DNA from: a virus
Virus record (IMG/VR): IMGVR_UViG_3300006880_000001
Coordinates: 32,001 to 96,000 of that record
DNA length: 64,000 nucleotides
Direction: 5' to 3' (one strand)
In this document: one piece after another, positions 1 through 64,000 of the stretch
Numbering within the stretch: the stretch's first letter is position 1
Layout: each line of letters opens with the position of its first letter
Position numbers and translations under genes: made by a program
Notes under the pieces: generated by a model
What the model saw: only the letters and a program-made list of their open reading frames with translations
The model's database searches: none
Told to the model about the DNA's origin: nothing

Positions 1-70
1 TGGCCGGAGATCGACGCGGCCTACCAGGCATTTCGAGGAACGGCCACCGCACCGTGATACTTATGGCCTG

Positions 71-403
71 ATGCTGCCCAAGCCGTTGCGGTCCGGCGCC
101 AAGCTCCACCTCTCCAACCGCTTCCGCGCCACCCTTCTGAAGGCTGTCGACGTAGCGTTTGCCATGGCGCTCGTTGACGATCCCACGCTCGAGAGGTTGC
201 GCGCCCAGGTCACCAACCGACTTGGAGCGCGGTTACCGCTCACGGAGCGTCAGACGACACGTACGGCCCGCGTGCTGCTTGAGGCCATGTTGATCACTTT
301 CTCCACGCACCTCGATGCAAAGGACCGGGCGGAGATGGAATCCTTCCTGGAGATGATCGAGGCGAAGAATGCGCAGGTTGCCAAGCGGAAGAGGCGCCGC
401 TAG
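71..403 (+). CDS. hypothetical protein, basic C-terminus
   Basis: 110-aa ORF ending KRKRRR, preceded by a GCCAC...GTGATAC variant of the class A promoter. Confidence 0.6.
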   Translation: MLPKPLRSGAKLHLSNRFRATLLKAVDVAFAMALVDDPTLERLRAQVTNRLGARLPLTERQTTRTARVLLEAMLITFSTHLDAKDRAEMESFLEMIEAKNAQVAKRKRRR

Positions 404-442
404 ACGATCCGTAGGTCACAGCGCCGTGATACGGTTCGCGGC

Positions 443-607
443 ATGATCCTGCCCTACGTTCCCGTCCTCGTCATGGTCGCTGGTCTCTTGCTGTACCTGC
501 TGAGCAGCAACGCGAAGGCGCAGGAGCTCGGCCGGATCCTGTTCTTCGTCGGTCTGTTCTTCACGGTCGGTGTCATCGGCGGTGCGAAGGTCCTGACCCT
601 CAAGTAG
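443..607 (+). CDS. small two-helix membrane protein (54 aa, not in ORF track)
   Basis: Hand translation MILPYVPVLVMVAGLLLYLLSSNAKAQELGRILFFVGLFFTVGVIGGAKVLTLK*; GTCAC at 415 and TACGGT at 430 upstream. Confidence 0.75.
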   Translation: MILPYVPVLVMVAGLLLYLLSSNAKAQELGRILFFVGLFFTVGVIGGAKVLTLK

Positions 608-634
608 TTCACCGACGGTGATCGATCACGGCCC

Positions 635-663
635 TTGACACGCCTACATGGTGTCGCTAGGTT
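635..663 (+). promoter_or_regulatory. sigma70-type promoter
   Basis: TTGACA (635-640), 17 nt, TAGGTT (658-663); same hexamers and spacing at 55448-55476. Confidence 0.8.
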
Positions 664-670
664 CGGTGGC

Positions 671-1025
671 ATGTCCCATTGACCGTCAGCCGCCCGCGGC
701 CACGTCACTCGCCCACTACGTCGTCATCCGCGCTGACCTCCCCCTCGGGTTGAAGGTCGCCAACACAGTCCACGCAGCTGGGCTATCCGCCTCCTGGCGA
801 GACGGTCCGCTGCCCACCGACACCATCGCCGTGGCTCTCGCCGCGCGTGATGAGAGCCACCTCCACGAGCTCTCCGTGAAGCTCGCGGAGCGCAACATCC
901 TCCACCACCCTGTCCGTGAGTCCGACGGACCCTACGCGGGGCAGTGGATGGCCATCGGCCTCGAGCCGACCGCCGACCGCGACGCGGTCAGAAAGGTGGT
1001 CTCGCACCTACCGCTCGTGCGGTGA
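671..1025 (+). CDS. peptidyl-tRNA hydrolase, PTH2-like; start probably ATG671 with +1 frameshift (track start 648)
   Basis: YVVIRADL..GLKVANTVHAA...AIGLEP...HLPL pattern of PTH2 family; adjacent to tRNA-like genes. Confidence 0.75.
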
Positions 1026-1033
1026 ACGTTCCT

Positions 1034-1108
1034 GGGGTCGTGGTGTACGCACGCACGCGCCGTCCTCGCGCCGGCGAAGACCTGGCCTGCCGCCAGGCGA
1101 CCCCACCA
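1034..1108 (+). tRNA. atypical tRNA-like RNA, 9-nt anticodon loop, degenerate D and T loops
   Basis: Acceptor GGGGTCG/CGACCCC + ACCA; D stem GTGT/GCAC; anticodon stem CGCCG/CGGCG with loop TCCTCGCGC; T stem CCTGG/CCAGG with loop CCTGCCG. Confidence 0.7.
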
Positions 1109-1109
1109 A

Positions 1110-1186
1110 GCGCGCTTAGCTCAGCAGCAGAGCACCGAGCGTAATGGACTCGGGTGTCGGGGGTGCGACTCCCTCAGCGCGCGCCA
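1110..1186 (+). tRNA. atypical tRNA-like RNA, 9-nt anticodon loop CGTAATGGA
   Basis: Acceptor GCGCGCT/AGCGCGC + GCCA; D stem GCTC/GAGC; anticodon stem CCGAG/CTCGG; T loop TGCGACT. Confidence 0.8.
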
Positions 1187-1218
1187 GCTGTCACCCTGTT
1201 GTGGTAACGATGCGGGGT

Positions 1219-1470
1219 ATGAGCGATCGATCCAGCGCCGACATCTTCGCGACGATGTTCCTGCTGCTCGACTCGGACAAGACCAAGGAGCAGATCGCCC
1301 AGGAGCTGTGGAAGAAGACATTCGAGTTTGACTTCTCATGCCAGCAGCTCGAGATCGACGACACGTTGGTGCGGTTTGGCCTCGCCAGAAAGGTGAAGCG
1401 CCCCGACTACCCCGACGAGACCATCACCCAGTACCGGCGCGCGGACGGTCGGCGCTGGGATGATCCGTAG
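1219..1470 (+). CDS. hypothetical protein
   Basis: ORF from MSDRSSADIF; class A motif GTCAC at 1190. Confidence 0.65.
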   Translation: MSDRSSADIFATMFLLLDSDKTKEQIAQELWKKTFEFDFSCQQLEIDDTLVRFGLARKVKRPDYPDETITQYRRADGRRWDDP

Positions 1471-1471
1471 G

Positions 1472-2404
1472 TCACCAGGACCCGATCGCGACCTTCGCCC
1501 GCTCGACGTAGGAGGTGATCCAGGCCGCCTCCTCGGGGAAGTAGATGGCCGGGACGTCGAAGCACCACCAGGGTCTCTCGCCGGGGTAGAAGCGGCAGGG
1601 GATGAAGTCGATCGGCGCCGACGGCGGGTCCCCACGGCCAGGGATCCAGCCATCCGCGAGGAGCAGGAGCCCCCGGTGCATGTGCTCGTGGGGCGTTAGC
1701 TGTGGAGCGTCGATGGGGTCGACCAGGTAGAGATCTCCCTGCCGCCAGACCCCCGTCGAGACCTCCTCCACGACACCCTGGGCGCGGGGATGGGCGAGGA
1801 AGGCATACGACCCGATCGTTTCGTCGAGGTCGGTGTAGTTGGTCCGGGAGGGCAGGTACGGCGCGATCGTGTCGACCAGGGCGTCGTGGGGGATTCCGTA
1901 GTTGAGGGGGAGCATGTAGCGCCAGATCTCGGCGGTGGCCCCCGAGTAGCACATCGGGAACCGGACCTCACCGGGGCGCATGACCGCCGGCGGCCTTGGT
2001 GGCACGGGCGCCGCGGGCTGCATCCAGATGTCCCCGAGGCCGCGGTAGACGATGAAGTCCTCGCGGCGATCGAAGAAGGTCCGCGACAGGGGGATCATGT
2101 CCACGTCGGAGGTCAGGAGGAAGTCCTCGGGGTCGAGGAAGGGCTCGCAAGCGGCGACCAGCCGCGCACAGCGCATCGTGTTGGCGATGCCGAGCGGGGC
2201 CACCGCGTCGATGATGCTGGTGGTGGAACCCGCGAGCGCGAGCTCGGCGCGCACGAGATCGCCGAACGGCGTGTCCCAGCCCTCGGCGTGGAGGTACACC
2301 AACGCCTTGTAGCCGAGACGGCGCCACAGGCGGACGACCAGGGGGAGGTAGATGGCGTAGGTGGGGGCAGCGTCGCAGGCGAGGACGATGTAGCGTTGCT
2401 TCAT
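1472..2404 (-). CDS. putative glycosyltransferase (DxD)
   Basis: Start MKQRYIVLACD overlapping upstream stop; LLTSDVDMIPL motif; last gene of GT/MT operon. Confidence 0.6.
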   Translation of the reverse strand: MKQRYIVLACDAAPTYAIYLPLVVRLWRRLGYKALVYLHAEGWDTPFGDLVRAELALAGSTTSIIDAVAPLGIANTMRCARLVAACEPFLDPEDFLLTSDVDMIPLSRTFFDRREDFIVYRGLGDIWMQPAAPVPPRPPAVMRPGEVRFPMCYSGATAEIWRYMLPLNYGIPHDALVDTIAPYLPSRTNYTDLDETIGSYAFLAHPRAQGVVEEVSTGVWRQGDLYLVDPIDAPQLTPHEHMHRGLLLLADGWIPGRGDPPSAPIDFIPCRFYPGERPWWCFDVPAIYFPEEAAWITSYVERAKVAIGSW

Positions 2405-3012
2405 CTCGGGGGCACCAGGTCGCGGAGGAAGGGATGCCACGAACGCCAGCTCTCTTTGTGCTCGGGGAAGGCGCGCGTGATGGTCTCGTGGTAGCGGTCG
2501 AGCTCGTCGAGGTTGACGAACCGCTCGCGCCAGAGGACGGCGGTGTGGGGTGTGGCGTGGGTGAAGACCGAACGGCGCCAGTCGCCCTGGACGGCGTCGC
2601 GGTACGACGGCTCCTCGAAGTCGTGGGCGACGACGATGGGCGCCCGGGTTTGACTGGTGACGAACGCGATGGTGTCGACCCGGGCGTCGACGGTGACCGA
2701 GTCGTCGATGAAGACGACGTCGTAGTCGTGGTAGTGGAGGAACGGTGCGGCGAGCTTCGCCATGGGCACCCCCTCCTCGTAGTGGAGGCGGCAACCCGGC
2801 CACGGATCGGTGAAGAACTCTCGGCGGACCGCCTCGTAGTACCAGGCCTCGCCGTTCTCGAGGACGTCCAGATGCGTGAGGTCGGGGAAGACCACGTCGT
2901 CCTGGAACATCGGTGAGCTGAAGCATCCCGATCCGAGCTCGAGAAGCCGCCGGATCGGACGGAGCTGCGCTAGAAGGACGAAGACCGGGATGTGCGATCC
3001 GGAGGCGATCAT
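2401..3012 (-). CDS. putative class I SAM-dependent methyltransferase
   Basis: Start MIASGSHIP; LLELGSG motif I and YDVVFID. Confidence 0.6.
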   Translation of the reverse strand: MIASGSHIPVFVLLAQLRPIRRLLELGSGCFSSPMFQDDVVFPDLTHLDVLENGEAWYYEAVRREFFTDPWPGCRLHYEEGVPMAKLAAPFLHYHDYDVVFIDDSVTVDARVDTIAFVTSQTRAPIVVAHDFEEPSYRDAVQGDWRRSVFTHATPHTAVLWRERFVNLDELDRYHETITRAFPEHKESWRSWHPFLRDLVPPR

Positions 3013-3854
3013 GCGTCGGGCCCGAAGGGGAGGATGGTGACGAACCCGAAGGGCTCGATCTCGTCTGGGGGCCACGCCGCGCGTTCGAGGCCCGAGAGAC
3101 GCTCGGTGAGCGCCATGTCGGTCTGCACCACCTTCTGCAGCTGCGGCGCGTAGGTGGCGCCGTCCGCGGCGATGCGATACCACGCGTCCGGGCGGTACCA
3201 GTACGTCGGGATCTGGTCGGTGTGGGTGGCCCCCGCGGCGACCCGGGCGCCATCGACCGAGAGGCCGCGCCAGACGAACTCCGTGAAGCGCGCGGCACGG
3301 ACGTTGAACAGCCAGTCCTCCATGTTGCGGAGGCCGGGGTCGACGAAGTTGCCGAAGCGCGCCTTCACCTTGGCGAGCACCGACGTCTTCATGGCGATGT
3401 TCGCCCACGAGGCGCAGAACGAACCGGCGAGGAGCTCCTGGCGCGCGGGCCGTGGGTAGTTGCCAGCGCCGGCGACGTTGCCCTCGTTCTCGTAGGGACC
3501 GAAGCAGGCGTCGGCGAAGCGTAGGGCGATGCGGTCCAGCGCGAGCTTCTCGGGCTCGAACCAGTCATCGGAGCCGAGGCGGACCCAGTAGGTCCCCTCC
3601 GCGACGGCGAGCTCCATGCCGATCTCGTTCATCGCGACGCCGCCGCGGTTGTCGTCGAAGCGGCGGTAGCGGATGCGCGGGTCGATCGTGTATGGGTGCA
3701 CGACGGCTTCGGTGTTGTCGATGGAGCCGTCGTCGAGGATGTACAGCCGCCAGTCGCGGTCGGTCTGCGCGCGCACCGACTCGATGGCCTGGGGCAGCGT
3801 CTTGGCCCGGTTGTAGGTGGGCAGGATGACGACGAAACGACCTTCCTTGTGCAT
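3009..3854 (-). CDS. glycosyltransferase family 2
   Basis: VILPTYNRA..L..AIESV.AQT...ILDDGS.DNT and SDD motifs. Confidence 0.92.
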   Translation of the reverse strand: MHKEGRFVVILPTYNRAKTLPQAIESVRAQTDRDWRLYILDDGSIDNTEAVVHPYTIDPRIRYRRFDDNRGGVAMNEIGMELAVAEGTYWVRLGSDDWFEPEKLALDRIALRFADACFGPYENEGNVAGAGNYPRPARQELLAGSFCASWANIAMKTSVLAKVKARFGNFVDPGLRNMEDWLFNVRAARFTEFVWRGLSVDGARVAAGATHTDQIPTYWYRPDAWYRIAADGATYAPQLQKVVQTDMALTERLSGLERAAWPPDEIEPFGFVTILPFGPDA

Positions 3855-4531
3855 CAGGGTCTCCGACAGTAGAACGTGCGGAAGTCGCCGCAGTTGTAGA
3901 CCTGGACGTCCTCGATCCGGAAGCCGGCGCGTTCGATGACCTCGCGGCCCGCCGCCTCGGTGTAGTGGCGGGCGATGCAGCCATCACCGTCGGTGCAGGA
4001 CCCGAAGGCCGCGTCCTCCGCCCAACCCTGCTCGAGGCGGGGGGCGATGATCCAGTCGCAGCGCTGCCGCAGGTGCTCGGTGTAGAGCATGAACGTCGCC
4101 CAGCCGGTGGGCCGCAGCCGTGCGTGCAGCGCACGGAGCACGACGTGCATCATCGGCTCCTCGATGTGGTGGAGGACGCCGTGCGAGTTGATGACGTCGT
4201 AGGTCACGTCCGCCGGCGGAAGCGCGTCGCTCGCCGTCAGCCACCAGAACTGCGCGCGTGCCAGCATCCGCGGTCCGAGGAGCTCTTCGATGCGGCGGCG
4301 CGAGGTCTCGAGGTTGTCGGGGACGATGTCCACCAGGGTCACGTGCTCGGCGCCCGCCTTTAGGTACGACATGGCGTCGGCACCGCCGCCGCAGCCGTAC
4401 TCGAGGACCCTCTTGCCAGCGACCTCGGCCAGGTGTTGGACCCGCGCGTGGTCCGGGTAGACCACGGTCTTGTCAGGCGGGAAGCCCGACGCGTGGATCC
4501 AGAATTGGCGATCTGCGGCTAGCCGAGTCAT
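3854..4531 (-). CDS. class I SAM-dependent methyltransferase
   Basis: VLEYGCGGG, VTLVD, YDVINSHGVLHHI. Confidence 0.92.
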   Translation of the reverse strand: MTRLAADRQFWIHASGFPPDKTVVYPDHARVQHLAEVAGKRVLEYGCGGGADAMSYLKAGAEHVTLVDIVPDNLETSRRRIEELLGPRMLARAQFWWLTASDALPPADVTYDVINSHGVLHHIEEPMMHVVLRALHARLRPTGWATFMLYTEHLRQRCDWIIAPRLEQGWAEDAAFGSCTDGDGCIARHYTEAAGREVIERAGFRIEDVQVYNCGDFRTFYCRRP

Positions 4532-5292
4532 GGCAACACTTCCTTGATGGCCTGGATGGCGTATTCACCCTCGATGCTGGGGATGGCGTCGCGGATCCGC
4601 TCGGCATAGTTGTCGGGGGTCATGGAGGCCCACGGGATGCGCGCACCGCGGGCGTGGTGGGCGACCGACTCCGGGTTGGGCTCGGAGATGAACTCGATGT
4701 AGCGCGCGCGGGCGACGCCGGGCGCGTTCTCGACCGAGCCGAAGGTCTCGACCCAGAAGCCGGGGCCGAACGGGCTCTGACCGCCGGGGGCCTGCGTGGC
4801 GGGGCTGAGCGCGCGCTGGCGCTCGACCAGGATGCGCAGCGCTTCGGCGCCGGCGGTGGCGCTGATGACCGCGGTGTGGGCGTACTCGCCGTCCCAGACC
4901 AAGGCGACCTCCCCCTGGTCGATCGACGAGCCGAGCACCGACCGGAAGTAGAGGACGTCGACGTCGCTCCAGATCCCACCGTGGCGATGGAGGAGCCAGT
5001 GGCGGAGGACGTCGGAGCGGAAGACCTGGCACCACGCGCTCGAGGCGTCGTAGCCGGTCAGGCTGGCGCCGGTGACCTCATCGGGATCGACGAAGGCCAT
5101 CTCGATGTCGGCCTTGAGGGCGTCGTCGAAGTAGCAGCGCCCCGCGGGGTAGGCCGTCTGCTCATGCGGATGGGGTCGGTAGAGGGTCACCCGCCAGTCC
5201 GGGTGATGGATCCGGAAGCTCCACATGGACAGGTACTGGAACCAGGGGAGGGTCGTGTTTCCCCAGTAGAAGTGGGCGTGGCGCTGGTTCAT
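4528..5292 (-). CDS. DxD glycosyltransferase (GT32/capsule-synthesis-like)
   Basis: HFYW near N-terminus; SDVLR.WLL..HGGIWSDVD. Confidence 0.8.
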   Translation of the reverse strand: MNQRHAHFYWGNTTLPWFQYLSMWSFRIHHPDWRVTLYRPHPHEQTAYPAGRCYFDDALKADIEMAFVDPDEVTGASLTGYDASSAWCQVFRSDVLRHWLLHRHGGIWSDVDVLYFRSVLGSSIDQGEVALVWDGEYAHTAVISATAGAEALRILVERQRALSPATQAPGGQSPFGPGFWVETFGSVENAPGVARARYIEFISEPNPESVAHHARGARIPWASMTPDNYAERIRDAIPSIEGEYAIQAIKEVLP

Positions 5293-5356
5293 CTTCAACG
5301 ACTGTAACAGCTCACCGCGATCGGGCAGCAGAAAGACCTCTGCTAGAATCGCGGGT

Positions 5357-5680
5357 ATGCCCAGACGTGATCTGCTCCCTGGAGGACGTGCCGCTGGACG
5401 GTCTCCGTCCGAGTTCGATCCCGCGCAGCTGCGCCGCGGCATCAAGGTCGAGCTGGAGCACACCCCCGATCGTCGGATAGCCCGCGAGATCGCGATGGAT
5501 CACCTGACGGAAGACCCGCGCTATTACACCAAGTTGGCGCGGGTCCACCTGGATGGCGTTGGACGAAAGACCATCGCCGCCGGAGTGGTCTTGGGGTTCG
5601 TCGTTACGGGGTTCGTCGCCTGGCGCTACCGCCGCCAGGTCATTTCCGCAATCGCGACCATCGCCCCCGCGGTCTCCTGA
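5357..5680 (+). CDS. DUF5661-like protein with C-terminal membrane anchor
   Basis: GIKVELEHT...AREIAMDHL.EDPRYYTKL motif, then LDG and a hydrophobic helix; TAGAAT 7 nt before ATG. Confidence 0.65.
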   Translation: MPRRDLLPGGRAAGRSPSEFDPAQLRRGIKVELEHTPDRRIAREIAMDHLTEDPRYYTKLARVHLDGVGRKTIAAGVVLGFVVTGFVAWRYRRQVISAIATIAPAVS

Positions 5681-5716
5681 AAGAACGGTCACCGCGCCGT
5701 GGTACAGACCACGGTG

Positions 5717-7093
5717 ATGACCGAGAGCATCTACATCATCGGAGGTGGGACCGTATTCCACGTCCGGCCCCACCTGGCCCTGGCCGCGATGGCGTACGGC
5801 ACCGCTGCACGCCGGCTCGCCCACCACGTCAACCATGCGGGCCGCGTCTACCACGCCGACCACACGGGCAGCTTCCACGGCGCCGTGCACCTTTACCTGA
5901 CGAAGATGGCGGGGGACGTGCACGAGGTCACGTACCCGCCGACCGACGGGACGGCTATGAAGCCGCGCCCCCGCCTCGAGACCAACGACGACGTCGCCAA
6001 CCTGGTCGAGAAGATCGTCGCCGACCCGACGGCGAGGATCCTCTTCCTACCGGTCGCGCTGTGCGACTTCCGAGGGCAGGTGAACGAGGGCCCAGCACAC
6101 CCATTCGACCTCGGCGTCGCCGGCTCCGGCAAGGAGCTCCCCCGCCTGTCGTCGGCGCAGCAGTACACCATGGACCTCGTCGCTGCTCCGAAGATCCTGC
6201 AGATGGTCCGCGCCACCCGGAAGGACCTCTTCCTCGTCGCCTTCAAGACGACCGCGGGCGCTAGCCGCGAGGCGCAGTTCGAGGCGGGCCTTCGACTGCT
6301 CAAGACGGCGTCGTGCAACCTGGTGGTCGCCAACGACATCCGTACCCGACACAACATGATCGTCACGCCGGAGCAGTCGTGGTACGCCCCCTCCGACGGC
6401 GACCGCGATGCGGTCCTCCGCGCGGTGGTCGACATGGCGATCCACCGATCGCAGGGCACCTTCACACGGTCGACCGTGGTCCCCGGCGATCCGGTCTTCT
6501 GGAACTCGAACCACGTCCCGAGCTCGCTGCGTACCGTGGTCGATCACTGCATCCGCCGCGGGGCCTACCGCGCGTTCCTCGGCAAGACGGTCGGCCACTT
6601 CGCGTTCAAGGTCGACGACAAGACATTCGTCACCTCCCGCCGCGGCGCCGACTTCAACGATATGGCCAAGGCCGGCATGGTCAAGGTCGAGCTCGACGGT
6701 GTCGATCGCGTCATCGCCCACGGCGCCAAGCCCTCCGTCGGCGGGCAGAGCCAACGCATCATCTTCCACGACCACCCGGACGTCGACTGCATCGTCCACT
6801 TCCACTGTCCGCTGCGGGAGGGGGCACACGTCCCGACGCGACCCCAGTGGCTCTACGAGTGCGGCTCCCACGAATGTGGGGAGAACACCAGCGACGGCCT
6901 CGCCCCGTTCGAGCTCGGCGGCTACAAGCACAACGTCAGCAAGCTGGTCGGCCGCGGCGCCCCGGTCTACGCGGTCATGCTCGACCGGCACGGTCCCAAC
7001 ATCGTCTTCCACCGGGACGTCAACCCGCAGGACGTCATCGACTTCATCGAGCAGAACTTCGACCTCACCAAGCAGACGAGCGACATGCCATGA
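5717..7093 (+). CDS. CoaB-like (phosphopantothenate-cysteine ligase fold) fused to class II aldolase-like domain
   Basis: IIGGGT, ALCDF, APKIL, LVAFK, LVVANDI motifs; C-terminal PSV...IVHFHCP...HG. Confidence 0.75.
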   Translation: MTESIYIIGGGTVFHVRPHLALAAMAYGTAARRLAHHVNHAGRVYHADHTGSFHGAVHLYLTKMAGDVHEVTYPPTDGTAMKPRPRLETNDDVANLVEKIVADPTARILFLPVALCDFRGQVNEGPAHPFDLGVAGSGKELPRLSSAQQYTMDLVAAPKILQMVRATRKDLFLVAFKTTAGASREAQFEAGLRLLKTASCNLVVANDIRTRHNMIVTPEQSWYAPSDGDRDAVLRAVVDMAIHRSQGTFTRSTVVPGDPVFWNSNHVPSSLRTVVDHCIRRGAYRAFLGKTVGHFAFKVDDKTFVTSRRGADFNDMAKAGMVKVELDGVDRVIAHGAKPSVGGQSQRIIFHDHPDVDCIVHFHCPLREGAHVPTRPQWLYECGSHECGENTSDGLAPFELGGYKHNVSKLVGRGAPVYAVMLDRHGPNIVFHRDVNPQDVIDFIEQNFDLTKQTSDMP

Positions 7094-7680
7094 GCGACGA
7101 GACGAAGACGTTGTCTTTCCTCTTCGAGCTCGGGATCTCTTCGCCCCAACCGGGATCCCCCGCATCGCGCCCCCTGGGCTGGACGGACATCCACGTCAAG
7201 GTCCACGCCGACAAGGACTCCACCTTCGTCGACCTGGGCGTCGACTCCACCGTCGTAGGGCTGGGGCCAGGAAGGCTCTTCCTCACCAGAGACGACGTGA
7301 CATGGCTCGTCGAACGTCTCGTCGCATGCCGCGAGGTGATGGCCCTGCCGGATGTACCGAACACGGGCGGGAGGGGTTGCGCCGCGTGGCAGTGGGACCG
7401 CCAGCGCGCTGTCGAGGCCCATGTGGATGCCGCCCGGGCGCACCTCGCCTCGGCCTACCACATCATGCGCTCCCCCAGCCTCAATCCGAGCGGCGACCAC
7501 TACCGAGTCCTCGAGCAGATTCGGGAGCGCCTGCGGCTGCTTGTCGATGCGATCCCGACCAACAATGAGGTCCTGGCGGCGTTCAACGCGGAGCGCGCGT
7601 ACCGGAAGGCAGAGGACGAGGCCAGTGCTGGGATCGCCCAGATCGCGAAGCTCGAAACGGTGAAGGGCCCGGCCGAGTAG
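7090..7680 (+). CDS. hypothetical protein
   Basis: ATGA overlap with upstream stop; MSDETKTLSF. Confidence 0.6.
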   Translation: MSDETKTLSFLFELGISSPQPGSPASRPLGWTDIHVKVHADKDSTFVDLGVDSTVVGLGPGRLFLTRDDVTWLVERLVACREVMALPDVPNTGGRGCAAWQWDRQRAVEAHVDAARAHLASAYHIMRSPSLNPSGDHYRVLEQIRERLRLLVDAIPTNNEVLAAFNAERAYRKAEDEASAGIAQIAKLETVKGPAE

Positions 7681-7741
7681 CCGAGCCCTTCACGCAGCAC
7701 AGACAGGATGATCACCCCAAAAAATGGAGTGATATCAGATA

Positions 7742-8188
7742 CTAGAACGTGTAAGAGTGCCGGAAGAAGACCTCGAGATAGGCCTCGCCGGCGACCGCCT
7801 CGCTCGTGATGGCGATCTGCGGGTTGCCGGCGGCGACCGTCGCGTCGATCGACCAGGTCGAGGTGCCCGAGCGGTTGGTCACTTTGCACATGAAGCGCGG
7901 GACCAGGTCGTTGCCGATGCCGGCGCCGACCGACAGCTGATCACCGAGGAGCAGGTTTCTGGCCTGGGCCTGGATCATGGTGGTGGCGGCGACGGTGCCG
8001 ATACCGTCGACGCCAGCCCGCCCGAGCACGCGCATCGGGCCGCCTTCGGAGGCGTCGGTGCGCAGGTCGGGCGTCGCGGCGCCGGACGAGGTGATCGTGA
8101 AGGTGCCGCCGAGGGGCGAGCCCGAGTTGGCGAGCAGGTAGACCAGGCGGTCCTGGGTGACGTCGACGAGCGTGACGGTGATGGCCAT
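7742..8188 (-). CDS. putative structural protein
   Basis: GGAGG RBS; beta-rich, Ala/Gly/Thr-rich 148 aa. Confidence 0.6.
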   Translation of the reverse strand: MAITVTLVDVTQDRLVYLLANSGSPLGGTFTITSSGAATPDLRTDASEGGPMRVLGRAGVDGIGTVAATTMIQAQARNLLLGDQLSVGAGIGNDLVPRFMCKVTNRSGTSTWSIDATVAAGNPQIAITSEAVAGEAYLEVFFRHSYTF

Positions 8189-8233
8189 GAGAGTCCTCCT
8201 TGCGTGGGTTGGGTGAAGTACGTGAGGTTCGGA

Positions 8234-8482
8234 TCAGCGACGGCGCTTGGAGCGCGCACCCGCAAGCCCGGCGCGGAAGCGCCACGTTTGGGGCATCTTC
8301 GTGGTGCCGCAGTGGACGCCGTACGCCTTCGCGGCCGCGCGCCAGGTCTTGCCTGAGGCTCCCTTGCCGTAGAGGTCGATGCGCGACCCACGGTCGAGAT
8401 GGCGCCAGGCAGTCGCGCAGGCGCCCTTCTTGGCGAGTCGGAGGGCCTTCTTGGCGTCTACGTTGACTGTTTTCTTGGGCAT
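8234..8482 (-). CDS. small basic core protein, LxG + Arg tail
   Basis: Two Cys; ends AGLAGARSKRRR. Confidence 0.7.
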   Translation of the reverse strand: MPKKTVNVDAKKALRLAKKGACATAWRHLDRGSRIDLYGKGASGKTWRAAAKAYGVHCGTTKMPQTWRFRAGLAGARSKRRR

Positions 8483-8506
8483 GGAGAGGGGCCTCGAGCT
8501 CTTGAC

Positions 8507-8728
8507 CTACTTGCGTCTCCCTCGGGCCGGCTTGCCGAAGCCGGGACCGGGGTGCTTGACACCCGCGCGGCGCAGGCACTCGTTGTACTTGGCGACGCGC
8601 AGGACCTCGCGGTCCTCGGGCCGGGTGCGCTTGGTGGCGGTCCAGGCGCGGTCCCAGCAGGCCTTCCGCGCGGCGGTGCGCCGGCGGCCGGCCTTGCTGG
8701 CGACGAGCTTCTTGCCGACGCGCTTCAT
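8507..8728 (-). CDS. small basic core protein
   Basis: K/R-rich, two Cys; ends GFGKPARGRRK. Confidence 0.65.
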   Translation of the reverse strand: MKRVGKKLVASKAGRRRTAARKACWDRAWTATKRTRPEDREVLRVAKYNECLRRAGVKHPGPGFGKPARGRRK

Positions 8729-8731
8729 GGT

Positions 8732-9052
8732 TCAGCGCCTACGCCGACGCCGGCGACGAGCACGGCCGAGGGAGGCGCCATCCATGCCCTGCCACATCAC
8801 GCGCTCGCGCTCGGCCTTGGCCTCGGCGGTCAGCGGCGCCATCTTCTGCCACTCCTTCTTGCCGGCGGAGACGCCGCGGGCGTAGGAGGCCTTGGCGATC
8901 GTGGCGCAGGCCTTCCGGCCGATGATCTTCTTGCCGAAGGTCTTGGCGGCGCGGTCAGGGCAACCGCCCCCCTTCTTGATCTTCCAGCCCTTCTTGATGC
9001 GACCGGTTCGGGCGTTGACGCCCTCGCACTTCTTCCAATCGGACGTGGCCAT
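8732..9052 (-). CDS. small basic core protein, LG + poly-Arg
   Basis: CEGVNARTGRIKKG..GGGCP; ends GMDGASLGRARRRRRRRR. Confidence 0.75.
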   Translation of the reverse strand: MATSDWKKCEGVNARTGRIKKGWKIKKGGGCPDRAAKTFGKKIIGRKACATIAKASYARGVSAGKKEWQKMAPLTAEAKAERERVMWQGMDGASLGRARRRRRRRR

Positions 9053-9090
9053 GGACCATCTCCTCGCTCAGAGCTCGGGGTTGGGACAGA

Positions 9091-9393
9091 TCAGCGGCGG
9101 CGCCGCCGCCGACGGCCCCGAGCTCCGGTGAGGCCGGGCAGCGTCAGCTGCTCGACGACGCTCGTGGTCGACTTGCCGGCCTTGGCGGCCTTGTAGCCGT
9201 CGCGCTTGCCGCGACTGAACATCGTCTTCACGATGGTGCCGCAGCGGCCGCGGCCGACGACGGTCTTGCCGCCGGCGCGTGGTGCCTTTTTGGTCGGCTG
9301 GGGGCAGCCACCGCCCTTGACGGACCGGTAGCCCTTCTTGATGCGGCCGGTGCGCTTGTTGATGCCGGCACACTTCGCGCGAGCGGTAGCCAT
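9091..9393 (-). CDS. small basic core protein, paralog of 8732-9052
   Basis: CAGINKRTGRIKKG..GGGCP; ends GLTGARGRRRRRRR. Confidence 0.75.
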   Translation of the reverse strand: MATARAKCAGINKRTGRIKKGYRSVKGGGCPQPTKKAPRAGGKTVVGRGRCGTIVKTMFSRGKRDGYKAAKAGKSTTSVVEQLTLPGLTGARGRRRRRRR

Positions 9394-9412
9394 GGAGCAA
9401 AGCGTACTCGAG

Positions 9413-9428
9413 GATCGAAGGTGCGATC
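9413..9428. promoter_or_regulatory. class B palindromic motif GATCG-N6-CGATC
   Basis: GATCGAAGGTGCGATC; on minus strand followed by TACGCT and ATG9393. Confidence 0.8.
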
Positions 9429-9475
9429 AAGGCGAACCTGGCACCGGGCTCGCAGGGCGTGGTACCCTGGTCGAC

Positions 9476-9739
9476 GTGCCTGACGCCAACCACGCCGGGG
9501 ACGCTGAGGCGAGCCAAGTCGACGTGCTCCACCTCGCCATGCGGGGGCTCACCAACGAGATCGGCCAGCTCACGCGACGCATGGAGGCTGTCGAGAGCGG
9601 CCTCGCGCTCGTGGGCGAGCGCCTGACGCGCCTGGAGGTCCTCTCTGACGGCATCCACCGTCTCGCCAACGCGATGCAGGGTCTCACGCTGGAGCTCGAG
9701 CTCGCGCGAGTCCGGGGGGCGAAGGCCGACGGAACCTAG
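9476..9739 (+). CDS. coiled-coil hypothetical protein
   Basis: Heptad Leu pattern; TGGTACCCT 7 nt before GTG. Confidence 0.5.
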   Translation: MPDANHAGDAEASQVDVLHLAMRGLTNEIGQLTRRMEAVESGLALVGERLTRLEVLSDGIHRLANAMQGLTLELELARVRGAKADGT

Positions 9740-10017
9740 CGTCGGCGCCGACGCGGACCGGTCAGATCGAGGAGCTCGCCGCGCTCACCGCGGGTCTTGC
9801 GCACGCCTTGGTGCGGGGCCGTTCGGACGCACTGCGCGACGACCAGCCGACGGAGGTCGTACATCTTCCGCTTGGCCTGCCCTGCGTAGGGCTCGGCATA
9901 GAGGAGCGCGTCGACGGCGCTCTTGCAGTCCCCGAGCTCGAGGTGGTCTCGGATGAGGCGCACCTGCGCGCTGACCTCTCGATCTGCGTTGTGTTGCTGA
10001 CGTCGGCGGGTACTCAT
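9736..10017 (-). CDS. two-Cys helical protein, LxG + poly-Arg
   Basis: MSTRRRQQ...GDCKSA...AQC...LDLTGPRRRRR. Confidence 0.7.
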   Translation of the reverse strand: MSTRRRQQHNADREVSAQVRLIRDHLELGDCKSAVDALLYAEPYAGQAKRKMYDLRRLVVAQCVRTAPHQGVRKTRGERGELLDLTGPRRRRR

Positions 10018-10349
10018 CGACGCCTCCGTGGCCGCGGCCCCTTCAGCTCCAGCTGGCGACCGCGTTCCGCGGTCTCCTCGGCGAGCCGGCTGTAGTCCTT
10101 CGGCGCCGAGCGCGTGCAGCGCGCGAGCATCTGCTCGCGCCATCGGTAGTCGCCTCCGACGTCGCTCACGTCCTGCTTCTTGCGTCGTGCGACGCCGAAG
10201 AGATGCTTCAACTCGGCCAGGCGGAATACGAAACCTTGGCAGTCGTCATTGGCCATCGCGCGCCGGACCTGCGCGTCGACGGCCACGGCCTGCTCGCGAA
10301 GGGATGGACGTTTCCCTCGCGGCCTCATCGGACCCTTTGGCAGCGCCAT
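10014..10349 (-). CDS. two-Cys helical protein, LxG + poly-Arg
   Basis: DDCQG...ARC...LELKGPRPRRRR. Confidence 0.7.
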   Translation of the reverse strand: MALPKGPMRPRGKRPSLREQAVAVDAQVRRAMANDDCQGFVFRLAELKHLFGVARRKKQDVSDVGGDYRWREQMLARCTRSAPKDYSRLAEETAERGRQLELKGPRPRRRR

Positions 10350-10361
10350 GGTTCAGGCTCC

Positions 10362-10652
10362 TTACGAGGGGGGACCCTTCTTGAACTTCGAGGCAGCGCG
10401 GGCGTCCGCGGCCTTGTCGTTGCCGGCGATCGCGGACGCGAACTTGGTGAGGGCTGCGTCGATGACCTTGGGATCGATCTTGCCCTTCGTCAGGTTGGCC
10501 AAGAGGGCCACCGCCGCAGCCTTGACCGCGGTCAGGATCTCGACTGCGCGGTCGTCGATCTGCGTCTTGGTGAGCCCCGCCAGCGACGACAGCAGCGACT
10601 GCAGTCGGTCGTAGTGGTCGAGGAGGTGGCGAAGGTCTTCGAGCTTGCTCAT
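10362..10652 (-). CDS. hypothetical helical protein
   Basis: MSKLEDLRH start overlapping upstream stop. Confidence 0.6.
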   Translation of the reverse strand: MSKLEDLRHLLDHYDRLQSLLSSLAGLTKTQIDDRAVEILTAVKAAAVALLANLTKGKIDPKVIDAALTKFASAIAGNDKAADARAASKFKKGPPS

Positions 10653-10924
10653 CGAGCTCTCCTGCGGCGTGCACCGCGCAGCGGCGTCCCGCATCGGTTG
10701 GAGGTCCACAGCTGCAGCGCCTCTTCGAGGTGCTCCTTGGCCTTCGCGCGGAGGTGTCGGATGGACTTCTGGCTGCCGACGGTCTTGGTTACGAGCTCGC
10801 GCCGTGGGCCCATCCTCATGCCGTGCGAGTAGACCGCCCCTTCGATCGCGTCAGCTCGCTCGAGGAGTCGCTCGGCCGTGGCGCGAAGACGGACGGCTCG
10901 GTGGCAGGGGCTTCGGTGCGACAT
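10649..10924 (-). CDS. two-Cys helical protein, LxG + Arg tail
   Basis: PCHRA...NRC...PLRGARRRRAR. Confidence 0.65.
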   Translation of the reverse strand: MSHRSPCHRAVRLRATAERLLERADAIEGAVYSHGMRMGPRRELVTKTVGSQKSIRHLRAKAKEHLEEALQLWTSNRCGTPLRGARRRRAR

Positions 10925-11297
10925 CAGGGTCCTTTGTGCGGAGCTTGTCGATGGCTCGACGGAAGTTGATGGCGGCCTGGACCGCCGCCCGCACCGATTC
11001 TACCGCGGCGTCGGACTCGGCGTCACGGGCAAGCGAAGCCACCGCCAGGAGACGGTAGGCGGCCGCGAAGGCAGCCAGGACCGGCGCCCGTGCGCCCCGA
11101 TACCGCTCCAGGCCACGAAGCGCATCCGGGTACGACGCCGCCTCGTCGACGATGCGGTCCTGGGTCGTCCGATCCCAGGTGTCGAACCCAGTCGCCGACG
11201 CTTCGAGCACCGCGAAGCTCCGGCGGAGGGCCTTCTGGTGACCACCACACCCCACCGCAAGGGTGAGGACCATGAGAAGGATGCGACGGTAGGTCAT
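10851..11297 (-). CDS. putative lipoprotein
   Basis: MTYRRILLMVLTLAVGC lipobox. Confidence 0.65.
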   Translation of the reverse strand: MTYRRILLMVLTLAVGCGGHQKALRRSFAVLEASATGFDTWDRTTQDRIVDEAASYPDALRGLERYRGARAPVLAAFAAAYRLLAVASLARDAESDAAVESVRAAVQAAINFRRAIDKLRTKDPDVAPKPLPPSRPSSRHGRATPRAS

Positions 11298-11348
11298 CAC
11301 TTTGGGTTGTACCATGGGCGGTCACGGGGGCGTGGTATCGTGTTTGGG

Positions 11349-11750
11349 ATGCATACCCATCTGTCCTCACGACACCGCCGCCCGGTCAAAGGGGAATGCT
11401 ACTGCGACCGCGTCTGGATGGGGATCTTCCCGCCCCCGCCCTGCGATCCGGCGGTCTGCCGGCGGCGCTCCTTCGCCGATCGCTACTTCGACTTCCCCTT
11501 CCCGGAGCGCAGCACCGCACAGCCGCCGCAGCCGCGCGAACCGACGACCGGGAGTCCACCGCCCCACGCGCCGGAGTCGACGACCGTTCCAACGCCGGTG
11601 TACCCGGTCCCGACCCCGCCCGTGATTCCCGAGGTGCAGGGGACGGGGTGGCAGTGTCCGTGCTGCGGCCTCGTCCACGCTCCCTGGGTGAGCTCCTGCG
11701 GCTGCGCAGTCCGGATCATCATCACGCCCACGACCACGACCATCCAGTGA
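11349..11750 (+). CDS. Pro-rich protein with Cys clusters (GWQCPCCG..HAPWV..C)
   Basis: Class A motif at 11321, ATG 11349. Confidence 0.6.
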   Translation: MHTHLSSRHRRPVKGECYCDRVWMGIFPPPPCDPAVCRRRSFADRYFDFPFPERSTAQPPQPREPTTGSPPPHAPESTTVPTPVYPVPTPPVIPEVQGTGWQCPCCGLVHAPWVSSCGCAVRIIITPTTTTIQ

Positions 11751-11900
11751 AGGTCCCAACGCGCGAGGAGATGCTCGCGGCCCAGCTCCCGTTCGAAGTC
11801 GAACGGATCTCAGTGACACCGGAGGGGACCACATCGCCGGTCACCTGGCGGTACCTCAGCGAGGCCGCGATGCACGAGCAGGATGCCGCGGCCCGCGCGG

Positions 11901-12218
11901 CTATCGCAGGCCCTTCAGAAGGTCCGCGACGTTCCCCGGATAGATCTCCTGCAGACGGCGCTCGACCGCGCGGACCAACCCCTCGCGCTCCACGAGGTGG
12001 TCGCGGGCGGCGAGGGTGATGCTGAGGAGACCGACGAGGAGCGCCGACGAGAGGCGATTCACGTCGATCTCCCGGATGGCCGCGTCGAGGTGGGCGAAGT
12101 GCCCGCCATCGAACAGATCGTCGATGGCGTCGTAGAGGACGTCGAGCGCGTCGTCCACCTTGCCCTCCGCGTCGAATGTGTAGACGCGATCGAGCCACAG
12201 GTGACTGTCGGGCAACAT
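11901..12218 (-). CDS. hypothetical protein
   Basis: 105-aa ORF coupled to the holin-like gene. Confidence 0.6.
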   Translation of the reverse strand: MLPDSHLWLDRVYTFDAEGKVDDALDVLYDAIDDLFDGGHFAHLDAAIREIDVNRLSSALLVGLLSITLAARDHLVEREGLVRAVERRLQEIYPGNVADLLKGLR

Positions 12219-12487
12219 CAGTCCTCGGCCGCCTTGGGGGGAAGCTTCGGGATGCGGGTCGATCCTGCCTGGTGGATCTTGGCCGCCTCCTTACCATGGT
12301 CCGCGACGCCTTGACCGACGAGGTAGGCGATGACGAGGGCCACGACCTTCTCGAGCTCGTCCTCGGTAACGGTGACGCTGACCTTGGCGAGCAGCGGTGT
12401 GACCAGAACGAAGAGGACGGTGGCGATCGTGGCCACCGCCTTCTTCGAGCCGGCGATGGCGGAGAGGAAGCGCTGAAGGAGTTCCAT
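12218..12487 (-). CDS. holin-like membrane protein
   Basis: 89 aa, SKK then two hydrophobic helices, IAYLVGQGVAD, charged tail. Confidence 0.65.
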   Translation of the reverse strand: MELLQRFLSAIAGSKKAVATIATVLFVLVTPLLAKVSVTVTEDELEKVVALVIAYLVGQGVADHGKEAAKIHQAGSTRIPKLPPKAAED

Positions 12488-12492
12488 CGGGT

Positions 12493-12508
12493 GATCGTAC
12501 CTTCGATC
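12493..12508. promoter_or_regulatory. class B motif
   Basis: GATCGTACCTTCGATC, 5 nt from ATG12487. Confidence 0.8.
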
Positions 12509-12520
12509 AGCCCTTTTCTG

Positions 12521-13153
12521 TTACTGCTTCGGCAACTCCTCAGTTTTCTTTAGCCTTCTCGCGCGCGCATCCTCCCGTGGCGACCAGCGATAGTGCCCGT
12601 GTGGCTTCGTGACGCCGTAGTCGCTCGCTGGCTTGGTCGTCGGTTGGGTGGTCGGGATCTTCTGCGTGATGTCGTACGAGGGTCCCTCGAAGGCCTCGTC
12701 CTGTTTGTGGGCCATCCAACGGGCGAGGAGCGCGAAGAGCAATACCCCGCCCACCATCGTCCCCACCATGGCGTACGCGGGCAGTCCAGGCTGACGGCCC
12801 CCTTCGAGGGCGCGGGTGACGTACGTACGGACTACCTTCGCGTTCCGGGCCAGGTGCGTGATCCACTGCTGGACGGTCGTCCCCGATGTGGGCCAGGCCA
12901 CCCGGGCGAGCGTGGGGTCGAAGGCCCAGTGGAGCCGCTGCGCGATGAGGGTCAGCACCCACTGTGCCGCCACCGCGGTCTCCTTCGTGATGCGGCCGTC
13001 GACCGGGAGCTCGAGGACCTCCTTGGGCACCTGGGATCCGGCCTGCGCGAACTGGCTTGCGGCGGTCCGCAGGGCTTGCTGGAGCGCGGCGAACTCAGTC
13101 CGGGTGGCCTCGTTGGTCGCCTCGCAGGCGTAGGCGGTACAGGCGGGCGGCAT
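12521..13153 (-). CDS. membrane-anchored virion-type protein
   Basis: TGGTACGAT 7 nt before ATG; VDGRITKET segment; C-terminal TM. Confidence 0.6.
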   Translation of the reverse strand: MPPACTAYACEATNEATRTEFAALQQALRTAASQFAQAGSQVPKEVLELPVDGRITKETAVAAQWVLTLIAQRLHWAFDPTLARVAWPTSGTTVQQWITHLARNAKVVRTYVTRALEGGRQPGLPAYAMVGTMVGGVLLFALLARWMAHKQDEAFEGPSYDITQKIPTTQPTTKPASDYGVTKPHGHYRWSPREDARARRLKKTEELPKQ

Positions 13154-13226
13154 GCGAAGAATCGTACCATGAGCGTCCGCGCATTTCGCTGCGCGTTCGA
13201 TCAGCCGATCTATATTGGGCACCATT

Positions 13227-13697
13227 ATGACCGCCAAGAACTACAACGACCTCTCAACCACGTTCGTCAAGGATGTCACCTCGCGCGCGCAGGCGTTCGT
13301 CGGTTCGATCCTCGACCAGGCGACGGCCGAGGCCAAGGCCGGCATGCAACGGGTCTTCAACGGCGGCGCCCCGACCGCAGCGACACCCCCGACCAACGGC
13401 CACACCAAGAAGAAGCCGACCAACGGCCACGCCAAGAAGGCGAAGCCCAAGGCGAAGGCGAAGGCCAAGGCGACGAAGGCGTCGGGATCGAAGCCGCGGA
13501 AGAAGCCGGTCAAGATCGACCCCGACCAAGTCGTCGAGATCCTCACCCAGGAGGGTCCGCTCGGACGCGGAGAGCTCGCGCGTCGCATCGGCGCCTCGGA
13601 GAGCGCGACCTACAACATGCTGACCACGCTGCTCGCCGAGGGACGCATCAGCAAGTCGGGTGCGCGACGTACCGCGAAGTGGGGCACGGTCAACTGA
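13227..13697 (+). CDS. Lys-rich DNA-binding protein with C-terminal winged HTH
   Basis: KKAKPKAKAK linker; GPLGRGELARRIG.SESATYNML..L.AEGRI. Confidence 0.75.
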   Translation: MTAKNYNDLSTTFVKDVTSRAQAFVGSILDQATAEAKAGMQRVFNGGAPTAATPPTNGHTKKKPTNGHAKKAKPKAKAKAKATKASGSKPRKKPVKIDPDQVVEILTQEGPLGRGELARRIGASESATYNMLTTLLAEGRISKSGARRTAKWGTVN

Positions 13698-13707
13698 AGG
13701 AACGCCC

Positions 13708-14406
13708 ATGAACACGAAAGACATCGACGTCTCAGAATGGGTACACCACGAATTCCGGTCGGCCTTCCTCCTCCCTCAGGACCGCCCAGGCGGATTCGTC
13801 CGTGAGCTCTTCACCTACAGTCGGTCGCAGCCGATTGTCGGTACGACGCGGATGTCGGAGCTGGTCCATACCAACATCCCGCGGTCGGGCGACAGCGGTC
13901 TCCCTCGGGATTGGGGGATGGTCGTCTTGGGGTGGCGCGCGACCACGGACGCTCCGATGGATGAAGCGCTCATGCGCTGGGCGGCCGCGACGGTGGTGCG
14001 CTTCGAGTACAACAGCAGATGGTACGCCGATGCGCCGCTCGCCAATCTCCTCCGCAAACCGCAGCCGCTTCTCGACAGACCTGTGACGATGGAGGACTTC
14101 GCTATGCCGCGTAGGGCGACATCGGACGAATCGAGCGCACCACTCGGCGGCGCGCTCCCCATCTATATGCGCGACAACATCTCGTACAAGGTCGACGTCG
14201 CCGCGCCGCATGCAGAGTCGGACGCCTTCCGTGCACACCTGGCGTGTGAGTGGCCCGGCGGTGTCACGCAGGCCCTGGGCCACCTGCGCGCCCTGCAGAT
14301 GACGAAGGAGACTTCTCCGTTGGTCTCCGCTGCCATCGGCGCCCTGACGAAAGACGTCACGTTCTGGGTGCACTTCAACGGACTGCTCAAGCGCCCGATC
14401 CAGTGA
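13708..14406 (+). CDS. diverged paralog of the major capsid protein
   Basis: Shares RSQPI, TN(I/V)PRxGDSGLP, RFEYN, LPIY(M/L)RDxISYK and GLxxRPI with 29452-30144. Confidence 0.85.
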   Translation: MNTKDIDVSEWVHHEFRSAFLLPQDRPGGFVRELFTYSRSQPIVGTTRMSELVHTNIPRSGDSGLPRDWGMVVLGWRATTDAPMDEALMRWAAATVVRFEYNSRWYADAPLANLLRKPQPLLDRPVTMEDFAMPRRATSDESSAPLGGALPIYMRDNISYKVDVAAPHAESDAFRAHLACEWPGGVTQALGHLRALQMTKETSPLVSAAIGALTKDVTFWVHFNGLLKRPIQ

Positions 14407-14440
14407 AAGCTGTCACCCCGCCGGCGTACCATCCTTCGGA

Positions 14441-14644
14441 ATGGCTCGAACGAGTTTCGCGAAGGAGACCGTCCTCTGCCTCTGGCAGTGGAACCCCCGC
14501 CTTGGGCGCTGGCTGTCGCTCCGGCGGGTGACCGCCTCGACGGCGCAGGAGAAGCTGGCGGCGGCGCGTCGGGCGCGTCCCGAGGGGATCTTCGCCGTCA
14601 GCCTGCGCGCCCCGACCGGGAAGCCTAGCGATACCAGCCCTTGA
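14441..14644 (+). CDS. hypothetical protein
   Basis: Class A motif 14412 and TACCAT before ATG. Confidence 0.55.
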   Translation: MARTSFAKETVLCLWQWNPRLGRWLSLRRVTASTAQEKLAAARRARPEGIFAVSLRAPTGKPSDTSP

Positions 14645-15263
14645 GGCCAGCGGCCTTCTTGCGCTTGCGCTTGGGCAGGAAGACGAGGAGGCCAGCGCCG
14701 AGAACACCCGCGGCGAGGAGGCCGTACACGAGCTTCTTGCGACCCGACGTCGGTCCGATGGCCGAGGTCGCGCTGCCGTCGGGGAGCATGGGTGGGAGCG
14801 GGACCGTCTCCGCCGGACCGGGCGCTGGCGTGTTGGCGGGAACGGCCCGGATGTACGCCCCGACCGCGCGGATGGCGGTCGGCAGCCCCGGCGCGTACCG
14901 CGCGAGGCGATCGTACGCGGCCGCGCTGGACACCGTCGAGGCGAGCTCGGCGAATGGGATGGCGCCGTAGCGCTCCGCCGGGGCGGCGACCGTCGGCGCC
15001 GCGACCAGGATGGCGCCCGCGTGGACGCCGGCCGCGTTGGCGATGGCCTTGAGGGACGTCAGCGTCCTCTCCCCCAAGATCCCATCGACGGGGATGAGCG
15101 CCTTGCCCATCTTCCGCAGGACCCTGTTGATCTCCTCCTGGACTTGTCGGAACAGCGTACTCGTCGTCGGGCTGTCGTAGCCGAAGCAGCCAGCGGCGGC
15201 GCACTTGTACTGGGCCGGAGCGAGACCCAGAACGCCGAGACCCATGGATCCGAGACCTTGCAT
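14625..15263 (-). CDS. membrane-anchored protein with peptidoglycan-binding-like segment
   Basis: MQGLGSMGLGVLG start; VDGILGERT; C-terminal TM + KRKRKK + GLKG. Confidence 0.65.
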   Translation of the reverse strand: MQGLGSMGLGVLGLAPAQYKCAAAGCFGYDSPTTSTLFRQVQEEINRVLRKMGKALIPVDGILGERTLTSLKAIANAAGVHAGAILVAAPTVAAPAERYGAIPFAELASTVSSAAAYDRLARYAPGLPTAIRAVGAYIRAVPANTPAPGPAETVPLPPMLPDGSATSAIGPTSGRKKLVYGLLAAGVLGAGLLVFLPKRKRKKAAGLKGWYR

Positions 15264-15281
15264 GGGGCGATGGTAGCAGAG

Positions 15282-15297
15282 GATCGAAGGTACGATC
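15282..15297. promoter_or_regulatory. class B motif, bidirectional
   Basis: GATCGAAGGTACGATC flanked by TACCAT-ATG (minus) and TAGTCT-ATG (plus). Confidence 0.85.
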
Positions 15298-15315
15298 CAC
15301 GGTAGTCTCGAGGCC

Positions 15316-16149
15316 ATGACCTGCCTGCCGGCGTGGCACCCCAAGCTCCGGGCCGTCCTCGCTCGCGACGTCAAGGTCCCCTCGGGATGTCCGGTAGATG
15401 GCAGCGGCAACATCCCCTGTCGCCCCGACACCCTTCGTGCGAAGGCGGAGGCGCTCCTCGTTGGCCGCGGGCTCTGGCGCGGGGCCCTATCGCTCGACGC
15501 CTACTCGCTCGGTCGCAACATCGCCACCGAGGTTGGCGCCGGCACGACACCCGAGGAGATGGTGGCTCTCGCAGAGGCGTCGGTGAACCAGGCCAAGCGC
15601 CGCGGCAAGAGCGTAAGCGCGCTCATCCTGACCGCGAGCTCGGGGAACGCGGGGTGGTACGGACCGATCCACGGCCCCTCGGGTGTCGGCTCGGCGCCGT
15701 ACGGTCGGTGGACGGCGTCGTCGAAGGATCCGACGCTCGCGACGCTGACCGTCGCCGACTTCGTCCTCCGCGGCGAGTCGGGCAACTTCACCCATGGTGC
15801 TGACGACCAGCTCGGGCTCGAGTACTTCGACGACCCCGTCGGGCTCATGCAGCGCCATGCGACGAACGGCCAATACTGGGTGGGGCCGTTGCCGGGTGTC
15901 GATCCCTGGCGCATCACCCTCTTCCGAACCATGAAGTCGGTGAAGCCGACCAGCCTCGTCGGCGCGCCGCTGCTCGTCCGTGGTGTGGCGTTGGCGCGCG
16001 CCGGACATCAGAAGCCGCCCCCCGTCGACTCTCTACCCGTATGCGCGTCCAGCGGGGGATTCGTCGCAGCCTTGGCGGTCGGCACTGCCATGGTGGGTGG
16101 GGCGCTCTGGTGGCGACGTCGTCACGGCCCCCTCCCCCTCCCACGGTAG
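15316..16149 (+). CDS. putative cell-wall hydrolase (SleB/Hydrolase_2-like) with C-terminal TM
   Basis: LGRNIATEVG...VALAEASVNQ pattern, NFTHGA; TM + WWRRR. Confidence 0.5.
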   Translation: MTCLPAWHPKLRAVLARDVKVPSGCPVDGSGNIPCRPDTLRAKAEALLVGRGLWRGALSLDAYSLGRNIATEVGAGTTPEEMVALAEASVNQAKRRGKSVSALILTASSGNAGWYGPIHGPSGVGSAPYGRWTASSKDPTLATLTVADFVLRGESGNFTHGADDQLGLEYFDDPVGLMQRHATNGQYWVGPLPGVDPWRITLFRTMKSVKPTSLVGAPLLVRGVALARAGHQKPPPVDSLPVCASSGGFVAALAVGTAMVGGALWWRRRHGPLPLPR

Positions 16150-16164
16150 ATCGAACCTTCGATC
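16149..16164. promoter_or_regulatory. class B motif
   Basis: GATCGAACCTTCGATC then TGGTACCGT, ATG16183. Confidence 0.8.
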
Positions 16165-16182
16165 CTGTGGTACCGTGCATGC

Positions 16183-16245
16183 ATGGCGAACAACTGCTGC
16201 ACTCGCCCGATCGTCAAGCCGAAGCGGCCACCGGTCAAGCGCTGA
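16183..16245 (+). CDS. 20-aa basic peptide MANNCCTRPIVKPKRPPVKR
   Basis: ATG at leaderless position of class B promoter. Confidence 0.5.
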   Translation: MANNCCTRPIVKPKRPPVKR

Positions 16246-16273
16246 ACCCGTCCTGTCCCCCTCGGAGGAAGTG

Positions 16274-16606
16274 ATGCCCACCTCGTACGCCAACATCGGC
16301 CGCGGCAACTACCAGGTCCGCCTCCACGGCCGCGCCAAGACCGTCTCGCGCACCCAGCTCGAAGCCATCGACCGCGACATCGATCGCCTGCGCAGCGGCA
16401 AGGGCTGCGTCATCTTCTTCCCCCGCAAGAAGGGTGGGAAGGGCATTCGCGCCGTGCAGCGCTGCGAGGGCAAGAGCACCTTCAAGACGCCGTCCTTCCG
16501 CCAGGCGGCGCGGACCCGCGCGAAGAAGCAGTGCCGGAAGGCGAACCTCTTCACGCGCTGCAAGACGGGGCGGGTCATCGGCCGGAAGAAGAGCAAGAAG
16601 CGCTGA
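16274..16606 (+). CDS. basic Cys-containing core protein
   Basis: GGAGG RBS; MPTSYANIG...RKKSKKR. Confidence 0.7.
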   Translation: MPTSYANIGRGNYQVRLHGRAKTVSRTQLEAIDRDIDRLRSGKGCVIFFPRKKGGKGIRAVQRCEGKSTFKTPSFRQAARTRAKKQCRKANLFTRCKTGRVIGRKKSKKR

Positions 16607-16609
16607 GCG

Positions 16610-16966
16610 ATGGAACCGCCCCAGGCACAGTCCCTCTTCGAGACCGCGCTCTCCTGGGGAGGCCTGGGGGTCCTGACGTTCGCGCTCGGCTTCATCTCCT
16701 GGATCCTCTTCAAGCGGCTGTCGAAGAACGAGGAGCGTCAGGAAGAGCGCCACGAGAAGCTCGTCGCCGGCATGCAGGCGTCCCTGGACAAGGCACGTGA
16801 GGAGGCGGTCGCGAGTGAGGAGAGGCATCGGCAGGAGATCCAGGCCATGGCCAACCGGCAGATCACCATGTCGGAGTCGTACGCCCGCGAGTACCACAAG
16901 CTCGCCGAGAAGGCGACCGAGGTCCTCGGCGCGCTGTCGCGCAGGATCAACAGCCGGGGGCGCTGA
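16610..16966 (+). CDS. N-terminal TM + coiled-coil protein
   Basis: WGGLGVLTFALGFISWILF then heptads. Confidence 0.7.
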   Translation: MEPPQAQSLFETALSWGGLGVLTFALGFISWILFKRLSKNEERQEERHEKLVAGMQASLDKAREEAVASEERHRQEIQAMANRQITMSESYAREYHKLAEKATEVLGALSRRINSRGR

Positions 16967-16967
16967 C

Positions 16968-17273
16968 GTGCCGCTGCCGGAAGGACATCGTCGGATCATG
17001 GCACTGGTCAACGCCTCCATCCCCTCTGGCCGAGCGCCCGAGCTCCCGCTCGATCCGGACATGGAGGCTGCGCTCGAGGCGTCCGACCGCGAGCGCGCGG
17101 CCATCTACGCCTCGATGGACGACCTCTCCGACAAGTTCGAGCAGCTCGCCGACGACATCGACAGCGGTCCACAGAACGATGCCATCCCCGTCGAGATCTC
17201 GGAGGACGAGGACAGCCTCGCCGTCCATGTCGACGCCGCCCTCGACAGCACGCCGGTCCCGCGCCGGCGCTAG
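16968..17273 (+). CDS. acidic hypothetical protein
   Basis: GTG just after upstream stop; D/E-rich. Confidence 0.55.
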   Translation: MPLPEGHRRIMALVNASIPSGRAPELPLDPDMEAALEASDRERAAIYASMDDLSDKFEQLADDIDSGPQNDAIPVEISEDEDSLAVHVDAALDSTPVPRRR

Positions 17274-20098
17274 ATGAGCTCGAGCGTCACGAGGACGTTG
17301 GTCTGCGCCGTGCCCGGGAGCGCCGACTTGGTGACCTGCATCGAGAGCAGGTCACCCGCGGCGAACGAGATGGAGGCCGAGGCCGACGAGCCGCTCGACG
17401 CTGTGTGGGCGACGGTCAGCACGAGACCGGTCGAGGCGCCGTTCTTCCGCATGGTGTAGACCGTGTTGCCGGCGCCGACGCCGGCCGTGCAGTGCATGCG
17501 CAGATTGCGGATGATGCAGGCGCGGGGGATGTTGAGCTGGATCTCGGTGGTGCCGACCAACGCCTGGCCGAAGCCCGGCGCCATGAAGCGCGCGGCGGTC
17601 ACCGCGGCGTCCGTGTCGACGGTGCCGAAGGTGACGGGGAAGCCGCCGACGGAAGCCCAGCCAGTGTTGTTGGCGGCGGCCTCCTTCGTCCAGAGGACCG
17701 TCGCTTGGCCGCCGCTCGAGTTGACGAGGGCGGAACCGATCGGAGCGGTGACGTTGTTCTGCGGACCCGCAGCGAGCGCCATGAGGGCGATCTGTCGCCC
17801 CAGACCGGCGTTGCCGCCTGCGGTGACGCCCACGGACGCGCCAACAACGACGCCGGTCGGGAAGCCGATGAGCGCGTTCGCGGTACCACCGGTGACCTGG
17901 ATGCTGCCCGCGTTGCCGGAGGTGGTGGTCCAGATCCGGGCCGGTACCGGGGTCCCATCCGCCTGGTTGGTGAGGAGGATCGAACCGCCGCCCCTACCAC
18001 CCGCCAGCGTCGTCGTTGCGGCGTCGCCGACTTCCTTGCTCGACACGTTCAGGATGTCGGAGACGTTGCCGGTGCCGCTGGTGGAGCCGACGGCCATGCC
18101 GAGCGTGGCAGCCGCGGTGCCGCCAACGACCTGCACGCGAGAGCCGAGACCACACCGGTTCGACGTGATGCGTAGCTGGCCGCCGCTGTTGGAGGCGACG
18201 GCGGTCGTGAGGACACCGTTGATGCGGTTGATGACGTCGACGAGGGCCTGGTCGGCCGCCGTGAAGACGATCGACTGATTTGTCGTCGCGTCGATGTTGA
18301 CCGTGAGCGCCTCACCACCGACGAAGCCGGTCGGGTAGGTACCGGCGACGCCAGTGCGCTGCGCCTGCGTACAGCTGAAGGTGATGGTCTGCGGCGCGCC
18401 GCCATTGACGGCGACGGTCAGGGTGTCGCCATTGGTCATGACGTACGGCATCGGAAGCGTAGAGACCACGGCCCCCGTGTTGTCGGCGGGGACCTCGATG
18501 CCGGCGTTGGTGATGACGCCGAGGTTGTGTTGGGCGATCCGCGAGCCGAAGATCGGCTCCGTCGTACCTCGCGTCCATCGTGCGATCGAGAACGCGTTGA
18601 TGACCATGCAACCGCTGACGGTCGAGTTGCTGATCGATCCGGGGGACGCCGAGAAGTTGACGCAGGTCAGCAGATTCAGTCCGCCGGTCAACGCCATGGA
18701 CCCACGCACCGTCTGGTGGTCGCCGAGACCTTCGATGGCGCGCAGGTTGAAGCCGACCGCGGTGTTGACGGCGGTAGGGGTCATCCGTGCGATGCACCCC
18801 GCGACCAGTACCTCGTACGCCGATTCGATGACGAAGCCGGTCGGGCCACGCGTGGAGTCGGCGATGCTGTTGCTGACGTGCACCTTCGACGGCAACGTGG
18901 ACCCGCCCACGCCGAAGATGTACACCGGCGTGACGTCGACGGCGGAGGCCGCGACGATGTAGCGGGCGATGTTGGCGGTGTAGGTCAGGCCCTCGATGTA
19001 GCGGAAGAGCTTGACCTGTGGGCGGCCGGTGCCGAGATCCGGATCGACGTTGCCTTCGACATCGCGCACGAAGACGTTGCCGATCATGTCGACGTTCTGC
19101 AGGTTCAGGGCGTCGACCGACCCGCGAATGACGTTGCTGGCGATCACCGATCGCTTGTGCGAGGTGGCGCCCGGACCGTCTCCGGTGAACGTACAGCTCA
19201 GCGCCGAGTTCGAGACGTTGTGGGTCTGGTTACAGTGGATGTTGAATTCGAAGTTGCCCACCAGACCCGTCGGCTCGAAGTCGATCTCCTGGTCGTGGGG
19301 GCCGCTCAGCCAGTTGTGCGAGATGATGATCCGCCCCGTCGCGCGCTGGATGCCGATGCCCGAACGCGAGCTCACGCAGTCGAGCGCGTTGGCGACGATG
19401 CGGACGTTGGTGACCTCTTTGGCCGACTCGCCGAGGATCTGGATGCCATCGCCGGGCTGCCCGAAGAACCAGCAGCCGACGACCTCGACGTCCGTCGGGC
19501 CGACCGCGTCGGAGGCCGCGCCGCGGATGCGGATGATGTGGTCCTGCTCGGAAATGTTGGTGAGGCTGAGGCCATCGAACCCGAGGTTGTAGAAGCGGAT
19601 CCGCTTCGAGCCGCCGTGGACATAGAAGAGGTAGTAATCCTGGAGGCCGGACGAGCCGGTCATGAGCAACTTCGAGGCAGGACCGTCACCCAAGAAGAAG
19701 ATGTCGGTGACGCCGTTGAGCTCGAAGTTCCACACGTTGGGCGGGGCGGGGCGCTGGAATGCGTAGTTCCCCGGGGGGAAGTAGAGGATGCCGCCACCAG
19801 CAGCCGACATCGTCGCGATCGCCGTCTTCGCCATCGCGTCGTTGTTCGTTACGCCATCGCGCACGAAGCCGAAGTCGCGGACCGCGTTGTACACGCGTAG
19901 GTTGTGCAGGTTCTGGATCGTCCAGCCGGAGGTTGGCGTGCTGGTCTTGAGCCACGTGCGCGGCAGGACCGTGGACGTATCGATACCGATGGAACCCACC
20001 GTCGCCGCGTACGGAGCGGTATCGTACGACGTCGCTTGCTGTGCTGCGTCGATCAGGTTGACCCGCAGCTTCTGGGTGCCGAAGACGCCGGCCGTCAT
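17270..20098 (-). CDS. spike/receptor-binding protein, right-handed beta-helix (pectate-lyase-like)
   Basis: VRDFGFVRDGVTNN..GGGILYFPPGNY, repeated Asn-ladder strands; 942 aa. Confidence 0.85.
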   Translation of the reverse strand: MTAGVFGTQKLRVNLIDAAQQATSYDTAPYAATVGSIGIDTSTVLPRTWLKTSTPTSGWTIQNLHNLRVYNAVRDFGFVRDGVTNNDAMAKTAIATMSAAGGGILYFPPGNYAFQRPAPPNVWNFELNGVTDIFFLGDGPASKLLMTGSSGLQDYYLFYVHGGSKRIRFYNLGFDGLSLTNISEQDHIIRIRGAASDAVGPTDVEVVGCWFFGQPGDGIQILGESAKEVTNVRIVANALDCVSSRSGIGIQRATGRIIISHNWLSGPHDQEIDFEPTGLVGNFEFNIHCNQTHNVSNSALSCTFTGDGPGATSHKRSVIASNVIRGSVDALNLQNVDMIGNVFVRDVEGNVDPDLGTGRPQVKLFRYIEGLTYTANIARYIVAASAVDVTPVYIFGVGGSTLPSKVHVSNSIADSTRGPTGFVIESAYEVLVAGCIARMTPTAVNTAVGFNLRAIEGLGDHQTVRGSMALTGGLNLLTCVNFSASPGSISNSTVSGCMVINAFSIARWTRGTTEPIFGSRIAQHNLGVITNAGIEVPADNTGAVVSTLPMPYVMTNGDTLTVAVNGGAPQTITFSCTQAQRTGVAGTYPTGFVGGEALTVNIDATTNQSIVFTAADQALVDVINRINGVLTTAVASNSGGQLRITSNRCGLGSRVQVVGGTAAATLGMAVGSTSGTGNVSDILNVSSKEVGDAATTTLAGGRGGGSILLTNQADGTPVPARIWTTTSGNAGSIQVTGGTANALIGFPTGVVVGASVGVTAGGNAGLGRQIALMALAAGPQNNVTAPIGSALVNSSGGQATVLWTKEAAANNTGWASVGGFPVTFGTVDTDAAVTAARFMAPGFGQALVGTTEIQLNIPRACIIRNLRMHCTAGVGAGNTVYTMRKNGASTGLVLTVAHTASSGSSASASISFAAGDLLSMQVTKSALPGTAQTNVLVTLELI

Positions 20099-22245
20099 CA
20101 GATCAGCTCCACGGTAGCCGTCACGTTCGTCTGCCCCGCGGTGACCGCGCCCGACTTCGTGATGCTGATGGAGAGCAGGTCTCCAGCGACCACCGTGAAG
20201 GTGTGGGTCGTGTCCACGGCGTTGCCGGTGGCGGTGTTGCCAAGGGTCGTCAGGAGCGTGGTGTCCACGCCGTTCTTGCGGACGGTGTACGTGACGGTCG
20301 CGGCGTCGGTGCCAGCACCGGTCACGTGGACGCGCAGGTTGCGGACCGTCCCCGGGCGAGGGAGATTGATCTGGAGCTCGGTGGCGCCGGCGGTCGCCGT
20401 GGTGAAGCCGGGCGCGAAGTACAGCGCCGTCGCGACCGTGCCGGCGTCGCCGATGCCGAAGACGACCGGTCCACCGCCACAGGGGACCCAGCCTGCGGCG
20501 CCGGTGCCGGTCTCCTTGTAGTAGAACGCGGTGTCCTGGCCACCGTCACGGCGGGCGTATAGCGACCCGACGCGGGCGGTGACGACGCCTTCGGGCGAAC
20601 CGTTGCCGGTGCGGTACGTGGTGCCGACCGCCGACGCGTTGAGGCCGATGTACGGGAATACGGTGGTGCCGACCTCGGAGTAGTCGGCCGTCGCGGCGTC
20701 CCACAGGTTGGTGGCGTCCATCAGCTGGCCAGTGGTGAGCGAACCACCACCGGCGTCCTCGTAGCGGATGCCGACGTCGATCTGGTCGGCCTGGTTGTCG
20801 ACCATCTGCACGTTGACGATGTTGGCGCCATTGCAGAGGAGGCGAATGGCCGATCGGAACGTACCCGCGGCCGCCGTCATCTGGTTGCCGACGAGCTGGA
20901 CGCCGTCGACGGCGGCGTTGACCGCCTGAACGTCGATGGCGTCGACCGCGGTGGCGCCCGCGTTCGAGCTCCGGCAGATGTTGTCGCCGACCGACACGTT
21001 GATCGGGTCGAGCAGGTAGATGAACGGCGCGGCCGTGACCTCCTGCACGAGGGTGTTGTTGCCGCAGCGGACGATCGTCGGCTGGATGGCATCCGCGAGC
21101 TCCATCGAGAAGCACGCACCGACACCGGCACCGCTCGTGCGGACCCAGACGTTGCCCGAGAAGGCCAGATGGCTCACTCGACGCGTCACGCGCCAGGAGG
21201 CGTCGGTGCTGGCGTAGACACCGCTGGTCTGAACATTGCCGACGAAGGTGGAGTCCGCGACGTTCGTGATCTCGACGAAGCCGTTCAGGATGACGTTGTT
21301 GTTGAACGCCATCGCGTTGATGCGATCGGTGTCGTGGCCGACGAGGGACACCGCACGCCGCTCGGTGGCGTGGGTGTGGATGATCTCGTTGCCGGTGATG
21401 ACGACGTCCTGCGTCACCCCCGCCGCGGTCGAGACGAAGGCGATCTCGCGCTCGCAGCCGGTCAGGTAGCTGTCGCAGACCCAGAGGTTCGACACGCCCT
21501 GCTCGACGCCGACGCCATAGCGGGCGATCGACTCGAAGACCGAGTCGAGGACCCACACGCGCTGCACCAGGTTGCCAGCTGCGCCGAAGAGGTGGAGGCC
21601 GTCGCCCGCGTTCGCGACTGTGTTTTGGAAGCGGCAGCGGAAGAACTGGATCTCCGTCGGAGAGCCGGTACCGTCGCCGATCTCGACCAGGTGGTTCTGC
21701 CGCGACGCCGCCGGGTTCGAGAGCCCGCTACCGTCGAAGGTCACATCCTCGAATCGGATCTTTGACGCGTTGCCGCGGATCCGGAAGAGGCTCCACGCTG
21801 CCGCACCGGCGTTGCCGCTCTGCTTGAAGACGGTCGCGCTGCCCTGCCCGACGATGATGACGTTGGCCATCGCGTTCATGTCGATGGAGTACGGATTGGC
21901 TCCGTCCTTCGACATGAGGTACGTCCCGCGCGGGGCGTAGACGACCCCGCCGCCGGCCGCGTTGCAGGCGATGATGGCGTTGTTGATCGGGACGCGGTCG
22001 TCGGCGACGCCGTCGCCGGCGGCACCGTAGTCGCGGACCGAGTACCAGTGGAACGATTGGTTCAGGATCGTCCACGCGGTGTTGCCCGCTGCGGTCTTCT
22101 GGTAGGCACCCGGCGTCCCCTCGCGGCTGTACAACGAGCCGATGACGGCGGACACGCCACCCCCCGCCGTCGGATCCCCAGGCTGGCTGAGGATGTCGAC
22201 GAGGTTGAGGCGGATCTTGATGGCGCCAGCGTAGCCTGCCGTCAT
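20098..22245 (-). CDS. second beta-helix spike protein
   Basis: SVRDYGAAGDGVADD..GGGVVYAPRGTY; C-terminal domain shared with 17270-20098. Confidence 0.85.
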   Translation of the reverse strand: MTAGYAGAIKIRLNLVDILSQPGDPTAGGGVSAVIGSLYSREGTPGAYQKTAAGNTAWTILNQSFHWYSVRDYGAAGDGVADDRVPINNAIIACNAAGGGVVYAPRGTYLMSKDGANPYSIDMNAMANVIIVGQGSATVFKQSGNAGAAAWSLFRIRGNASKIRFEDVTFDGSGLSNPAASRQNHLVEIGDGTGSPTEIQFFRCRFQNTVANAGDGLHLFGAAGNLVQRVWVLDSVFESIARYGVGVEQGVSNLWVCDSYLTGCEREIAFVSTAAGVTQDVVITGNEIIHTHATERRAVSLVGHDTDRINAMAFNNNVILNGFVEITNVADSTFVGNVQTSGVYASTDASWRVTRRVSHLAFSGNVWVRTSGAGVGACFSMELADAIQPTIVRCGNNTLVQEVTAAPFIYLLDPINVSVGDNICRSSNAGATAVDAIDVQAVNAAVDGVQLVGNQMTAAAGTFRSAIRLLCNGANIVNVQMVDNQADQIDVGIRYEDAGGGSLTTGQLMDATNLWDAATADYSEVGTTVFPYIGLNASAVGTTYRTGNGSPEGVVTARVGSLYARRDGGQDTAFYYKETGTGAAGWVPCGGGPVVFGIGDAGTVATALYFAPGFTTATAGATELQINLPRPGTVRNLRVHVTGAGTDAATVTYTVRKNGVDTTLLTTLGNTATGNAVDTTHTFTVVAGDLLSISITKSGAVTAGQTNVTATVELI

Positions 22246-22257
22246 GGGCGGGGTCCT

Positions 22258-23259
22258 TTACAGCTGCAGGGGGATGTAGATCCCAGGGTTGCCGTCGCTT
22301 CCGGTGAGACCACCACCGCCTCCACCCGCACCGCCCGCGCCGCCGAGCACCGTCGGCGTACTCCCCGAGAAGGCGTGGAAGCCGATGATGATGACCCCGC
22401 CACCGCCACCGCCGCCGCCGCCGATGCCCGCCGCGGCCAGCGTGGCCCCTGCGCCGCCGTTCGCCGAGATGGTTCCGTTGTTGACGACCTCGCGAGCGAA
22501 GATGAATATGCCACCTGCACCCGAACCGCCACCGCGCCCCGCCGTCCCGCCATCGCCACCACCGGCACCACCGCCTGCTCCCGGTTGAAGCTGGATGAGG
22601 CCTGCCGTGGAGAAGTAGTTGCCGACGCCCCCCGAGATGGGATTCCGCACCGTACCGCGGTTGGCCACCGCGGCCGTGACCGTACCGCCGCCGCCCGCGG
22701 TGCCGCCGGATCCCGCGCCACCGGCGCCTCCCGAGCCCGTGAAGCCCGGGATGCATTCGGTGCGGTTGGTGCCGGCGTTGCCATTGGTGGCGGTTCCGTT
22801 ACCGCCAGCCCCCGACGAACTGCCCCAGACCGCCGCGGTGACCGCGCCGCCTCCCGACGATCCGGACGCGTTCACGCCGTTCGTGCGGATGATGCCACCA
22901 ACATCGACCGTGAGCGTGCCGCGCACCCAGATGCGGCAACCCCCTGGTTGCAGGATCTGTCCGGCGGGGACCGTCAGATTCGTGTAGTAGGTATCGCGTG
23001 TGAGCGTGACGGTGCCCGCAACGGTGAGCGCACCGTCGGAGCCGTCGCCGAAGAGGTCCCGTGGTGTGAGGGGAACCCAGGCGGTGTCCGCGGATCCCAC
23101 CTTCTGCCAGATCAGGCTCGTCGATGTCTGGTAGTAGAAGGAGCCAAGAGCCGCGACGACACCACCGCCGCTCGAGGGATCCGCGGCGCCGGGTTGCAGA
23201 GTCGGCGAGGTCGCAGCACCGCCCAGGGAGACCACGTCAGAGGCGAAGGGAAGGCTCAT
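22258..23259 (-). CDS. Gly-rich fibre/spike protein
   Basis: FGDGSDGALTV and GGGGGGG tracts typical of viral fibre proteins. Confidence 0.75.
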   Translation of the reverse strand: MSLPFASDVVSLGGAATSPTLQPGAADPSSGGGVVAALGSFYYQTSTSLIWQKVGSADTAWVPLTPRDLFGDGSDGALTVAGTVTLTRDTYYTNLTVPAGQILQPGGCRIWVRGTLTVDVGGIIRTNGVNASGSSGGGAVTAAVWGSSSGAGGNGTATNGNAGTNRTECIPGFTGSGGAGGAGSGGTAGGGGTVTAAVANRGTVRNPISGGVGNYFSTAGLIQLQPGAGGGAGGGDGGTAGRGGGSGAGGIFIFAREVVNNGTISANGGAGATLAAAGIGGGGGGGGGVIIIGFHAFSGSTPTVLGGAGGAGGGGGGLTGSDGNPGIYIPLQL

Positions 23260-23819
23260 GTCGGATCCTCCACCCGGATGTCGAACACATGGCCCGAGAC
23301 GAGGCTGGTTGTGGTCTGCACCCGGAACTGCGTGGTGGTGCGATCGCCAGCTACCGCATCGGGAAGCGAGTAGCCGATGACGGTGGCGCCGCCCGCCTGT
23401 GTCATCTGGATGCGGTAGGCGTCGCTGGCGCGCGCGGCGGGGAGGGTGATGAAGAAGTCGCTACCCTCGGCTCCCGACGCCGAGTAGCGGAAGACCTGAG
23501 CCGTACCCGACCCGCCGCCGGCCGAGCCGCCGATGGACACGAACGGCCGCGGAATGAGGAAGGTGGTTGCCTCGGCGCCGAAGACGCGGAGTTCGCTGTG
23601 GAGGATCTCGAGCCAGACATCGACGCTCAGGATCCCACCCGTGGTGTTCGTGACGGTGACCTGGGTGGCGTCGGCGGTGGCGGTGAAGCCCGCCGTATCG
23701 AAGAAGATCCGGTCCGGGATCAACGCGACGGCGTTGACGTTCAGACTGTGCGGGAGCGACGCGTTTCCGCCGCCCGCGACGTTCGCGAACGACAAAACCT
23801 GATGAAGGCGGTTTGCCAT
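23256..23819 (-). CDS. putative structural protein
   Basis: C-terminal domain paralogous to 23833-24444 (EGxDFxxTLP...VAGDRTxTQFRV). Confidence 0.7.
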   Translation of the reverse strand: MANRLHQVLSFANVAGGGNASLPHSLNVNAVALIPDRIFFDTAGFTATADATQVTVTNTTGGILSVDVWLEILHSELRVFGAEATTFLIPRPFVSIGGSAGGGSGTAQVFRYSASGAEGSDFFITLPAARASDAYRIQMTQAGGATVIGYSLPDAVAGDRTTTQFRVQTTTSLVSGHVFDIRVEDPT

Positions 23820-23832
23820 GGACGATCTCCCA

Positions 23833-24444
23833 TCAGGTCCTGGTGGCGAGCATGAAGTCGATCTTGTCGCCGGCGGACGGCGCGAGGCTCGTCAGGACCC
23901 GGAACTGCGTCGGCGTTCGATCTCCGGCGACGAGGTCCGGGCATTCGACGGTGTACTGGGCGATCTGCTGACCCGCCTGGCCGGGGATCACGACGTAGTT
24001 GTCGTTGAGCTCGGCGACCGGGAGGGTGACGATGAAGTCGGTGCCCTCGATACCGGTAGCGGTGTACGTGAAGGCCTGGTAGCCGGCGACGCCGCCGCCG
24101 CTGCCGCTGCCGCCGGCGACGATGAACGGCTGCGGCGTCAGCGCCTTGAAGAGCGTGTCGGGCGTGCCGCCCGTCGCTCCGAAGTTGCGGATGAACGTGT
24201 GCCAGTGCCAGAGGAGGACGTTGCACGACCCGACCCCCGCGCCGTTGTTGCGGACGGTGATCGACGTGGTCGTGATGTTGGTGACCGAGAAGCTGCCGTT
24301 GTCGAGGAAGAGCTGGTCCGCCGCGATGGGGATCGTTCCCGCCGGATCCGCCGCGGTGTACAGGAGCCCCTGGACATCCGTGACCGTCGATGTGGCGCCG
24401 GGACCGATCGTGTTGAACGCGATGATTCGGAGCAGACGGTCCAT
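23833..24444 (-). CDS. putative structural protein
   Basis: Paralog of 23256-23819; first gene of spike operon. Confidence 0.7.
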   Translation of the reverse strand: MDRLLRIIAFNTIGPGATSTVTDVQGLLYTAADPAGTIPIAADQLFLDNGSFSVTNITTTSITVRNNGAGVGSCNVLLWHWHTFIRNFGATGGTPDTLFKALTPQPFIVAGGSGSGGGVAGYQAFTYTATGIEGTDFIVTLPVAELNDNYVVIPGQAGQQIAQYTVECPDLVAGDRTPTQFRVLTSLAPSAGDKIDFMLATRT

Positions 24445-24514
24445 GCGCTAACCCCTTCTTTTCGCGGGCGCTCGGGTGGCGTGTGGCATCACCAGGCCTG
24501 GGGCCAGTGTAGGG

Positions 24515-24530
24515 GATCGCACCTTCGATC
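24515..24530. promoter_or_regulatory. class B motif
   Basis: GATCGCACCTTCGATC; TACACT follows on minus strand. Confidence 0.8.
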
Positions 24531-24585
24531 TCAACGACCACGCATCGCCGTGCCCTACGCGTGGGTGTGTTAGGATGGAGCGGCC

Positions 24586-24921
24586 ATGGCCGCCAAGACC
24601 ATCGACCTCTCACACGAGGGTGCCGCCGTTCTGATCTTCGTGCAGCCAGGCTGCGGCGCGTGCGACGACTTCGTCCCCATCCTCGCCCCACGCGCGCAGG
24701 CCTACCGCATGGCCGGCCTGAAGGTGATCCTGCTCAACCTAGCGAGCGCCGACGCGGCGATCCAGGCGGCTGCGGACCAGTACCAGGTCCGGGCAACGCC
24801 GACCACCATCGTGGTGCGTCGCGGCGCAGCGCCCCTTCGGATCGAAGGAGCCGTCGACGCCCGGTCCGTCGATCATATCCTCTCCGAGGCGTACCGCTGG
24901 CACAACCACACGCGGCCGTGA
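24586..24921 (+). CDS. thioredoxin-fold protein
   Basis: F.QPGCGAC active site and YQVRATPT cis-Pro loop. Confidence 0.85.
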   Translation: MAAKTIDLSHEGAAVLIFVQPGCGACDDFVPILAPRAQAYRMAGLKVILLNLASADAAIQAAADQYQVRATPTTIVVRRGAAPLRIEGAVDARSVDHILSEAYRWHNHTRP

Positions 24922-24923
24922 CC

Positions 24924-25895
24924 CTAGAGGACGTTGCCGTCCTCGTCGATATCGATGACGCGTCGGCCGGGACGACGGGCGCCTGCGTAGGCTCCGGCGC
25001 TGCGATCGGTCCACCACGCCCAGGCCCGCCAGCCGCCGTAGAGGGCGAGGCCCGCCAGGGCGACGTAGCCCACGGTGGTCAGGGTGTTCGTCGGAGCCAC
25101 CTGGCCGGGCGCCTGCGGATCCGGCACCAGGCGATCGCAGGCCTTGGCGCACGCGTCGCCGCGCGAGCCCGTGGCGATGCATTGCTCGAGGCAGCTCGTC
25201 GCCGTCTTGTAGGCTGCGTTCAGCTGCGTGGTGTAGTTCGCCGAGACCTTGGCGCTGTTCTCGGAGATCTTCATCTCCGCGTACCAGCCGTAGAGGCGCA
25301 CCGCCGCGAGGACGCCGAGGACGACGAACAGGCCGACGATGACGATGGTCAGCGGGCCGAGGCCGAGCTCGCCCGTCTGGGTGAGCCGTGTCGTGAGCTC
25401 CGCCAGCGAAGGCGCCTTCGCCTGGAGGAAGTTCTGGTCGGTGGTGAGGACCTTGACGTCAGCGGACGAGACGAAGCGGTTCGCGGCCGAGGCCGGCTGC
25501 GTCGCCTCCCGGAGTGCACCCAGGAGCTGCGGCGCCGTGTCGTCGTTGAACATGGCACCCGCGAGGCTGCCTGCAGTCGCACCGCTGCCACAGTCGAAGA
25601 GGATGGCCTTCTCGCCAGGGACACCCTTCCAGGCGAACAGGGTCGGCGCCGGGACGCTCTCCGGGAGCCCCGCGACGTTCTGGGCGCGCAGCTGCGCGAG
25701 CATCCCGCGCTGCGTCTCGTAGATGGAGATCGCGAAGAGGTTGTAGGCCTTGAGCTGTGCGCAGGTAGCCCGGCCCGCTCCGAGGAGCAGGGTGATGTGC
25801 TTCGCCATCACCCGAAGGTTCTCGCGGGTTTGGTCGATGTAGGCCGTCGTCCGCTTGAGGCTCTCTGCCTGCTCGGAGGTGAGCTGGTCCGCCAT
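24924..25895 (-). CDS. two-TM virion membrane protein with CX3C...CX3C
   Basis: Leaderless start MADQLTSEQ; GELGLG before TM1; CLEQC...CAKAC. Confidence 0.7.
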   Translation of the reverse strand: MADQLTSEQAESLKRTTAYIDQTRENLRVMAKHITLLLGAGRATCAQLKAYNLFAISIYETQRGMLAQLRAQNVAGLPESVPAPTLFAWKGVPGEKAILFDCGSGATAGSLAGAMFNDDTAPQLLGALREATQPASAANRFVSSADVKVLTTDQNFLQAKAPSLAELTTRLTQTGELGLGPLTIVIVGLFVVLGVLAAVRLYGWYAEMKISENSAKVSANYTTQLNAAYKTATSCLEQCIATGSRGDACAKACDRLVPDPQAPGQVAPTNTLTTVGYVALAGLALYGGWRAWAWWTDRSAGAYAGARRPGRRVIDIDEDGNVL

Positions 25896-25913
25896 GCTTC
25901 GACGGTACCACGC

Positions 25914-25929
25914 GATCCCACCTTCGATC
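25914..25929. promoter_or_regulatory. class B motif
   Basis: GATCCCACCTTCGATC; TGGTACCGT-N6-ATG on minus strand. Confidence 0.75.
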
Positions 25930-25993
25930 CACGGTCCCTGTTCCGTGGGGCACTTACCAGGGACCGTCACCCCGCCATGGTACTCGTAGGACG

Positions 25994-26545
25994 ATGACTC
26001 ATGACTATCAGACGCGGCGCGAAGTCGTTTACACCGGCCAGGACGACTTCACGGGCACCCCCTGCCGGGTGATCTACCTCAGCGAGTGGCACGGACCTAA
26101 CCGACGCCACAACGCGGTCATCGTCGAACGCCAAGACGGCGCCGATGCCATGGGCGTCGCGCGCTGGCGCGTCGTCGACGACGTCGGCATCTACACCCGT
26201 ATGGCAGCCGCAGCGTGCGTGGCTGCATTCTTCGGCACGGCGGCCGCTAAGCCCCCGGACACGTCGACCCCGACGCCGGCACCCATCGCAGACACCGCGC
26301 CCACCGCCTATGACGAGGAGGATGTCGCCCGCGCGCTCGCGAGGTGCGTCCCGATCGGATCGTACGGCGCGACGATCCTTGGCGAGGCGGGGCCGATCGT
26401 GGAGCCGAGCATCCACGAGGTGGATACCCGGAAGCTCACGGTCCACGAGATGGAAACCCGTAAAGTCGTGGTCGACTTCGATCTCCTCCAGGACGCGTCG
26501 GAAGACGAGACGTCCTTTCAGGATGTCGCGCCGGAACAGCGCTAA
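25994..26545 (+). CDS. hypothetical protein
   Basis: Class A motif at 25966. Confidence 0.6.
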   Translation: MTHDYQTRREVVYTGQDDFTGTPCRVIYLSEWHGPNRRHNAVIVERQDGADAMGVARWRVVDDVGIYTRMAAAACVAAFFGTAAAKPPDTSTPTPAPIADTAPTAYDEEDVARALARCVPIGSYGATILGEAGPIVEPSIHEVDTRKLTVHEMETRKVVVDFDLLQDASEDETSFQDVAPEQR

Positions 26546-26574
26546 CCGTCACCCCGGTGTGCTACCACGCCGGG

Positions 26575-26997
26575 ATGGCCGAGCCCCCAAAGCTATATCA
26601 GGTCTATCGTCCCGTCGCGACCTACCTCTGCCAGACCTTCGCCCGCTGCAACTGTCCTGCGACGGCGCTGAAGCGTCCACCCCGCTGGCGGTGGGGCTTG
26701 CCGAACCTCCTCACCGAGAGCGTCTGGGTCACCTCGCCGACGGTCACCGACGCCCTACCCACCGACTGGCAGGCGGCGCTGGTCGGGATGGCGATCCTCG
26801 ACGACCGCATCGACCGGACGTTGGTCGGGCTCTACGCCGGCTCAGGCCTCTCCCAGGAGAGCCTCCAACAGCTGATCCAGGGGTGGGTCCGGGAGCGCGG
26901 GTTGAAAGGAGCCGAAGACGCGCAGGCCCAGGCGGTCATCCTCAGCTACGTCATGGAGGTCACGCGAGACCAATTCCTGGCCGCACGGCATCGCTGA
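26575..26997 (+). CDS. hypothetical protein
   Basis: Class A motif at 26548; MAEPPKLYQV. Confidence 0.6.
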   Translation: MAEPPKLYQVYRPVATYLCQTFARCNCPATALKRPPRWRWGLPNLLTESVWVTSPTVTDALPTDWQAALVGMAILDDRIDRTLVGLYAGSGLSQESLQQLIQGWVRERGLKGAEDAQAQAVILSYVMEVTRDQFLAARHR

Positions 26998-27042
26998 AGA
27001 CCATTTGCGGAAGGTCATTTCGCGTGGTACCGTCCGGCTACC

Positions 27043-27555
27043 ATGCGCACGATGACCTGTCTGGCCGGCCTCCTGCTCCTCGTGGGCTGTGCGGTGGACG
27101 AGCCCTGTGTGTACGACGAGACCCGCGCCGAGATGACCTGTGTTGACACCGACGCGACCGTCTCAGATGATGGGATCATGCGTTGGTGGCAGACGATGTT
27201 CGCCAAGATCACCCCCTACCTGGGGGTCTCCGGGACGTACAAGGTCGAGGGCTACGCCATCGCGCAGGCCTGCGCCGGGCAGCAGCGCTCCTACCTGAGC
27301 GGTACCTTCACCACCCAGTTCACGCTTGATGCGGCGGGCGGCATCTCCCCGTCCAGCTTCTCGCTGAACCGGACGCTCACGAGGCCGCCCGCGGCCCTCG
27401 TGGTCTACATGGAGTCGAGCGGCAAGCAGTACCGCTTCGACTTCGTGGACAACTGTGGCGGGAAGCTTCGCGGGTCGTGGATCGCGGAGTTCGTCGACCC
27501 CGCGACCGGCTTGACCTGCTGGCACTTCGGACACGCCACCGCGACCCGCCACTGA
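27043..27555 (+). CDS. putative lipoprotein
   Basis: LAGLLLLVGC lipobox. Confidence 0.7.
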   Translation: MRTMTCLAGLLLLVGCAVDEPCVYDETRAEMTCVDTDATVSDDGIMRWWQTMFAKITPYLGVSGTYKVEGYAIAQACAGQQRSYLSGTFTTQFTLDAAGGISPSSFSLNRTLTRPPAALVVYMESSGKQYRFDFVDNCGGKLRGSWIAEFVDPATGLTCWHFGHATATRH

Positions 27556-27559
27556 CGAG

Positions 27560-28423
27560 CTACTCGTCGGTCGCGTACGTCTCGAAGGCGAAGGTCGCTC
27601 CGTCCGCCACGTTGTTGTAGTAGATCATCAGGTACTCGCCGAGGGCGGGGTTGATGACGAACCGCGACGTGGTGGTCGAGGCGACGGCGGCGGCAGAGGC
27701 CACGGTAGCCTCGCGCATGTTGAAGAAGTTGTCGATGAGCCCGACACGGACGTCCGCCGCCGCGCTGCCCTTCGTGTAGACGATGATCGTCCGCCGGCCA
27801 GAGACTGGGAACTGCGCGGCCAGCTTCTCGACGCCGGCGCCAGCGCCAGCAGTCGTCACCTGGCCGGTCTGGTAGAGCGGGAACCGCGACGTGGGGATGA
27901 TGGGCGGCGGGGCGCCCAGGTAGGCGTAGAGGTGTAGGAGCGGGGCGTTGTACGCCGCGTTGGGGACCGTGGTCCCGAACGTCGCCGTTGACCCGTCCGC
28001 CTTCACGTACGTGTTCCCGAACTGGAAGAGCTCTTCGGTGAGCGTTCCGGCGAAGGTCGTAATGACCAACGACGACGTCGTGTTGAAGACGGCGGTCGGG
28101 ACCACGTTCTGAGTCGCCGGTTGCGAGAAGGCCAGTGGCGCCTTCACGGAGACGCGGCGAGCGAAGTCCCAGAGGCTTGCGCTCGGGACCAGCTTCTGCA
28201 GCGAGTACGACACCCAGACGCGGTCGACAGTGCTGCGGGGGCCGATGGCGAGGCCGCCCAACGCCGGCATGGCCTTGGAGTTGATGGGTGGGAAGACGAG
28301 GTTCGTGCCGTCCGGGTCGTTCGCGACGACCGTATCGCCCCAACGGGCGATGAGGATCTCGAAGACGTTGTTCCTCTGCGCGAGGACGTCATCGACGGAG
28401 ATGGCGCTGTTGATCCAGACCAT
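27560..28423 (-). CDS. putative structural (penton/minor capsid-like) protein
   Basis: Beta-rich, in capsid operon; start MVWINSAIS. Confidence 0.55.
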   Translation of the reverse strand: MVWINSAISVDDVLAQRNNVFEILIARWGDTVVANDPDGTNLVFPPINSKAMPALGGLAIGPRSTVDRVWVSYSLQKLVPSASLWDFARRVSVKAPLAFSQPATQNVVPTAVFNTTSSLVITTFAGTLTEELFQFGNTYVKADGSTATFGTTVPNAAYNAPLLHLYAYLGAPPPIIPTSRFPLYQTGQVTTAGAGAGVEKLAAQFPVSGRRTIIVYTKGSAAADVRVGLIDNFFNMREATVASAAAVASTTTSRFVINPALGEYLMIYYNNVADGATFAFETYATDE

Positions 28424-28427
28424 AGGC

Positions 28428-28757
28428 TCAGCCTCCGATTGCGGTCGGCCACGCCTCCGAGATTGCGACGGAGATGAGTCCGATCGCACCGGACCCCGCC
28501 GCGTGGCAGCCCTGCTCGGGCGCCAAGACGAAGGTCGCCTCGGAGTTGGGCGGGATCAGGAACGTCGCTTGGGTGTTGCTCGCGATGTTGACGTCCTGTG
28601 CTGTGTGGGCGAAGAAGATGTTGACCGGACCGACGTTCCGAACGACGACGCGGATCGGTACCTTCGACGCGTAGGTGATGACCGCCGGCGCGCCGACGCC
28701 GAGGTTGGGGACGGTCATGGTCTTGACCGTCGACGGTTGCATGGCGCGGGGAGACAT
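28428..28757 (-). CDS. small beta-rich structural protein
   Basis: GGAGG RBS; VVVRNVGPVNIFF strand pattern. Confidence 0.6.
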   Translation of the reverse strand: MSPRAMQPSTVKTMTVPNLGVGAPAVITYASKVPIRVVVRNVGPVNIFFAHTAQDVNIASNTQATFLIPPNSEATFVLAPEQGCHAAGSGAIGLISVAISEAWPTAIGG

Positions 28758-28774
28758 GGTCGTCCTCCCCCGGC

Positions 28775-29287
28775 TCAGCGCGCCTCGGACGGCGGCGCGA
28801 CCGTGACGTGGAAGCCCTGGAAGGTGAGCTCGATCCGGAGGTTGGCCACCACGGGGTTGAACGCCACCGCCGGCACCGCGAGCGTGTCGACTGAGATGAT
28901 GAGCTGCTCGGCCTTCTTCAGGTAGAGCGGCTCAGCGAGCTCCCAGGTCGCCTCCGACTGGCCCTTGATCAGGGTGTGGAGGAGGGTCGGGGCGCGGGTC
29001 CACAGGTGATCCTTCGAGACGTCCTGGATGCGCACGCGCACGAAGCGCAAGAGGATGTCGAAGACCGAAGACGGCTGGATGGCCAGGATGACGTTGTTGG
29101 CATCGAGGCCGGTCACCCGTGGGATCATCCGATGGATCTCGAACGGGCGATCGAAGGAGTTCAGGAACGTCGCGTCGGGGAACTGAACGCCTGAGGCCGA
29201 GAAGGGGACGATGAGCTCGCCCGGGATCGAGAACGGCTCGCGGAAGGTGATGTTGAGACCAGCGAACGTGCTTGGCAGGCGACCCAT
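28775..29287 (-). CDS. putative second/minor jelly-roll capsid protein
   Basis: 170 aa directly after MCP; FEIHRM, LAEPLYL, IELTFQGF mirror MCP strand motifs. Confidence 0.55.
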   Translation of the reverse strand: MGRLPSTFAGLNITFREPFSIPGELIVPFSASGVQFPDATFLNSFDRPFEIHRMIPRVTGLDANNVILAIQPSSVFDILLRFVRVRIQDVSKDHLWTRAPTLLHTLIKGQSEATWELAEPLYLKKAEQLIISVDTLAVPAVAFNPVVANLRIELTFQGFHVTVAPPSEAR

Positions 29288-29356
29288 GGAAGAGCTCCCG
29301 ATCGTCGAGGGGTTTGGACTTGATTCCCCGACGTCAAGGCCATCCTACCAGACGAC

Positions 29357-29372
29357 GATCGAACCTGCGATC
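29357..29372. promoter_or_regulatory. class B motif
   Basis: GATCGAACCTGCGATC; TGGTAGGAT follows on minus strand. Confidence 0.8.
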
Positions 29373-29415
29373 AAAAGGCCAAGGGCCCGTCGGCACTTCG
29401 CCGTACGGGCCCTTT
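29373..29415 (-). terminator. intrinsic terminator after MCP
   Basis: AAGGGCCCGT...ACGGGCCCTT stem, TTTT on minus strand. Confidence 0.7.
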
Positions 29416-29451
29416 GGGGGATAGCCAGGCGCCGTCGAGGGCGCCGTCCGA

Positions 29452-30144
29452 TCAGGTGATCGGGCGCTGGATCAGGCCGACGAGGCGGACGACGAAGTCC
29501 GCGAAGCCGAGCACCGCACCACCGTCCGAGGCCGCCTGCGCGATCGCGAGGGCGGTTTCCGGCTGGAACTGCATCTTGTACGAGATGCCGTCGCGCAGGT
29601 AGATCGGCAGCACCAGCGACGCGCGGTCACGCGGGCTGGGGATGCCGTTCTGCGCGAGCTCGATGTTCGCCGCCGTCGTGAACAGCGAGTAGCCCGACCC
29701 CTGCGGGTAGTACTCGAGCTGTCCGGTGGTGAACTCCTTGTTGTTGTACTCGAACCGCAGCGCGGTCACGCGGTTGATGTTGAACAGCGTGCGGAGCGTC
29801 GGCGGGTCCGAGAAGTCGCCGAGGACCGGCTGGGCGCCGGCAGCGCGGCAGACGCGGTTGCAGCGCACGCAGATCGCGTACACGAGCATCGCGTAGCCCT
29901 GCGGCAGGCCGGAGTCGCCGGCGCGCGGCACGTTCGTGTCGACGCGCGACATCGGGCGAGTACCGCCGGGGATCGGCTGCGAGCGGCCGACCGCGAAGGC
30001 CTCGACCTGCGCCTGCTGCGCGTTCGACAGCTGGACGGCCGAGAAGTAGCTGTCGTCGATCCAGTCACGGAGGGAGATCACGGTCCCGTCCGAGAGCTTG
30101 ACCGTGGTCGTTCCTGGGGATACACCAACAGTTCCCTGCGACAT
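29452..30144 (-). CDS. putative major capsid protein, single jelly-roll type
   Basis: 230 aa beta-rich; DTN...GLP and terminal LxG..RP pattern; AGGAG RBS, strong codon bias, own terminator, centre of structural module. Confidence 0.65.
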   Translation of the reverse strand: MSQGTVGVSPGTTTVKLSDGTVISLRDWIDDSYFSAVQLSNAQQAQVEAFAVGRSQPIPGGTRPMSRVDTNVPRAGDSGLPQGYAMLVYAICVRCNRVCRAAGAQPVLGDFSDPPTLRTLFNINRVTALRFEYNNKEFTTGQLEYYPQGSGYSLFTTAANIELAQNGIPSPRDRASLVLPIYLRDGISYKMQFQPETALAIAQAASDGGAVLGFADFVVRLVGLIQRPIT

Positions 30145-30233
30145 TGTCTTTTCTCCTGAGAGGGTGAGGACTTGCAGCCCTATCGGGGAGGGCGGACCTC
30201 CCTAGCGCAGGGCTTGGTGGACGTGGGTCGGGA

Positions 30234-30815
30234 TCAGCCCCAGATCGTGCCGCCGTACGCGCCGGCGAGGTTCGACGTCTGGGGGCCGCCGAGCAGGTTG
30301 ACCTGATCCGACTGCGCGGACTGGCCGAGCAGATCGACCGGCGGCGACTCCGACAGCGACGCACCGGCGATCGAGCCGCCGTTGATCATGCCGTAGGCCG
30401 GCGACTGCGGAGTCGCGGCGGGCAGACCCATGGCGCCGTTCAGGTAGTCGACCTGGGGCAGGCCGAAGCCGTTCAGGTAGTCGACCTGGGGCAGGCCGAG
30501 GGCCGCGGAGCCCATCAGGTGGCGCTCGACGAAACGCACGCCGGCCGAGACGAGGAGACCGAGACCGGCCATGACGCCGGCGCGGCGGGTCGAGGGCATC
30601 GCCCACAGCCCCAGCGCAGCGGCCGCGCCGACGCCGAAGCCGACGTCGTCGCTCTTCATGTACCAGCTCGATCCCTTGTCCGTCGCCATGCGGACGAGGG
30701 CGCTCACGATGGCGGGCGCGCCGGCGCCGATGAAGGCGCCGTACAGGGGAGGCAGGCCCTCGGGCTCGCCGAACTCGTTGAGGCCAAGCAGGTTGACCTC
30801 GCTCAGGTGCTTCAT
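30234..30815 (-). CDS. virion membrane protein with many LxG motifs
   Basis: Start MKHLSEVNLLG with GGAG RBS; 3 hydrophobic segments; GLPQVDYLNG twice. Confidence 0.75.
   Translation of the reverse strand: MKHLSEVNLLGLNEFGEPEGLPPLYGAFIGAGAPAIVSALVRMATDKGSSWYMKSDDVGFGVGAAAALGLWAMPSTRRAGVMAGLGLLVSAGVRFVERHLMGSAALGLPQVDYLNGFGLPQVDYLNGAMGLPAATPQSPAYGMINGGSIAGASLSESPPVDLLGQSAQSDQVNLLGGPQTSNLAGAYGGTIWG
30435..30499 (-). repeat. tandem repeat, about 33-bp unit, encoding GLPQVDYLNG x2
   Basis: GCCGTTCAGGTAGTCGACCTGGGGCAGGCCGA occurs twice. Confidence 0.85.
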
Positions 30816-30855
30816 CTGTCGTCTCCTCTGGTGAAGGTCACGTGTGGCCTCGGGT

Positions 30856-31065
30856 TCAGCGGGCGCACTTGGCAGCGCCTCCCTTTTGGAAGGCCCATCC
30901 GGTCTTGACGCGCTTGTCGGGGCAGAGTCGCCCCCAGCGCTTGGTTCGGCTGTTGTAGATGCAGCGGCAGCCGTCGGCATCGACGGCGGCACCGTCATCG
31001 CCCAGCCCCGCACCGCGGCGCTTCTTGCCGCGGCGGGGACCGTCGAGTGTGATCACGCTCGGCAT
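30856..31065 (-). CDS. small basic Cys protein
   Basis: MPSVITLDGPRRGKKRRGAGLGDDG...KCAR; coupled to upstream stop. Confidence 0.65.
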   Translation of the reverse strand: MPSVITLDGPRRGKKRRGAGLGDDGAAVDADGCRCIYNSRTKRWGRLCPDKRVKTGWAFQKGGAAKCAR

Positions 31066-31787
31066 CAGTGCTCCTCGCCCTCGTCGGGCAGCGGTGGCGG
31101 CGAAGGGGCTTGCGGCATGTTGGCCGCCGACTCGCGCATCGGGTTGACGAACTGGCGCCAGCCGCGCTGGTCGGCAGCCTCCTCGACGATCGCGGGGAGC
31201 CCGGCGGTCCACTGCTGGCCGACCGGGACTGCGTAGGCGCCGTGCTGCTCGGCGGTGATGATGGGCGTCGAGGTCGGCGGATGCATCGCCGCCGCGGTCG
31301 TCTTGCCGACGATGTTCATGGCGGCGGTCATGACCGGTTGCATCGGCGGTCGGCCCCAGGCGTAGCCGTGGACGTTGCGCAGCGTACCCGGCTGGAACGG
31401 CGCCGCGGCTTGAGGCGGGGTCGACGGCGAGGTGGCGACCGGCGTCGCCGCGGTCGTCGCGACGAGCGCCGCCGCGCGCTGGATGCGGCGCTTGAGGAAC
31501 CAGCCCCGGACGCGATCCACGAGGCGTGGCTTCCCGGCGCTGAAGCCGTAGTAGTACGGGAGCGGTGCGTAGCCGAGCCCGTTCACCGGCGGCGAAGTCG
31601 GCGGCGACACCACTGCAGTCGTGGCCGGCGCCGCGCTCGTGATCTCGATGCCGAACTGCGGCGCAGCGGTGAACTGCCAGGCGACGTTCATCGCCGCCTG
31701 GACCGGATGGTAGCCCGGAATCGGCTGGCGGACATTCGTCCACGACGTCACATCGGGGCGAACGTACGCGAACGGTGCCTTCTTCAT
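31065..31787 (-). CDS. Pro/Ala/Thr-rich virion-type protein
   Basis: Leaderless start MKKAPFAYV; NGLG motif. Confidence 0.6.
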   Translation of the reverse strand: MKKAPFAYVRPDVTSWTNVRQPIPGYHPVQAAMNVAWQFTAAPQFGIEITSAAPATTAVVSPPTSPPVNGLGYAPLPYYYGFSAGKPRLVDRVRGWFLKRRIQRAAALVATTAATPVATSPSTPPQAAAPFQPGTLRNVHGYAWGRPPMQPVMTAAMNIVGKTTAAAMHPPTSTPIITAEQHGAYAVPVGQQWTAGLPAIVEEAADQRGWRQFVNPMRESAANMPQAPSPPPLPDEGEEH

Positions 31788-31805
31788 AGTGTCGACGGTA
31801 GCGTG

Positions 31806-31821
31806 GATCGAACCTGCGATC
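31806..31821. promoter_or_regulatory. class B motif
   Basis: GATCGAACCTGCGATC; TACCGT-N7-ATG on minus strand. Confidence 0.8.
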
Positions 31822-31913
31822 AACTGCCAAACATCGGAGATCCCACGCGTCGCGGGCGGTGCTCTCCGTTTTCGTGGGTGCGCATGGTCGACGAAGCGAG
31901 GTCGGGGCAGCGC

Positions 31914-32195
31914 TTATCGGCGCTTGCGCTTGTGCAGAAGGGCGTACGCGACCAGCGCGGCGATGCCGACACCACCGGCGATCTTGAGCGCGGGCCAGCG
32001 ATCGGTGATCGCGCCCAGGCCCGCTCGAACCGGATCGAGCATGTCGAACATCGGGAAGCCGAGGTTCGACCGTGCGCAGCCTGGGCAGCCGAGGTACTGC
32101 TGCTGCGTCGGAGGCCGCGTCGGAACGTTCGGGTTGAGCAGCGGGTTGATCCGCGGGTCCGCCGAGAACTGGTAGCTGGGGATGAGACCGAGCAT
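31914..32195 (-). CDS. small membrane protein
   Basis: MLGL..YLGCPGC..NLG..AGLG; TM + KRKRR. Confidence 0.7.
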   Translation of the reverse strand: MLGLIPSYQFSADPRINPLLNPNVPTRPPTQQQYLGCPGCARSNLGFPMFDMLDPVRAGLGAITDRWPALKIAGGVGIAALVAYALLHKRKRR

Positions 32196-32197
32196 GA

Positions 32198-32965
32198 TCA
32201 ACTCCTCTGCTTTTTCTTCTTGGCGATGATGGCGAGAACGAGGACCCCGAAGACCGCGACGAAGCCGACGCCGGCGTACGGAGCCCACGGGGGGTAAGGC
32301 GAGGGCGGAGGCGGCGGGGGTAGTGGCGTCGACGCCGCGGCTGGCGCCGTCGTAGCGCACATGCCCTGTGCGACGGCGATGCCTTGCTGCGCCGACGCGG
32401 CTGCGCCGGCGCCTCCCTTGGCACCGGCCGCAACAGTTGCCGCGGTCGTGGCAGTCGAGTTGCCGACGAGCTTGCAGCCAGCGTCCTGAACGCCGTTGAC
32501 GGTCTTCCGTACCATGCGCGTCGTCCAGCTCGCGACGTCGCTGCCGGTCTGGCGGGCCTCACGGGAGACGACGCGGGCGACCGGTCGCGTGACCCTCTTG
32601 ACCTGGCGGCCGACGAAGTCGGTCCACCCGCCGAGCTCGCCTGGCGCGAAGTAGCTACCGAGCCCGCGCAGGAAGTAGCTACCGAGCGCGCCGCTGAGGC
32701 TGCGCTGGGCCTTCCCGAGACGGACGAGCTCCTTCACGATGCCGCTGGCGATCTCCGATCCAAGGGCCGCCTCGAGCGCGTCCTCGGCCGGAAGGCCCAT
32801 GCGCTGGAACCTCCGTGAGGTTGAGGCCGTCCGATCCGGGAGCGTGGGATCGATCGCGCTGAGGACGTTTTGCATGACCTCCGGGCGCAGCTGGACGGGA
32901 ACCTCCTTGAGGTCGTTCAGGATGCGCCGCGCGCTCTCGAGACCGGTTTGGAGGATCGGATCCAC
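32198..32965 (-). CDS. membrane-anchored virion protein
   Basis: LSGALGSYFLRGLGSYFAPGELGG; poly-Pro, TM, KKKK. Confidence 0.75.
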   Translation of the reverse strand: MDPILQTGLESARRILNDLKEVPVQLRPEVMQNVLSAIDPTLPDRTASTSRRFQRMGLPAEDALEAALGSEIASGIVKELVRLGKAQRSLSGALGSYFLRGLGSYFAPGELGGWTDFVGRQVKRVTRPVARVVSREARQTGSDVASWTTRMVRKTVNGVQDAGCKLVGNSTATTAATVAAGAKGGAGAAASAQQGIAVAQGMCATTAPAAASTPLPPPPPPSPYPPWAPYAGVGFVAVFGVLVLAIIAKKKKQRS

Positions 32966-32969
32966 GAGA

Positions 32970-33284
32970 TCAGCGCCCCTTCATCGGCTTTCCGAAGCCC
33001 TGTGCGAGCATGAGCGCCGTCGGCAGAACGGGGATCGATCCGCCGAAGATCCACCAGCCGAGGCCCCAGAGCAGCGACTCGTGGTGGCGCTTGTATCCGT
33101 GGTAGGCTGCGAAGCCGCCCTGGAGGGTGTTCGCGAGCAGCAGCGCCACCTGGTAGGCCTTGGCCGCGGCGGGGTCGACCGCTGCAAGCTCACCCAACGC
33201 GCCGGCGATGGTGTGGTCGTCCATCTGTCGGTACTGGGCGAGCGCCGGATACATGCTCTGGCCGCGCATCTTGTAGCTGGGCAT
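32970..33284 (-). CDS. small membrane protein
   Basis: IAGALG; AYHGYKR..S..WGLGW; AQGFGKP. Confidence 0.75.
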   Translation of the reverse strand: MPSYKMRGQSMYPALAQYRQMDDHTIAGALGELAAVDPAAAKAYQVALLLANTLQGGFAAYHGYKRHHESLLWGLGWWIFGGSIPVLPTALMLAQGFGKPMKGR

Positions 33285-33295
33285 GGGGAGCTCCT

Positions 33296-34060
33296 TCAGG
33301 CGGGGACGTCGACCGGCTTGTCGAACGAGACGCCGGCGGTCTTGATCAGGAAGTCGAGGTGGCGCGCGTACGGCGCCTCATCGGCGAAGCGGCTGTTCGG
33401 CAGGGTGGTGTCCGCTGCGATCCACCGCTTCGGCGACAGCTTCGGCAGCCCCGCGACGACGTAGATGTGGCCCCAGTCCTGGCCGCGGACGCGCGTGACG
33501 CGTAGGCGGGGCTCGATCTGGTTCAAGGCCAGAAGGGTGGCGACGAGCGCGTTGTGATCGTCGCAGTCGCCGCCCTTGAACTCCCAGGTCCGCCACGGGC
33601 TCTGGTAGTAGTCGATCGCCTCGACCGAGCCGTCGGGGAACTTGATCGGCGCGACGTCGCCGGTGTAGCGGACGCGGCCCTTGACCGCGTCGTAGATGGA
33701 GCGCGCCTCGCAGTCACCGTCTCGCGCCGGGCACGAGTAGGTGAGCTGCAGCGCGAGCTTGCGCATCCGTGGGTCGTGGACGCCCTTCCACACACGATCC
33801 TGGATCAGGCGGACACGCTGGTCGATCGGCAGGAACGCCTGCCGGTAGTGCGCCAGCGTCATGTCACCGATCGTCTGCTGAAAGGCCATCCTGGGCCGAC
33901 GGGCGACGTGGGTCACGGTCTCGCCGCGACCGGCCAATCCCTTCCGCCCGCGGGCACCCGCGATCGGCCGCCGGCTGTACCAGCTGGCGGCGACGCCGAT
34001 GCCCAAGGCCGCGGCGGCAACCCCGGTTCCGAGGAGGAGGTACTTCTGCCAGTCCCGCAT
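33296..34060 (-). CDS. transglutaminase-like cysteine enzyme (candidate maturation protease), N-terminal TM
   Basis: GDCDDH, HIY and AADTT catalytic triad; VRYTGD; start MRDWQKYLLLG. Confidence 0.85.
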   Translation of the reverse strand: MRDWQKYLLLGTGVAAAALGIGVAASWYSRRPIAGARGRKGLAGRGETVTHVARRPRMAFQQTIGDMTLAHYRQAFLPIDQRVRLIQDRVWKGVHDPRMRKLALQLTYSCPARDGDCEARSIYDAVKGRVRYTGDVAPIKFPDGSVEAIDYYQSPWRTWEFKGGDCDDHNALVATLLALNQIEPRLRVTRVRGQDWGHIYVVAGLPKLSPKRWIAADTTLPNSRFADEAPYARHLDFLIKTAGVSFDKPVDVPA

Positions 34061-34097
34061 CGTGGTCGATGGTACACGGACCCCCCGAACTTCGCTA

Positions 34098-34113
34098 GAT
34101 CGCACCTTCGATC
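34098..34113. promoter_or_regulatory. class B motif between divergent structural operons
   Basis: GATCGCACCTTCGATC; TGGTAGAGT-N6-ATG34132. Confidence 0.85.
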
Positions 34114-34131
34114 GACTGGTAGAGTGGGGCC

Positions 34132-34680
34132 ATGTCGCTCGGCATGATCACGGTTCCCGGTCTCGGCAACATCGCGTACACGGGGGCCTCGCGCCAGGAC
34201 ATGTCCCTCCTCGGCGCGTTCGGCGCGGACGTACCGGACCCCAACGTCAAGGCGTTGCAGGAGTCGCTGATCAAGCTCACCGTGTACGTTCCGACGGCGA
34301 ACCCCGGCGCCGCCACCGGCATCCTCGACGCCACCACCATCCAAGCGGTCGCCGCGGTCATCCCGACCCTGACCCGCTACCTGTCGAAGGACGTTGCGAC
34401 GGTCATCCAGTTCGCCTTGCTCGGTGCCGGTCTCTCCGAGACCGCCATGAACAAGGCGAAGCCCTACGTGAAGCAGTACGCTCGGGTCATCAAGACGGCC
34501 GTCGACGCCCTCTACATCGAGAAGTCGTCGAAACCCCCGGCGCCAGGGACCACCTCGACGCCGTACTACCAGCCGCAGACGTACGCGACCAAACCCTGGT
34601 ACACGACCGGCGTCGGTATCGCGGCACTGGCGGTCGGAAGCCTTCTTCTCCTCGGCGGCCTCTACGTCGCGGTGAAGTGA
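34132..34680 (+). CDS. membrane-anchored virion protein
   Basis: MSLG..PGLG..SLLGAFG; VKALQESL..TGILDATT; C-terminal TM. Confidence 0.7.
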   Translation: MSLGMITVPGLGNIAYTGASRQDMSLLGAFGADVPDPNVKALQESLIKLTVYVPTANPGAATGILDATTIQAVAAVIPTLTRYLSKDVATVIQFALLGAGLSETAMNKAKPYVKQYARVIKTAVDALYIEKSSKPPAPGTTSTPYYQPQTYATKPWYTTGVGIAALAVGSLLLLGGLYVAVK

Positions 34681-34689
34681 GAGGTCCTC

Positions 34690-34854
34690 ATGCTCCCGAA
34701 CATGTTCTTCCCCGGAAGGGGCTTCCCGCCGACGCCGCCACCACCCAACCCCGAGCAGATCCAGCGGCGCTCCACCACGCTCACCATCGGCATCACCGCC
34801 GGGGTGGCAGTCCTTGCCGCGATCGGCGCGGCGTTCTTCCTCCGCCGTCGATGA
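34690..34854 (+). CDS. 54-aa membrane protein (not in ORF track)
   Basis: GAGG RBS; MLPNMFF...TM + RRR. Confidence 0.65.
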   Translation: MLPNMFFPGRGFPPTPPPPNPEQIQRRSTTLTIGITAGVAVLAAIGAAFFLRRR

Positions 34855-34863
34855 GGTGATGAA

Positions 34864-35385
34864 ATGGGTATTCGCGACGACCTGATGGCTCTCTTCAAGC
34901 TCATTCCGGGCGGCGGTACCGCAGCCCAGAAGATGACCGACTTCGAGGAGCTGATCAAAGCCAAGGCCCGCGAGGGCGCCGAGCAGGCGATCCCGACGAT
35001 CAAGGCACAGGTCGCCCAGCAGGTGACGCCGTACATCGCGGTGGCCCTCGCACTCGGTGCCATCGGCGCCGTCACCGGCGTCGCCGCCGTGGCGAAGACT
35101 CGCCGTCGCAGCCTCAGCGGCTTCGGGCACAGCGCTGGCGATCACCACGACCGCATGCACACCTCGCTACGGGCGGTGAGCCGCCACGCCAGCACCGCCG
35201 AGGAGGCCGCCTTCAGTCGCCAGTGCAAGCGATCGCTCGCCAACCTCCTGGCGGCGGAACGCGGGCACGGCGAGGCCGACGCCGAGAGCTCGGGGGCTGG
35301 GGAGACGCACAGCCCGGCGCTCCGCGCCCTCGACCGCGCGACCTCGTCCGCGCAGCGCCAGTTCGTCAAGCACTGCCTGAAGTAG
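34864..35385 (+). CDS. membrane protein with two-Cys helical domain after LSG
   Basis: TM, RRRSLSGFG, RQCKRSL...VKHCLK. Confidence 0.7.
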   Translation: MGIRDDLMALFKLIPGGGTAAQKMTDFEELIKAKAREGAEQAIPTIKAQVAQQVTPYIAVALALGAIGAVTGVAAVAKTRRRSLSGFGHSAGDHHDRMHTSLRAVSRHASTAEEAAFSRQCKRSLANLLAAERGHGEADAESSGAGETHSPALRALDRATSSAQRQFVKHCLK

Positions 35386-35428
35386 GCGGCCGTCGACAGC
35401 CGGCGGCGCCTGATGGTACGCTGCCAGC

Positions 35429-35791
35429 ATGCCTGGCCACGTCGGCGTCTCGCCCGGTACGACCACGCTTCTCCTCGCCGGGCCGTGCTTCCCGATGGGC
35501 GAGGACAAGCCCGACGGTGGCGTCTGGCCGTGGCGCCACAACTGCCCTCAGTGCGCGAAGCCGGCAGCCCCGGCTGCGGCGGCACCGAAGGCGGCGCCGG
35601 CCGCGCCCCCTCCGATCGAGAACCGTCAGCTGTCGGTCTACTGGCCGTACGCACGGGACCAACAGCTCAGAGCCCCACAGCTCCTCGGCGCCGACGGATC
35701 GGCGCAGCACCAGGTCGGGATGGTCGTTGGGTTCCTCGCTGGCCTCGGGGGCGTCCTGCTGCTCGCGGCGAAGATGAAGAAGGGACGCTGA
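35429..35791 (+). CDS. small membrane protein
   Basis: TGGTACGCT-N6-ATG; CPQC; QLLG before TM. Confidence 0.65.
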   Translation: MPGHVGVSPGTTTLLLAGPCFPMGEDKPDGGVWPWRHNCPQCAKPAAPAAAAPKAAPAAPPPIENRQLSVYWPYARDQQLRAPQLLGADGSAQHQVGMVVGFLAGLGGVLLLAAKMKKGR

Positions 35792-36378
35792 TGCGCGACA
35801 TCACCACCATCCTCGGCGCCGCCAACGGCCTGGGCCTTGTCCTCTCCCCCTGGGGCAACCTCCCGAACGGAGGGTCGCCGTGGGAGGTCGAGATGCTCTA
35901 CCCGGTCCCGGAGCCCCTCAAGCCCTACGACGCCATGTACAACACGCGCGGCGAGGCAGGCTTCTACCACGACTCGCCGATGGGTGGTGCGGGGCTCGGC
36001 TACATCCCGACCAACATCCAGGTCTCGAGCCAGGCCTGCTACGTCCCCTTCCAGAACGCGCCGATCACCACCGCCGAGGTCTTCTGGCCGACCTCGTGGG
36101 TGCCGCCGAACGGGTGGTCGCCGGCGGGTGGTTACGGCCCTCAGCCCACGTGGCGGAAGCGGGGTCTCGGCGAGACGGCGGCCGAAGCTGCGGTCGAAGA
36201 CGCCGCGCGCCACCAGCGCAAGGTGTTCATCCTCCAGGTCCTCACGACCACCGCCGTCGTCGCCGTGTCCGCGCTGAACTTCTACCGCGGCATCAAGGAG
36301 GAGGCGGTGAAGCGGCGGGTGGCGAGCGCGAGCGGAACCGCGGGGATCGGGCGCGCCCGGTCTCGGCGTCGGCGTTGA
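35791..36378 (+). CDS. membrane protein, GLG motifs + poly-Arg
   Basis: MRDITTILGAANGLG...AGLG...RGLG...TM...AGIGRARSRRRR. Confidence 0.7.
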   Translation: MRDITTILGAANGLGLVLSPWGNLPNGGSPWEVEMLYPVPEPLKPYDAMYNTRGEAGFYHDSPMGGAGLGYIPTNIQVSSQACYVPFQNAPITTAEVFWPTSWVPPNGWSPAGGYGPQPTWRKRGLGETAAEAAVEDAARHQRKVFILQVLTTTAVVAVSALNFYRGIKEEAVKRRVASASGTAGIGRARSRRRR

Positions 36379-36379
36379 G

Positions 36380-36395
36380 GATCCCAGGTTCGATC
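36380..36395. promoter_or_regulatory. class B motif
   Basis: GATCCCAGGTTCGATC then TGGTAGCCT-N7-ATG. Confidence 0.75.
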
Positions 36396-36411
36396 TGGTA
36401 GCCTGGGAGGC

Positions 36412-36990
36412 ATGACAGCCTTCCTCGCGGCCTCCGACCGGGACAACCTCACGGTCGTTAAGAGGGGCCTCCTCGAGCCGCTGGATGCGCTGATCCGGAG
36501 CCAACTCGGCACCACGCGCGTCCGTACACCCACCTTCGGCTCGGGGCTGGCGACGACCTCGCTGCTCAACACCGGGGTCATCTACTGGCCGCAGAGCGCG
36601 CTCGCCGACGTCCGCCAGGCATGGCAAGGCCTGGCCCAGAGCCACGCGCTCTACGGGCCGGTGGCCGACTTCCCGCTCAAGCCCAGCCTCGACGCCGAGC
36701 CCAGCCTGGCCGAGGGCATCGCGAAGGGCGGCGTCACCGGCGTCGCGCAGGCCACCCAGGCCTTCGTCCTCTTGACGACGCCGCTCGCGGCCAAGGGCGC
36801 CGCGATGCGGTTCTTGACGCTGGCGAACATCGACGAGTCACCGCTCCTCGACACCGCCGCGCTCGTCGGCGGGTCCAAGACCGGCTTCCTGTGGGGCTTC
36901 CTCGCCGGCGTCGGCTACCTGGCGTGGCTCCACCGCGAGGGCATCGGGCACGTCGTCTCGAAGGTTCGAGGCGCGCTGAGGCAGCCATGA
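36412..36990 (+). CDS. membrane protein
   Basis: 192 aa, C-terminal hydrophobic helix. Confidence 0.65.
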   Translation: MTAFLAASDRDNLTVVKRGLLEPLDALIRSQLGTTRVRTPTFGSGLATTSLLNTGVIYWPQSALADVRQAWQGLAQSHALYGPVADFPLKPSLDAEPSLAEGIAKGGVTGVAQATQAFVLLTTPLAAKGAAMRFLTLANIDESPLLDTAALVGGSKTGFLWGFLAGVGYLAWLHREGIGHVVSKVRGALRQP

Positions 36991-37238
36991 AGGGTCCGTA
37001 CTGCGAGAAGGTCGTCCACGCGAAGAGCTACTTCGACAAGCGCAGCTTCCGCACGAAGCGCCGCGGCAAGGTCGAGCTCCTCATCGGGTGCCCCCGTGGG
37101 AAGTGGATGCCCAAGGCGAAGTACAAGGGCAAGAAGGGCCGCTGTGCTGTCGGCACCCGAGCGCACGTGGTGAGGACTCCCCTCAAGGGCATGCGGTGTC
37201 CAGCCGGGGCCAAGCGTCGCACCAGACGAACGAGGTGA
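36987..37238 (+). CDS. small basic Cys protein
   Basis: MKGPYCEK..FDKRSFRT..LIGCPRGKW..C..GTR; ATGA overlap. Confidence 0.7.
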   Translation: MKGPYCEKVVHAKSYFDKRSFRTKRRGKVELLIGCPRGKWMPKAKYKGKKGRCAVGTRAHVVRTPLKGMRCPAGAKRRTRRTR

Positions 37239-37244
37239 TCTTCG

Positions 37245-37667
37245 ATGTCTCGCCCCAACCAACGCCGTTACGTTCGAACCCTGCCTCGTGCGCCGCGTCC
37301 ATACCGGCGGCGGAGCGCGGGAGCGATCTCCGAGTACGCCCTCGGCGCGCCAGCGCTGCCGACCTACCGGACCGTCGCCGGCGTCCTCGAGAAGAAGACC
37401 GGCTCCGGCGCTGCGCTCGCGGGCTGGACCTTCCTGCGGGGCGTCTTCCTGATCGGCCTGCCGTTCCTCATCGTCGGCACGCCGTGGCGGAAGGTCGTGG
37501 CCGGCGCAGCGCTCTCGTCGTCGCTGATGTCGCTCTTCACGCTCCTGCGCATCTTCAACGCGCGGGAAGAGATCCGACGTGAGATGATCCGTGCCGAGCT
37601 CCCCCGCGTCCCCAACTGGGCGCGGCGGCGGCTCCGCGGTGCTGGCTTCCGTCCGACCGAGGACTAG
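37245..37667 (+). CDS. basic membrane protein
   Basis: Two TMs; ends RRRLRGAGF. Confidence 0.65.
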   Translation: MSRPNQRRYVRTLPRAPRPYRRRSAGAISEYALGAPALPTYRTVAGVLEKKTGSGAALAGWTFLRGVFLIGLPFLIVGTPWRKVVAGAALSSSLMSLFTLLRIFNAREEIRREMIRAELPRVPNWARRRLRGAGFRPTED

Positions 37668-37999
37668 GTCGTCGCCGGTGGTTCGGTGGGCGGCGTCGAC
37701 GACTCCTCGAACGTCGCCCGCAACCGCTCTTCGGTCAGGATCACCCGGGTTCCGTTCGGCAGCGTGACCTCTACGCAATGCGTGCCGTGGACCGCCTTGC
37801 GTACGTCGATGGCGCCGGTGAAGTTGTTGGCCGGGAGCTCCTCGGCGCCGCCGTGGGTGAGGGCAGCGTGGGTGACCACCTGTCCGAGCGCGATGAGCTC
37901 CTCGACGAACCGTCGCACGAGGAGGTCCACGTCCCCGGCGTGCGGGGGTTGGTTGTGGTGCGTTCCCACGCCGCTGATGCTGATGTGCCAATTGCCCAT
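37664..37999 (-). CDS. hypothetical protein
   Basis: MGNWHISISGVGTHHN. Confidence 0.6.
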   Translation of the reverse strand: MGNWHISISGVGTHHNQPPHAGDVDLLVRRFVEELIALGQVVTHAALTHGGAEELPANNFTGAIDVRKAVHGTHCVEVTLPNGTRVILTEERLRATFEESSTPPTEPPATT

Positions 38000-38011
38000 C
38001 GGACGTCCCTT

Positions 38012-40216
38012 TCAGCCCGCCGCGTCCTCGTCGCTGCCCTCGTCCTCGTCATCTCCCTCGTCCTCGTCTCCCTCTTCGTCTTCGGAGAGTTGGGGGGCTT
38101 CGACCTGCGACTCGGCGACCTTGGTCATGGCCTTCCACGCCTCGGCGAGGTTCTGGACCACGCCCGCGTGGTACTCGACCGGCACGTCGGGCAGGACGAC
38201 GTCGATCAGATCGGCGAACCGAGCCGTCATGAACAGCTCGTGGAACGCGGGGACGTTGATCTGGTTCCCGAGGATGTGGTTCGCGGCCTCGATGAGGTAG
38301 GCCGCGCACTCCTCCGGCGCCGCGCCCGGCGGCCGTCCGTTGACGAGCTTCGGCGGATCCTGCATCACCGCGTCGACGAACTCGCCGACAGCGCGACGCA
38401 GCTTCTGGATGTGGTCCATCGCCGGACCGAACCACTCCGCGTCGGTCTTGCCGTGCCGACGCAGTTGGATGACCTTGGCACCCTCGGGCTTCGCCGACTC
38501 GACCTTCGGGGCCTCCGCGGCGGCCCCCTCGACCGCGGCGGACGCTTCCTTCGGGCGCTTGGCCTTCTTGGCCTTCACGGCGGAGGGTTGGGTCTCCACG
38601 CTCGGCGGCGTCGGCGCACTGCGCGGACCCTGGGGGAGCTGCTGCGCCGCCCCGAGACCACCACCACGCTGAGCCGCGACGGCCGCGGCCTGCGCCTGAG
38701 CGATCTCGCCGCGGGCGCGGTTGGCGCTCACAGCCTCGTCGCGGCGTGCGGCGACCATCTTGCCGACGATCTCCTTCCCGTCGGAGATGGCGTCACGGAT
38801 GAGACCGGTCACGGAGTCACCGTTGCCTCCCATCGTCTGCATCATGTTCTCCATCGCCACCTTCTGGAGCTGGAGCATGTCGCCGGTGAGGTTGATGACG
38901 GTCTTGCGCAGGTCGGAGACGCCATCGCCGCTCTCCTTGAAGATGCCGATCACGTCCCGCGGCGTCATGATCTGGTTGGCCATGCGATCGGCGACGGCGC
39001 GCTGGTCTCGCAGGGCCTCCTTCACGAAGTCGAGCACCGGGTCGTGCTGTGGCTTCGCCGCGGCAGCGGCCGCGGCAGCCGCAGCGGCGGCGGCCTGCTG
39101 CGCCTTGAGCTCGTCGATCGAACGCCGGCTGTCCTCCTGTTGCTGACGGATGAGGTCCTTCAGCGCCTGCTCGCGATCGCGCGCCTCCAGCCGCTCGCGC
39201 TCGCGCAGACGCTCCGCCTCGAGCCGCTCGCGCTCGCGGCGGTTCTCCTCCTCTTGGCGGCGCATCTGCTCGTTCTGCGCCTTGATCTGCTCCTGGAGGG
39301 AGAGCAGCTGCGGGTCCGGCCCCTGCGGCTGCCCTGCCTTCTCCACGACCTTGACGATCAGGTCCTCGAGCCGCGCGAAGCGCTGGTCGATCGCCGCCTG
39401 CTGCCGCTCGCGGTCCATCCGCTCGCGCTCCGCGCGCATCTGCTCGGCCTCCGGGCTCGGACCGGTGGGGCGCCGGATCTCGGCCTGGATCGCGTCCAGC
39501 TGCTGACGACTCGCAGCCTGGATGGCCTCGAGCTGGGTCCGGTTCTGGGCGGCGATCCGCTCGATCTCCGCCTTGTGCTCGGCCTCGATCCGCTGGCGCT
39601 CGACGTCGCGCAGCTGCGTCTCCAGCTGGCGGTTGTGGGCCTCGAGCTCGCGGGTCTTGGAGTCGTCGCGGAAGGGGTTGTCGAACATGATCGTCTCCTG
39701 CCACGGGCGGCGGTAGCCCCCGTTCGGTGTCGCGTACGGAGCGGGGGCCTGGTACACGGTCCCGATCGGCGCCTGGGCGAAGCTGCCCGGCTGCGAGATC
39801 GGTGGCGTCGCCCAGATGGCCGCCGGCGGCGGGAATTGTCCGGTGGGGGTGGTCCCCCCTGGGGTTGGTGGACTGACGATGGTCTCCAGGGGCGGCCAGG
39901 CCTTCTCGACGTAGACTCGCGGGTCGTAGAAGCACTCCCAGGTGTGTGCGTCTCCGTCCCTATCGGTGACCGTGATGTTGTACAGACCCCCACCGACGGC
40001 GTCGCGAAGCCACGTCTCGAGCTGGAGGACGCTCGAGATATCCCACCCCTCCCCAGAAGCCAGCTCAGGACCGAGTGACGGGAGCGGTGTGATGGGGCTT
40101 CGGAGCGCGTTCGGCCCATTCCCCTTGATCCGCTCTACGCGGACAAACAGGGGCTCCTTCATGCCTCGGACCTTGTTGAGGTCGAAGACCACGGAGGGAC
40201 GCTTGGGCGGTGCCAT
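38012..40216 (-). CDS. large coiled-coil protein
   Basis: About 734 aa, long E/Q/R heptad core, acidic tail; class B promoter. Confidence 0.8.
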   Translation of the reverse strand: MAPPKRPSVVFDLNKVRGMKEPLFVRVERIKGNGPNALRSPITPLPSLGPELASGEGWDISSVLQLETWLRDAVGGGLYNITVTDRDGDAHTWECFYDPRVYVEKAWPPLETIVSPPTPGGTTPTGQFPPPAAIWATPPISQPGSFAQAPIGTVYQAPAPYATPNGGYRRPWQETIMFDNPFRDDSKTRELEAHNRQLETQLRDVERQRIEAEHKAEIERIAAQNRTQLEAIQAASRQQLDAIQAEIRRPTGPSPEAEQMRAERERMDRERQQAAIDQRFARLEDLIVKVVEKAGQPQGPDPQLLSLQEQIKAQNEQMRRQEEENRRERERLEAERLRERERLEARDREQALKDLIRQQQEDSRRSIDELKAQQAAAAAAAAAAAAAKPQHDPVLDFVKEALRDQRAVADRMANQIMTPRDVIGIFKESGDGVSDLRKTVINLTGDMLQLQKVAMENMMQTMGGNGDSVTGLIRDAISDGKEIVGKMVAARRDEAVSANRARGEIAQAQAAAVAAQRGGGLGAAQQLPQGPRSAPTPPSVETQPSAVKAKKAKRPKEASAAVEGAAAEAPKVESAKPEGAKVIQLRRHGKTDAEWFGPAMDHIQKLRRAVGEFVDAVMQDPPKLVNGRPPGAAPEECAAYLIEAANHILGNQINVPAFHELFMTARFADLIDVVLPDVPVEYHAGVVQNLAEAWKAMTKVAESQVEAPQLSEDEEGDEDEGDDEDEGSDEDAAG

Positions 40217-40233
40217 GCCCAAACGGTACCCCG

Positions 40234-40249
40234 GATCGAAGGTGCGATC
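40234..40249. promoter_or_regulatory. class B motif
   Basis: GATCGAAGGTGCGATC; TACCGT-N6-ATG on minus strand. Confidence 0.8.
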
Positions 40250-40368
40250 ATCGAAATGGCGCGTCTTTCACCCCAGGATTTGCGGGCCCGCAACCGGACT
40301 CGAGGTAACGTCTGACCATGCGCAAGCGTCGCCCGCTCGCCCCCAGTGACCCTCGTGCGCCCTCAGGG

Positions 40369-40857
40369 ATGGCGCATAGGACGTTCGAACGCACCCAGGG
40401 TTGCTGGAACTGCGTGAACTTCCGGCAGGGTGAGCCAGCGGTCGCGTTCTGGTCGCGCAAGCGCGCCGGCGACCTGCAGACCGCCCATGGCTTGGCCCTT
40501 CTGAAGGAGAAGGGAGAGAAAGACCCCGTCATCGTGGGCATGCGCCAGATGATCAACACGATCGATCAGGGCGTGGCGGCCGGCCTCCTGGGCCTCTGCG
40601 GCGTCGGCGCAAGCGAAACGGACCTGGTTCAGAACACTTACCTGTGCGATCGCTGGACGGCCCAAGCCGGCGCCAGCGTGGCGCGCGCTGGGGAAGGCCT
40701 CGACGAGCTCCCGGAAGAGGTCCGGCACGAGGTCGATAGCGCCGTACCCGCCCACGGTCCCACGCAGGAGAGCACGCCACCGCAGTCCACGGAGGACCTG
40801 CCGCAGGTGGACATCTGCTCGATCGCACCTACGACCAAGGACACGGAGGAGAACTGA
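40369..40857 (+). CDS. Cys-containing hypothetical protein
   Basis: CWNC...C...CDRW; start uncertain (40318 or 40369). Confidence 0.6.
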   Translation: MAHRTFERTQGCWNCVNFRQGEPAVAFWSRKRAGDLQTAHGLALLKEKGEKDPVIVGMRQMINTIDQGVAAGLLGLCGVGASETDLVQNTYLCDRWTAQAGASVARAGEGLDELPEEVRHEVDSAVPAHGPTQESTPPQSTEDLPQVDICSIAPTTKDTEEN

Positions 40858-40859
40858 CC

Positions 40860-41186
40860 GTGCAGCTCCTGATCCTCGCGACCCTGACCACCGCCCTGTT
40901 CTACCTGGGGTCCCGCGCCCAGATCACGTCGTTCCTGTGGCGGCGATATCCCACCTGGTTGGCCCGCTTCGTCGACTGTCCAGCCTGCATCGGTTTCTGG
41001 CACGGTTTGTGGGTCGCCGCGACGCTGCGCGCCCTCGACCACCCACTCCCACCGTATCCCACCGAGGTCTGGAACCTACCCCTCCTCGCCCTGGCCAGCG
41101 TCGTGTGGACGCCCCTCGGCGCCGCGCTGCTCCAGCGGGCCCTGGAAGCGGTTGGTAGCGCCGTCAATGACCCGGAGGCCGGGTGA
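40860..41186 (+). CDS. membrane protein with CPxC.GFW motif
   Basis: GGAG RBS; hydrophobic; CPACIGFW. Confidence 0.7.
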   Translation: MQLLILATLTTALFYLGSRAQITSFLWRRYPTWLARFVDCPACIGFWHGLWVAATLRALDHPLPPYPTEVWNLPLLALASVVWTPLGAALLQRALEAVGSAVNDPEAG

Positions 41187-41187
41187 C

Positions 41188-41703
41188 GTGGCACGGTCCC
41201 CGTCCAATCCGAACGCGCCCTACTACGTCCAGCTGCGGGACTTCAAGCGGCGCCTGATCGAAGGGGCGCTCGAGGTCAGCGATGGCAAGGCAGTCCTCGC
41301 CGCGCAACGGCTCGGGCTCCCCAAGGCGACCTGGAAGAAGCTCTGCCGCGAGCTCGACATCAAGGGCACCTACGCCCCCTACGCCGAACGCACCGCGGCC
41401 GGGATGCGGACCAAGGCCGCGAAGGCAGCCCTCGAACAGGCAGCCACCGTGGATGCCCCTGCCGCCACGGACGCGGACACCCCCGATCCAGGCATCGCCG
41501 AAGCTGTCGAGGGCTTCGAGGAAGATGGCCTGTTCCTCATGGCGGACGAGCCGGATGAGGAGGAAGAGGACACCGAGGAGCTCGACGAGGACGAGGATGA
41601 GGATGAAGACGACGAAGACGAGCTCGACGAGGACGACGGCGACGAGGACGAAGACGAGGACGACGCCGACGACGATGCCGAAGCAGACACCGACCCCAAC
41701 TGA
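41188..41703 (+). CDS. Fis/NtrC-type HTH protein with long acidic tail
   Basis: FKRRLIEGALEVSDG...AAQRLGLPKAT; about 50-residue D/E tract. Confidence 0.75.
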   Translation: MARSPSNPNAPYYVQLRDFKRRLIEGALEVSDGKAVLAAQRLGLPKATWKKLCRELDIKGTYAPYAERTAAGMRTKAAKAALEQAATVDAPAATDADTPDPGIAEAVEGFEEDGLFLMADEPDEEEEDTEELDEDEDEDEDDEDELDEDDGDEDEDEDDADDDAEADTDPN

Positions 41704-41712
41704 GGAGCCGCC

Positions 41713-42519
41713 ATGTTCACGTTCCTGCGGAGCCTACTGACCGATCTGACCTCCCACGGCGATCACGAGGGGCCGACGTCCGACGACACCGACGAACCCG
41801 ACATCACGATCGACGAGGAGCCGCTCACTATCGACGGCGAGGGCTGGTTCGTCGGCCTCGGCGTCAAGCGCTTCTCGACGGCCCGGACCCAACCACTCCA
41901 GACGCCGTCGGGGCACGTCGAGGGGGTCACCTGGCACTGGACAGCGACCGGCGAAGGCACCGGCGAGCGGCTGTGCAAGAACATCAAGAAGCTGCCCGAG
42001 CCAGGGCAGCATGTTGGCTCCTGGCACGTCCTGATCCCACGCCAGGGCGGCATCCTGCAATGCGCGCCGACGACCGTCGGAACCTGGCATGCTGGTGGAC
42101 CGACTGCCGCGCGGTTCTTCGCCAAGAACCACGGCTGGGCCAAGGCCCCACCGGGCATGAGCCGCATCAGCGCCAACGCGCTCTTCCTCGGCGTCGAGCT
42201 CGAATGCGTGGGCGAGGTGCGATCGATCGCCGGGTCGTGGATGGGGTGGCCCTTCGGCAAGAACGGCCAGAAGGGCCCGATCGTCCCTGACCGTGACATC
42301 GCCACGGCGGGTGGAAGGACGTACCAGGCGTTCACCAACGCACAGGTCACCGAAGCCACGCGCATCGTGCGCGCGCTGGCCACCACCTACCGCCTCCCTG
42401 CGATGCAGTTCTCCTGGACCCATGCGGACATCGACCCGAACCGCAAGATCGATCCAGGGCCGATCTGGACCATGAAGATCCTCCCCGCGATCCTCGCATC
42501 CACCGTCCCCAACACCTGA
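41713..42519 (+). CDS. N-acetylmuramoyl-L-alanine amidase (endolysin)
   Basis: HWTA, SWH, WHAG, GVELE, H.DI..RKIDPG. Confidence 0.9.
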   Translation: MFTFLRSLLTDLTSHGDHEGPTSDDTDEPDITIDEEPLTIDGEGWFVGLGVKRFSTARTQPLQTPSGHVEGVTWHWTATGEGTGERLCKNIKKLPEPGQHVGSWHVLIPRQGGILQCAPTTVGTWHAGGPTAARFFAKNHGWAKAPPGMSRISANALFLGVELECVGEVRSIAGSWMGWPFGKNGQKGPIVPDRDIATAGGRTYQAFTNAQVTEATRIVRALATTYRLPAMQFSWTHADIDPNRKIDPGPIWTMKILPAILASTVPNT

Positions 42520-42532
42520 AGGATCTCCTCCC

Positions 42533-42976
42533 ATGGCCGTCACTGTCACCATGCCGCTCACGGAGCTCGACGAGCTTCGAAACTCGCTCCGCACTGCCAA
42601 CGAGGCCGTGGCCGCCCTCCAACAGCAGATCCGGACGCTCAAGGAAGACGGCATCCCCATCGAGGCCGCGATCCTCGTCGAGGGCCTCCGAGCCGCGCAC
42701 ATCGTGATCTGCTACGCGATCGCCAACCTCGACCCGGAGTTCGCGCGCCGCTGGCCCGAGGGCGCCCTGGCGACGTACATGCGCGCCTACGAGACGATGC
42801 CCGAGGCCGATCGGGAGTGGATCATCGACACCAAGAACTTCCTCGAGCGGATCACCGAGTACGAAGTACGGCGCCGCGCGACCGACCGATGGACGGCAGC
42901 GCCGGCACGGCACTCTGGTGGCTTCGGGATCGAAGGTGCTCCCGACGTGGACCCCGACGACCCGCAAGCCGCCTGA
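42533..42976 (+). CDS. hypothetical protein
   Basis: 147-aa ORF, N-terminal coiled coil. Confidence 0.6.
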   Translation: MAVTVTMPLTELDELRNSLRTANEAVAALQQQIRTLKEDGIPIEAAILVEGLRAAHIVICYAIANLDPEFARRWPEGALATYMRAYETMPEADREWIIDTKNFLERITEYEVRRRATDRWTAAPARHSGGFGIEGAPDVDPDDPQAA

Positions 42977-43011
42977 CCCAAACGGTCACCGCGGCGTGGT
43001 AGTGGTGTCCA

Positions 43012-44280
43012 GTGAACCTGGACGACCTGGACGACGTGGACGACGACCTCGGTGACGATCCTGCGATCGACGTCACCCTGACCCCTGATCAGCGCCAAGC
43101 ACTGGACCAGATCATGTCGTGGCTGGGGCGCGACGGGCAGCAGACGCTGGCGCTGACCGGCCCCGCCGGGTCGGGCAAGTCGACGCTCCTGAAGGCGCTA
43201 CAGCACCAGCTCCAACGCCGAGGCCGTGATGCCACCTGGTGCGCGACGACGGGCAAGGCGGCCGTGCGACTGGCGCGCGTCACCGGCCAGGCTGCGACAC
43301 TCCACAGCACCCTCTATGGCCCTCCCAAAGAGGTCAAGGGCAAGCTGCGGTTCGACGACCTCAAGCCAGAACCGGACACGGACGTCGTCGTCATCGACGA
43401 GGCTTCGATGCTGACGCCGACCCTCTTCCACGACGTCCAGACGTGGTCGCAGCACCTCCTCTTCGTCGGGGACGGCATGCAGTTGCCGCCAGTACTCGAC
43501 CCCGACGACGAATCGAAGCACGGCAAGACCTACAGCGTGTTCGATCACGTGACGGGCCCCGAGCTGACCACGATCGTCCGTTCGAACGACGAGGTCATCG
43601 ACATCGCCACCGAGCTCCGCACGAAGCACAAGATCCCTCGCAAGGCGGTCACGACCGTCCGGGACCCGATGACCGCGGCGGTCGAGGCCTACCTCGCCGA
43701 CCCCGACGACCACATGCTCATCACCTGGCGCAACGAAGCCCGGATGGCGGCCAACCGCCTCGTCCGTCAACGTCGCGGCATCGAGGATCCGATGCTCCAG
43801 GCGGACGAGCCTTTCCTGGTCCGCAAGAACAGCCGCACGGCCATGAACGGTGACATCTTCACCGCGGAGCGCGTCCGCTCCGGGCCTCAACTGGGCCCCA
43901 TCGCCACGCTCGAGGTGACCACAACCTGCGGGCGCCACCTGCTGGTCTACGCCGCCGGCTCCAAAGAGCCCATGGACGGCGCAATGCCGTTCCTCGGAGA
44001 GGAGGGCTTCCGCGACTACCTCTCCGGCAAGAAGCACGCGAAGGTCTACAACGACCCGGTCCCCGTCACGTACGGCTACTGCGGCACCTGCCATGTCTAC
44101 CAGGGCAGTGAAGCCCGCCGCGTGTCGATCTTCCTGACCGGGCGCGACGCCGGCAACCGCGCGTTCGTCGAGAAGGTCCCCCTCCCGCGTCGTGCCGGCA
44201 TGGTCGAGTTCTCGATCCGCTGGCTCTACACCGCCGTCACGCGCGCCAAGGAAAAGGCCACCCTCTTCTACGACGCCTGA
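43012..44280 (+). CDS. Dda/RecD-like superfamily 1 helicase
   Basis: GPAGSGKST, IDEASM, GD..QLPPV, TCH..QGSE, LYTAVTRA. Confidence 0.93.
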   Translation: MNLDDLDDVDDDLGDDPAIDVTLTPDQRQALDQIMSWLGRDGQQTLALTGPAGSGKSTLLKALQHQLQRRGRDATWCATTGKAAVRLARVTGQAATLHSTLYGPPKEVKGKLRFDDLKPEPDTDVVVIDEASMLTPTLFHDVQTWSQHLLFVGDGMQLPPVLDPDDESKHGKTYSVFDHVTGPELTTIVRSNDEVIDIATELRTKHKIPRKAVTTVRDPMTAAVEAYLADPDDHMLITWRNEARMAANRLVRQRRGIEDPMLQADEPFLVRKNSRTAMNGDIFTAERVRSGPQLGPIATLEVTTTCGRHLLVYAAGSKEPMDGAMPFLGEEGFRDYLSGKKHAKVYNDPVPVTYGYCGTCHVYQGSEARRVSIFLTGRDAGNRAFVEKVPLPRRAGMVEFSIRWLYTAVTRAKEKATLFYDA

Positions 44281-44281
44281 T

Positions 44282-44638
44282 ATGAACATCGAGGTCAGAC
44301 GCCACACGCCGCGTCCTACGCCCCCACCGTGGCGGTCCATCGCCATCCTGATCCGCACCACCCCCGTTGACAGCACCGAAGCCGTCAACGAGCGCAAGAA
44401 GGTGCTCGTCGCCATCCTTCGCGAAGAGCTTCGTCTCAAGCCCCACCAACTCCGCGTCGCCTTTCGCTTCCGGTACGGCTACGCCATTCACATCCACGTG
44501 TACCGCGGCGAGGGGTCGGACGCCGACCACCGGCTATACCAAGCGTGGGAGACGACCGTCCATCGCTGGGCATACGCGTCGGAGGCTCAGCTACTGGCCC
44601 GCTTCCGCCGCGTCAAGGACAAGATCGACCATGGCTAA
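44282..44638 (+). CDS. hypothetical protein
   Basis: Coupled ORF MNIEVRR. Confidence 0.55.
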   Translation: MNIEVRRHTPRPTPPPWRSIAILIRTTPVDSTEAVNERKKVLVAILREELRLKPHQLRVAFRFRYGYAIHIHVYRGEGSDADHRLYQAWETTVHRWAYASEAQLLARFRRVKDKIDHG

Positions 44639-45050
44639 CGACTTCAACACCTGGGTGCTGATCCACATCGACGAAGCCGAGAACGAGGCGCCGCTCATCG
44701 TCGCGCACGCCCTCGATTACGACATCGTCACGCAAGGTCCCTCCATCCCCGAAGCCATGATCGCGGTCTGCGAGGCCGTCCGCATGTTCGTCAGGGAGGC
44801 CGACGACGTACACGTCCGCGCCCCCCAAGACGACTGGGCCATCCTCCACCGGACCCTCGACGGTTCACCCGTAAGCCCAGACGTCATCGCGGCGATCGAT
44901 CCCTGGTCGATCGTCAGCGCCGCCTTCTACGTCTGGGGAGATCAGACGCTGTTCAACATCGCAGGCACGGCCTTCGTCCGTCTCCAGGACACGAACAACG
45001 AGGAGGTCGAGGAGACCGATGAGACCCCGGAGGGGACCCTCCTTTCTTAA
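44631..45050 (+). CDS. HicB-like N-terminal domain protein
   Basis: VAHALDYDIVTQG.SI.EA...EAV. Confidence 0.55.
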   Translation: MANDFNTWVLIHIDEAENEAPLIVAHALDYDIVTQGPSIPEAMIAVCEAVRMFVREADDVHVRAPQDDWAILHRTLDGSPVSPDVIAAIDPWSIVSAAFYVWGDQTLFNIAGTAFVRLQDTNNEEVEETDETPEGTLLS

Positions 45051-45085
45051 CGCGTTCGCCGGCGGAGCTCTGGTACGCTGAGCGA

Positions 45086-45484
45086 ATGTCGACCAACCTT
45101 CCGCCGGAGCAGATCGTCATAGCGGCCCTGCACGACGTCATCTCGCGTGGATACGTTGTCGGCCCGAGCCAGACGTGGGGTGTTCGCCCCTCGTCCCATG
45201 GAACCTGGGCGCCTGACGGCGACCCGATCTGCGCGATCGGTGCGGTCCTCCTCGTGATGCAGCCCTGCACGGACATCGGGACCTGGGCCGAGACCGCGGC
45301 GGTCGCGCTGGGGACGTCGAAGGCGTGGACGAATGGGGTCTCCTGTGGATTCGAGGACATGCACCCCTCGGTCCTGGGCCCATGCTCGGATGACAACGTG
45401 GCCGGGTACGAGTTCGGCCAGCGCCTGCGCAAGATGGTCCCGAGCCTGCTCCTCCGGTATCGACAGACGGTCACCCCGGTCTGA
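45086..45484 (+). CDS. hypothetical protein
   Basis: TGGTACGCT before ATG; CAIGA motif. Confidence 0.6.
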   Translation: MSTNLPPEQIVIAALHDVISRGYVVGPSQTWGVRPSSHGTWAPDGDPICAIGAVLLVMQPCTDIGTWAETAAVALGTSKAWTNGVSCGFEDMHPSVLGPCSDDNVAGYEFGQRLRKMVPSLLLRYRQTVTPV

Positions 45485-45496
45485 TAGCTTCTGGGC

Positions 45497-46012
45497 ATGC
45501 CACGTGGGCGGTTCGCACCGGACGAGAGCGGGCACCTGTACGGTCGCCTTACCGTCATCGCCAGAGAGCCGAATCGCGGCAGCTACGCGACCTGGCGCTG
45601 TCGTTGCGTGTGCGGCAACGAGGTCGTCGTGACGGCGACCATGCTGCGTTCTGGCAATACGACTTCGTGCGGCTGCCTGCGGACCGAGAAGACTGTTGCG
45701 CGGAGCTTCCGCCACGGAGCCGCTCGCCGTAGGAGGATCTGGCCAGAGTACTACGTCTGGGCCGAGATGGTGCAGCGTTGTACGAACACCGCGCATCCCC
45801 AATACCGCGACTACGGTGGTCGAGGTGTAGCGGTGGAGTTCCGATCGTTCGACGAATTCATAGAAGAAGTTGGACGGCGCCCGTCGCCAGACCTGACGAT
45901 CGATCGGATTGACAACGATCGTGGCTACGCGCCAGGGAACGTCAGATGGGCCACGTACACGGAGCAACGCCTGAACCAACGGCGCATGAAGCCCTCCAAG
46001 GGAGGTATTTGA
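45497..46012 (+). CDS. HNH endonuclease (homing-type)
   Basis: YGRLTVI, WRCRC.CG, SCGC, YGGRG, IDRIDND.GY.PGNVRWAT..EQ..N. Confidence 0.9.
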   Translation: MPRGRFAPDESGHLYGRLTVIAREPNRGSYATWRCRCVCGNEVVVTATMLRSGNTTSCGCLRTEKTVARSFRHGAARRRRIWPEYYVWAEMVQRCTNTAHPQYRDYGGRGVAVEFRSFDEFIEEVGRRPSPDLTIDRIDNDRGYAPGNVRWATYTEQRLNQRRMKPSKGGI

Positions 46013-46014
46013 CG

Positions 46015-46323
46015 GTGGCTAACGAGTTGAAATTATATAACATTGTGGTAGGATACGAATGTTGGGTCCTGGCCGCGTCGCAAGATGCCGCCTTCGAGGT
46101 GGCGGATGCCGTCTTGCAGGACGGGCAGGCGTCGATCGTCGACCGTGTCTGCTACGACGTCCGCAACGCCAAGGACATCCGTCCCAGTCTCGACGGTCAG
46201 CTTCCGTGGTATGACGAGGGGGAGGCAGAGCAGCTGGCGCAGCTGGGTGTCGACCTCGACCACGACGACATCAAGACGGCCTTCGCGAAGGTCGCCAAAC
46301 CGAATCGGGAGAAGCAGAGATGA
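46015..46323 (+). CDS. hypothetical protein
   Basis: GGAGG RBS at 46001. Confidence 0.55.
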   Translation: MANELKLYNIVVGYECWVLAASQDAAFEVADAVLQDGQASIVDRVCYDVRNAKDIRPSLDGQLPWYDEGEAEQLAQLGVDLDHDDIKTAFAKVAKPNREKQR

Positions 46324-47084
46324 GCAGGAAGAAGCACCCGCGTTCCGACGACCGGCTGCCCGCCCGCGAGCAGCTCGACCTGATGTCCGCGCCGGCGCAG
46401 CTACCATCGCCGGGCGAGGTCCTGGACGCTGCCTTCCCTCACCTCACCGCAGCGGGGCCGGCGGTCGAGGTCGAAGTCGAGGACGTCGTCTACGCTGATC
46501 CAGTGCAGCCGCACGCCCCAGCGACGATGATGATCCTCGGCCCCGACGGCAACCCACAGGAGATCGCCTACACCAACATCGACCCAGCCACGGCGGCCGT
46601 GGCGAACTTCACGGCGGCGGGGGTGGGCTACACCCCGACCGAGGTCAAGCCACAAACCTTCGAGGCGGTGCTCGCGTTCGGAGACATCCCCGACGCGCCG
46701 CGCACCGAGGCGGACGAGCTCCGTCTGCAGATCGCGCGGCTCGAGGCCAAGATCGCCGGCCACGAGCTCCTCGAGCAAGAGTCGCGCCGCCTTCGCGACA
46801 TGATCCGCGAACTTCAAGAACGCGACATCGCCACGACCAAGGCCAGCTTCGATCGCGAGAAGCGCCTCCTCGACCTCGAGATGCATCGAGCGACCCTCGA
46901 AGACGCCCGTATCTGGCAGATCATGCCGAGCCGAAGCGCGACCCAGAACGGTTGTCCGCCGAAGATCTACGTCGTGGCGCGCCACCCCGGCGAGGCGGTC
47001 CAGAAGGCACTCGACGCCAAGCACGTCTTCAACGCCGCGGACGTCGAGAACGTCACCGTCCTGGGCGGGCCCGCAGTCGTCTGA
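46320..47084 (+). CDS. hypothetical coiled-coil protein
   Basis: ATGA overlap; 254 aa. Confidence 0.65.
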   Translation: MSRKKHPRSDDRLPAREQLDLMSAPAQLPSPGEVLDAAFPHLTAAGPAVEVEVEDVVYADPVQPHAPATMMILGPDGNPQEIAYTNIDPATAAVANFTAAGVGYTPTEVKPQTFEAVLAFGDIPDAPRTEADELRLQIARLEAKIAGHELLEQESRRLRDMIRELQERDIATTKASFDREKRLLDLEMHRATLEDARIWQIMPSRSATQNGCPPKIYVVARHPGEAVQKALDAKHVFNAADVENVTVLGGPAVV

Positions 47085-47231
47085 CCCCCTTCACGGGGAG
47101 GTAGCTCAGAGAGCCGTCATCGTGGCCGTGCGTACGACGCGCAAACACACGGCGTCCTGGAGCACCAGCTTGCTAAGCTGACCGACGGCGGGTCCCAACA
47201 GGCCGCCCCTCCCCTCCTTTCGAGGTCGCTA

Positions 47232-47570
47232 ATGGACAAGGTGAAGCAAGCCCTCGCGGGCTTCGAGTGGTCCCGTCCTGGCCGTCGCGCAGCGGCGCTC
47301 TCGGCGCTGTGGATCGCAGCCACGGGTCGATCGGCGGACGCCAAGGGCATCGGCTGCAGCGAGGAGGCCCTGGCCGTCTACCGGTTGGTGCCTTCGGAGC
47401 AACGCGCGGCGACCCGAACTGCCATCGATCGCGCGATCGACTGTGAACCCCACCGCGAGACCCGCGAGACGATGATCCGCATGCGGGACGCCCTCCTCCT
47501 ACTCGAGGAGCGTGCGGTCGCGCCGGTCCGTCGGCGCCTACCGGATCGCCGCCGTCGCGAGCTCCGCTGA
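47232..47570 (+). CDS. hypothetical protein
   Basis: GAGG RBS; 112 aa. Confidence 0.55.
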   Translation: MDKVKQALAGFEWSRPGRRAAALSALWIAATGRSADAKGIGCSEEALAVYRLVPSEQRAATRTAIDRAIDCEPHRETRETMIRMRDALLLLEERAVAPVRRRLPDRRRRELR

Positions 47571-48653
47571 GCGGAGCCGGTCCGCGATCGGGCGGAGGAC
47601 CGCGTCGTCCTCACTGAACGGGAGGGCGTCGAGGGGTACGTACCGCGGTGGGCCGATCCGCGTCAGGAAGTCGAAGAAGTCGTTGGTCGCCGCTGCCTGC
47701 TCCTCGTGTGGATGCGGCGTCGCGTGCTTCGGCCCCTGGAAGGTGTACGAGTATGGCGGCTGGCCGGCGAAGAACATGTCGATCGGCACACAGAGGTCGT
47801 TTTCCTCCGCGACCGTCACGTTGTTCGTGTTGCCGAACTCGACGGCGACCGGCAGCCCCAGATGATACCCCCACCAATAGATGTACAGACTGCACTGCGC
47901 CGCGCAGACCTGGATGAACGACGGGTTCACGGCCGGACCCCAGCGCCGTGAGGGTAGGGTCCGTGCGGCCTGGCGTGCCCGCTCGACGGCATCCACCATC
48001 TGCTGCGGAACGAGACGGATGTCGCGGTAGATCTCGAGGTGGCGGCGCTCGCTCTTGACCGCGTGCTGCTCCTGCACGCGCTCCATCCGACGCTCCTTCG
48101 CCGCCTGCGCCCGCTCCGCCGCGGCGCGGAGCTTGATCTCCGCCTCGATCTGCACGCGTTCCAGCCGGCGCTCGTGGGCCGCCTGAGCCCTCTCGGTTGC
48201 GGTCCGCAACCTGAGCTCCGCCTCCGCCTCCATGCGCTTGATGCGGAGCTCCTCGCGGAGGAGGATGACCGCTTTCTGCGCCTCGACCTTGTCGATCGGA
48301 GGCGCCGCCACCGCTGCTTTCCTCCCCGCGCGTTGCTTCGCGAGGTGCGGGTTGGGGGCCGGCGGCACGATCCCGTTGTCGCGGTACCAGACGACCCGCG
48401 TGATGGCTGCGGCCTCCGCTGTGGTCTGGTCGGGGAGCCACTTCCGCACACCCGGAGATGGGCGCACGCACGCGCGGAAGCCCTGGCGGCGTTGGTACAC
48501 GTCTCGGTACCCGGTCGGGGACCCCGGGTCCCGTTCTGGGACCGGGATCTGGTCCCACGCGAGTAGCCCTCCGGTGCGTGTTCCTCGGGTCTGATCCAGC
48601 ATAGGATCAGCGTTGTGGTCGGATCCGTGATCACGGTCCTTGGTCGACATCAT
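47538..48653 (-). CDS. AP2-like DNA-binding domain + coiled-coil protein
   Basis: TGYRDVY....FRACVR.....KWL.....EAAAI.R. Confidence 0.6.
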   Translation of the reverse strand: MMSTKDRDHGSDHNADPMLDQTRGTRTGGLLAWDQIPVPERDPGSPTGYRDVYQRRQGFRACVRPSPGVRKWLPDQTTAEAAAITRVVWYRDNGIVPPAPNPHLAKQRAGRKAAVAAPPIDKVEAQKAVILLREELRIKRMEAEAELRLRTATERAQAAHERRLERVQIEAEIKLRAAAERAQAAKERRMERVQEQHAVKSERRHLEIYRDIRLVPQQMVDAVERARQAARTLPSRRWGPAVNPSFIQVCAAQCSLYIYWWGYHLGLPVAVEFGNTNNVTVAEENDLCVPIDMFFAGQPPYSYTFQGPKHATPHPHEEQAAATNDFFDFLTRIGPPRYVPLDALPFSEDDAVLRPIADRLRSAELATAAIR

Positions 48654-48852
48654 CTCCCCTCTGTTGGTAGTACCACGCGGCGCGTGCAATGGCCGCGAGG
48701 TCCGCGTCATCCTCGTCGGGGAGCCACATGCGGCGCCCCTCCGGCGTGCGGACGCTCGCCCGGAACTTGGCTCCGTGTCGGTGGACGTCCCGGTACCCGG
48801 ACGGCATCTCCGGGTCATGTTCCAGATCCCATGGCGGCAGCGGCCGTAGCAT
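48631..48852 (-). CDS. stand-alone AP2-like domain protein
   Basis: SGYRDVHRHGAKFRASVR..GRRMWL...DLAAIAR; class A motif at 48876-48880. Confidence 0.65.
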   Translation of the reverse strand: MLRPLPPWDLEHDPEMPSGYRDVHRHGAKFRASVRTPEGRRMWLPDEDDADLAAIARAAWYYQQRGDDVDQGP

Positions 48853-49207
48853 CTGGATCAACCTACCACAGGGGGGTGACCGTCCGGCGGAGCAGCCTCC
48901 GGCCTCCAACGACCCTCTTCCTCTCCGTCTTTCTACTGTATCTACTATTACTTCTACTAGTAGGTAATGTAAGATCACTACAGAGACAAGTAGACGAAGG
49001 ATCCGGCAAGAGTCCTACGGCCCCAAAACCAAAAACCAGCAGAACCGGAGACGGAACCTGAGGCCGATCCCAAGAACGAGAATGGGATCCCCCAAAGAAT
49101 CAGGCCGGCTCCCGGCCGTTTTGCGGTTTCACCCTGCGGGCTACAATGGGAGGTGACCGCGTCGTCTACCAGATGGGACTGGCGTCACAGCGACGCCGCC
49201 TAACCCA

Positions 49208-50068
49208 TCATCGCCTCGTGCGACGTCCTGGGATCGACCTCCGCCGCCACCAGACAGCGGCGGCTGGCAGCCCCAGCGCCGCAACCGCGGCCCAGATGAC
49301 CCCCTCCGCGCGCCACCACGGCGCCGAGGGAGGCGCCGGCGCGCCTGCGCGCTGCGCGGCGGCGGCTGCCGCCTGCGCGGCCTGGGTGGCCGTCAGGAGC
49401 TCGGCGGCGACCTGCGCCGACGCGACCCCGCCTCCGAGGCTTGCCACCGCCGCCTTCGCGGACGCCAGCGCCACCACCGCGCGCTGGCGCTCCAGCGTCG
49501 TGGGCGCGACGCCGTACCAGGCCACCTGAGGGAGCCACTCCTCGAAGACGCGCAACGCCTCGAGCAGGTAGTCCCGGTCGAGCAGCAACCACGGGGCTGC
49601 CTTCGGCTTGTCGGCGAACGAGGCGATTGCGTTCAGCGCGTCCACGACCTCCACCGGAGCCGGTCCCTTGGTCGGCCGGGCGGTGCGACCGGCGTACGAC
49701 TCGGCCACCACGACGCGGTAGACGCGGCCGGCGATGACGTCGGCGAGAGCGCGGGTGATGCTGAGGTAGTGGTTGCCGGGAAAGGTGAGGTCTGGAGATC
49801 CGCGGCGGACGACGAGGGCGACCCAGGCGCGGCGCTCTTCGCTGAACCGGATGCCGAGGGGGACCGCACCGGAGCTGAGGACGCCTCCGTACCAGAGTGG
49901 GTCGTTGGCGGTCGGGCCGCCTGCGGCGACCACACGGCTGACGATAGCACGGTCGTCGTTCGAGGTGTTGTAATAGCGGTCGCGGTACTTCGACCAACTC
50001 GGGTCCCGACCCTGATAGAGCCGCTGCAGCCACGTGAGGTCGGCGTAGAAGCCGCTGTAGATCGCCAT
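49208..50068 (-). CDS. membrane-anchored protein
   Basis: 286 aa, PWW + TM + WWRRR. Confidence 0.7.
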   Translation of the reverse strand: MAIYSGFYADLTWLQRLYQGRDPSWSKYRDRYYNTSNDDRAIVSRVVAAGGPTANDPLWYGGVLSSGAVPLGIRFSEERRAWVALVVRRGSPDLTFPGNHYLSITRALADVIAGRVYRVVVAESYAGRTARPTKGPAPVEVVDALNAIASFADKPKAAPWLLLDRDYLLEALRVFEEWLPQVAWYGVAPTTLERQRAVVALASAKAAVASLGGGVASAQVAAELLTATQAAQAAAAAAQRAGAPAPPSAPWWRAEGVIWAAVAALGLPAAAVWWRRRSIPGRRTRR

Positions 50069-50173
50069 GCCCCGATTCTGTCACCCCGTGGTGCTAGAAG
50101 GGAACGCTGATGATCGACGACGCCAAGTAGACCTTGCCCACGAGTAGGAACTCGTGATAGCCATGAGGCCGAT

Positions 50174-52054
50174 ATGACCACTGCCCGCGAGAACCTCGGT
50201 CCCGCCGAGACCATCATTCAGGCACTACTCGCGTACACGGACCACCTGGTGCACAACCGCCCCGGCATCGTCACGCCGGATCGGACGGTGACCATTGGCC
50301 TTCGCTGGGAACCCGTGACCCACAAGGTGGAGCAGGACCAGAAGGTCGTCTACCGGCTGACCAAGGTCGGCAAGAAGACGCAGCGGGTCCGCGTTGGGGC
50401 CCTGCGGCCCGACAAGAAGGTGGTCGAGGCCGGGCGGGAGGTTGCCGAGTACCGTGACAGCGGCCTCTTCCCCGAGGTGGCGACCTGGTTCTACCAGCAG
50501 GTCGCCAATGTCTGGCGCCTCGACAACGAGTTCGCCGCGCGGTGGGCGTCGTACGCCTACGGCCAGGAGCACCGTGACCTGAAGTGCGTCCTCGCGGCTT
50601 TCATGCTCGTCCAGACCCGCAAGGGCGACCCGATCGTCGAAGGTGGAGAGGTCCTCTTCCACGACGAAGACTTCCGCGACGTCGGCGAGGCCATGATGCT
50701 CCTCCACAAGAAGGGGGACGACAAGGGCCTGAACCCGAAGCTGCTACTCCGGATCTACGACATCCTGACGCTGCCGGCGGTCGCGGCCATCAACCACGAC
50801 CTCGGCTTCGGGCAGTCGACGCGTCATCCATTCCTCGGCCGCTGGCCGCGGGTGGTGGAGAAGTGGCTCCGCCACCGCGAGGAGAACCCGAAGTTGCTCG
50901 AGGGTCTCATCAAGGCCGGGTTCCGCACGGCGGTCATGGAGCTCGCGCGGCGCGTCGGCTACAAGCCGACCTCCACCCGCTTCTTCGAAGTCCTGCGCTG
51001 GAAGCAGGTCCAGGCCGACGACGGTCGGCGGGAGCTCGCCATCGGGCAGGCTACCGCGGCCGCGGAGAGCTGGGCAGGCCTCTCCGAGGAGCAGATCTGC
51101 CAGGCGATCGTCGCCGCCCGCTACGACTGGAAGCGGATCGTCAGCCTCCTGCCGAAGACCGTCGGCGTCACGCGTGCGGTGATCGCCGCGGCGATGGAGT
51201 CCGGCGGCCTCTCGAACAAGGATCTCGTCATCCTGACGCCCACGCTCGAAGAGCTCGGCCTGCTCGACGTCGGATCGATCAAGGATCGCTGGTCCGCTGC
51301 GCTCAAGGCGGCTGACGACATGCGCGCCAGCAACGTCGCCCGCAACGTTCGCAACAAGGAGACCAAGGAGAAGCTCGAGGAGGCCGCCGACGGCGCGCTG
51401 CAGAAGCAGGTCGAGGCGGTGACCCGCCAGCTGCGGGTCTACTTCATGGTCGACATCTCGGGATCCATGGAGAGCAGCATCGCCACGGCCAAGGAGTACC
51501 TCGCCAAGTTCATCCAGGGATTCCCGTCGGACCAGGTCCACGTCGCGGTCTTCAACACCCAGGGCAAGGAGGTCGCCATCAAGCACCGTTCGGCCGCGGG
51601 GGTCGAGAATGCCTTCCGTGGCTACGTCGCCGGCGGTGGCACCGACTACGGCGCCGGCGTCCGCGCGCTACGTGACCGCAAGCCCAAGGCGGACGAGGAC
51701 GTCCTCTTCATCTTCGTCGGCGACGAGGAGGCTGAGCCCTTCGCCTCGTCCGTGACGCTGTCGGGTCTCAACCCCATGGCCTTCGGCCTGCTCAAGGTTC
51801 GCCCGACGGGGGCCGGGTTCCGGGGGGTCCAGGATCACAACGCCGCCGTGCGCGAGACGGCGCGGCAGCTCAAGATTCCGTGTTTCCCGATCGAGGAGGC
51901 GATCTTCGCCGACCCCTACGCGATTCCGCGCACCATCCGCGCGCTGATCGCGGCGACGCCGATCACGCAGACGACGACGACGGTCACGCCGCGCAAGACC
52001 CTGATCGACCAGATCCTCAAGACCGAGCTCCTGACGAAGCCGACCTGGGCCTGA
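50174..52054 (+). CDS. vWA-domain protein with large helical N-terminus (TROVE/Ro60-like architecture)
   Basis: MIDAS DISGS, GGTD, FVGDE at C-terminus. Confidence 0.8.
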   Translation: MTTARENLGPAETIIQALLAYTDHLVHNRPGIVTPDRTVTIGLRWEPVTHKVEQDQKVVYRLTKVGKKTQRVRVGALRPDKKVVEAGREVAEYRDSGLFPEVATWFYQQVANVWRLDNEFAARWASYAYGQEHRDLKCVLAAFMLVQTRKGDPIVEGGEVLFHDEDFRDVGEAMMLLHKKGDDKGLNPKLLLRIYDILTLPAVAAINHDLGFGQSTRHPFLGRWPRVVEKWLRHREENPKLLEGLIKAGFRTAVMELARRVGYKPTSTRFFEVLRWKQVQADDGRRELAIGQATAAAESWAGLSEEQICQAIVAARYDWKRIVSLLPKTVGVTRAVIAAAMESGGLSNKDLVILTPTLEELGLLDVGSIKDRWSAALKAADDMRASNVARNVRNKETKEKLEEAADGALQKQVEAVTRQLRVYFMVDISGSMESSIATAKEYLAKFIQGFPSDQVHVAVFNTQGKEVAIKHRSAAGVENAFRGYVAGGGTDYGAGVRALRDRKPKADEDVLFIFVGDEEAEPFASSVTLSGLNPMAFGLLKVRPTGAGFRGVQDHNAAVRETARQLKIPCFPIEEAIFADPYAIPRTIRALIAATPITQTTTTVTPRKTLIDQILKTELLTKPTWA

Positions 52055-52063
52055 GGGGGCATC

Positions 52064-52435
52064 ATGGCGAACCCCGTCGAGATCCCCGTCCTCGAGATGC
52101 TCGAGGCCTACCGCAAGCTGGAAGATGCCCTCGCAGCCGTCTTCGGCTTCGATCCCTGTGCGTACGCCGGATTCGGCGACTGCACAGACATGTGGTGGGT
52201 GTCGGATGGCCGGAAGGTGTGGTCGAGCGATCAACAGCTCACCGAGGAGGTGATCACGGCTGGGCGCCACCTCTATTCCCACGTGATCAAGGAGACGCGA
52301 CGCTGCGGTTCCTACGTCGCGTTCCAATTCGAGACGGACACCGACTCGGAGATCGTAGATCTCGTTCACGTGTTCACCACCGATCTCCAGATCCATGACG
52401 AGGGACTCCTCGAGATCGCCCAGGAGACCTGGTGA
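52064..52435 (+). CDS. hypothetical protein
   Basis: 123-aa ORF inside operon. Confidence 0.65.
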   Translation: MANPVEIPVLEMLEAYRKLEDALAAVFGFDPCAYAGFGDCTDMWWVSDGRKVWSSDQQLTEEVITAGRHLYSHVIKETRRCGSYVAFQFETDTDSEIVDLVHVFTTDLQIHDEGLLEIAQETW

Positions 52436-53382
52436 GCTGGCGAGATCTCCTCGGATCGTCTGACCAGACGATCACGTTGCCGTGGGTGGGTGGAGCGACC
52501 CTGCACGGACCGCGGTCTTGGTGGACCATCACCTACGAGGCGATGCGGTTCCTACGAGGCCACGATCACGGCTGGTACACCTTCCGCATCGATCGCCGCT
52601 GCGTCACCGATCCGCAGCCGGCGGAGCCCGATCCGACGGCCCTCCACTTCGACGCCCACGGGTACCTCGTCGGGGACCGCCTCGCGCGCTGGGACATCCG
52701 GCCTCGCGCAACTGAGCCTGCCGCCATCATCAGCTACACGGAGCCCGTCTTCCTCATCGACCCGGGCCTCGACCGGTTCGTACGCGTCAGCGCGGGCCGC
52801 GTCTACGAGCGCGGTCCCCTCATCTACCGCCAGCAAGAGATGCCGGTCGGGCCGGAGCAGGAGGTCCTCACGGCCTTCCTCGATCGGGCAGAGAACGTCG
52901 ACGCGGTCAGCGGTGTGTCGCCGGCGCTCGAGGCGGCCTTCCGAATGGAGACCCACCAGCGCGCGGAGGCGGAGCGACGTCGAGAGGAGCTCCGCCAAGA
53001 AGCGGCCCGCCTCGAGACGGAGCGTCAGGAGGCGGAACGTCGCCAGCAGATCGTCCAGCAGCTCGGCGACGGAGCGGGCCGACGCGCGGTCGCCCGGACC
53101 GACTTCGGCGACGCCGCGCGAGCGGCCCTCGCCATCGTGGACGCCGAGCTCATCGACCACCGTCGAGGACAGCGCGGAGAGTACGTCGTCCGCTACCGGA
53201 TCGAGAACCGACGCTTCGAATGCGTCTGTGACGAACAGCTCCGGATCATCGACAGTGGTATCTGCCTCGCTGACCACGCGACCGGCGAGAAGGGCGATAC
53301 ACGCTTCACGCTCGAGTCCCTCCCGACGGTCATTCGCCAAGCCATCCGCGAGAACCGCCTCGTCGTCTACCGACACGTCTGA
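52432..53382 (+). CDS. putative E2-like conjugating protein
   Basis: C-terminal IIDSGICL resembling the E2 GxICL catalytic Cys; operon context. Confidence 0.5.
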   Translation: MSWRDLLGSSDQTITLPWVGGATLHGPRSWWTITYEAMRFLRGHDHGWYTFRIDRRCVTDPQPAEPDPTALHFDAHGYLVGDRLARWDIRPRATEPAAIISYTEPVFLIDPGLDRFVRVSAGRVYERGPLIYRQQEMPVGPEQEVLTAFLDRAENVDAVSGVSPALEAAFRMETHQRAEAERRREELRQEAARLETERQEAERRQQIVQQLGDGAGRRAVARTDFGDAARAALAIVDAELIDHRRGQRGEYVVRYRIENRRFECVCDEQLRIIDSGICLADHATGEKGDTRFTLESLPTVIRQAIRENRLVVYRHV

Positions 53383-53396
53383 AGAGGAGCAGGGAC

Positions 53397-53750
53397 ATGG
53401 ACATGAAGCTACCCCTCGTATCGCCAACGAACTCCGATCAGGATGTGGTGTTCGTATCCAACCTCGTCATCGGCCCCGGTGTGGTCCTGGAGGTGCAACG
53501 GACGGCTCCTGCCAAGGCAGGCAGAGTTGTCCAGGTGTGCATCCACGGTTGCATCGTCGACGGACGTCCGTCGCAGCACAGCGATGCCCCGCTCATCACA
53601 CTCGTCGATGCTGACGATCGGATGGTCCTCGTCATCAAGGACGCGATCATCACACGCCAAGGACCTGATCTGGCGTCCCCGATCCCCGCCGAAGTGCCGG
53701 TGGTCGAGTGGACCTCGCTGCCGCCCGAACCGCCCGAGCCCAAGGAGTGA
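53397..53750 (+). CDS. hypothetical protein
   Basis: GGAG RBS; 117 aa. Confidence 0.55.
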   Translation: MDMKLPLVSPTNSDQDVVFVSNLVIGPGVVLEVQRTAPAKAGRVVQVCIHGCIVDGRPSQHSDAPLITLVDADDRMVLVIKDAIITRQGPDLASPIPAEVPVVEWTSLPPEPPEPKE

Positions 53751-53755
53751 CCGTG

Positions 53756-54190
53756 ATGGAAACCGGCGTCCTCATCGCCAGGGGCATGGCCCCCCTCTAC
53801 TGGCACTTGCCGGAAGGGCGAACCTCCGGTAGCTTGCCCGACTCGCGCGTGCTGTGGGACACCATCTGGCTCCACCGCCACGACCTGGAGGGCTTCGCGC
53901 ATACCCACCCCGGCGGCGGCCAGCCGTGGCCGTCGACCGAAGACATCACCACCTTCTTCGCCATCGAGCTCGCGCTCGGGCGCAAGCTGACCTGGTGGAT
54001 CAGCAACCAGGAGCGGACCGTCGTCGTCGTCACCACCGACGACTACGAATTCGACCACGGCGACACGCGGGTCACGAAGTCCGGCGAGGTCATCGAAGGT
54101 CAGAAGTCCCGCCGTCAATCGTATCGCGTCTTCCCGATCCCCGACGAACCGTCCTGGGTCGCCGAACTTCGCCATCAATCCAACCTCTGA
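53756..54190 (+). CDS. JAB/MPN+ metallopeptidase
   Basis: N-terminal ETG and HTHP...PSTED (HxH-x7-S-x2-D). Confidence 0.9.
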   Translation: METGVLIARGMAPLYWHLPEGRTSGSLPDSRVLWDTIWLHRHDLEGFAHTHPGGGQPWPSTEDITTFFAIELALGRKLTWWISNQERTVVVVTTDDYEFDHGDTRVTKSGEVIEGQKSRRQSYRVFPIPDEPSWVAELRHQSNL

Positions 54191-54199
54191 AGGAGCACC

Positions 54200-54496
54200 A
54201 TGAACGAACTGATCCATGTCGAGGGCCGCCGCGAGCTGGTGCGCGACGACGAAGCCCGCGTCAACATCACCTACAAGGGCGAGAACGGGGACCTACCGGA
54301 CACCATCACCTTCGATGCCACCGACGCTGACGTCAAGACGTGGGTCACGGAGGCAGTCCGGGGCGGGCACGTTCCGGGCATCGCCGCCGACCCCGGCGCG
54401 AACTTCCGCGACTTCGTCGTCGATCGCTTCACGCCCACCGACGCGCGGCCGTTCAACCTCATCTCGATCCGCCCGAAGACGCCGTTCGGCCGATGA
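54200..54496 (+). CDS. ubiquitin-like (beta-grasp) modifier, C-terminus ...RPKTPFG-R
   Basis: 98 aa between JAB and E1; penultimate Gly. Confidence 0.65.
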   Translation: MNELIHVEGRRELVRDDEARVNITYKGENGDLPDTITFDATDADVKTWVTEAVRGGHVPGIAADPGANFRDFVVDRFTPTDARPFNLISIRPKTPFGR

Positions 54497-54849
54497 TGAA
54501 CGTCGTCAAGCGATGCCCGGGGTGTGGCGCTACGTGGGTTACGCCCCCGGGATCGATCATCAAATGCCGGAACTGTGGGACGACCTGCGCCGGCACGACG
54601 TCCGTCGCGTTTACCACTGACGCCCCCACGGTACAGACGGCGGACGGTGATGAGACCGCAACAGCGCTCCAACTGGCCGACGCCAAGGTCACGGAGGCCA
54701 GGGATGCGCTGCAGGCTCTCGTCAAGGCGAACCCTGCCCTCGTCCATCCTCAGTGCCGCACGTGGCAATGTCGTCGGTGTCGGCTACGCAACACGATCGA
54801 GATGCTCGAGTGCTGGGAGCCACTTTCACAGGAGGCGAAGAAGTCATGA
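54493..54849 (+). CDS. zinc-ribbon protein
   Basis: CPGC...CRNC and C-x4-CRRC. Confidence 0.6.
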   Translation: MMNVVKRCPGCGATWVTPPGSIIKCRNCGTTCAGTTSVAFTTDAPTVQTADGDETATALQLADAKVTEARDALQALVKANPALVHPQCRTWQCRRCRLRNTIEMLECWEPLSQEAKKS

Positions 54850-55439
54850 CCACCGTAGCGGGTGAGCAGCGGATCGTCATTGCGGGCATCGGAGCGTTGG
54901 GGTCGCATCTCGTGCCCCTGCTGAGGAATCTCCCCGCCGACCTTGTCGTGGTCGACTTCGACCGCGTCGAGAAGAAGAACGTGGCCTCGCAGTTCTACGG
55001 CACCTCCACCGTGGGCCAAACGAAGGTGGAGGCCCTGAAGCGCCTCATGCTGTTCCTCTACGCCGCGCCCGTGCAGGCGAAGGGGTATCGGATCTCCGAG
55101 GCGAACGTCGATGTGCTTCTGGCCGGCGCGACGCTGGTCGTGGATTGCCTCGACAACGGTGATGCGCGTCGACTCGTCCAAGGCTTCGTGCGCCGGCACA
55201 AGGTACCGTGCGTGCACGGCGCCCTCGCCGCCGATGGCAGCTTCGCCCGCGTGATGTGGGACGAGGCGTTTGTCATCGACAACGAGGACGTCGTCGGTCA
55301 GCCGACCTGCGACGGCGGCGAGCACCTGCCGTTCATCGCCGCCACGGCGGCGTGGCTCGCGCAGGCGGTGCAGACGTTCTGCCGGAGCGGAAAACAGTTC
55401 AACTACTATGTTTCTCCGGCGAACGTCATCTTGCTCTGA
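54846..55439 (+). CDS. E1/ThiF-family adenylating enzyme
   Basis: GIGALGS, DFDRVE.KN..SQ, K.EAL, VVDCLDN..AR, PTC. Confidence 0.92.
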   Translation: MTTVAGEQRIVIAGIGALGSHLVPLLRNLPADLVVVDFDRVEKKNVASQFYGTSTVGQTKVEALKRLMLFLYAAPVQAKGYRISEANVDVLLAGATLVVDCLDNGDARRLVQGFVRRHKVPCVHGALAADGSFARVMWDEAFVIDNEDVVGQPTCDGGEHLPFIAATAAWLAQAVQTFCRSGKQFNYYVSPANVILL

Positions 55440-55447
55440 TCTCGTCC

Positions 55448-55476
55448 TTGACAGGACGGCCACGAGTAGCTAGGTT
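55448..55476 (+). promoter_or_regulatory. sigma70-type promoter of tRNA-like locus
   Basis: TTGACA-N17-TAGGTT. Confidence 0.8.
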
Positions 55477-55509
55477 GCTTCTCGGACGCGACGAGAAACG
55501 GCCCATCAC

Positions 55510-55640
55510 GGAAGGGTAAGGGGACCGGGTCCCCGCCAACTGCTAAATTGGTCCACCCCGACAACGCCTCTCGCTGGCCTCGGCTAGCACACGGCAGCTG
55601 TCTACAAGAACGGTCGGTTCGACTCCGACACCCTTCCCCA
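55510..55640 (+). ncRNA. tRNA-like RNA with large variable-arm insert; G-1:C73, 8-nt anticodon loop CTGCTAAA
   Basis: GGAAGGGT/ACCCTTCC + CCA; D stem GGGGAC/GTCCCC; GCCAA/TTGGT; T arm GTCGG-TTCGACT-CCGAC. Confidence 0.75.
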
Positions 55641-55670
55641 CTTCGCTGACAACTGAATAATGACCATTTC

Positions 55671-55803
55671 CGGGGGGACGTCGCCTGGTGGCGACACTTT
55701 CATATGACGAAAGCAATCCCGACAACGCCTCTCGCTGGCCTTGGCTAGCACATGGCGCCTGTCTACAAGGAAGCCGTGACAGGTTCGATTCCTGTACCCC
55801 CGA
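55671..55803 (+). ncRNA. tRNA-like RNA with the same insert; anticodon ATG, 6-bp D stem
   Basis: CGGGGG/CCCCCG; GTCGCC-TGGT-GGCGAC; CTTTC-ATATGAC-GAAAG; ACAGG-TTCGATT-CCTGT; no encoded CCA. Confidence 0.75.
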
Positions 55804-55832
55804 CTGAGCGCAGTCATTTCGAGGTGCTTACA

Positions 55833-55907
55833 CGCGAAGATGCTCATTGGTCGAGCATCGGCCTTAAGAGCCGACAGGAGTCGGTTCAAATCCGACCTAC
55901 GCACCCA
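55833..55907 (+). tRNA. tRNA with TAA anticodon, short variable loop, C1xA72 mismatch
   Basis: GCTC/GAGC D stem; TCGGC-CTTAAGA-GCCGA; GTCGG-TTCAAAT-CCGAC; CCA. Confidence 0.8.
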
Positions 55908-56097
55908 ACTCAGCCCCTCTCCTCGACCGCGCTCGTTATTTGACCGAAGGGTTGTGGGTCGCCCGCCAGATCGGTGCGGTGAACTACACCTCGGCCGCCA
56001 TCCTCGCCAACCAGCTGCAATTGGTTGGTGAGGGTGGCGGCCTCAGCCTTTTGGGGTGAGCGGAATGGTCACTGCGCCGATGTACTATGGTTTGACC

Positions 56098-56550
56098 ATG
56101 AGAACCATCGTCGCTCTGACAGCCCTCCTCGCAGCCGTCTTCTCCGTCGGCGCCGCCCTGGCCGACACCGCCCCTCTCGATCCCGATGAGGGAGTCTCCC
56201 CGGCCGCGCCGGGGATGATGACCCTGGTCGTCTACGTGCGCGGCGAGCGCCTCGACACCATCGCGGTCAGGACCTGCGACTACGACATCCGGATCCAGGA
56301 GCCGCGGGTCGGGTGGATGCGCCGGTACTGGTGCGGCAACCTGCCGGGGACGGATGGCGCCGAGATCACCAGCGGCTACACCGTCGACGTGCCGGCGCGG
56401 GTCGGCTGGTACCAAGTCTGGGGGTGGCGGGTCGTCGGCGCCGACTGGTGGACGCTCATGCCCCACGCGACGGCCTACCGGATCACCGCCGAGGACGTCC
56501 GTCGCGGGTACCTGATGACCTGGGCGAGCTACACGTTGCCGAAGACCTGA
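56098..56550 (+). CDS. secreted hypothetical protein
   Basis: Signal peptide ending ALA; class A motif at 56068. Confidence 0.7.
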   Translation: MRTIVALTALLAAVFSVGAALADTAPLDPDEGVSPAAPGMMTLVVYVRGERLDTIAVRTCDYDIRIQEPRVGWMRRYWCGNLPGTDGAEITSGYTVDVPARVGWYQVWGWRVVGADWWTLMPHATAYRITAEDVRRGYLMTWASYTLPKT

Positions 56551-56553
56551 CGT

Positions 56554-57210
56554 TCACGGCCGGCGGCGTCGAGTCCGCCGCAGCCGCGTCCTCGTCGCAA
56601 GGCGCCGGAGCGCGCGGCCGAGGAGATCCGCCGCCGGCTGTGCCGGGTACCGGGTGCCGACGTCGAGGATGGTCACGCGGCCGTTGTCGTCGATGCCGAC
56701 GTTGTCACTGTGGAGGTCGTCGAGGGCGGGGATGCCACGCTCGTCGAGCTCCGTGACCGTCTCGTGGAGGTGCTCCATGACGTACCGGCACTCGTCCATC
56801 TCCGACCGGCGCGCCGAGACGGTGCACACCTCCTTGGCGATCTGGCTTCGTGGCGTCTTCGCGCGGAACGCGTCGACGAAGTTGATGAACCAGTCGCTCC
56901 AGTAGCCGGGGGAGGGCCGAAGCCGGTCAACCACCACCGCGTAGGCGTACGGCTGTCCGTTCTGGCGCAGGAGGTAGGTCTGGTGGACCTTGACGACGCC
57001 GCGGATGCCTTGCCCTCGTTGGAGGCCATCGACGTCGCTGGCGTCGGTGGTGACCTTCACCAGCTTGCCGTCGTCGCGCTCGTAGACACAGGCCTGAGAC
57101 CCGCACGCGATCGGCTTCGTACCCTTCAGACGAAGGGCCTCCTCCTGCTTCGAGCTCAAGCAGAGGAGGGTCCTCTTCGCCGCGCGGACGCAGCTCGGTG
57201 GCTTCGCCAC
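56554..57210 (-). CDS. protein-kinase-like enzyme with LLG + Arg-rich tail
   Basis: GSQACVY, VKVT, DLHSDNV, ILDVG. Confidence 0.8.
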   Translation of the reverse strand: MAKPPSCVRAAKRTLLCLSSKQEEALRLKGTKPIACGSQACVYERDDGKLVKVTTDASDVDGLQRGQGIRGVVKVHQTYLLRQNGQPYAYAVVVDRLRPSPGYWSDWFINFVDAFRAKTPRSQIAKEVCTVSARRSEMDECRYVMEHLHETVTELDERGIPALDDLHSDNVGIDDNGRVTILDVGTRYPAQPAADLLGRALRRLATRTRLRRTRRRRP

Positions 57211-57218
57211 GGGCCGCC

Positions 57219-58046
57219 TCAGCGGCGCGAGCGCGACACGCCGTAGGCGACTCCGCCCACGACGGCCAGCGCCAGGCCGACCTTGAGCCACTTCGGGAGT
57301 CCGAAGTGGATGGCGCCCTCTGCCGAGGTGGTCATCGACGTCTCATCCGGGGGAGGGATCGGGAGGCCGGCCTGCACCGGCGGCTGCGTCGGGATCTGCG
57401 AGCCCGGCACCGGTGAGGAGGGGGGCTTGATGGGCGGGGACGGCAGCTGCGAGCCCGGGATCGGCTGGCCGGGGATCGGCAACGACGGGGGCTTCACCGG
57501 CGTCGAGCCGGTCGGCATGCAGACACCCGGACCGATGATGGGGACGACGTAGTTGGTCCCGGCGGGGCACTGGGTGTTGTACGTCTGGGGCAGCGTGGTC
57601 GGCTTGGCACAGAGCCACGCTCCGCTGGCCTGGAGGACGGGCGTCGTCCCGACGGGGCAGGATGGCTTCGGCGCCGGCGTCGGCGTGGTGCAGACCCACC
57701 TGCTGTTCGCGGCGCTCCAGACCATGGTCTGGCCCGGCTGGCAGCGCGGGATGGGGGCTTTGAGGCAGGACCAGCCCGTCACGATGGTCTTGAGCGTGGA
57801 TCCGATGGAGCCCGGTACCGCGGCGGTTCGGGTCGGCGTCGCCACGTAGCCCACCTTGCACGTCGGCTTCGGCGCCGGCTTCGGTGCCGTCGTCGTGGGT
57901 GTGGTCGACGTCGGAATCCCGCCGCCGCCACCGTAGTCGGTGGGGCTGGGGGTCATCGTGGCGTTCAACGCCGGGCCAGCGAGGCGCGCGCCGAGCAGAA
58001 CCGTACGCCCGTCGGGGCCCGTGATCTCACCGCTGATCCAGGACAT
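57219..58046 (-). CDS. Pro/Thr/Cys-rich membrane-anchored protein
   Basis: Four C..G...W/V.C repeats, LLGARLAG, C-terminal TM. Confidence 0.7.
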   Translation of the reverse strand: MSWISGEITGPDGRTVLLGARLAGPALNATMTPSPTDYGGGGGIPTSTTPTTTAPKPAPKPTCKVGYVATPTRTAAVPGSIGSTLKTIVTGWSCLKAPIPRCQPGQTMVWSAANSRWVCTTPTPAPKPSCPVGTTPVLQASGAWLCAKPTTLPQTYNTQCPAGTNYVVPIIGPGVCMPTGSTPVKPPSLPIPGQPIPGSQLPSPPIKPPSSPVPGSQIPTQPPVQAGLPIPPPDETSMTTSAEGAIHFGLPKWLKVGLALAVVGGVAYGVSRSRR

Positions 58047-58128
58047 GTCTGGAGCATCGCACGAGGACCGTCCCAGATCCACGGCCAACCACGTCGAGCT
58101 GTCACCGCGCCGTGGTAGACGTGGGTGC

Positions 58129-58761
58129 ATGCCGAAGCGCAACCGCGCCAAGCTGACCAGGCGGTTGGTCGACGTCATCCCCAACGACGTCGACCTGCAG
58201 GAGCTCTTGGAGGTCCTGATCGAGGGGAGTGCGACCCACAAGGCGTCGGAGACGCCATGGCGATCCTGGGTGTTCGCTACCCGGTTCTGCATCGATGTCT
58301 ACTGCCGCGCGGTGATGGACTCCAAGGACATTGACGCCGACGCGCAGGACATCTTCCGGTTCCTGGTTCGGTTGGTGAACGAGGCCAACCAGCCGCTCGC
58401 CGAGACCTTCCGCGCCAACAACTACGACCGCGCCATCGAGCTCGAGTACGTCGCCGACAAGCTGAACGCACCGTTCGCAGCGGTCGCCGCGCTCCGGGAT
58501 GGGTTGGCCATCGTCCGCCTCGGGCTCGCACGATCCGATGGAGGTGGGGCCGCGTTCCTCGGGCGCCTTGATCGGTTCGTTGCGCAGTGCGAGGTCCATG
58601 GCGTGGACGTCGATGACCTTGTTGAGAAGTGGCGAATGGAGGACGCCCTCTACGGTTGTCCAGCTGAGGATCGGGCGAAGCTCGAGAGAGCCTTCCGTAC
58701 GGCCTGGCGCCGCGGCTTGATAGGATTGGCGTATGCCATCCACCCCCACCCCCACGGTTGA
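58129..58761 (+). CDS. hypothetical protein
   Basis: Class A motif at 58101. Confidence 0.65.
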   Translation: MPKRNRAKLTRRLVDVIPNDVDLQELLEVLIEGSATHKASETPWRSWVFATRFCIDVYCRAVMDSKDIDADAQDIFRFLVRLVNEANQPLAETFRANNYDRAIELEYVADKLNAPFAAVAALRDGLAIVRLGLARSDGGGAAFLGRLDRFVAQCEVHGVDVDDLVEKWRMEDALYGCPAEDRAKLERAFRTAWRRGLIGLAYAIHPHPHG

Positions 58762-59047
58762 TGTCCCGCCCCTCCACCTACTCGTCGAGGTGTCGAAGAA
58801 TGGCTACAAGCTCCCGCCCGAGAAGTCGCAGTACAAGGTCGCCAGCTGGGACGCGCTACCCGCGGTCATCGCTGGCGTCATCGGCCGAACGTTCGTCGAC
58901 GCCATCCACGTCTCCGCGACCACCGCGGAGCTCCTCCGCACCCTCGCCACCACCGCTATCACCGACGACGATCGCAAGGCCCACGTGGCGCTGAGCGCAG
59001 GTGGGACCGGACGCCCGATCTACAAGCTTCGGATCCTCATCGATTGA
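58733..59047 (+). CDS. hypothetical protein
   Basis: 104-aa ORF. Confidence 0.5.
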   Translation: MPSTPTPTVDVPPLHLLVEVSKNGYKLPPEKSQYKVASWDALPAVIAGVIGRTFVDAIHVSATTAELLRTLATTAITDDDRKAHVALSAGGTGRPIYKLRILID

Positions 59048-59221
59048 ATGTCGGCGACCTCTATAAGGCCCCGTGGGGGACGTACCGCCTCCACCGCTTC
59101 GGCTACGACCCGATCGGATCGTTCGTGGTCGTCCTCCAGGATGTTCTGAATCATTCGGCTTTCGTGCAACCCAAGATCCAACGTCTCTTCGGTGTCTACC
59201 TTCGCATCACGTGAGAGGCCC

Positions 59222-59611
59222 ATGTCCGTCTACGTCATCCACAACGACTCTCTCGAGGAAACCCTCCACAGCGTCGTCGGCGAGGCGAAGATCCACCGCT
59301 GGAACTGCCCCTGTGGATGCTCCGATTGCCGGGGCTACGTGCTCTACGCGTGGAACGCGCACCGCCCCTCGGTGTGCATCGTGGCGTCAACGGTCTACGC
59401 CTACGACGACCACGTTCACCTCTTCGGTGCTGAGACCCTCGAAGAGATCGACACCTTCCCAGACTTCGCGACGCGTTTGTTGAGCGCGGACGACGGCCTC
59501 CAGTTGGAGGTCTGGCTGATCGCCGGACTGCGGGAGGTCCTTCGCGACTTCTTCACAACCTCTGTGCAGGAGAGCGTGTCCTGCAACCTTCAGAATCAGC
59601 CCAACAACTGA
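59222..59611 (+). CDS. hypothetical protein with CxCxCxxC
   Basis: GAGG RBS. Confidence 0.55.
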   Translation: MSVYVIHNDSLEETLHSVVGEAKIHRWNCPCGCSDCRGYVLYAWNAHRPSVCIVASTVYAYDDHVHLFGAETLEEIDTFPDFATRLLSADDGLQLEVWLIAGLREVLRDFFTTSVQESVSCNLQNQPNN

Positions 59612-59623
59612 GAGGACCCGTCC

Positions 59624-60157
59624 ATGAGCAAAGCGCCCCACAAGTACTGGACCGACCAAGACGACCCCGACAAGCTCACCGTCAGCTTCGGCTGGCGCCT
59701 CTTCGTCGGCATCGCCGTCGCCTGCCTGTTCCTGTTCACCCTCGGGGGCATCCTGTGGATGCTCAAGGTCGGCAGCTCCGACATCCGCGGCCGTGGCGAC
59801 GCCTACACACAGAAGACAAGTGGCGCCAATCGGGTCTTCGCCCAGGAGCAGTTCGAGCGCCTCTTCGCCGAGGTCCGCGCCTCCGATCAGAAGATCACGA
59901 TCGCCCGGCTGGCCCTCGCCGAATGGCAGGCGCGACACCCCGAAGGCTGTCGGCCGCCACTGCCATGCGAAGGCGATCGCCTCTCGACCGACATGCGCGG
60001 CATGCAGAACTATTGTCTCTCGATTCGGGCCCAGTACGAGGCCGAGGCGCGCTCCTACACGAAAGAGCAATTCCGCGCCGGGGATCTGCCGGCTCGTCTG
60101 TCCGAAGCAGACCCCGCCTTCAGTCGTTGGGGCTTCGGCGACTACGACTGTCAATGA
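59624..60157 (+). CDS. single-TM membrane protein
   Basis: TM then periplasm-type helical domain with Cys pairs. Confidence 0.7.
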   Translation: MSKAPHKYWTDQDDPDKLTVSFGWRLFVGIAVACLFLFTLGGILWMLKVGSSDIRGRGDAYTQKTSGANRVFAQEQFERLFAEVRASDQKITIARLALAEWQARHPEGCRPPLPCEGDRLSTDMRGMQNYCLSIRAQYEAEARSYTKEQFRAGDLPARLSEADPAFSRWGFGDYDCQ

Positions 60158-60372
60158 CCATGCCGCGGCGGGGACCCCAGGGGCCGTTCCGTGGCCGCAT
60201 CGTCGCCTTCGACGCCGCCTCCTACGCGGGTCGAGTGGCCATCGACCTGGAGGTTTGGCCGTTCCGTGCTACGTGCTGCAACCACGACCTTGTGGTCGAT
60301 TCTGTCGTCAGCGTGTACCTCGACCACCGCGATCGCGTCTTCGCCATCCGTCGCCCAAAGGAAGAAAAATGA
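60154..60372 (+). CDS. small OB/cold-shock-like protein
   Basis: GRIVAFD..SYAGRV...PF pattern. Confidence 0.4.
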   Translation: MTMPRRGPQGPFRGRIVAFDAASYAGRVAIDLEVWPFRATCCNHDLVVDSVVSVYLDHRDRVFAIRRPKEEK

Positions 60373-60947
60373 AGCTCGTCATGGCCGTCGTCCTCATCTG
60401 GCTGTCCTTCGGCTGCCAGGAGATGAAGAACACCAACAAGGAAGCCCAGCGCGAACAGCAGATCACCGAGGCCTACCAAAGCCGCCTCAACCAAGCGGTC
60501 CCGTACCCGTTGGCGCAGATGCACGACAGCCTCGAGCGTCGCAACATTCGCGAGCGCCTCCTGCGGTTCAACAACCCAGCCAAGATCGGGTACGTCTACC
60601 TCTTCACGCCGATGGGTCAGATGATCGGCTACTACACGATCAAGGGCAAGGTGACATCCACCCAGAGCCAAATGACGGTGCCGCAGACGGTCGTTTGCCC
60701 CGACGTCTACGACAAAGGCGGTACGCTCGATCCGTGCTTCACGATCGATGCGATGGGCGACGACGGTAGCTATGGACCCAACGAAGGTGGTGACGATGGG
60801 ATCTTCTTCTTCACCACCGAGGGGGTGATGCTCTCCTGGAACGGCCTCTGGCTGTACAGCGACGCTCCCCTCAGCGTCGACGTCAAGCCGCTCACCATCT
60901 ACGACGCCACGACCGCGAAGCCGTCGAGCACGGCCGAGTTGCCATGA
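60369..60947 (+). CDS. lipoprotein
   Basis: MKLVMAVVLIWLSFGC; GYYTIKGKVTS, DGSYG, IFFFT. Confidence 0.75.
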   Translation: MKLVMAVVLIWLSFGCQEMKNTNKEAQREQQITEAYQSRLNQAVPYPLAQMHDSLERRNIRERLLRFNNPAKIGYVYLFTPMGQMIGYYTIKGKVTSTQSQMTVPQTVVCPDVYDKGGTLDPCFTIDAMGDDGSYGPNEGGDDGIFFFTTEGVMLSWNGLWLYSDAPLSVDVKPLTIYDATTAKPSSTAELP

Positions 60948-61231
60948 GCCGACCATCCGAGATGGCCCCAAACTGGCCGATGATCGTCATCGTGGCCATT
61001 GCGCTCGCGGCCCTCGCCGGCGCGGTCGTCCAGAGCTGTACGACCCGAGGAGCGGACGAGGCAGCCTACGATGCTGCGGCCATCTTGGGCGAGCAGGTCG
61101 AATGCTTTGGGATGGGACACCTCAGCGACAACGTATGCATCGGCAAGACGTCCAAACGCGGTGTCCGTTGTCCACTCAGTCCGAGTCGTCCTTGCTTCCT
61201 CATCACCCCAGCCCAAGCGGAGAGACCGTGA
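60944..61231 (+). CDS. small membrane/secreted Cys protein
   Basis: ATGA overlap; N-terminal TM. Confidence 0.55.
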   Translation: MSRPSEMAPNWPMIVIVAIALAALAGAVVQSCTTRGADEAAYDAAAILGEQVECFGMGHLSDNVCIGKTSKRGVRCPLSPSRPCFLITPAQAERP

Positions 61232-61395
61232 TCCTGAATGTGTTCATTTTCATCCTGGTTGTTGTCATCTACTGCGTTCCGGTCCTCGTTGGCTACCTCG
61301 TCGGGGGTGACGTCGATACGGCGATCGCCACCGGACTGGCTAGCGCCAGCATCCCCGCTGTCTTGTGGATCGTCGGCCTCGGCCGCGGCAAATGA
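61228..61395 (+). CDS. small two-TM protein
   Basis: GTGA overlap; hydrophobic. Confidence 0.5.
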   Translation: MILNVFIFILVVVIYCVPVLVGYLVGGDVDTAIATGLASASIPAVLWIVGLGRGK

Positions 61396-62012
61396 AGAAG
61401 CCGTACCCATTGCAGTGGCCGGAAGGCTGGCCGCGGACCAAGACGTCTCGGCGTCGGCGGGCTCGCTTCGACACCGGCCTCCACGACGCCGCACGGGGCA
61501 TCGTGGACAACCTGCGCATGATGCAGGCCCGCCAGGTGGTCATCACCACCGACATGCCGGCGCGCAGCGACGGCCTGCCCTACGCGACCGCACGTGAGCC
61601 GGAGGACGTCGGCGTCGCGGTCTGGTGGGTCGACGAGCACGGCAACGAGCGGGTCATCGCGTGTGATGTCTGGGAGAAAGTCGGAGACAACCTGCACGCC
61701 ATCGAGCTCAGCCTGGCTGCGCTCCGAGGCCTCGATCGCTGGGGGGCGAGCGAGGTAGTCAAGCGTGCCTTCGCGGGCTTCGCGGCGTTGCCACCGGGTG
61801 GGGATAGCCCACCTCGACGATCGTGGCGTGAGGTGCTCGGCGCCGAGGGACTCGAGAGCTTCCCACCCGAGGATCAGTGGGTCATGGTCAAGGCACTCCA
61901 TCGGTCTCGGATGGAGGCGGCGCACCCGGACGCAGGTGGGACCACCGAGCAGGCGCTGGAGCTGAACGCGGCCCTCGACGAGGCCAAGCTCGAGCTGCAG
62001 CCCAGTCGGTAG
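61392..62012 (+). CDS. phage J-domain protein
   Basis: YPLQWPEGWPRT N-terminus; C-terminal W.EVLG...HPD.GG...LN.A. Confidence 0.85.
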   Translation: MKKPYPLQWPEGWPRTKTSRRRRARFDTGLHDAARGIVDNLRMMQARQVVITTDMPARSDGLPYATAREPEDVGVAVWWVDEHGNERVIACDVWEKVGDNLHAIELSLAALRGLDRWGASEVVKRAFAGFAALPPGGDSPPRRSWREVLGAEGLESFPPEDQWVMVKALHRSRMEAAHPDAGGTTEQALELNAALDEAKLELQPSR

Positions 62013-62154
62013 CACGTGGGATCGTCTGGTCCAGCCAGTCGGTCACCCCTACCGGGCTAATGTCTTAGGATTCCACATCAATTAGGATTGGATGTGCCGT
62101 TCGTTGTGAACGGGAGTACGATTTGAACGTTGTTACTCCGCGGAGGCCTCTCCA

Positions 62155-62487
62155 ATGCGCATCGCTTGGCAAAGCGGTTCCTGGCGAGATGAAGACGGAA
62201 TCCTCGTGGACCTGACAGACGCCAAGCTCGGTGATCGCCGGATCACCTGCTACTGCAAGGCGGAGGTTCAGACCGACGGTGCGCCATTGGCGGCTGTCGC
62301 CGGTCTCGTCGCGGGTGCCGTGCGCGCGTTCCGAGAGGTCAGCTGGACAGTCATGCTCTGCGATCGGACGTGGGCACTCCCAACGTACGCGGACCTTCTC
62401 AACTTCTGGTACGGGCTCGACCTCGCGCTCACTAACTTCGACTGTATGTTGCTTCCCCTGGCCGCGATTGCATCGAGGACCAACTGA
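62155..62487 (+). CDS. hypothetical protein
   Basis: GGAGG RBS. Confidence 0.55.
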   Translation: MRIAWQSGSWRDEDGILVDLTDAKLGDRRITCYCKAEVQTDGAPLAAVAGLVAGAVRAFREVSWTVMLCDRTWALPTYADLLNFWYGLDLALTNFDCMLLPLAAIASRTN

Positions 62488-62771
62488 TGCTCCGTCGACA
62501 CGTCAAACCGGGACAGCGTTTCTACTACCTCTACTGCGGCGCCCCAGGACACTTCTCGTGGACGGCGATCGACGGGGAGACCGACGACGGCCCAGGTCAC
62601 GTCGGCGTCCACCCAGCGCGCGTGACGTGGGACGTGGCGCTTGTCGACGCGGACTACCAGGCGGAGCTCGAACGTAGGATCCACGACGTCTGCACCGATC
62701 CGACGCTCGAGACGATGCGCGCCGAGGACTTCGGCCGCTGGCTAGCGGACCTGCAGTTCGGATCGGGCTGA
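62487..62771 (+). CDS. hypothetical protein
   Basis: TGATG coupling. Confidence 0.55.
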   Translation: MLRRHVKPGQRFYYLYCGAPGHFSWTAIDGETDDGPGHVGVHPARVTWDVALVDADYQAELERRIHDVCTDPTLETMRAEDFGRWLADLQFGSG

Positions 62772-62802
62772 TCGGTCACCGCGCGGTGGTAGCGTCGCGG
62801 TG

Positions 62803-63219
62803 ATGAATCTGACCTTCCCCCGCCTGACCTACATCGCGCATCCGATCGGGCGCCCGCCCGATCGCGACAAGAACCTGCAGCGCGTCCTGCGCTGGTTCGC
62901 CTGGGCGATCGTCCAGGATCCCAACTCGGCCTTCGTCATCCCCTACAAGCCGTACTGCGACGTGCTCGAGGAGACCGACGAGAACCGGGCGCGTGGCATC
63001 CGCGACGATCTCGTGGCGCTTAGCCGCTGCGACAACATCTGGCTCGTCGGCGGACTGATCTCGCCGGGCATGCAGGGCGAATTCGACTACATGGTGGAGC
63101 TTGGCCGTCCGGTCCACGACTTCACCGCGCTCGGCCCTGAGCCGCCGGTCGGTCCTGTCCGCATGACCGGCGAGCAGACACCCTACGGCTTCCTCTGTAC
63201 GGGGTGGGCGCCGTGCTAG
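62803..63219 (+). CDS. nucleoside deoxyribosyltransferase-like fold protein
   Basis: YIAHP...L.RCD.IWL.G..S.GM..E; class A motif at 62775. Confidence 0.7.
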   Translation: MNLTFPRLTYIAHPIGRPPDRDKNLQRVLRWFAWAIVQDPNSAFVIPYKPYCDVLEETDENRARGIRDDLVALSRCDNIWLVGGLISPGMQGEFDYMVELGRPVHDFTALGPEPPVGPVRMTGEQTPYGFLCTGWAPC

Positions 63220-63511
63220 GCCGGCTGCCGGGGGTTGGGACGATCCGCCAAGGCTTCCCGATCCTCGCCTTCTACCACCCGCGCGACGTCCGCAAGGCCG
63301 CATTCGAGGGCCGCAAGGTCTTCGTCTTCGATCCGAAGACTGACCCCAAGGCGTACCGCCGCGCGCGGCGCTTCGTCGACCGCGAGGAGAACCGACGCCG
63401 CGCCATACAGCGTAGCGGCCGCCGCCATGGTGAGCACGTGCCGCCCACACTCGGGCGACGCCTCGACGCCCACGGACGCCACCGCATCCTGGCCATCATG
63501 GAGCACCGGGC

Positions 63512-64000
63512 GTGACCTGCCAGACCTGCCAGACCTGCGGGCGCACGAGGATGACGGACGAGGAGTGGCAACGTCTTCGCGACACCATCGACGCCCTCGG
63601 GCTCCGGCACGAATGGTGGCGACGCGTTCGCGAGATGGCCCCGCACCTCTTCCCAGGGAAGTGCTACGGGAGCACGGACTGCGTTCCCATCGACTGGAAG
63701 TCTCGTGCGGTCGCCGCCGAAGCCGACCTGGTGAAGCTCGCGACCTGCGTGCACGGCGACCGCGCCGACATCGTCGTCTGGCCGCTATGGTTCGACGGCA
63801 AGACCCGCGTCGACATCGTCTGGTGTCGCCGTTGCGGCGCCGCGCGTGTGGACAAGGACGGCCGTCAGGGAGAATGGATGCGGCCCTACCAAGTTCGCGT
63901 CCAAGCCGCGGAAGGGAATGGTCACCCCGGCGTGGTAGATTCTTCGGATGAACCTCCCGACACCGCCGAACGGCGCGACGATCGAGGCGGCCTTCAAGGC
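63512..64000 (+). CDS. Cys-rich hypothetical protein, open to window end
   Basis: GTGA overlap; TCQTCQTCG...C.H...WCRRCG; no stop before end. Confidence 0.5.
   Translation, partial: MTCQTCQTCGRTRMTDEEWQRLRDTIDALGLRHEWWRRVREMAPHLFPGKCYGSTDCVPIDWKSRAVAAEADLVKLATCVHGDRADIVVWPLWFDGKTRVDIVWCRRCGAARVDKDGRQGEWMRPYQVRVQAAEGNGHPGVVDSSDEPPDTAERRDDRGGLQG

What the first reader, a model, noticed from the sequence alone, without database searches (positions are those of the whole stretch)
55510..55803. Two tRNA-like RNAs carry the same 52-nt insert that reads PTTPLAGLG-stop
Seen: two cloverleafs with unrelated stems share a variable-arm insert (55557-55608 and 55718-55769, 48/52 identical). One frame reads CCG ACA ACG CCT CTC GCT GGC CTY GGC TAG; the only difference within it is synonymous, and the TAG lies in a hairpin (GCTGGC/GCTAGC). 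In both RNAs the 3'-stacked anticodon triplet is exactly 15 nt upstream and in frame (ATG at 55704 giving MTKAIPTTPLAGLG*; CTA at 55543). LAGLG matches the LxG/GLG motif found across the virion proteins. Known: tmRNA joins a tRNA-like domain to a tag frame whose stop sits in a hairpin, but lacks an anticodon arm. Inference: these may be compact tRNA-mRNA hybrids that add or template a Gly-terminated tag, or the insert is a protein-binding module (e.g. for the nearby TROVE-like protein) and the reading frame is chance.
Basis: partly seen in the sequence, partly recalled or inferred. Interest (0 to 1): 0.92.

Follow-up and report, generated by a model that had tools for sequence, protein, structure and literature searches.

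The report
Phage tRNA mimics with docking arm
The two odd tRNA-like genes are real, but their shared 52-base insert is a conserved folded arm carried by many phage tRNA look-alikes that sit beside a Ro60-like RNA-binding protein gene, not a hidden peptide-tag message.

Summary
Two tandem tRNA-shaped genes (55510-55640, 55671-55803) share a 52-nt insert, 48 of 52 identical, at the same place in the variable region.

I found 90 further module-bearing RNAs in 39 IMG/VR phage loci. The insert is a three-helix rod with invariant CUC and YACAMG and strong covariation (89.9% paired against 57.0% shuffled). Only 23 of 92 members have any stop in the PTTPLAGLG frame, and only 4 have it at codon 10. Lengths are not multiples of three.

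The 626-aa vWA protein upstream folds like Ro60. Rod-bearing RNAs lie on its strand in 49 of 52 records tested. Bodies keep the tRNA elbow (GG in 49 of 49 D loops) but not decoding features (U33 in 25 of 39; 11 of 50 loops not 7 nt).

The most likely reading is non-coding, Y-RNA-like tRNA mimics docked by the Ro60-like protein, within a conserved Ro60-like/JAB/Ubl/E1 cassette. Binding is inferred, not shown.

The scan noted this kind before on other DNA (e1-5321842, e1-4035509, e1-5841884). I found no paper or Rfam family for it.

The parts
55448..55476 (+). Promoter-like TTGACA-N17-TAGGTT, 34 nt upstream of RNA1
   Evidence: The perfect motif occurs only twice in the 129-kb genome, here and before the other tRNA-like pair at window 635. 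The generic sigma-70 scan did not call it.
55510..55640 (+). RNA1, a tRNA-shaped RNA. G-1 (55510) pairs with C73 (55637). Acceptor 55511-17/55630-36. Encoded CCA 55638-40. 6-bp D stem with 3-nt loop, 55520-34. Anticodon arm 55535-52 with 8-nt loop CUGCUAAA. T arm 55613-29.
   Evidence: Reading. MFE fold z -2.78. tRNA-Sec CM 30.9 bits, below cut-off. ARAGORN calls tRNA-???(gcta) in 103 of 126 hairpin-skipped variants. R2 gives 80.7 bits.
55557..55608 (+). Rod module, copy 1. CCC; P1 55560-63/55599-602; P2 55565-68/55593-96; CUC 55570-72; P3 55573-78/55583-88 capped by CUCG; UACAAG 55603-08.
   Evidence: Fold -19.4 kcal/mol, z -2.63. Fits the family consensus at every hallmark position.
55671..55803 (+). 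RNA2, a tRNA-shaped RNA. Acceptor 55671-78/55795-802 with one G.A mismatch (readable as 8/4 or as 7/5). A73 at 55803, no CCA. D stem 6 bp with UGGU loop, 55680-95. Anticodon arm 55697-713 with loop AUAUGAC. T arm 55779-95.
   Evidence: Reading. MFE fold z -3.25. tRNA-Sec CM 27.8 bits, below cut-off. ARAGORN gives 0 of 126. R2 gives 72.2 bits.
55718..55769 (+). Rod module, copy 2, with the same layout. P3 is capped by the CUUG tetraloop, and P2 is fully paired.
   Evidence: Fold -19.9 kcal/mol, z -3.25. 48 of 52 identical to copy 1.
55833..55907 (+). Third gene of the RNA operon: a 75-nt tRNA with anticodon UAA (Leu codons) and no rod.
   Evidence: ARAGORN. Rfam tRNA 47.6 bits.
50174..52054 (+). 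Ro60-like protein, 626 aa: N-terminal beta domain, helical-repeat ring and C-terminal vWA. It is the proposed partner of the rod.
   Evidence: Pfam finds VWA_2 only. AF2 pLDDT 88.3, pTM 0.82. The top 13 listed Foldseek PDB hits are all Ro60/TROVE, E 5.6e-8 to 1.7e-5, 528-572 columns. VIA: Z 14.3 with 418 aligned (2i91_A), Z 14.0 with 430 aligned (1yvp_A).
52432..53382 (+). Conserved cassette gene p316, function unknown
   Evidence: tblastn homologue just after the Ro60-like gene in 59 of 64 loci. No Pfam family passes its cut-off.
53708..54190 (+). JAB-like peptidase gene of the cassette
   Evidence: Weak Prok-JAB match, E 0.002. Conserved in 55 of 64 loci.
54200..54496 (+). 98-aa cassette gene. 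Another first-stage note calls it ubiquitin-like; I did not test this.
   Evidence: Conserved in 53 of 64 loci. No Pfam hit.
54753..55439 (+). ThiF/E1-like adenylyltransferase, the last protein gene before the RNAs
   Evidence: Pfam ThiF E 3.3e-21. Conserved in 48 of 64 loci.

Best explanation
RNA1 and RNA2 are non-coding members of a conserved family of phage tRNA-shaped RNAs. I found no description of this family.

Each member is a complete cloverleaf in normal 5'-3' order. Its variable region carries a roughly 45-nt rod: P1, P2, an internal loop with invariant CUC, and P3, followed by single-stranded YACAMG.

The rod is most likely the docking site for the Ro60-like (TROVE plus vWA) protein encoded 3.5 kb upstream on the same strand. 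That would give a Y-RNA-type particle in which the tRNA body serves as the bait or tether for tRNA-binding factors.

The RNAs are transcribed from their own promoter together with a tRNA(UAA). They belong to a cassette of Ro60-like, p316, JAB, Ubl and E1 genes.

Shown here: the family, its structure, loss of the reading frame, the fold of the protein, and the gene linkage. Inferred: that the rod binds the Ro60-like protein, and what the particle then does.
For: 1. Family and structure. Model R2 finds 162 matches at E <= 0.001 in the window plus 56 non-redundant loci that encode the Ro60-like protein, 160 of them on the gene's strand. 92 of the best 150 carry CUC + P3 + [UCA]ACA[ACU]G, and they come from 40 of 57 sources.
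2. Covariation. 89.9% of cells are paired against 57.0% in shuffles. The score is 0.608 against 0.149, reached by 0 of 500 shuffles, and slid controls stay at or below 0.132. All 14 rod pairs show changes on both sides.
3. Not coding. See the first-reader verdict.
4. Protein. The AF2 model has pLDDT 88.3. The top 13 listed Foldseek hits are all Ro60/TROVE. VIA aligns 417-430 residues to Ro60 entries at Z 13.6-14.3.
5. Linkage, protein to RNA. 39 of 56 loci have a rod RNA within the 7-kb flanks. 10 of 13 flank-negative records have one cluster 7-16 kb away on the same strand.
6. Linkage, RNA to protein. A gene-blind pattern scan of IMG/VR gave 35 stretches. The 7 that R2 confirms all lie in contigs that carry the gene.
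7. The cassette crosses phage lineages. Of 5 cassette-bearing records, only 1 has a clear homologue of this phage's PolA.
8. Mimic rather than decoder. D-loop GG is present in 49 of 49. U33 is present in only 25 of 39 seven-nt loops, and 11 of 50 loops are 6 or 8 nt, RNA1 among them.
9. Precedent. Bacterial and phage Y RNAs mimic tRNA and lie within 4 kb of Ro60 on the same strand (PMC4201824, passages read). A phage Ro60 binds two phage Y-like RNAs (PMC12135203, abstract and passages read).
Against: - There are no binding, expression or processing data. No RNA run was listed for this phage.
- Pfam TROVE is not matched by sequence at E <= 0.01.
- Global TM-scores to Ro60 are only 0.32-0.50.
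- The rod shows no GNCGAA/CGAA-type motif that the papers give for Ro60 sites. Only RNA2 has GACGAAAG, and it lies in the anticodon arm.
- The other four cassette proteins are about as tightly linked as the Ro60-like protein. Any of them could be the partner.
- The cassette lies among tRNA genes in at least one relative, so proximity alone is weak evidence.
- Many members have ordinary anticodons. 27 of 92 end in CCA. RNA1 has G-1:C73 plus CCA. These features would also suit working tRNAs.
- The covariation counts were made on an alignment fitted to the model.
Confidence: 0.6

Rival explanations
1. They are working tRNAs with a permanent tagged arm. RNA1 would be charged with His through G-1:C73 and CCA and read UAG or the quadruplet UAGC. 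RNA2 would read the rare CAU codon. The rod would be an identity, protection or recruitment element, possibly still bound by the Ro60-like protein.
For: - RNA1 has G-1:C73 followed directly by CCA.
- The anticodons of this phage's tRNA-like genes (UAA, AAU, AUG) match rare A/U-ending codons: TTA 7, ATT 42 and CAT 134 of 33,527 codons.
- 70 of 92 family members are called tRNAs, spanning at least 20 anticodon classes, once the rod is skipped.
- Engineered tRNAs with hairpin aptamers in the V-arm stay active in translation (PMC7590224, abstract and introduction read).
- G-1 irregular tRNAs are charged by HisRS (PMC5389517, section 16 read).
Against: - U33 is present in only 25 of 39 seven-nt loops, and 11 of 50 loops are not 7 nt.
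- Several A34 anticodons are called.
- TAG is an ordinary stop here, ending 37 of 149 GC3-picked ORFs, so an efficient amber suppressor would be costly.
- RNA2 lacks CCA, has an acceptor mismatch, and is never called by ARAGORN.
- The G-1 irregular tRNAs of PMC5389517 were charged but did not decode.
Confidence: 0.2
2. The rod is an intervening sequence. It is cut out at the conserved CC / YACAMG borders by host or cassette enzymes and the halves are ligated, giving ordinary tRNAs. The Ro60-like protein might chaperone this step.
For: - The insertion point is the same in all members, and the border motifs are conserved: CC before P1 in 58 of 92, and [UCA]ACA[ACU]G after P1' in all 92 by selection.
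- The anticodons are diverse.
Against: - The linkers around the rod vary widely: 0-13 nt on the 5' side and 1-12 nt on the 3' side in 41 calls. Removing the rod would not restore a 4-5-nt variable loop.
- Decoding features are relaxed.
- No RtcB is found in this genome, although a host ligase could serve.
- I know of no bacterial or phage enzyme that removes variable-loop inserts (recalled, not searched).
Confidence: 0.12
3. They are tmRNA-like hybrids. The insert would be translated, or would template PTTPLAGLG, as a Gly-ended tag.
For: Both window copies read PTTPLAGLG-stop, and the one difference inside the frame is synonymous.
Against: - The frame is not conserved. 69 of 92 homologues have no stop in it, and lengths vary out of phase.
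- The distance from the anticodon stem to the rod varies from 0 to 13 nt.
- The supposed coding stretch is a covarying helix capped by a stable C(CUYG)G tetraloop.
- An anticodon arm is present, and there is no G3.U70.
- Neither ARAGORN nor Rfam gives a tmRNA call.
- 27% of random 52-mers have an equivalent ORF.
Confidence: 0.01

Closest known systems
YrlA-type Y RNAs bound by Ro60/Rsr in bacteria and mycobacteriophages (Rfam RF02553; Chen et al. 2014, PMC4201824)
   Same: Both are non-coding RNAs with a tRNA-like D/T elbow. Both are encoded within a few kb of a Ro60-type protein gene on the same strand, and often in several copies.
   Different: - In YrlA the RNA ends form the Ro60-binding stem and an anticodon arm is missing. 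Here the cloverleaf is complete and in normal order, with free acceptor ends, and the extra helix sits in the variable region.
- There is no RF02553 match in this genome at E <= 1.
- The conserved motif differs (CUC / YACAMG).
- The protein is so divergent that Pfam TROVE does not see it.
- The locus always carries JAB/Ubl/E1 genes.
Thermus phage phiLo Ro60 with Yrl1/Yrl2 (PMC12135203; PDB 9KOP, 9L5Y)
   Same: A phage-encoded Ro60 homologue with phage-encoded partner RNAs next to its gene. These entries are the best Foldseek matches to the window's protein.
   Different: By the passages read, the phiLo Yrls are stem-bulge-stem Y RNAs with a CGAA motif, not cloverleaves. Sequence identity to the window's protein is 13-16%.
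allo-tRNAs and irregular tRNA polycistrons (Mukai et al. 2017, PMC5389517)
   Same: Long D stem with a tiny loop, 8/4-type options, G-1 forms, odd anticodons, tandem irregular tRNA genes in soil and phage sequences, and a group with an 'extra loop'.
   Different: Those have V-arms of ordinary class II size, and no Ro60 link is reported. Whether their E-loop tRNAs are this family could not be checked, because the figures and supplements were not available to me.
tmRNA
   Same: A tRNA-like acceptor/T domain joined to extra RNA.
   Different: The defining features are absent (see Membership tests).
Synthetic aptamer-tagged tRNAs (Mukai 2020, PMC7590224)
   Same: A protein-binding hairpin is placed in the V-arm of a tRNA chassis, and binding can sequester the tRNA or recruit a protein.
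   Different: Those are engineered. Here the same design appears in natural phage genes.

Membership tests
tmRNA | Conserved tag reading frame that ends in a stop | tested here: not met
   A stop occurs in the frame in 23 of 92 homologues, and at codon 10 in 4 of 92. Length mod 3 is 44/26/22.
tmRNA | tRNA-like domain without an anticodon arm, and alanine identity G3.U70 | tested here: not met
   Both RNAs have an anticodon arm. RNA1 has A3-U70 and RNA2 has G-C at that position (fold).
tmRNA | Detected by ARAGORN tmRNA search or by the Rfam tmRNA models | tested here: not met
   No tmRNA call. No Rfam tmRNA match even at E <= 10.
YrlA (Rfam RF02553) | Covariance-model score at or above 69 bits | tested here: not met
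   0 matches at E <= 1 in the own genome, and 0 over the cut-off in 5 records. Absent from the cmscan of 55400-56000.
YrlA (Rfam RF02553) | The 5' and 3' ends form the Ro60-binding stem, with the tRNA-like part permuted and lacking an anticodon arm | tested here: not met
   The order is the normal cloverleaf, with acceptor ends and an anticodon arm.
YrlA / Y RNAs in the wider sense | Encoded within about 4 kb of a Ro60-type gene on the same strand (criterion of PMC4201824) | tested here: met
   RNA1 starts 3,456 nt after the stop of the Ro60-like gene, on the same strand. All 92 family members lie on the gene's strand.
YrlA / Y RNAs in the wider sense | GNCGAAN0-1G / CGAA Ro60-site motif | tested here: inconclusive
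   RNA2 has GACGAAAG, but in its anticodon arm. RNA1 has none, and the rod has none (reading).
YrlA / Y RNAs in the wider sense | Physically bound by the Ro60-type protein | not testable with these tools
   This needs EMSA, RIP or a structure.
Ro60/TROVE proteins (for the 626-aa protein) | Pfam TROVE (PF05731) match by sequence | tested here: not met
   Only VWA families are found at E <= 0.01. No PDB sequence match to Ro60 at E <= 1.
Ro60/TROVE proteins (for the 626-aa protein) | Helical-repeat ring plus C-terminal vWA fold | tested here: met
   The top 13 listed Foldseek hits are Ro60/TROVE over 528-572 columns. VIA gives Z 13.6-14.3 with 417-430 residues aligned.
Canonical tRNA (Rfam RF00005) | Score at or above 29 bits, or an ARAGORN call, on the native sequence | tested here: not met
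   Neither detector calls RNA1 or RNA2 natively.
Canonical tRNA (Rfam RF00005) | 7-nt anticodon loop with U33 | tested here: inconclusive
   RNA1 has an 8-nt loop. RNA2 has a 7-nt loop with U33. In the family, U33 is present in 25 of 39.
allo-tRNA (8/4 or 9/3; PMC5389517) | 12-bp acceptor branch split 8/4 or 9/3 | tested here: inconclusive
   RNA1 is 7/5 plus G-1:C73. RNA2 can be drawn 8/4 or 7/5, each with one mismatch.
allo-tRNA (8/4 or 9/3; PMC5389517) | Long D stem with a tetraloop-size loop | tested here: met
   6-bp D stems with 3- and 4-nt loops.

The most novel reading that the evidence does not exclude
The cassette may be a new kind of viral machine. A Ro60-like ring sits on full tRNA decoys of many identities and works with the phage's own ubiquitin-like conjugation set (E1, JAB, Ubl, p316). 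Together they would capture and tag, or disarm, host proteins that grasp tRNAs, such as anticodon nucleases or other tRNA-directed defences. That would be tRNA-mimic-guided ubiquitin-like targeting.
Probability: 0.12. Interest if true: 0.9.

Novelty: new variant of a known kind. Interest (0 to 1): 0.6.

Why it matters
Ro60/Y-RNA particles are known in animals, in some bacteria and in a few phages. What they do in microbes is still largely open.

This is a large natural series: 92 RNAs in 40 phage sequences. A complete tRNA cloverleaf carries a conserved handle and is locked to a divergent Ro60-like gene and a ubiquitin-like enzyme set.

This gives a testable system for how Ro60-type proteins use tRNA mimicry. 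It flags a class of "tRNA genes" that annotation pipelines miss or would misread as broken or intron-bearing. It is also the natural counterpart of engineered aptamer-tagged tRNAs.

It removes an attractive but wrong idea, a mini-tmRNA.

Tried and rejected
Searches for near copies of the 52-nt module found nothing related.
- INPHARED blastn: only a 54-nt tRNA-Leu-like hit.
- IMG/VR exact scans: 0.
- Metagenome contigs, 21-mer: 1 chance hit inside a coding region.
- GTDB genomes, 21-mer: 3 chance hits in unrelated contexts.
- blastn-short within the genome gave no further copy or antisense target. The best other hit was 14 nt at E 0.048.

Searches for relatives through other genes also failed at first.
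- E1 protein: one distant IMG/VR locus, with no rod RNA directly after its E1 gene. That record later proved to carry a rod RNA upstream of its Ro60-like gene (L067).
- PolA domain: no relative found by peptide patterns.
- E1 homologues in the big protein collection are about 55-60% identical, and their context could not be fetched.

Sequencing runs gave no expression or variation data.
- No RNA holder was listed.
- Two DNA runs hold the identical phage and are probably its source. Two others hold a few identical 151-nt pieces. No variants were seen in the RNA region.

Other negative results:
- The generic promoter and terminator scan found no promoter. Its two 'terminators' are the D and T arms.
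- R1 on the distant relative G001 only hit an ordinary tRNA-Cys.
- The YrlA model found nothing.
- No RtcB was found in this genome.
- Five literature searches found no paper on rod-bearing tRNA-shaped RNAs or on a Ro60-like/Ubl cassette. The library lacks most subscription journals.
- Supplements and figures of PMC5389517 and PMC4201824, which may show related RNAs, were not seen.

Not done: complex prediction, which takes no RNA chain; a fold of p316 or of the 98-aa protein; host assignment.
Full report
WHAT IS THERE

The window is bases 32001-96000 of a 129,359-bp, 67% G+C virus record with direct terminal repeats.

Three RNA genes follow a perfect TTGACA-N17-TAGGTT motif at 55448-55476. 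They are RNA1 (55510-55640), RNA2 (55671-55803) and a 75-nt tRNA with anticodon UAA (55833-55907). That perfect motif occurs only twice in the whole genome. The other copy precedes a Pth2-like gene and two more odd tRNA-like genes at window 635-1186.

- The two 52-nt inserts are 48 of 52 identical.
- Their core occurs twice, against 0 expected.
- The rest of the two RNAs is unrelated apart from the T loop.
- Each insert folds into the same hairpin, at -19.4 and -19.9 kcal/mol.

ANATOMY OF THE TWO RNAS

RNA1 has:
- a 7-bp acceptor stem extended by G-1 (55510) paired to C73 (55637), followed directly by an encoded CCA. From established tRNA knowledge (recalled) this is the hallmark of bacterial tRNA-His;
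- a 6-bp D stem with a 3-nt loop;
- a 5-bp anticodon stem with an 8-nt loop, CUGCUAAA;
- a canonical T arm.

RNA2 has:
- a 6-bp D stem with a UGGU loop;
- a 7-nt loop AUAUGAC, whose anticodon AUG is complementary to CAU;
- a canonical T loop;
- an acceptor stem with one G.A mismatch that can be drawn 8/4 or 7/5;
- A73 and no CCA.

Detectors do not call either RNA natively. Rfam gives only sub-threshold tRNA-Sec matches, driven by the long D stem. When the hairpin is skipped in silico, ARAGORN calls RNA1 as a tRNA with the four-base anticodon gcta in 103 of 126 variants. It calls RNA2 in 0 of 126.

FIRST ROUND OF HOMOLOGUE SEARCHES

Exact and BLAST searches for the module in phage, viral, metagenome and prokaryote collections gave only chance hits. 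The E1 and PolA genes led to no close relative. Public runs hold only identical copies and no RNA data.

At this stage the coding idea could only be weighed statistically. 27% of random 52-mers of this genome carry an equivalent ORF, and a third of substitutions would be synonymous. TAG is also a normal stop here, ending 37 of 149 GC3-picked ORFs.

THE NEIGHBOURING PROTEIN

By sequence, the 626-aa protein at 50174-52054 shows only a C-terminal vWA domain.
- An all-against-all HMMER search gave 293 relatives, many of them full length.
- An AlphaFold2 model built on a 33-sequence alignment is confident, with pLDDT 88.3 and pTM 0.82.
- Its 13 best listed Foldseek matches in the PDB are all Ro60/TROVE proteins: Thermus phage phiLo, Deinococcus Rsr, and Xenopus and human Ro60. 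They align over 528-572 columns at E 5.6e-8 to 1.7e-5.
- VIA-align places 417-430 residues on Ro60 chains at Z 13.6-14.3. vWA-only chains align about 160 residues at Z about 15.

The global TM-scores are modest (0.32-0.50), and there is an extra N-terminal beta domain.

THE FAMILY

An alignment of the protein's closer relatives fetched 64 IMG/VR loci, at 34-66% identity. A two-sequence covariance model of the V region plus T arm already found clear homologues there. A second model, R2, was built from 41 matches.

R2 was run over the window plus 56 loci. Eight duplicate loci were left out: L040, L043, L078, L081, L088, L091, L093 and L094. It found 162 matches at E <= 0.001, of which 160 lie on the strand of the Ro60-like gene.

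Of the best 150 matches, 92 pass a simple filter: CUC, at least 5 P3 residues, and [UCA]ACA[ACU]G. They come from 40 of 57 sources, often as arrays of up to six.

The consensus is CC, P1 (4 bp), P2 (4 bp), N-CUC, P3 (6 bp, free sequence, mostly 4- or 6-nt loops), A-rich 3-4 nt, P2', P1', then YACAMG-C, a few nt, and the T arm.

Covariation is strong.
- 89.9% of cells are paired, against 57.0% in shuffles.
- The score is 0.608 against 0.149, reached by 0 of 500 shuffles.
- Slid controls stay at or below 0.132.
- Every one of the 14 rod pairs shows changes on both sides.
- Caveat: the alignment was fitted to the model.

RNA1 and RNA2 match the consensus at every hallmark position.

THE TAG TEST

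In the frame that reads PTTPLAGLG in the window, 69 of 92 members have no stop inside the module. Only 4 have a stop at codon 10, and two of those are the window's own copies. The other two frames have stops just as often (29 and 26 members).

Module lengths fall 44/26/22 over the three residue classes mod 3. The distance from the anticodon stem to the rod varies from 0 to 13 nt, so the 'in-frame anticodon' is not conserved either. The stretch that holds the TAG is the covarying P3 helix.

LINKAGE

Protein to RNA:
- 39 of 56 loci have a rod RNA inside the 7-kb flanks.
- Of the 17 that do not, 13 were searched as whole records. Ten have a single cluster 7-16 kb from the gene on its strand (positions).
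- The three negatives are a 34%-identity homologue and two small fragments.
- Four short contigs were not searched.
- These whole-record hits (47-73 bits) were not passed through my motif filter.

RNA to protein: a gene-blind gapped pattern for the GACA-type rod matched 35 IMG/VR stretches. R2 confirms 7 of them, and all 7 lie in contigs that carry the gene.

In two positive whole records the rod RNAs occur nowhere else in the record.

The gene order Ro60-like, p316, JAB, 98-aa protein, E1 is kept. The five genes are found in 64, 59, 55, 53 and 48 of 64 loci, and most misses are at flank ends.

The cassette is not just a trait of one phage lineage. Among five cassette-bearing records, the window's PolA has a clear homologue in one, a marginal one in another, and none in three.

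MIMIC OR DECODER

With the rod skipped, ARAGORN of 92 members as tRNAs. They span at least 20 anticodon classes, and 12 have odd loops.

In the single-variant run (50 calls):
- the D-loop GG is present in 49 of 49, and T loops are TTCGA/TTCAA types;
- anticodon loops are 7 nt in only 39 of 50;
- U33 is present in 25 of 39 and a purine at position 37 in 33 of 39.

From established tRNA knowledge (recalled), U33 is almost invariant in working tRNAs.

Selection therefore keeps the L-shape and the ends but is relaxed on the decoding loop. That fits tRNA mimicry better than decoding, and it explains RNA1's 8-nt loop as a family trait.

The linker lengths argue against simple excision of the rod. 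The genome also has no RtcB.

MECHANISM AND RIVALS

Best reading (0.6): these are Y-RNA-like particles. The Ro60-like ring docks on the rod, while the tRNA body engages tRNA-binding factors. This would parallel Y RNAs that tether Ro60 to PNPase (PMC4201824; PMC12135203; passages read). What the JAB/Ubl/E1 genes add is unknown.

Rivals:
- Working tagged tRNAs (0.2). This is compatible with docking.
- An excised intervening sequence (0.12).
- A tag template (0.01).

COMPARISON AND NOVELTY

These RNAs are not members of YrlA, tmRNA or canonical tRNA models. They work like Y RNAs only by inference.

Earlier notes of this scan describe the same kind on other DNA. Those notes prompted me to use the protein to fetch loci. 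I re-derived the family, the covariation and the linkage here independently.

Five literature searches found no description. Mukai 2017 mentions irregular tRNAs with an 'extra loop', but I could not inspect them.

Verdict: a real, conserved RNA, and a new variant of the Ro60/Y-RNA theme. The tag hypothesis is rejected.

Noticed in passing
window 635-663 and 55448-55476: The perfect TTGACA-N17-TAGGTT motif occurs only twice in the 129-kb genome. Each copy is directly upstream of a cluster of odd tRNA-like genes, which suggests the two RNA loci are co-regulated.
   Followed up: partly
window 1034-1186: Two further tRNA-like genes lie behind a weak Pth2-like ORF (648-1025; PF01981, E 0.00067, below cut-off). 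The first has a 9-nt anticodon loop, a non-canonical T loop (CCUGCCG) and no GG in its D loop. The second is called Ile(AAU) and has a 9-nt loop. Both encode CCA. Neither carries the rod.
   Followed up: partly
window 55833-55907: The tRNA with anticodon UAA is only 75 nt long (class I, no long variable arm). It has C1.A72 and A5.A68 mismatches and C73, which is unusual for a bacterial tRNA-Leu.
   Followed up: no
window 50174-55439 and loci L032-L095: The gene order Ro60-like, p316, JAB-like, 98-aa protein, ThiF/E1 is conserved across dozens of mostly jumbo phage contigs. The genes are found in 64/59/55/53/48 of 64 loci. I found no paper on this cassette.
   Followed up: partly
window 50174-52054 (protein residues 31-94): The Ro60-like protein has an extra N-terminal all-beta domain that the aligned Ro60 structures do not obviously share.
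   Followed up: no
e.g. L049:13943-13997, L072:2858-2917, L066:12858-12917, L082:13045-13113: A 'short class' of R2 hits (about 30-40 bits) keeps YACAAGCA before a canonical T arm but lacks P2 and P3. These may be reduced relatives, or ordinary tRNAs sharing the motif.
   Followed up: no
window 55802-55815: A small hairpin, GACUG-AGCG-CAGUC, starts at the last acceptor base of RNA2. It may be a processing or spacer element.
   Followed up: no
window 55706-55713: RNA2's anticodon arm contains GACGAAAG, which fits the GNCGAAN0-1G motif that Chen et al. give for bacterial Y RNAs. RNA1 has no such motif, so this may be chance (PMC4201824 passages).
   Followed up: no
G000:C1:111539-115324 (outside the window): A 1261-aa protein joins a family-A DNA polymerase domain to a UDG-superfamily domain.
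   Followed up: no
whole genome: The anticodons of the phage's tRNA-like genes (UAA, AAU, AUG) pair with rare A/U-ending codons: TTA 7, ATT 42 and CAT 134 of 33,527 codons. Stop use is TGA 106, TAG 37, TAA 6.
   Followed up: partly
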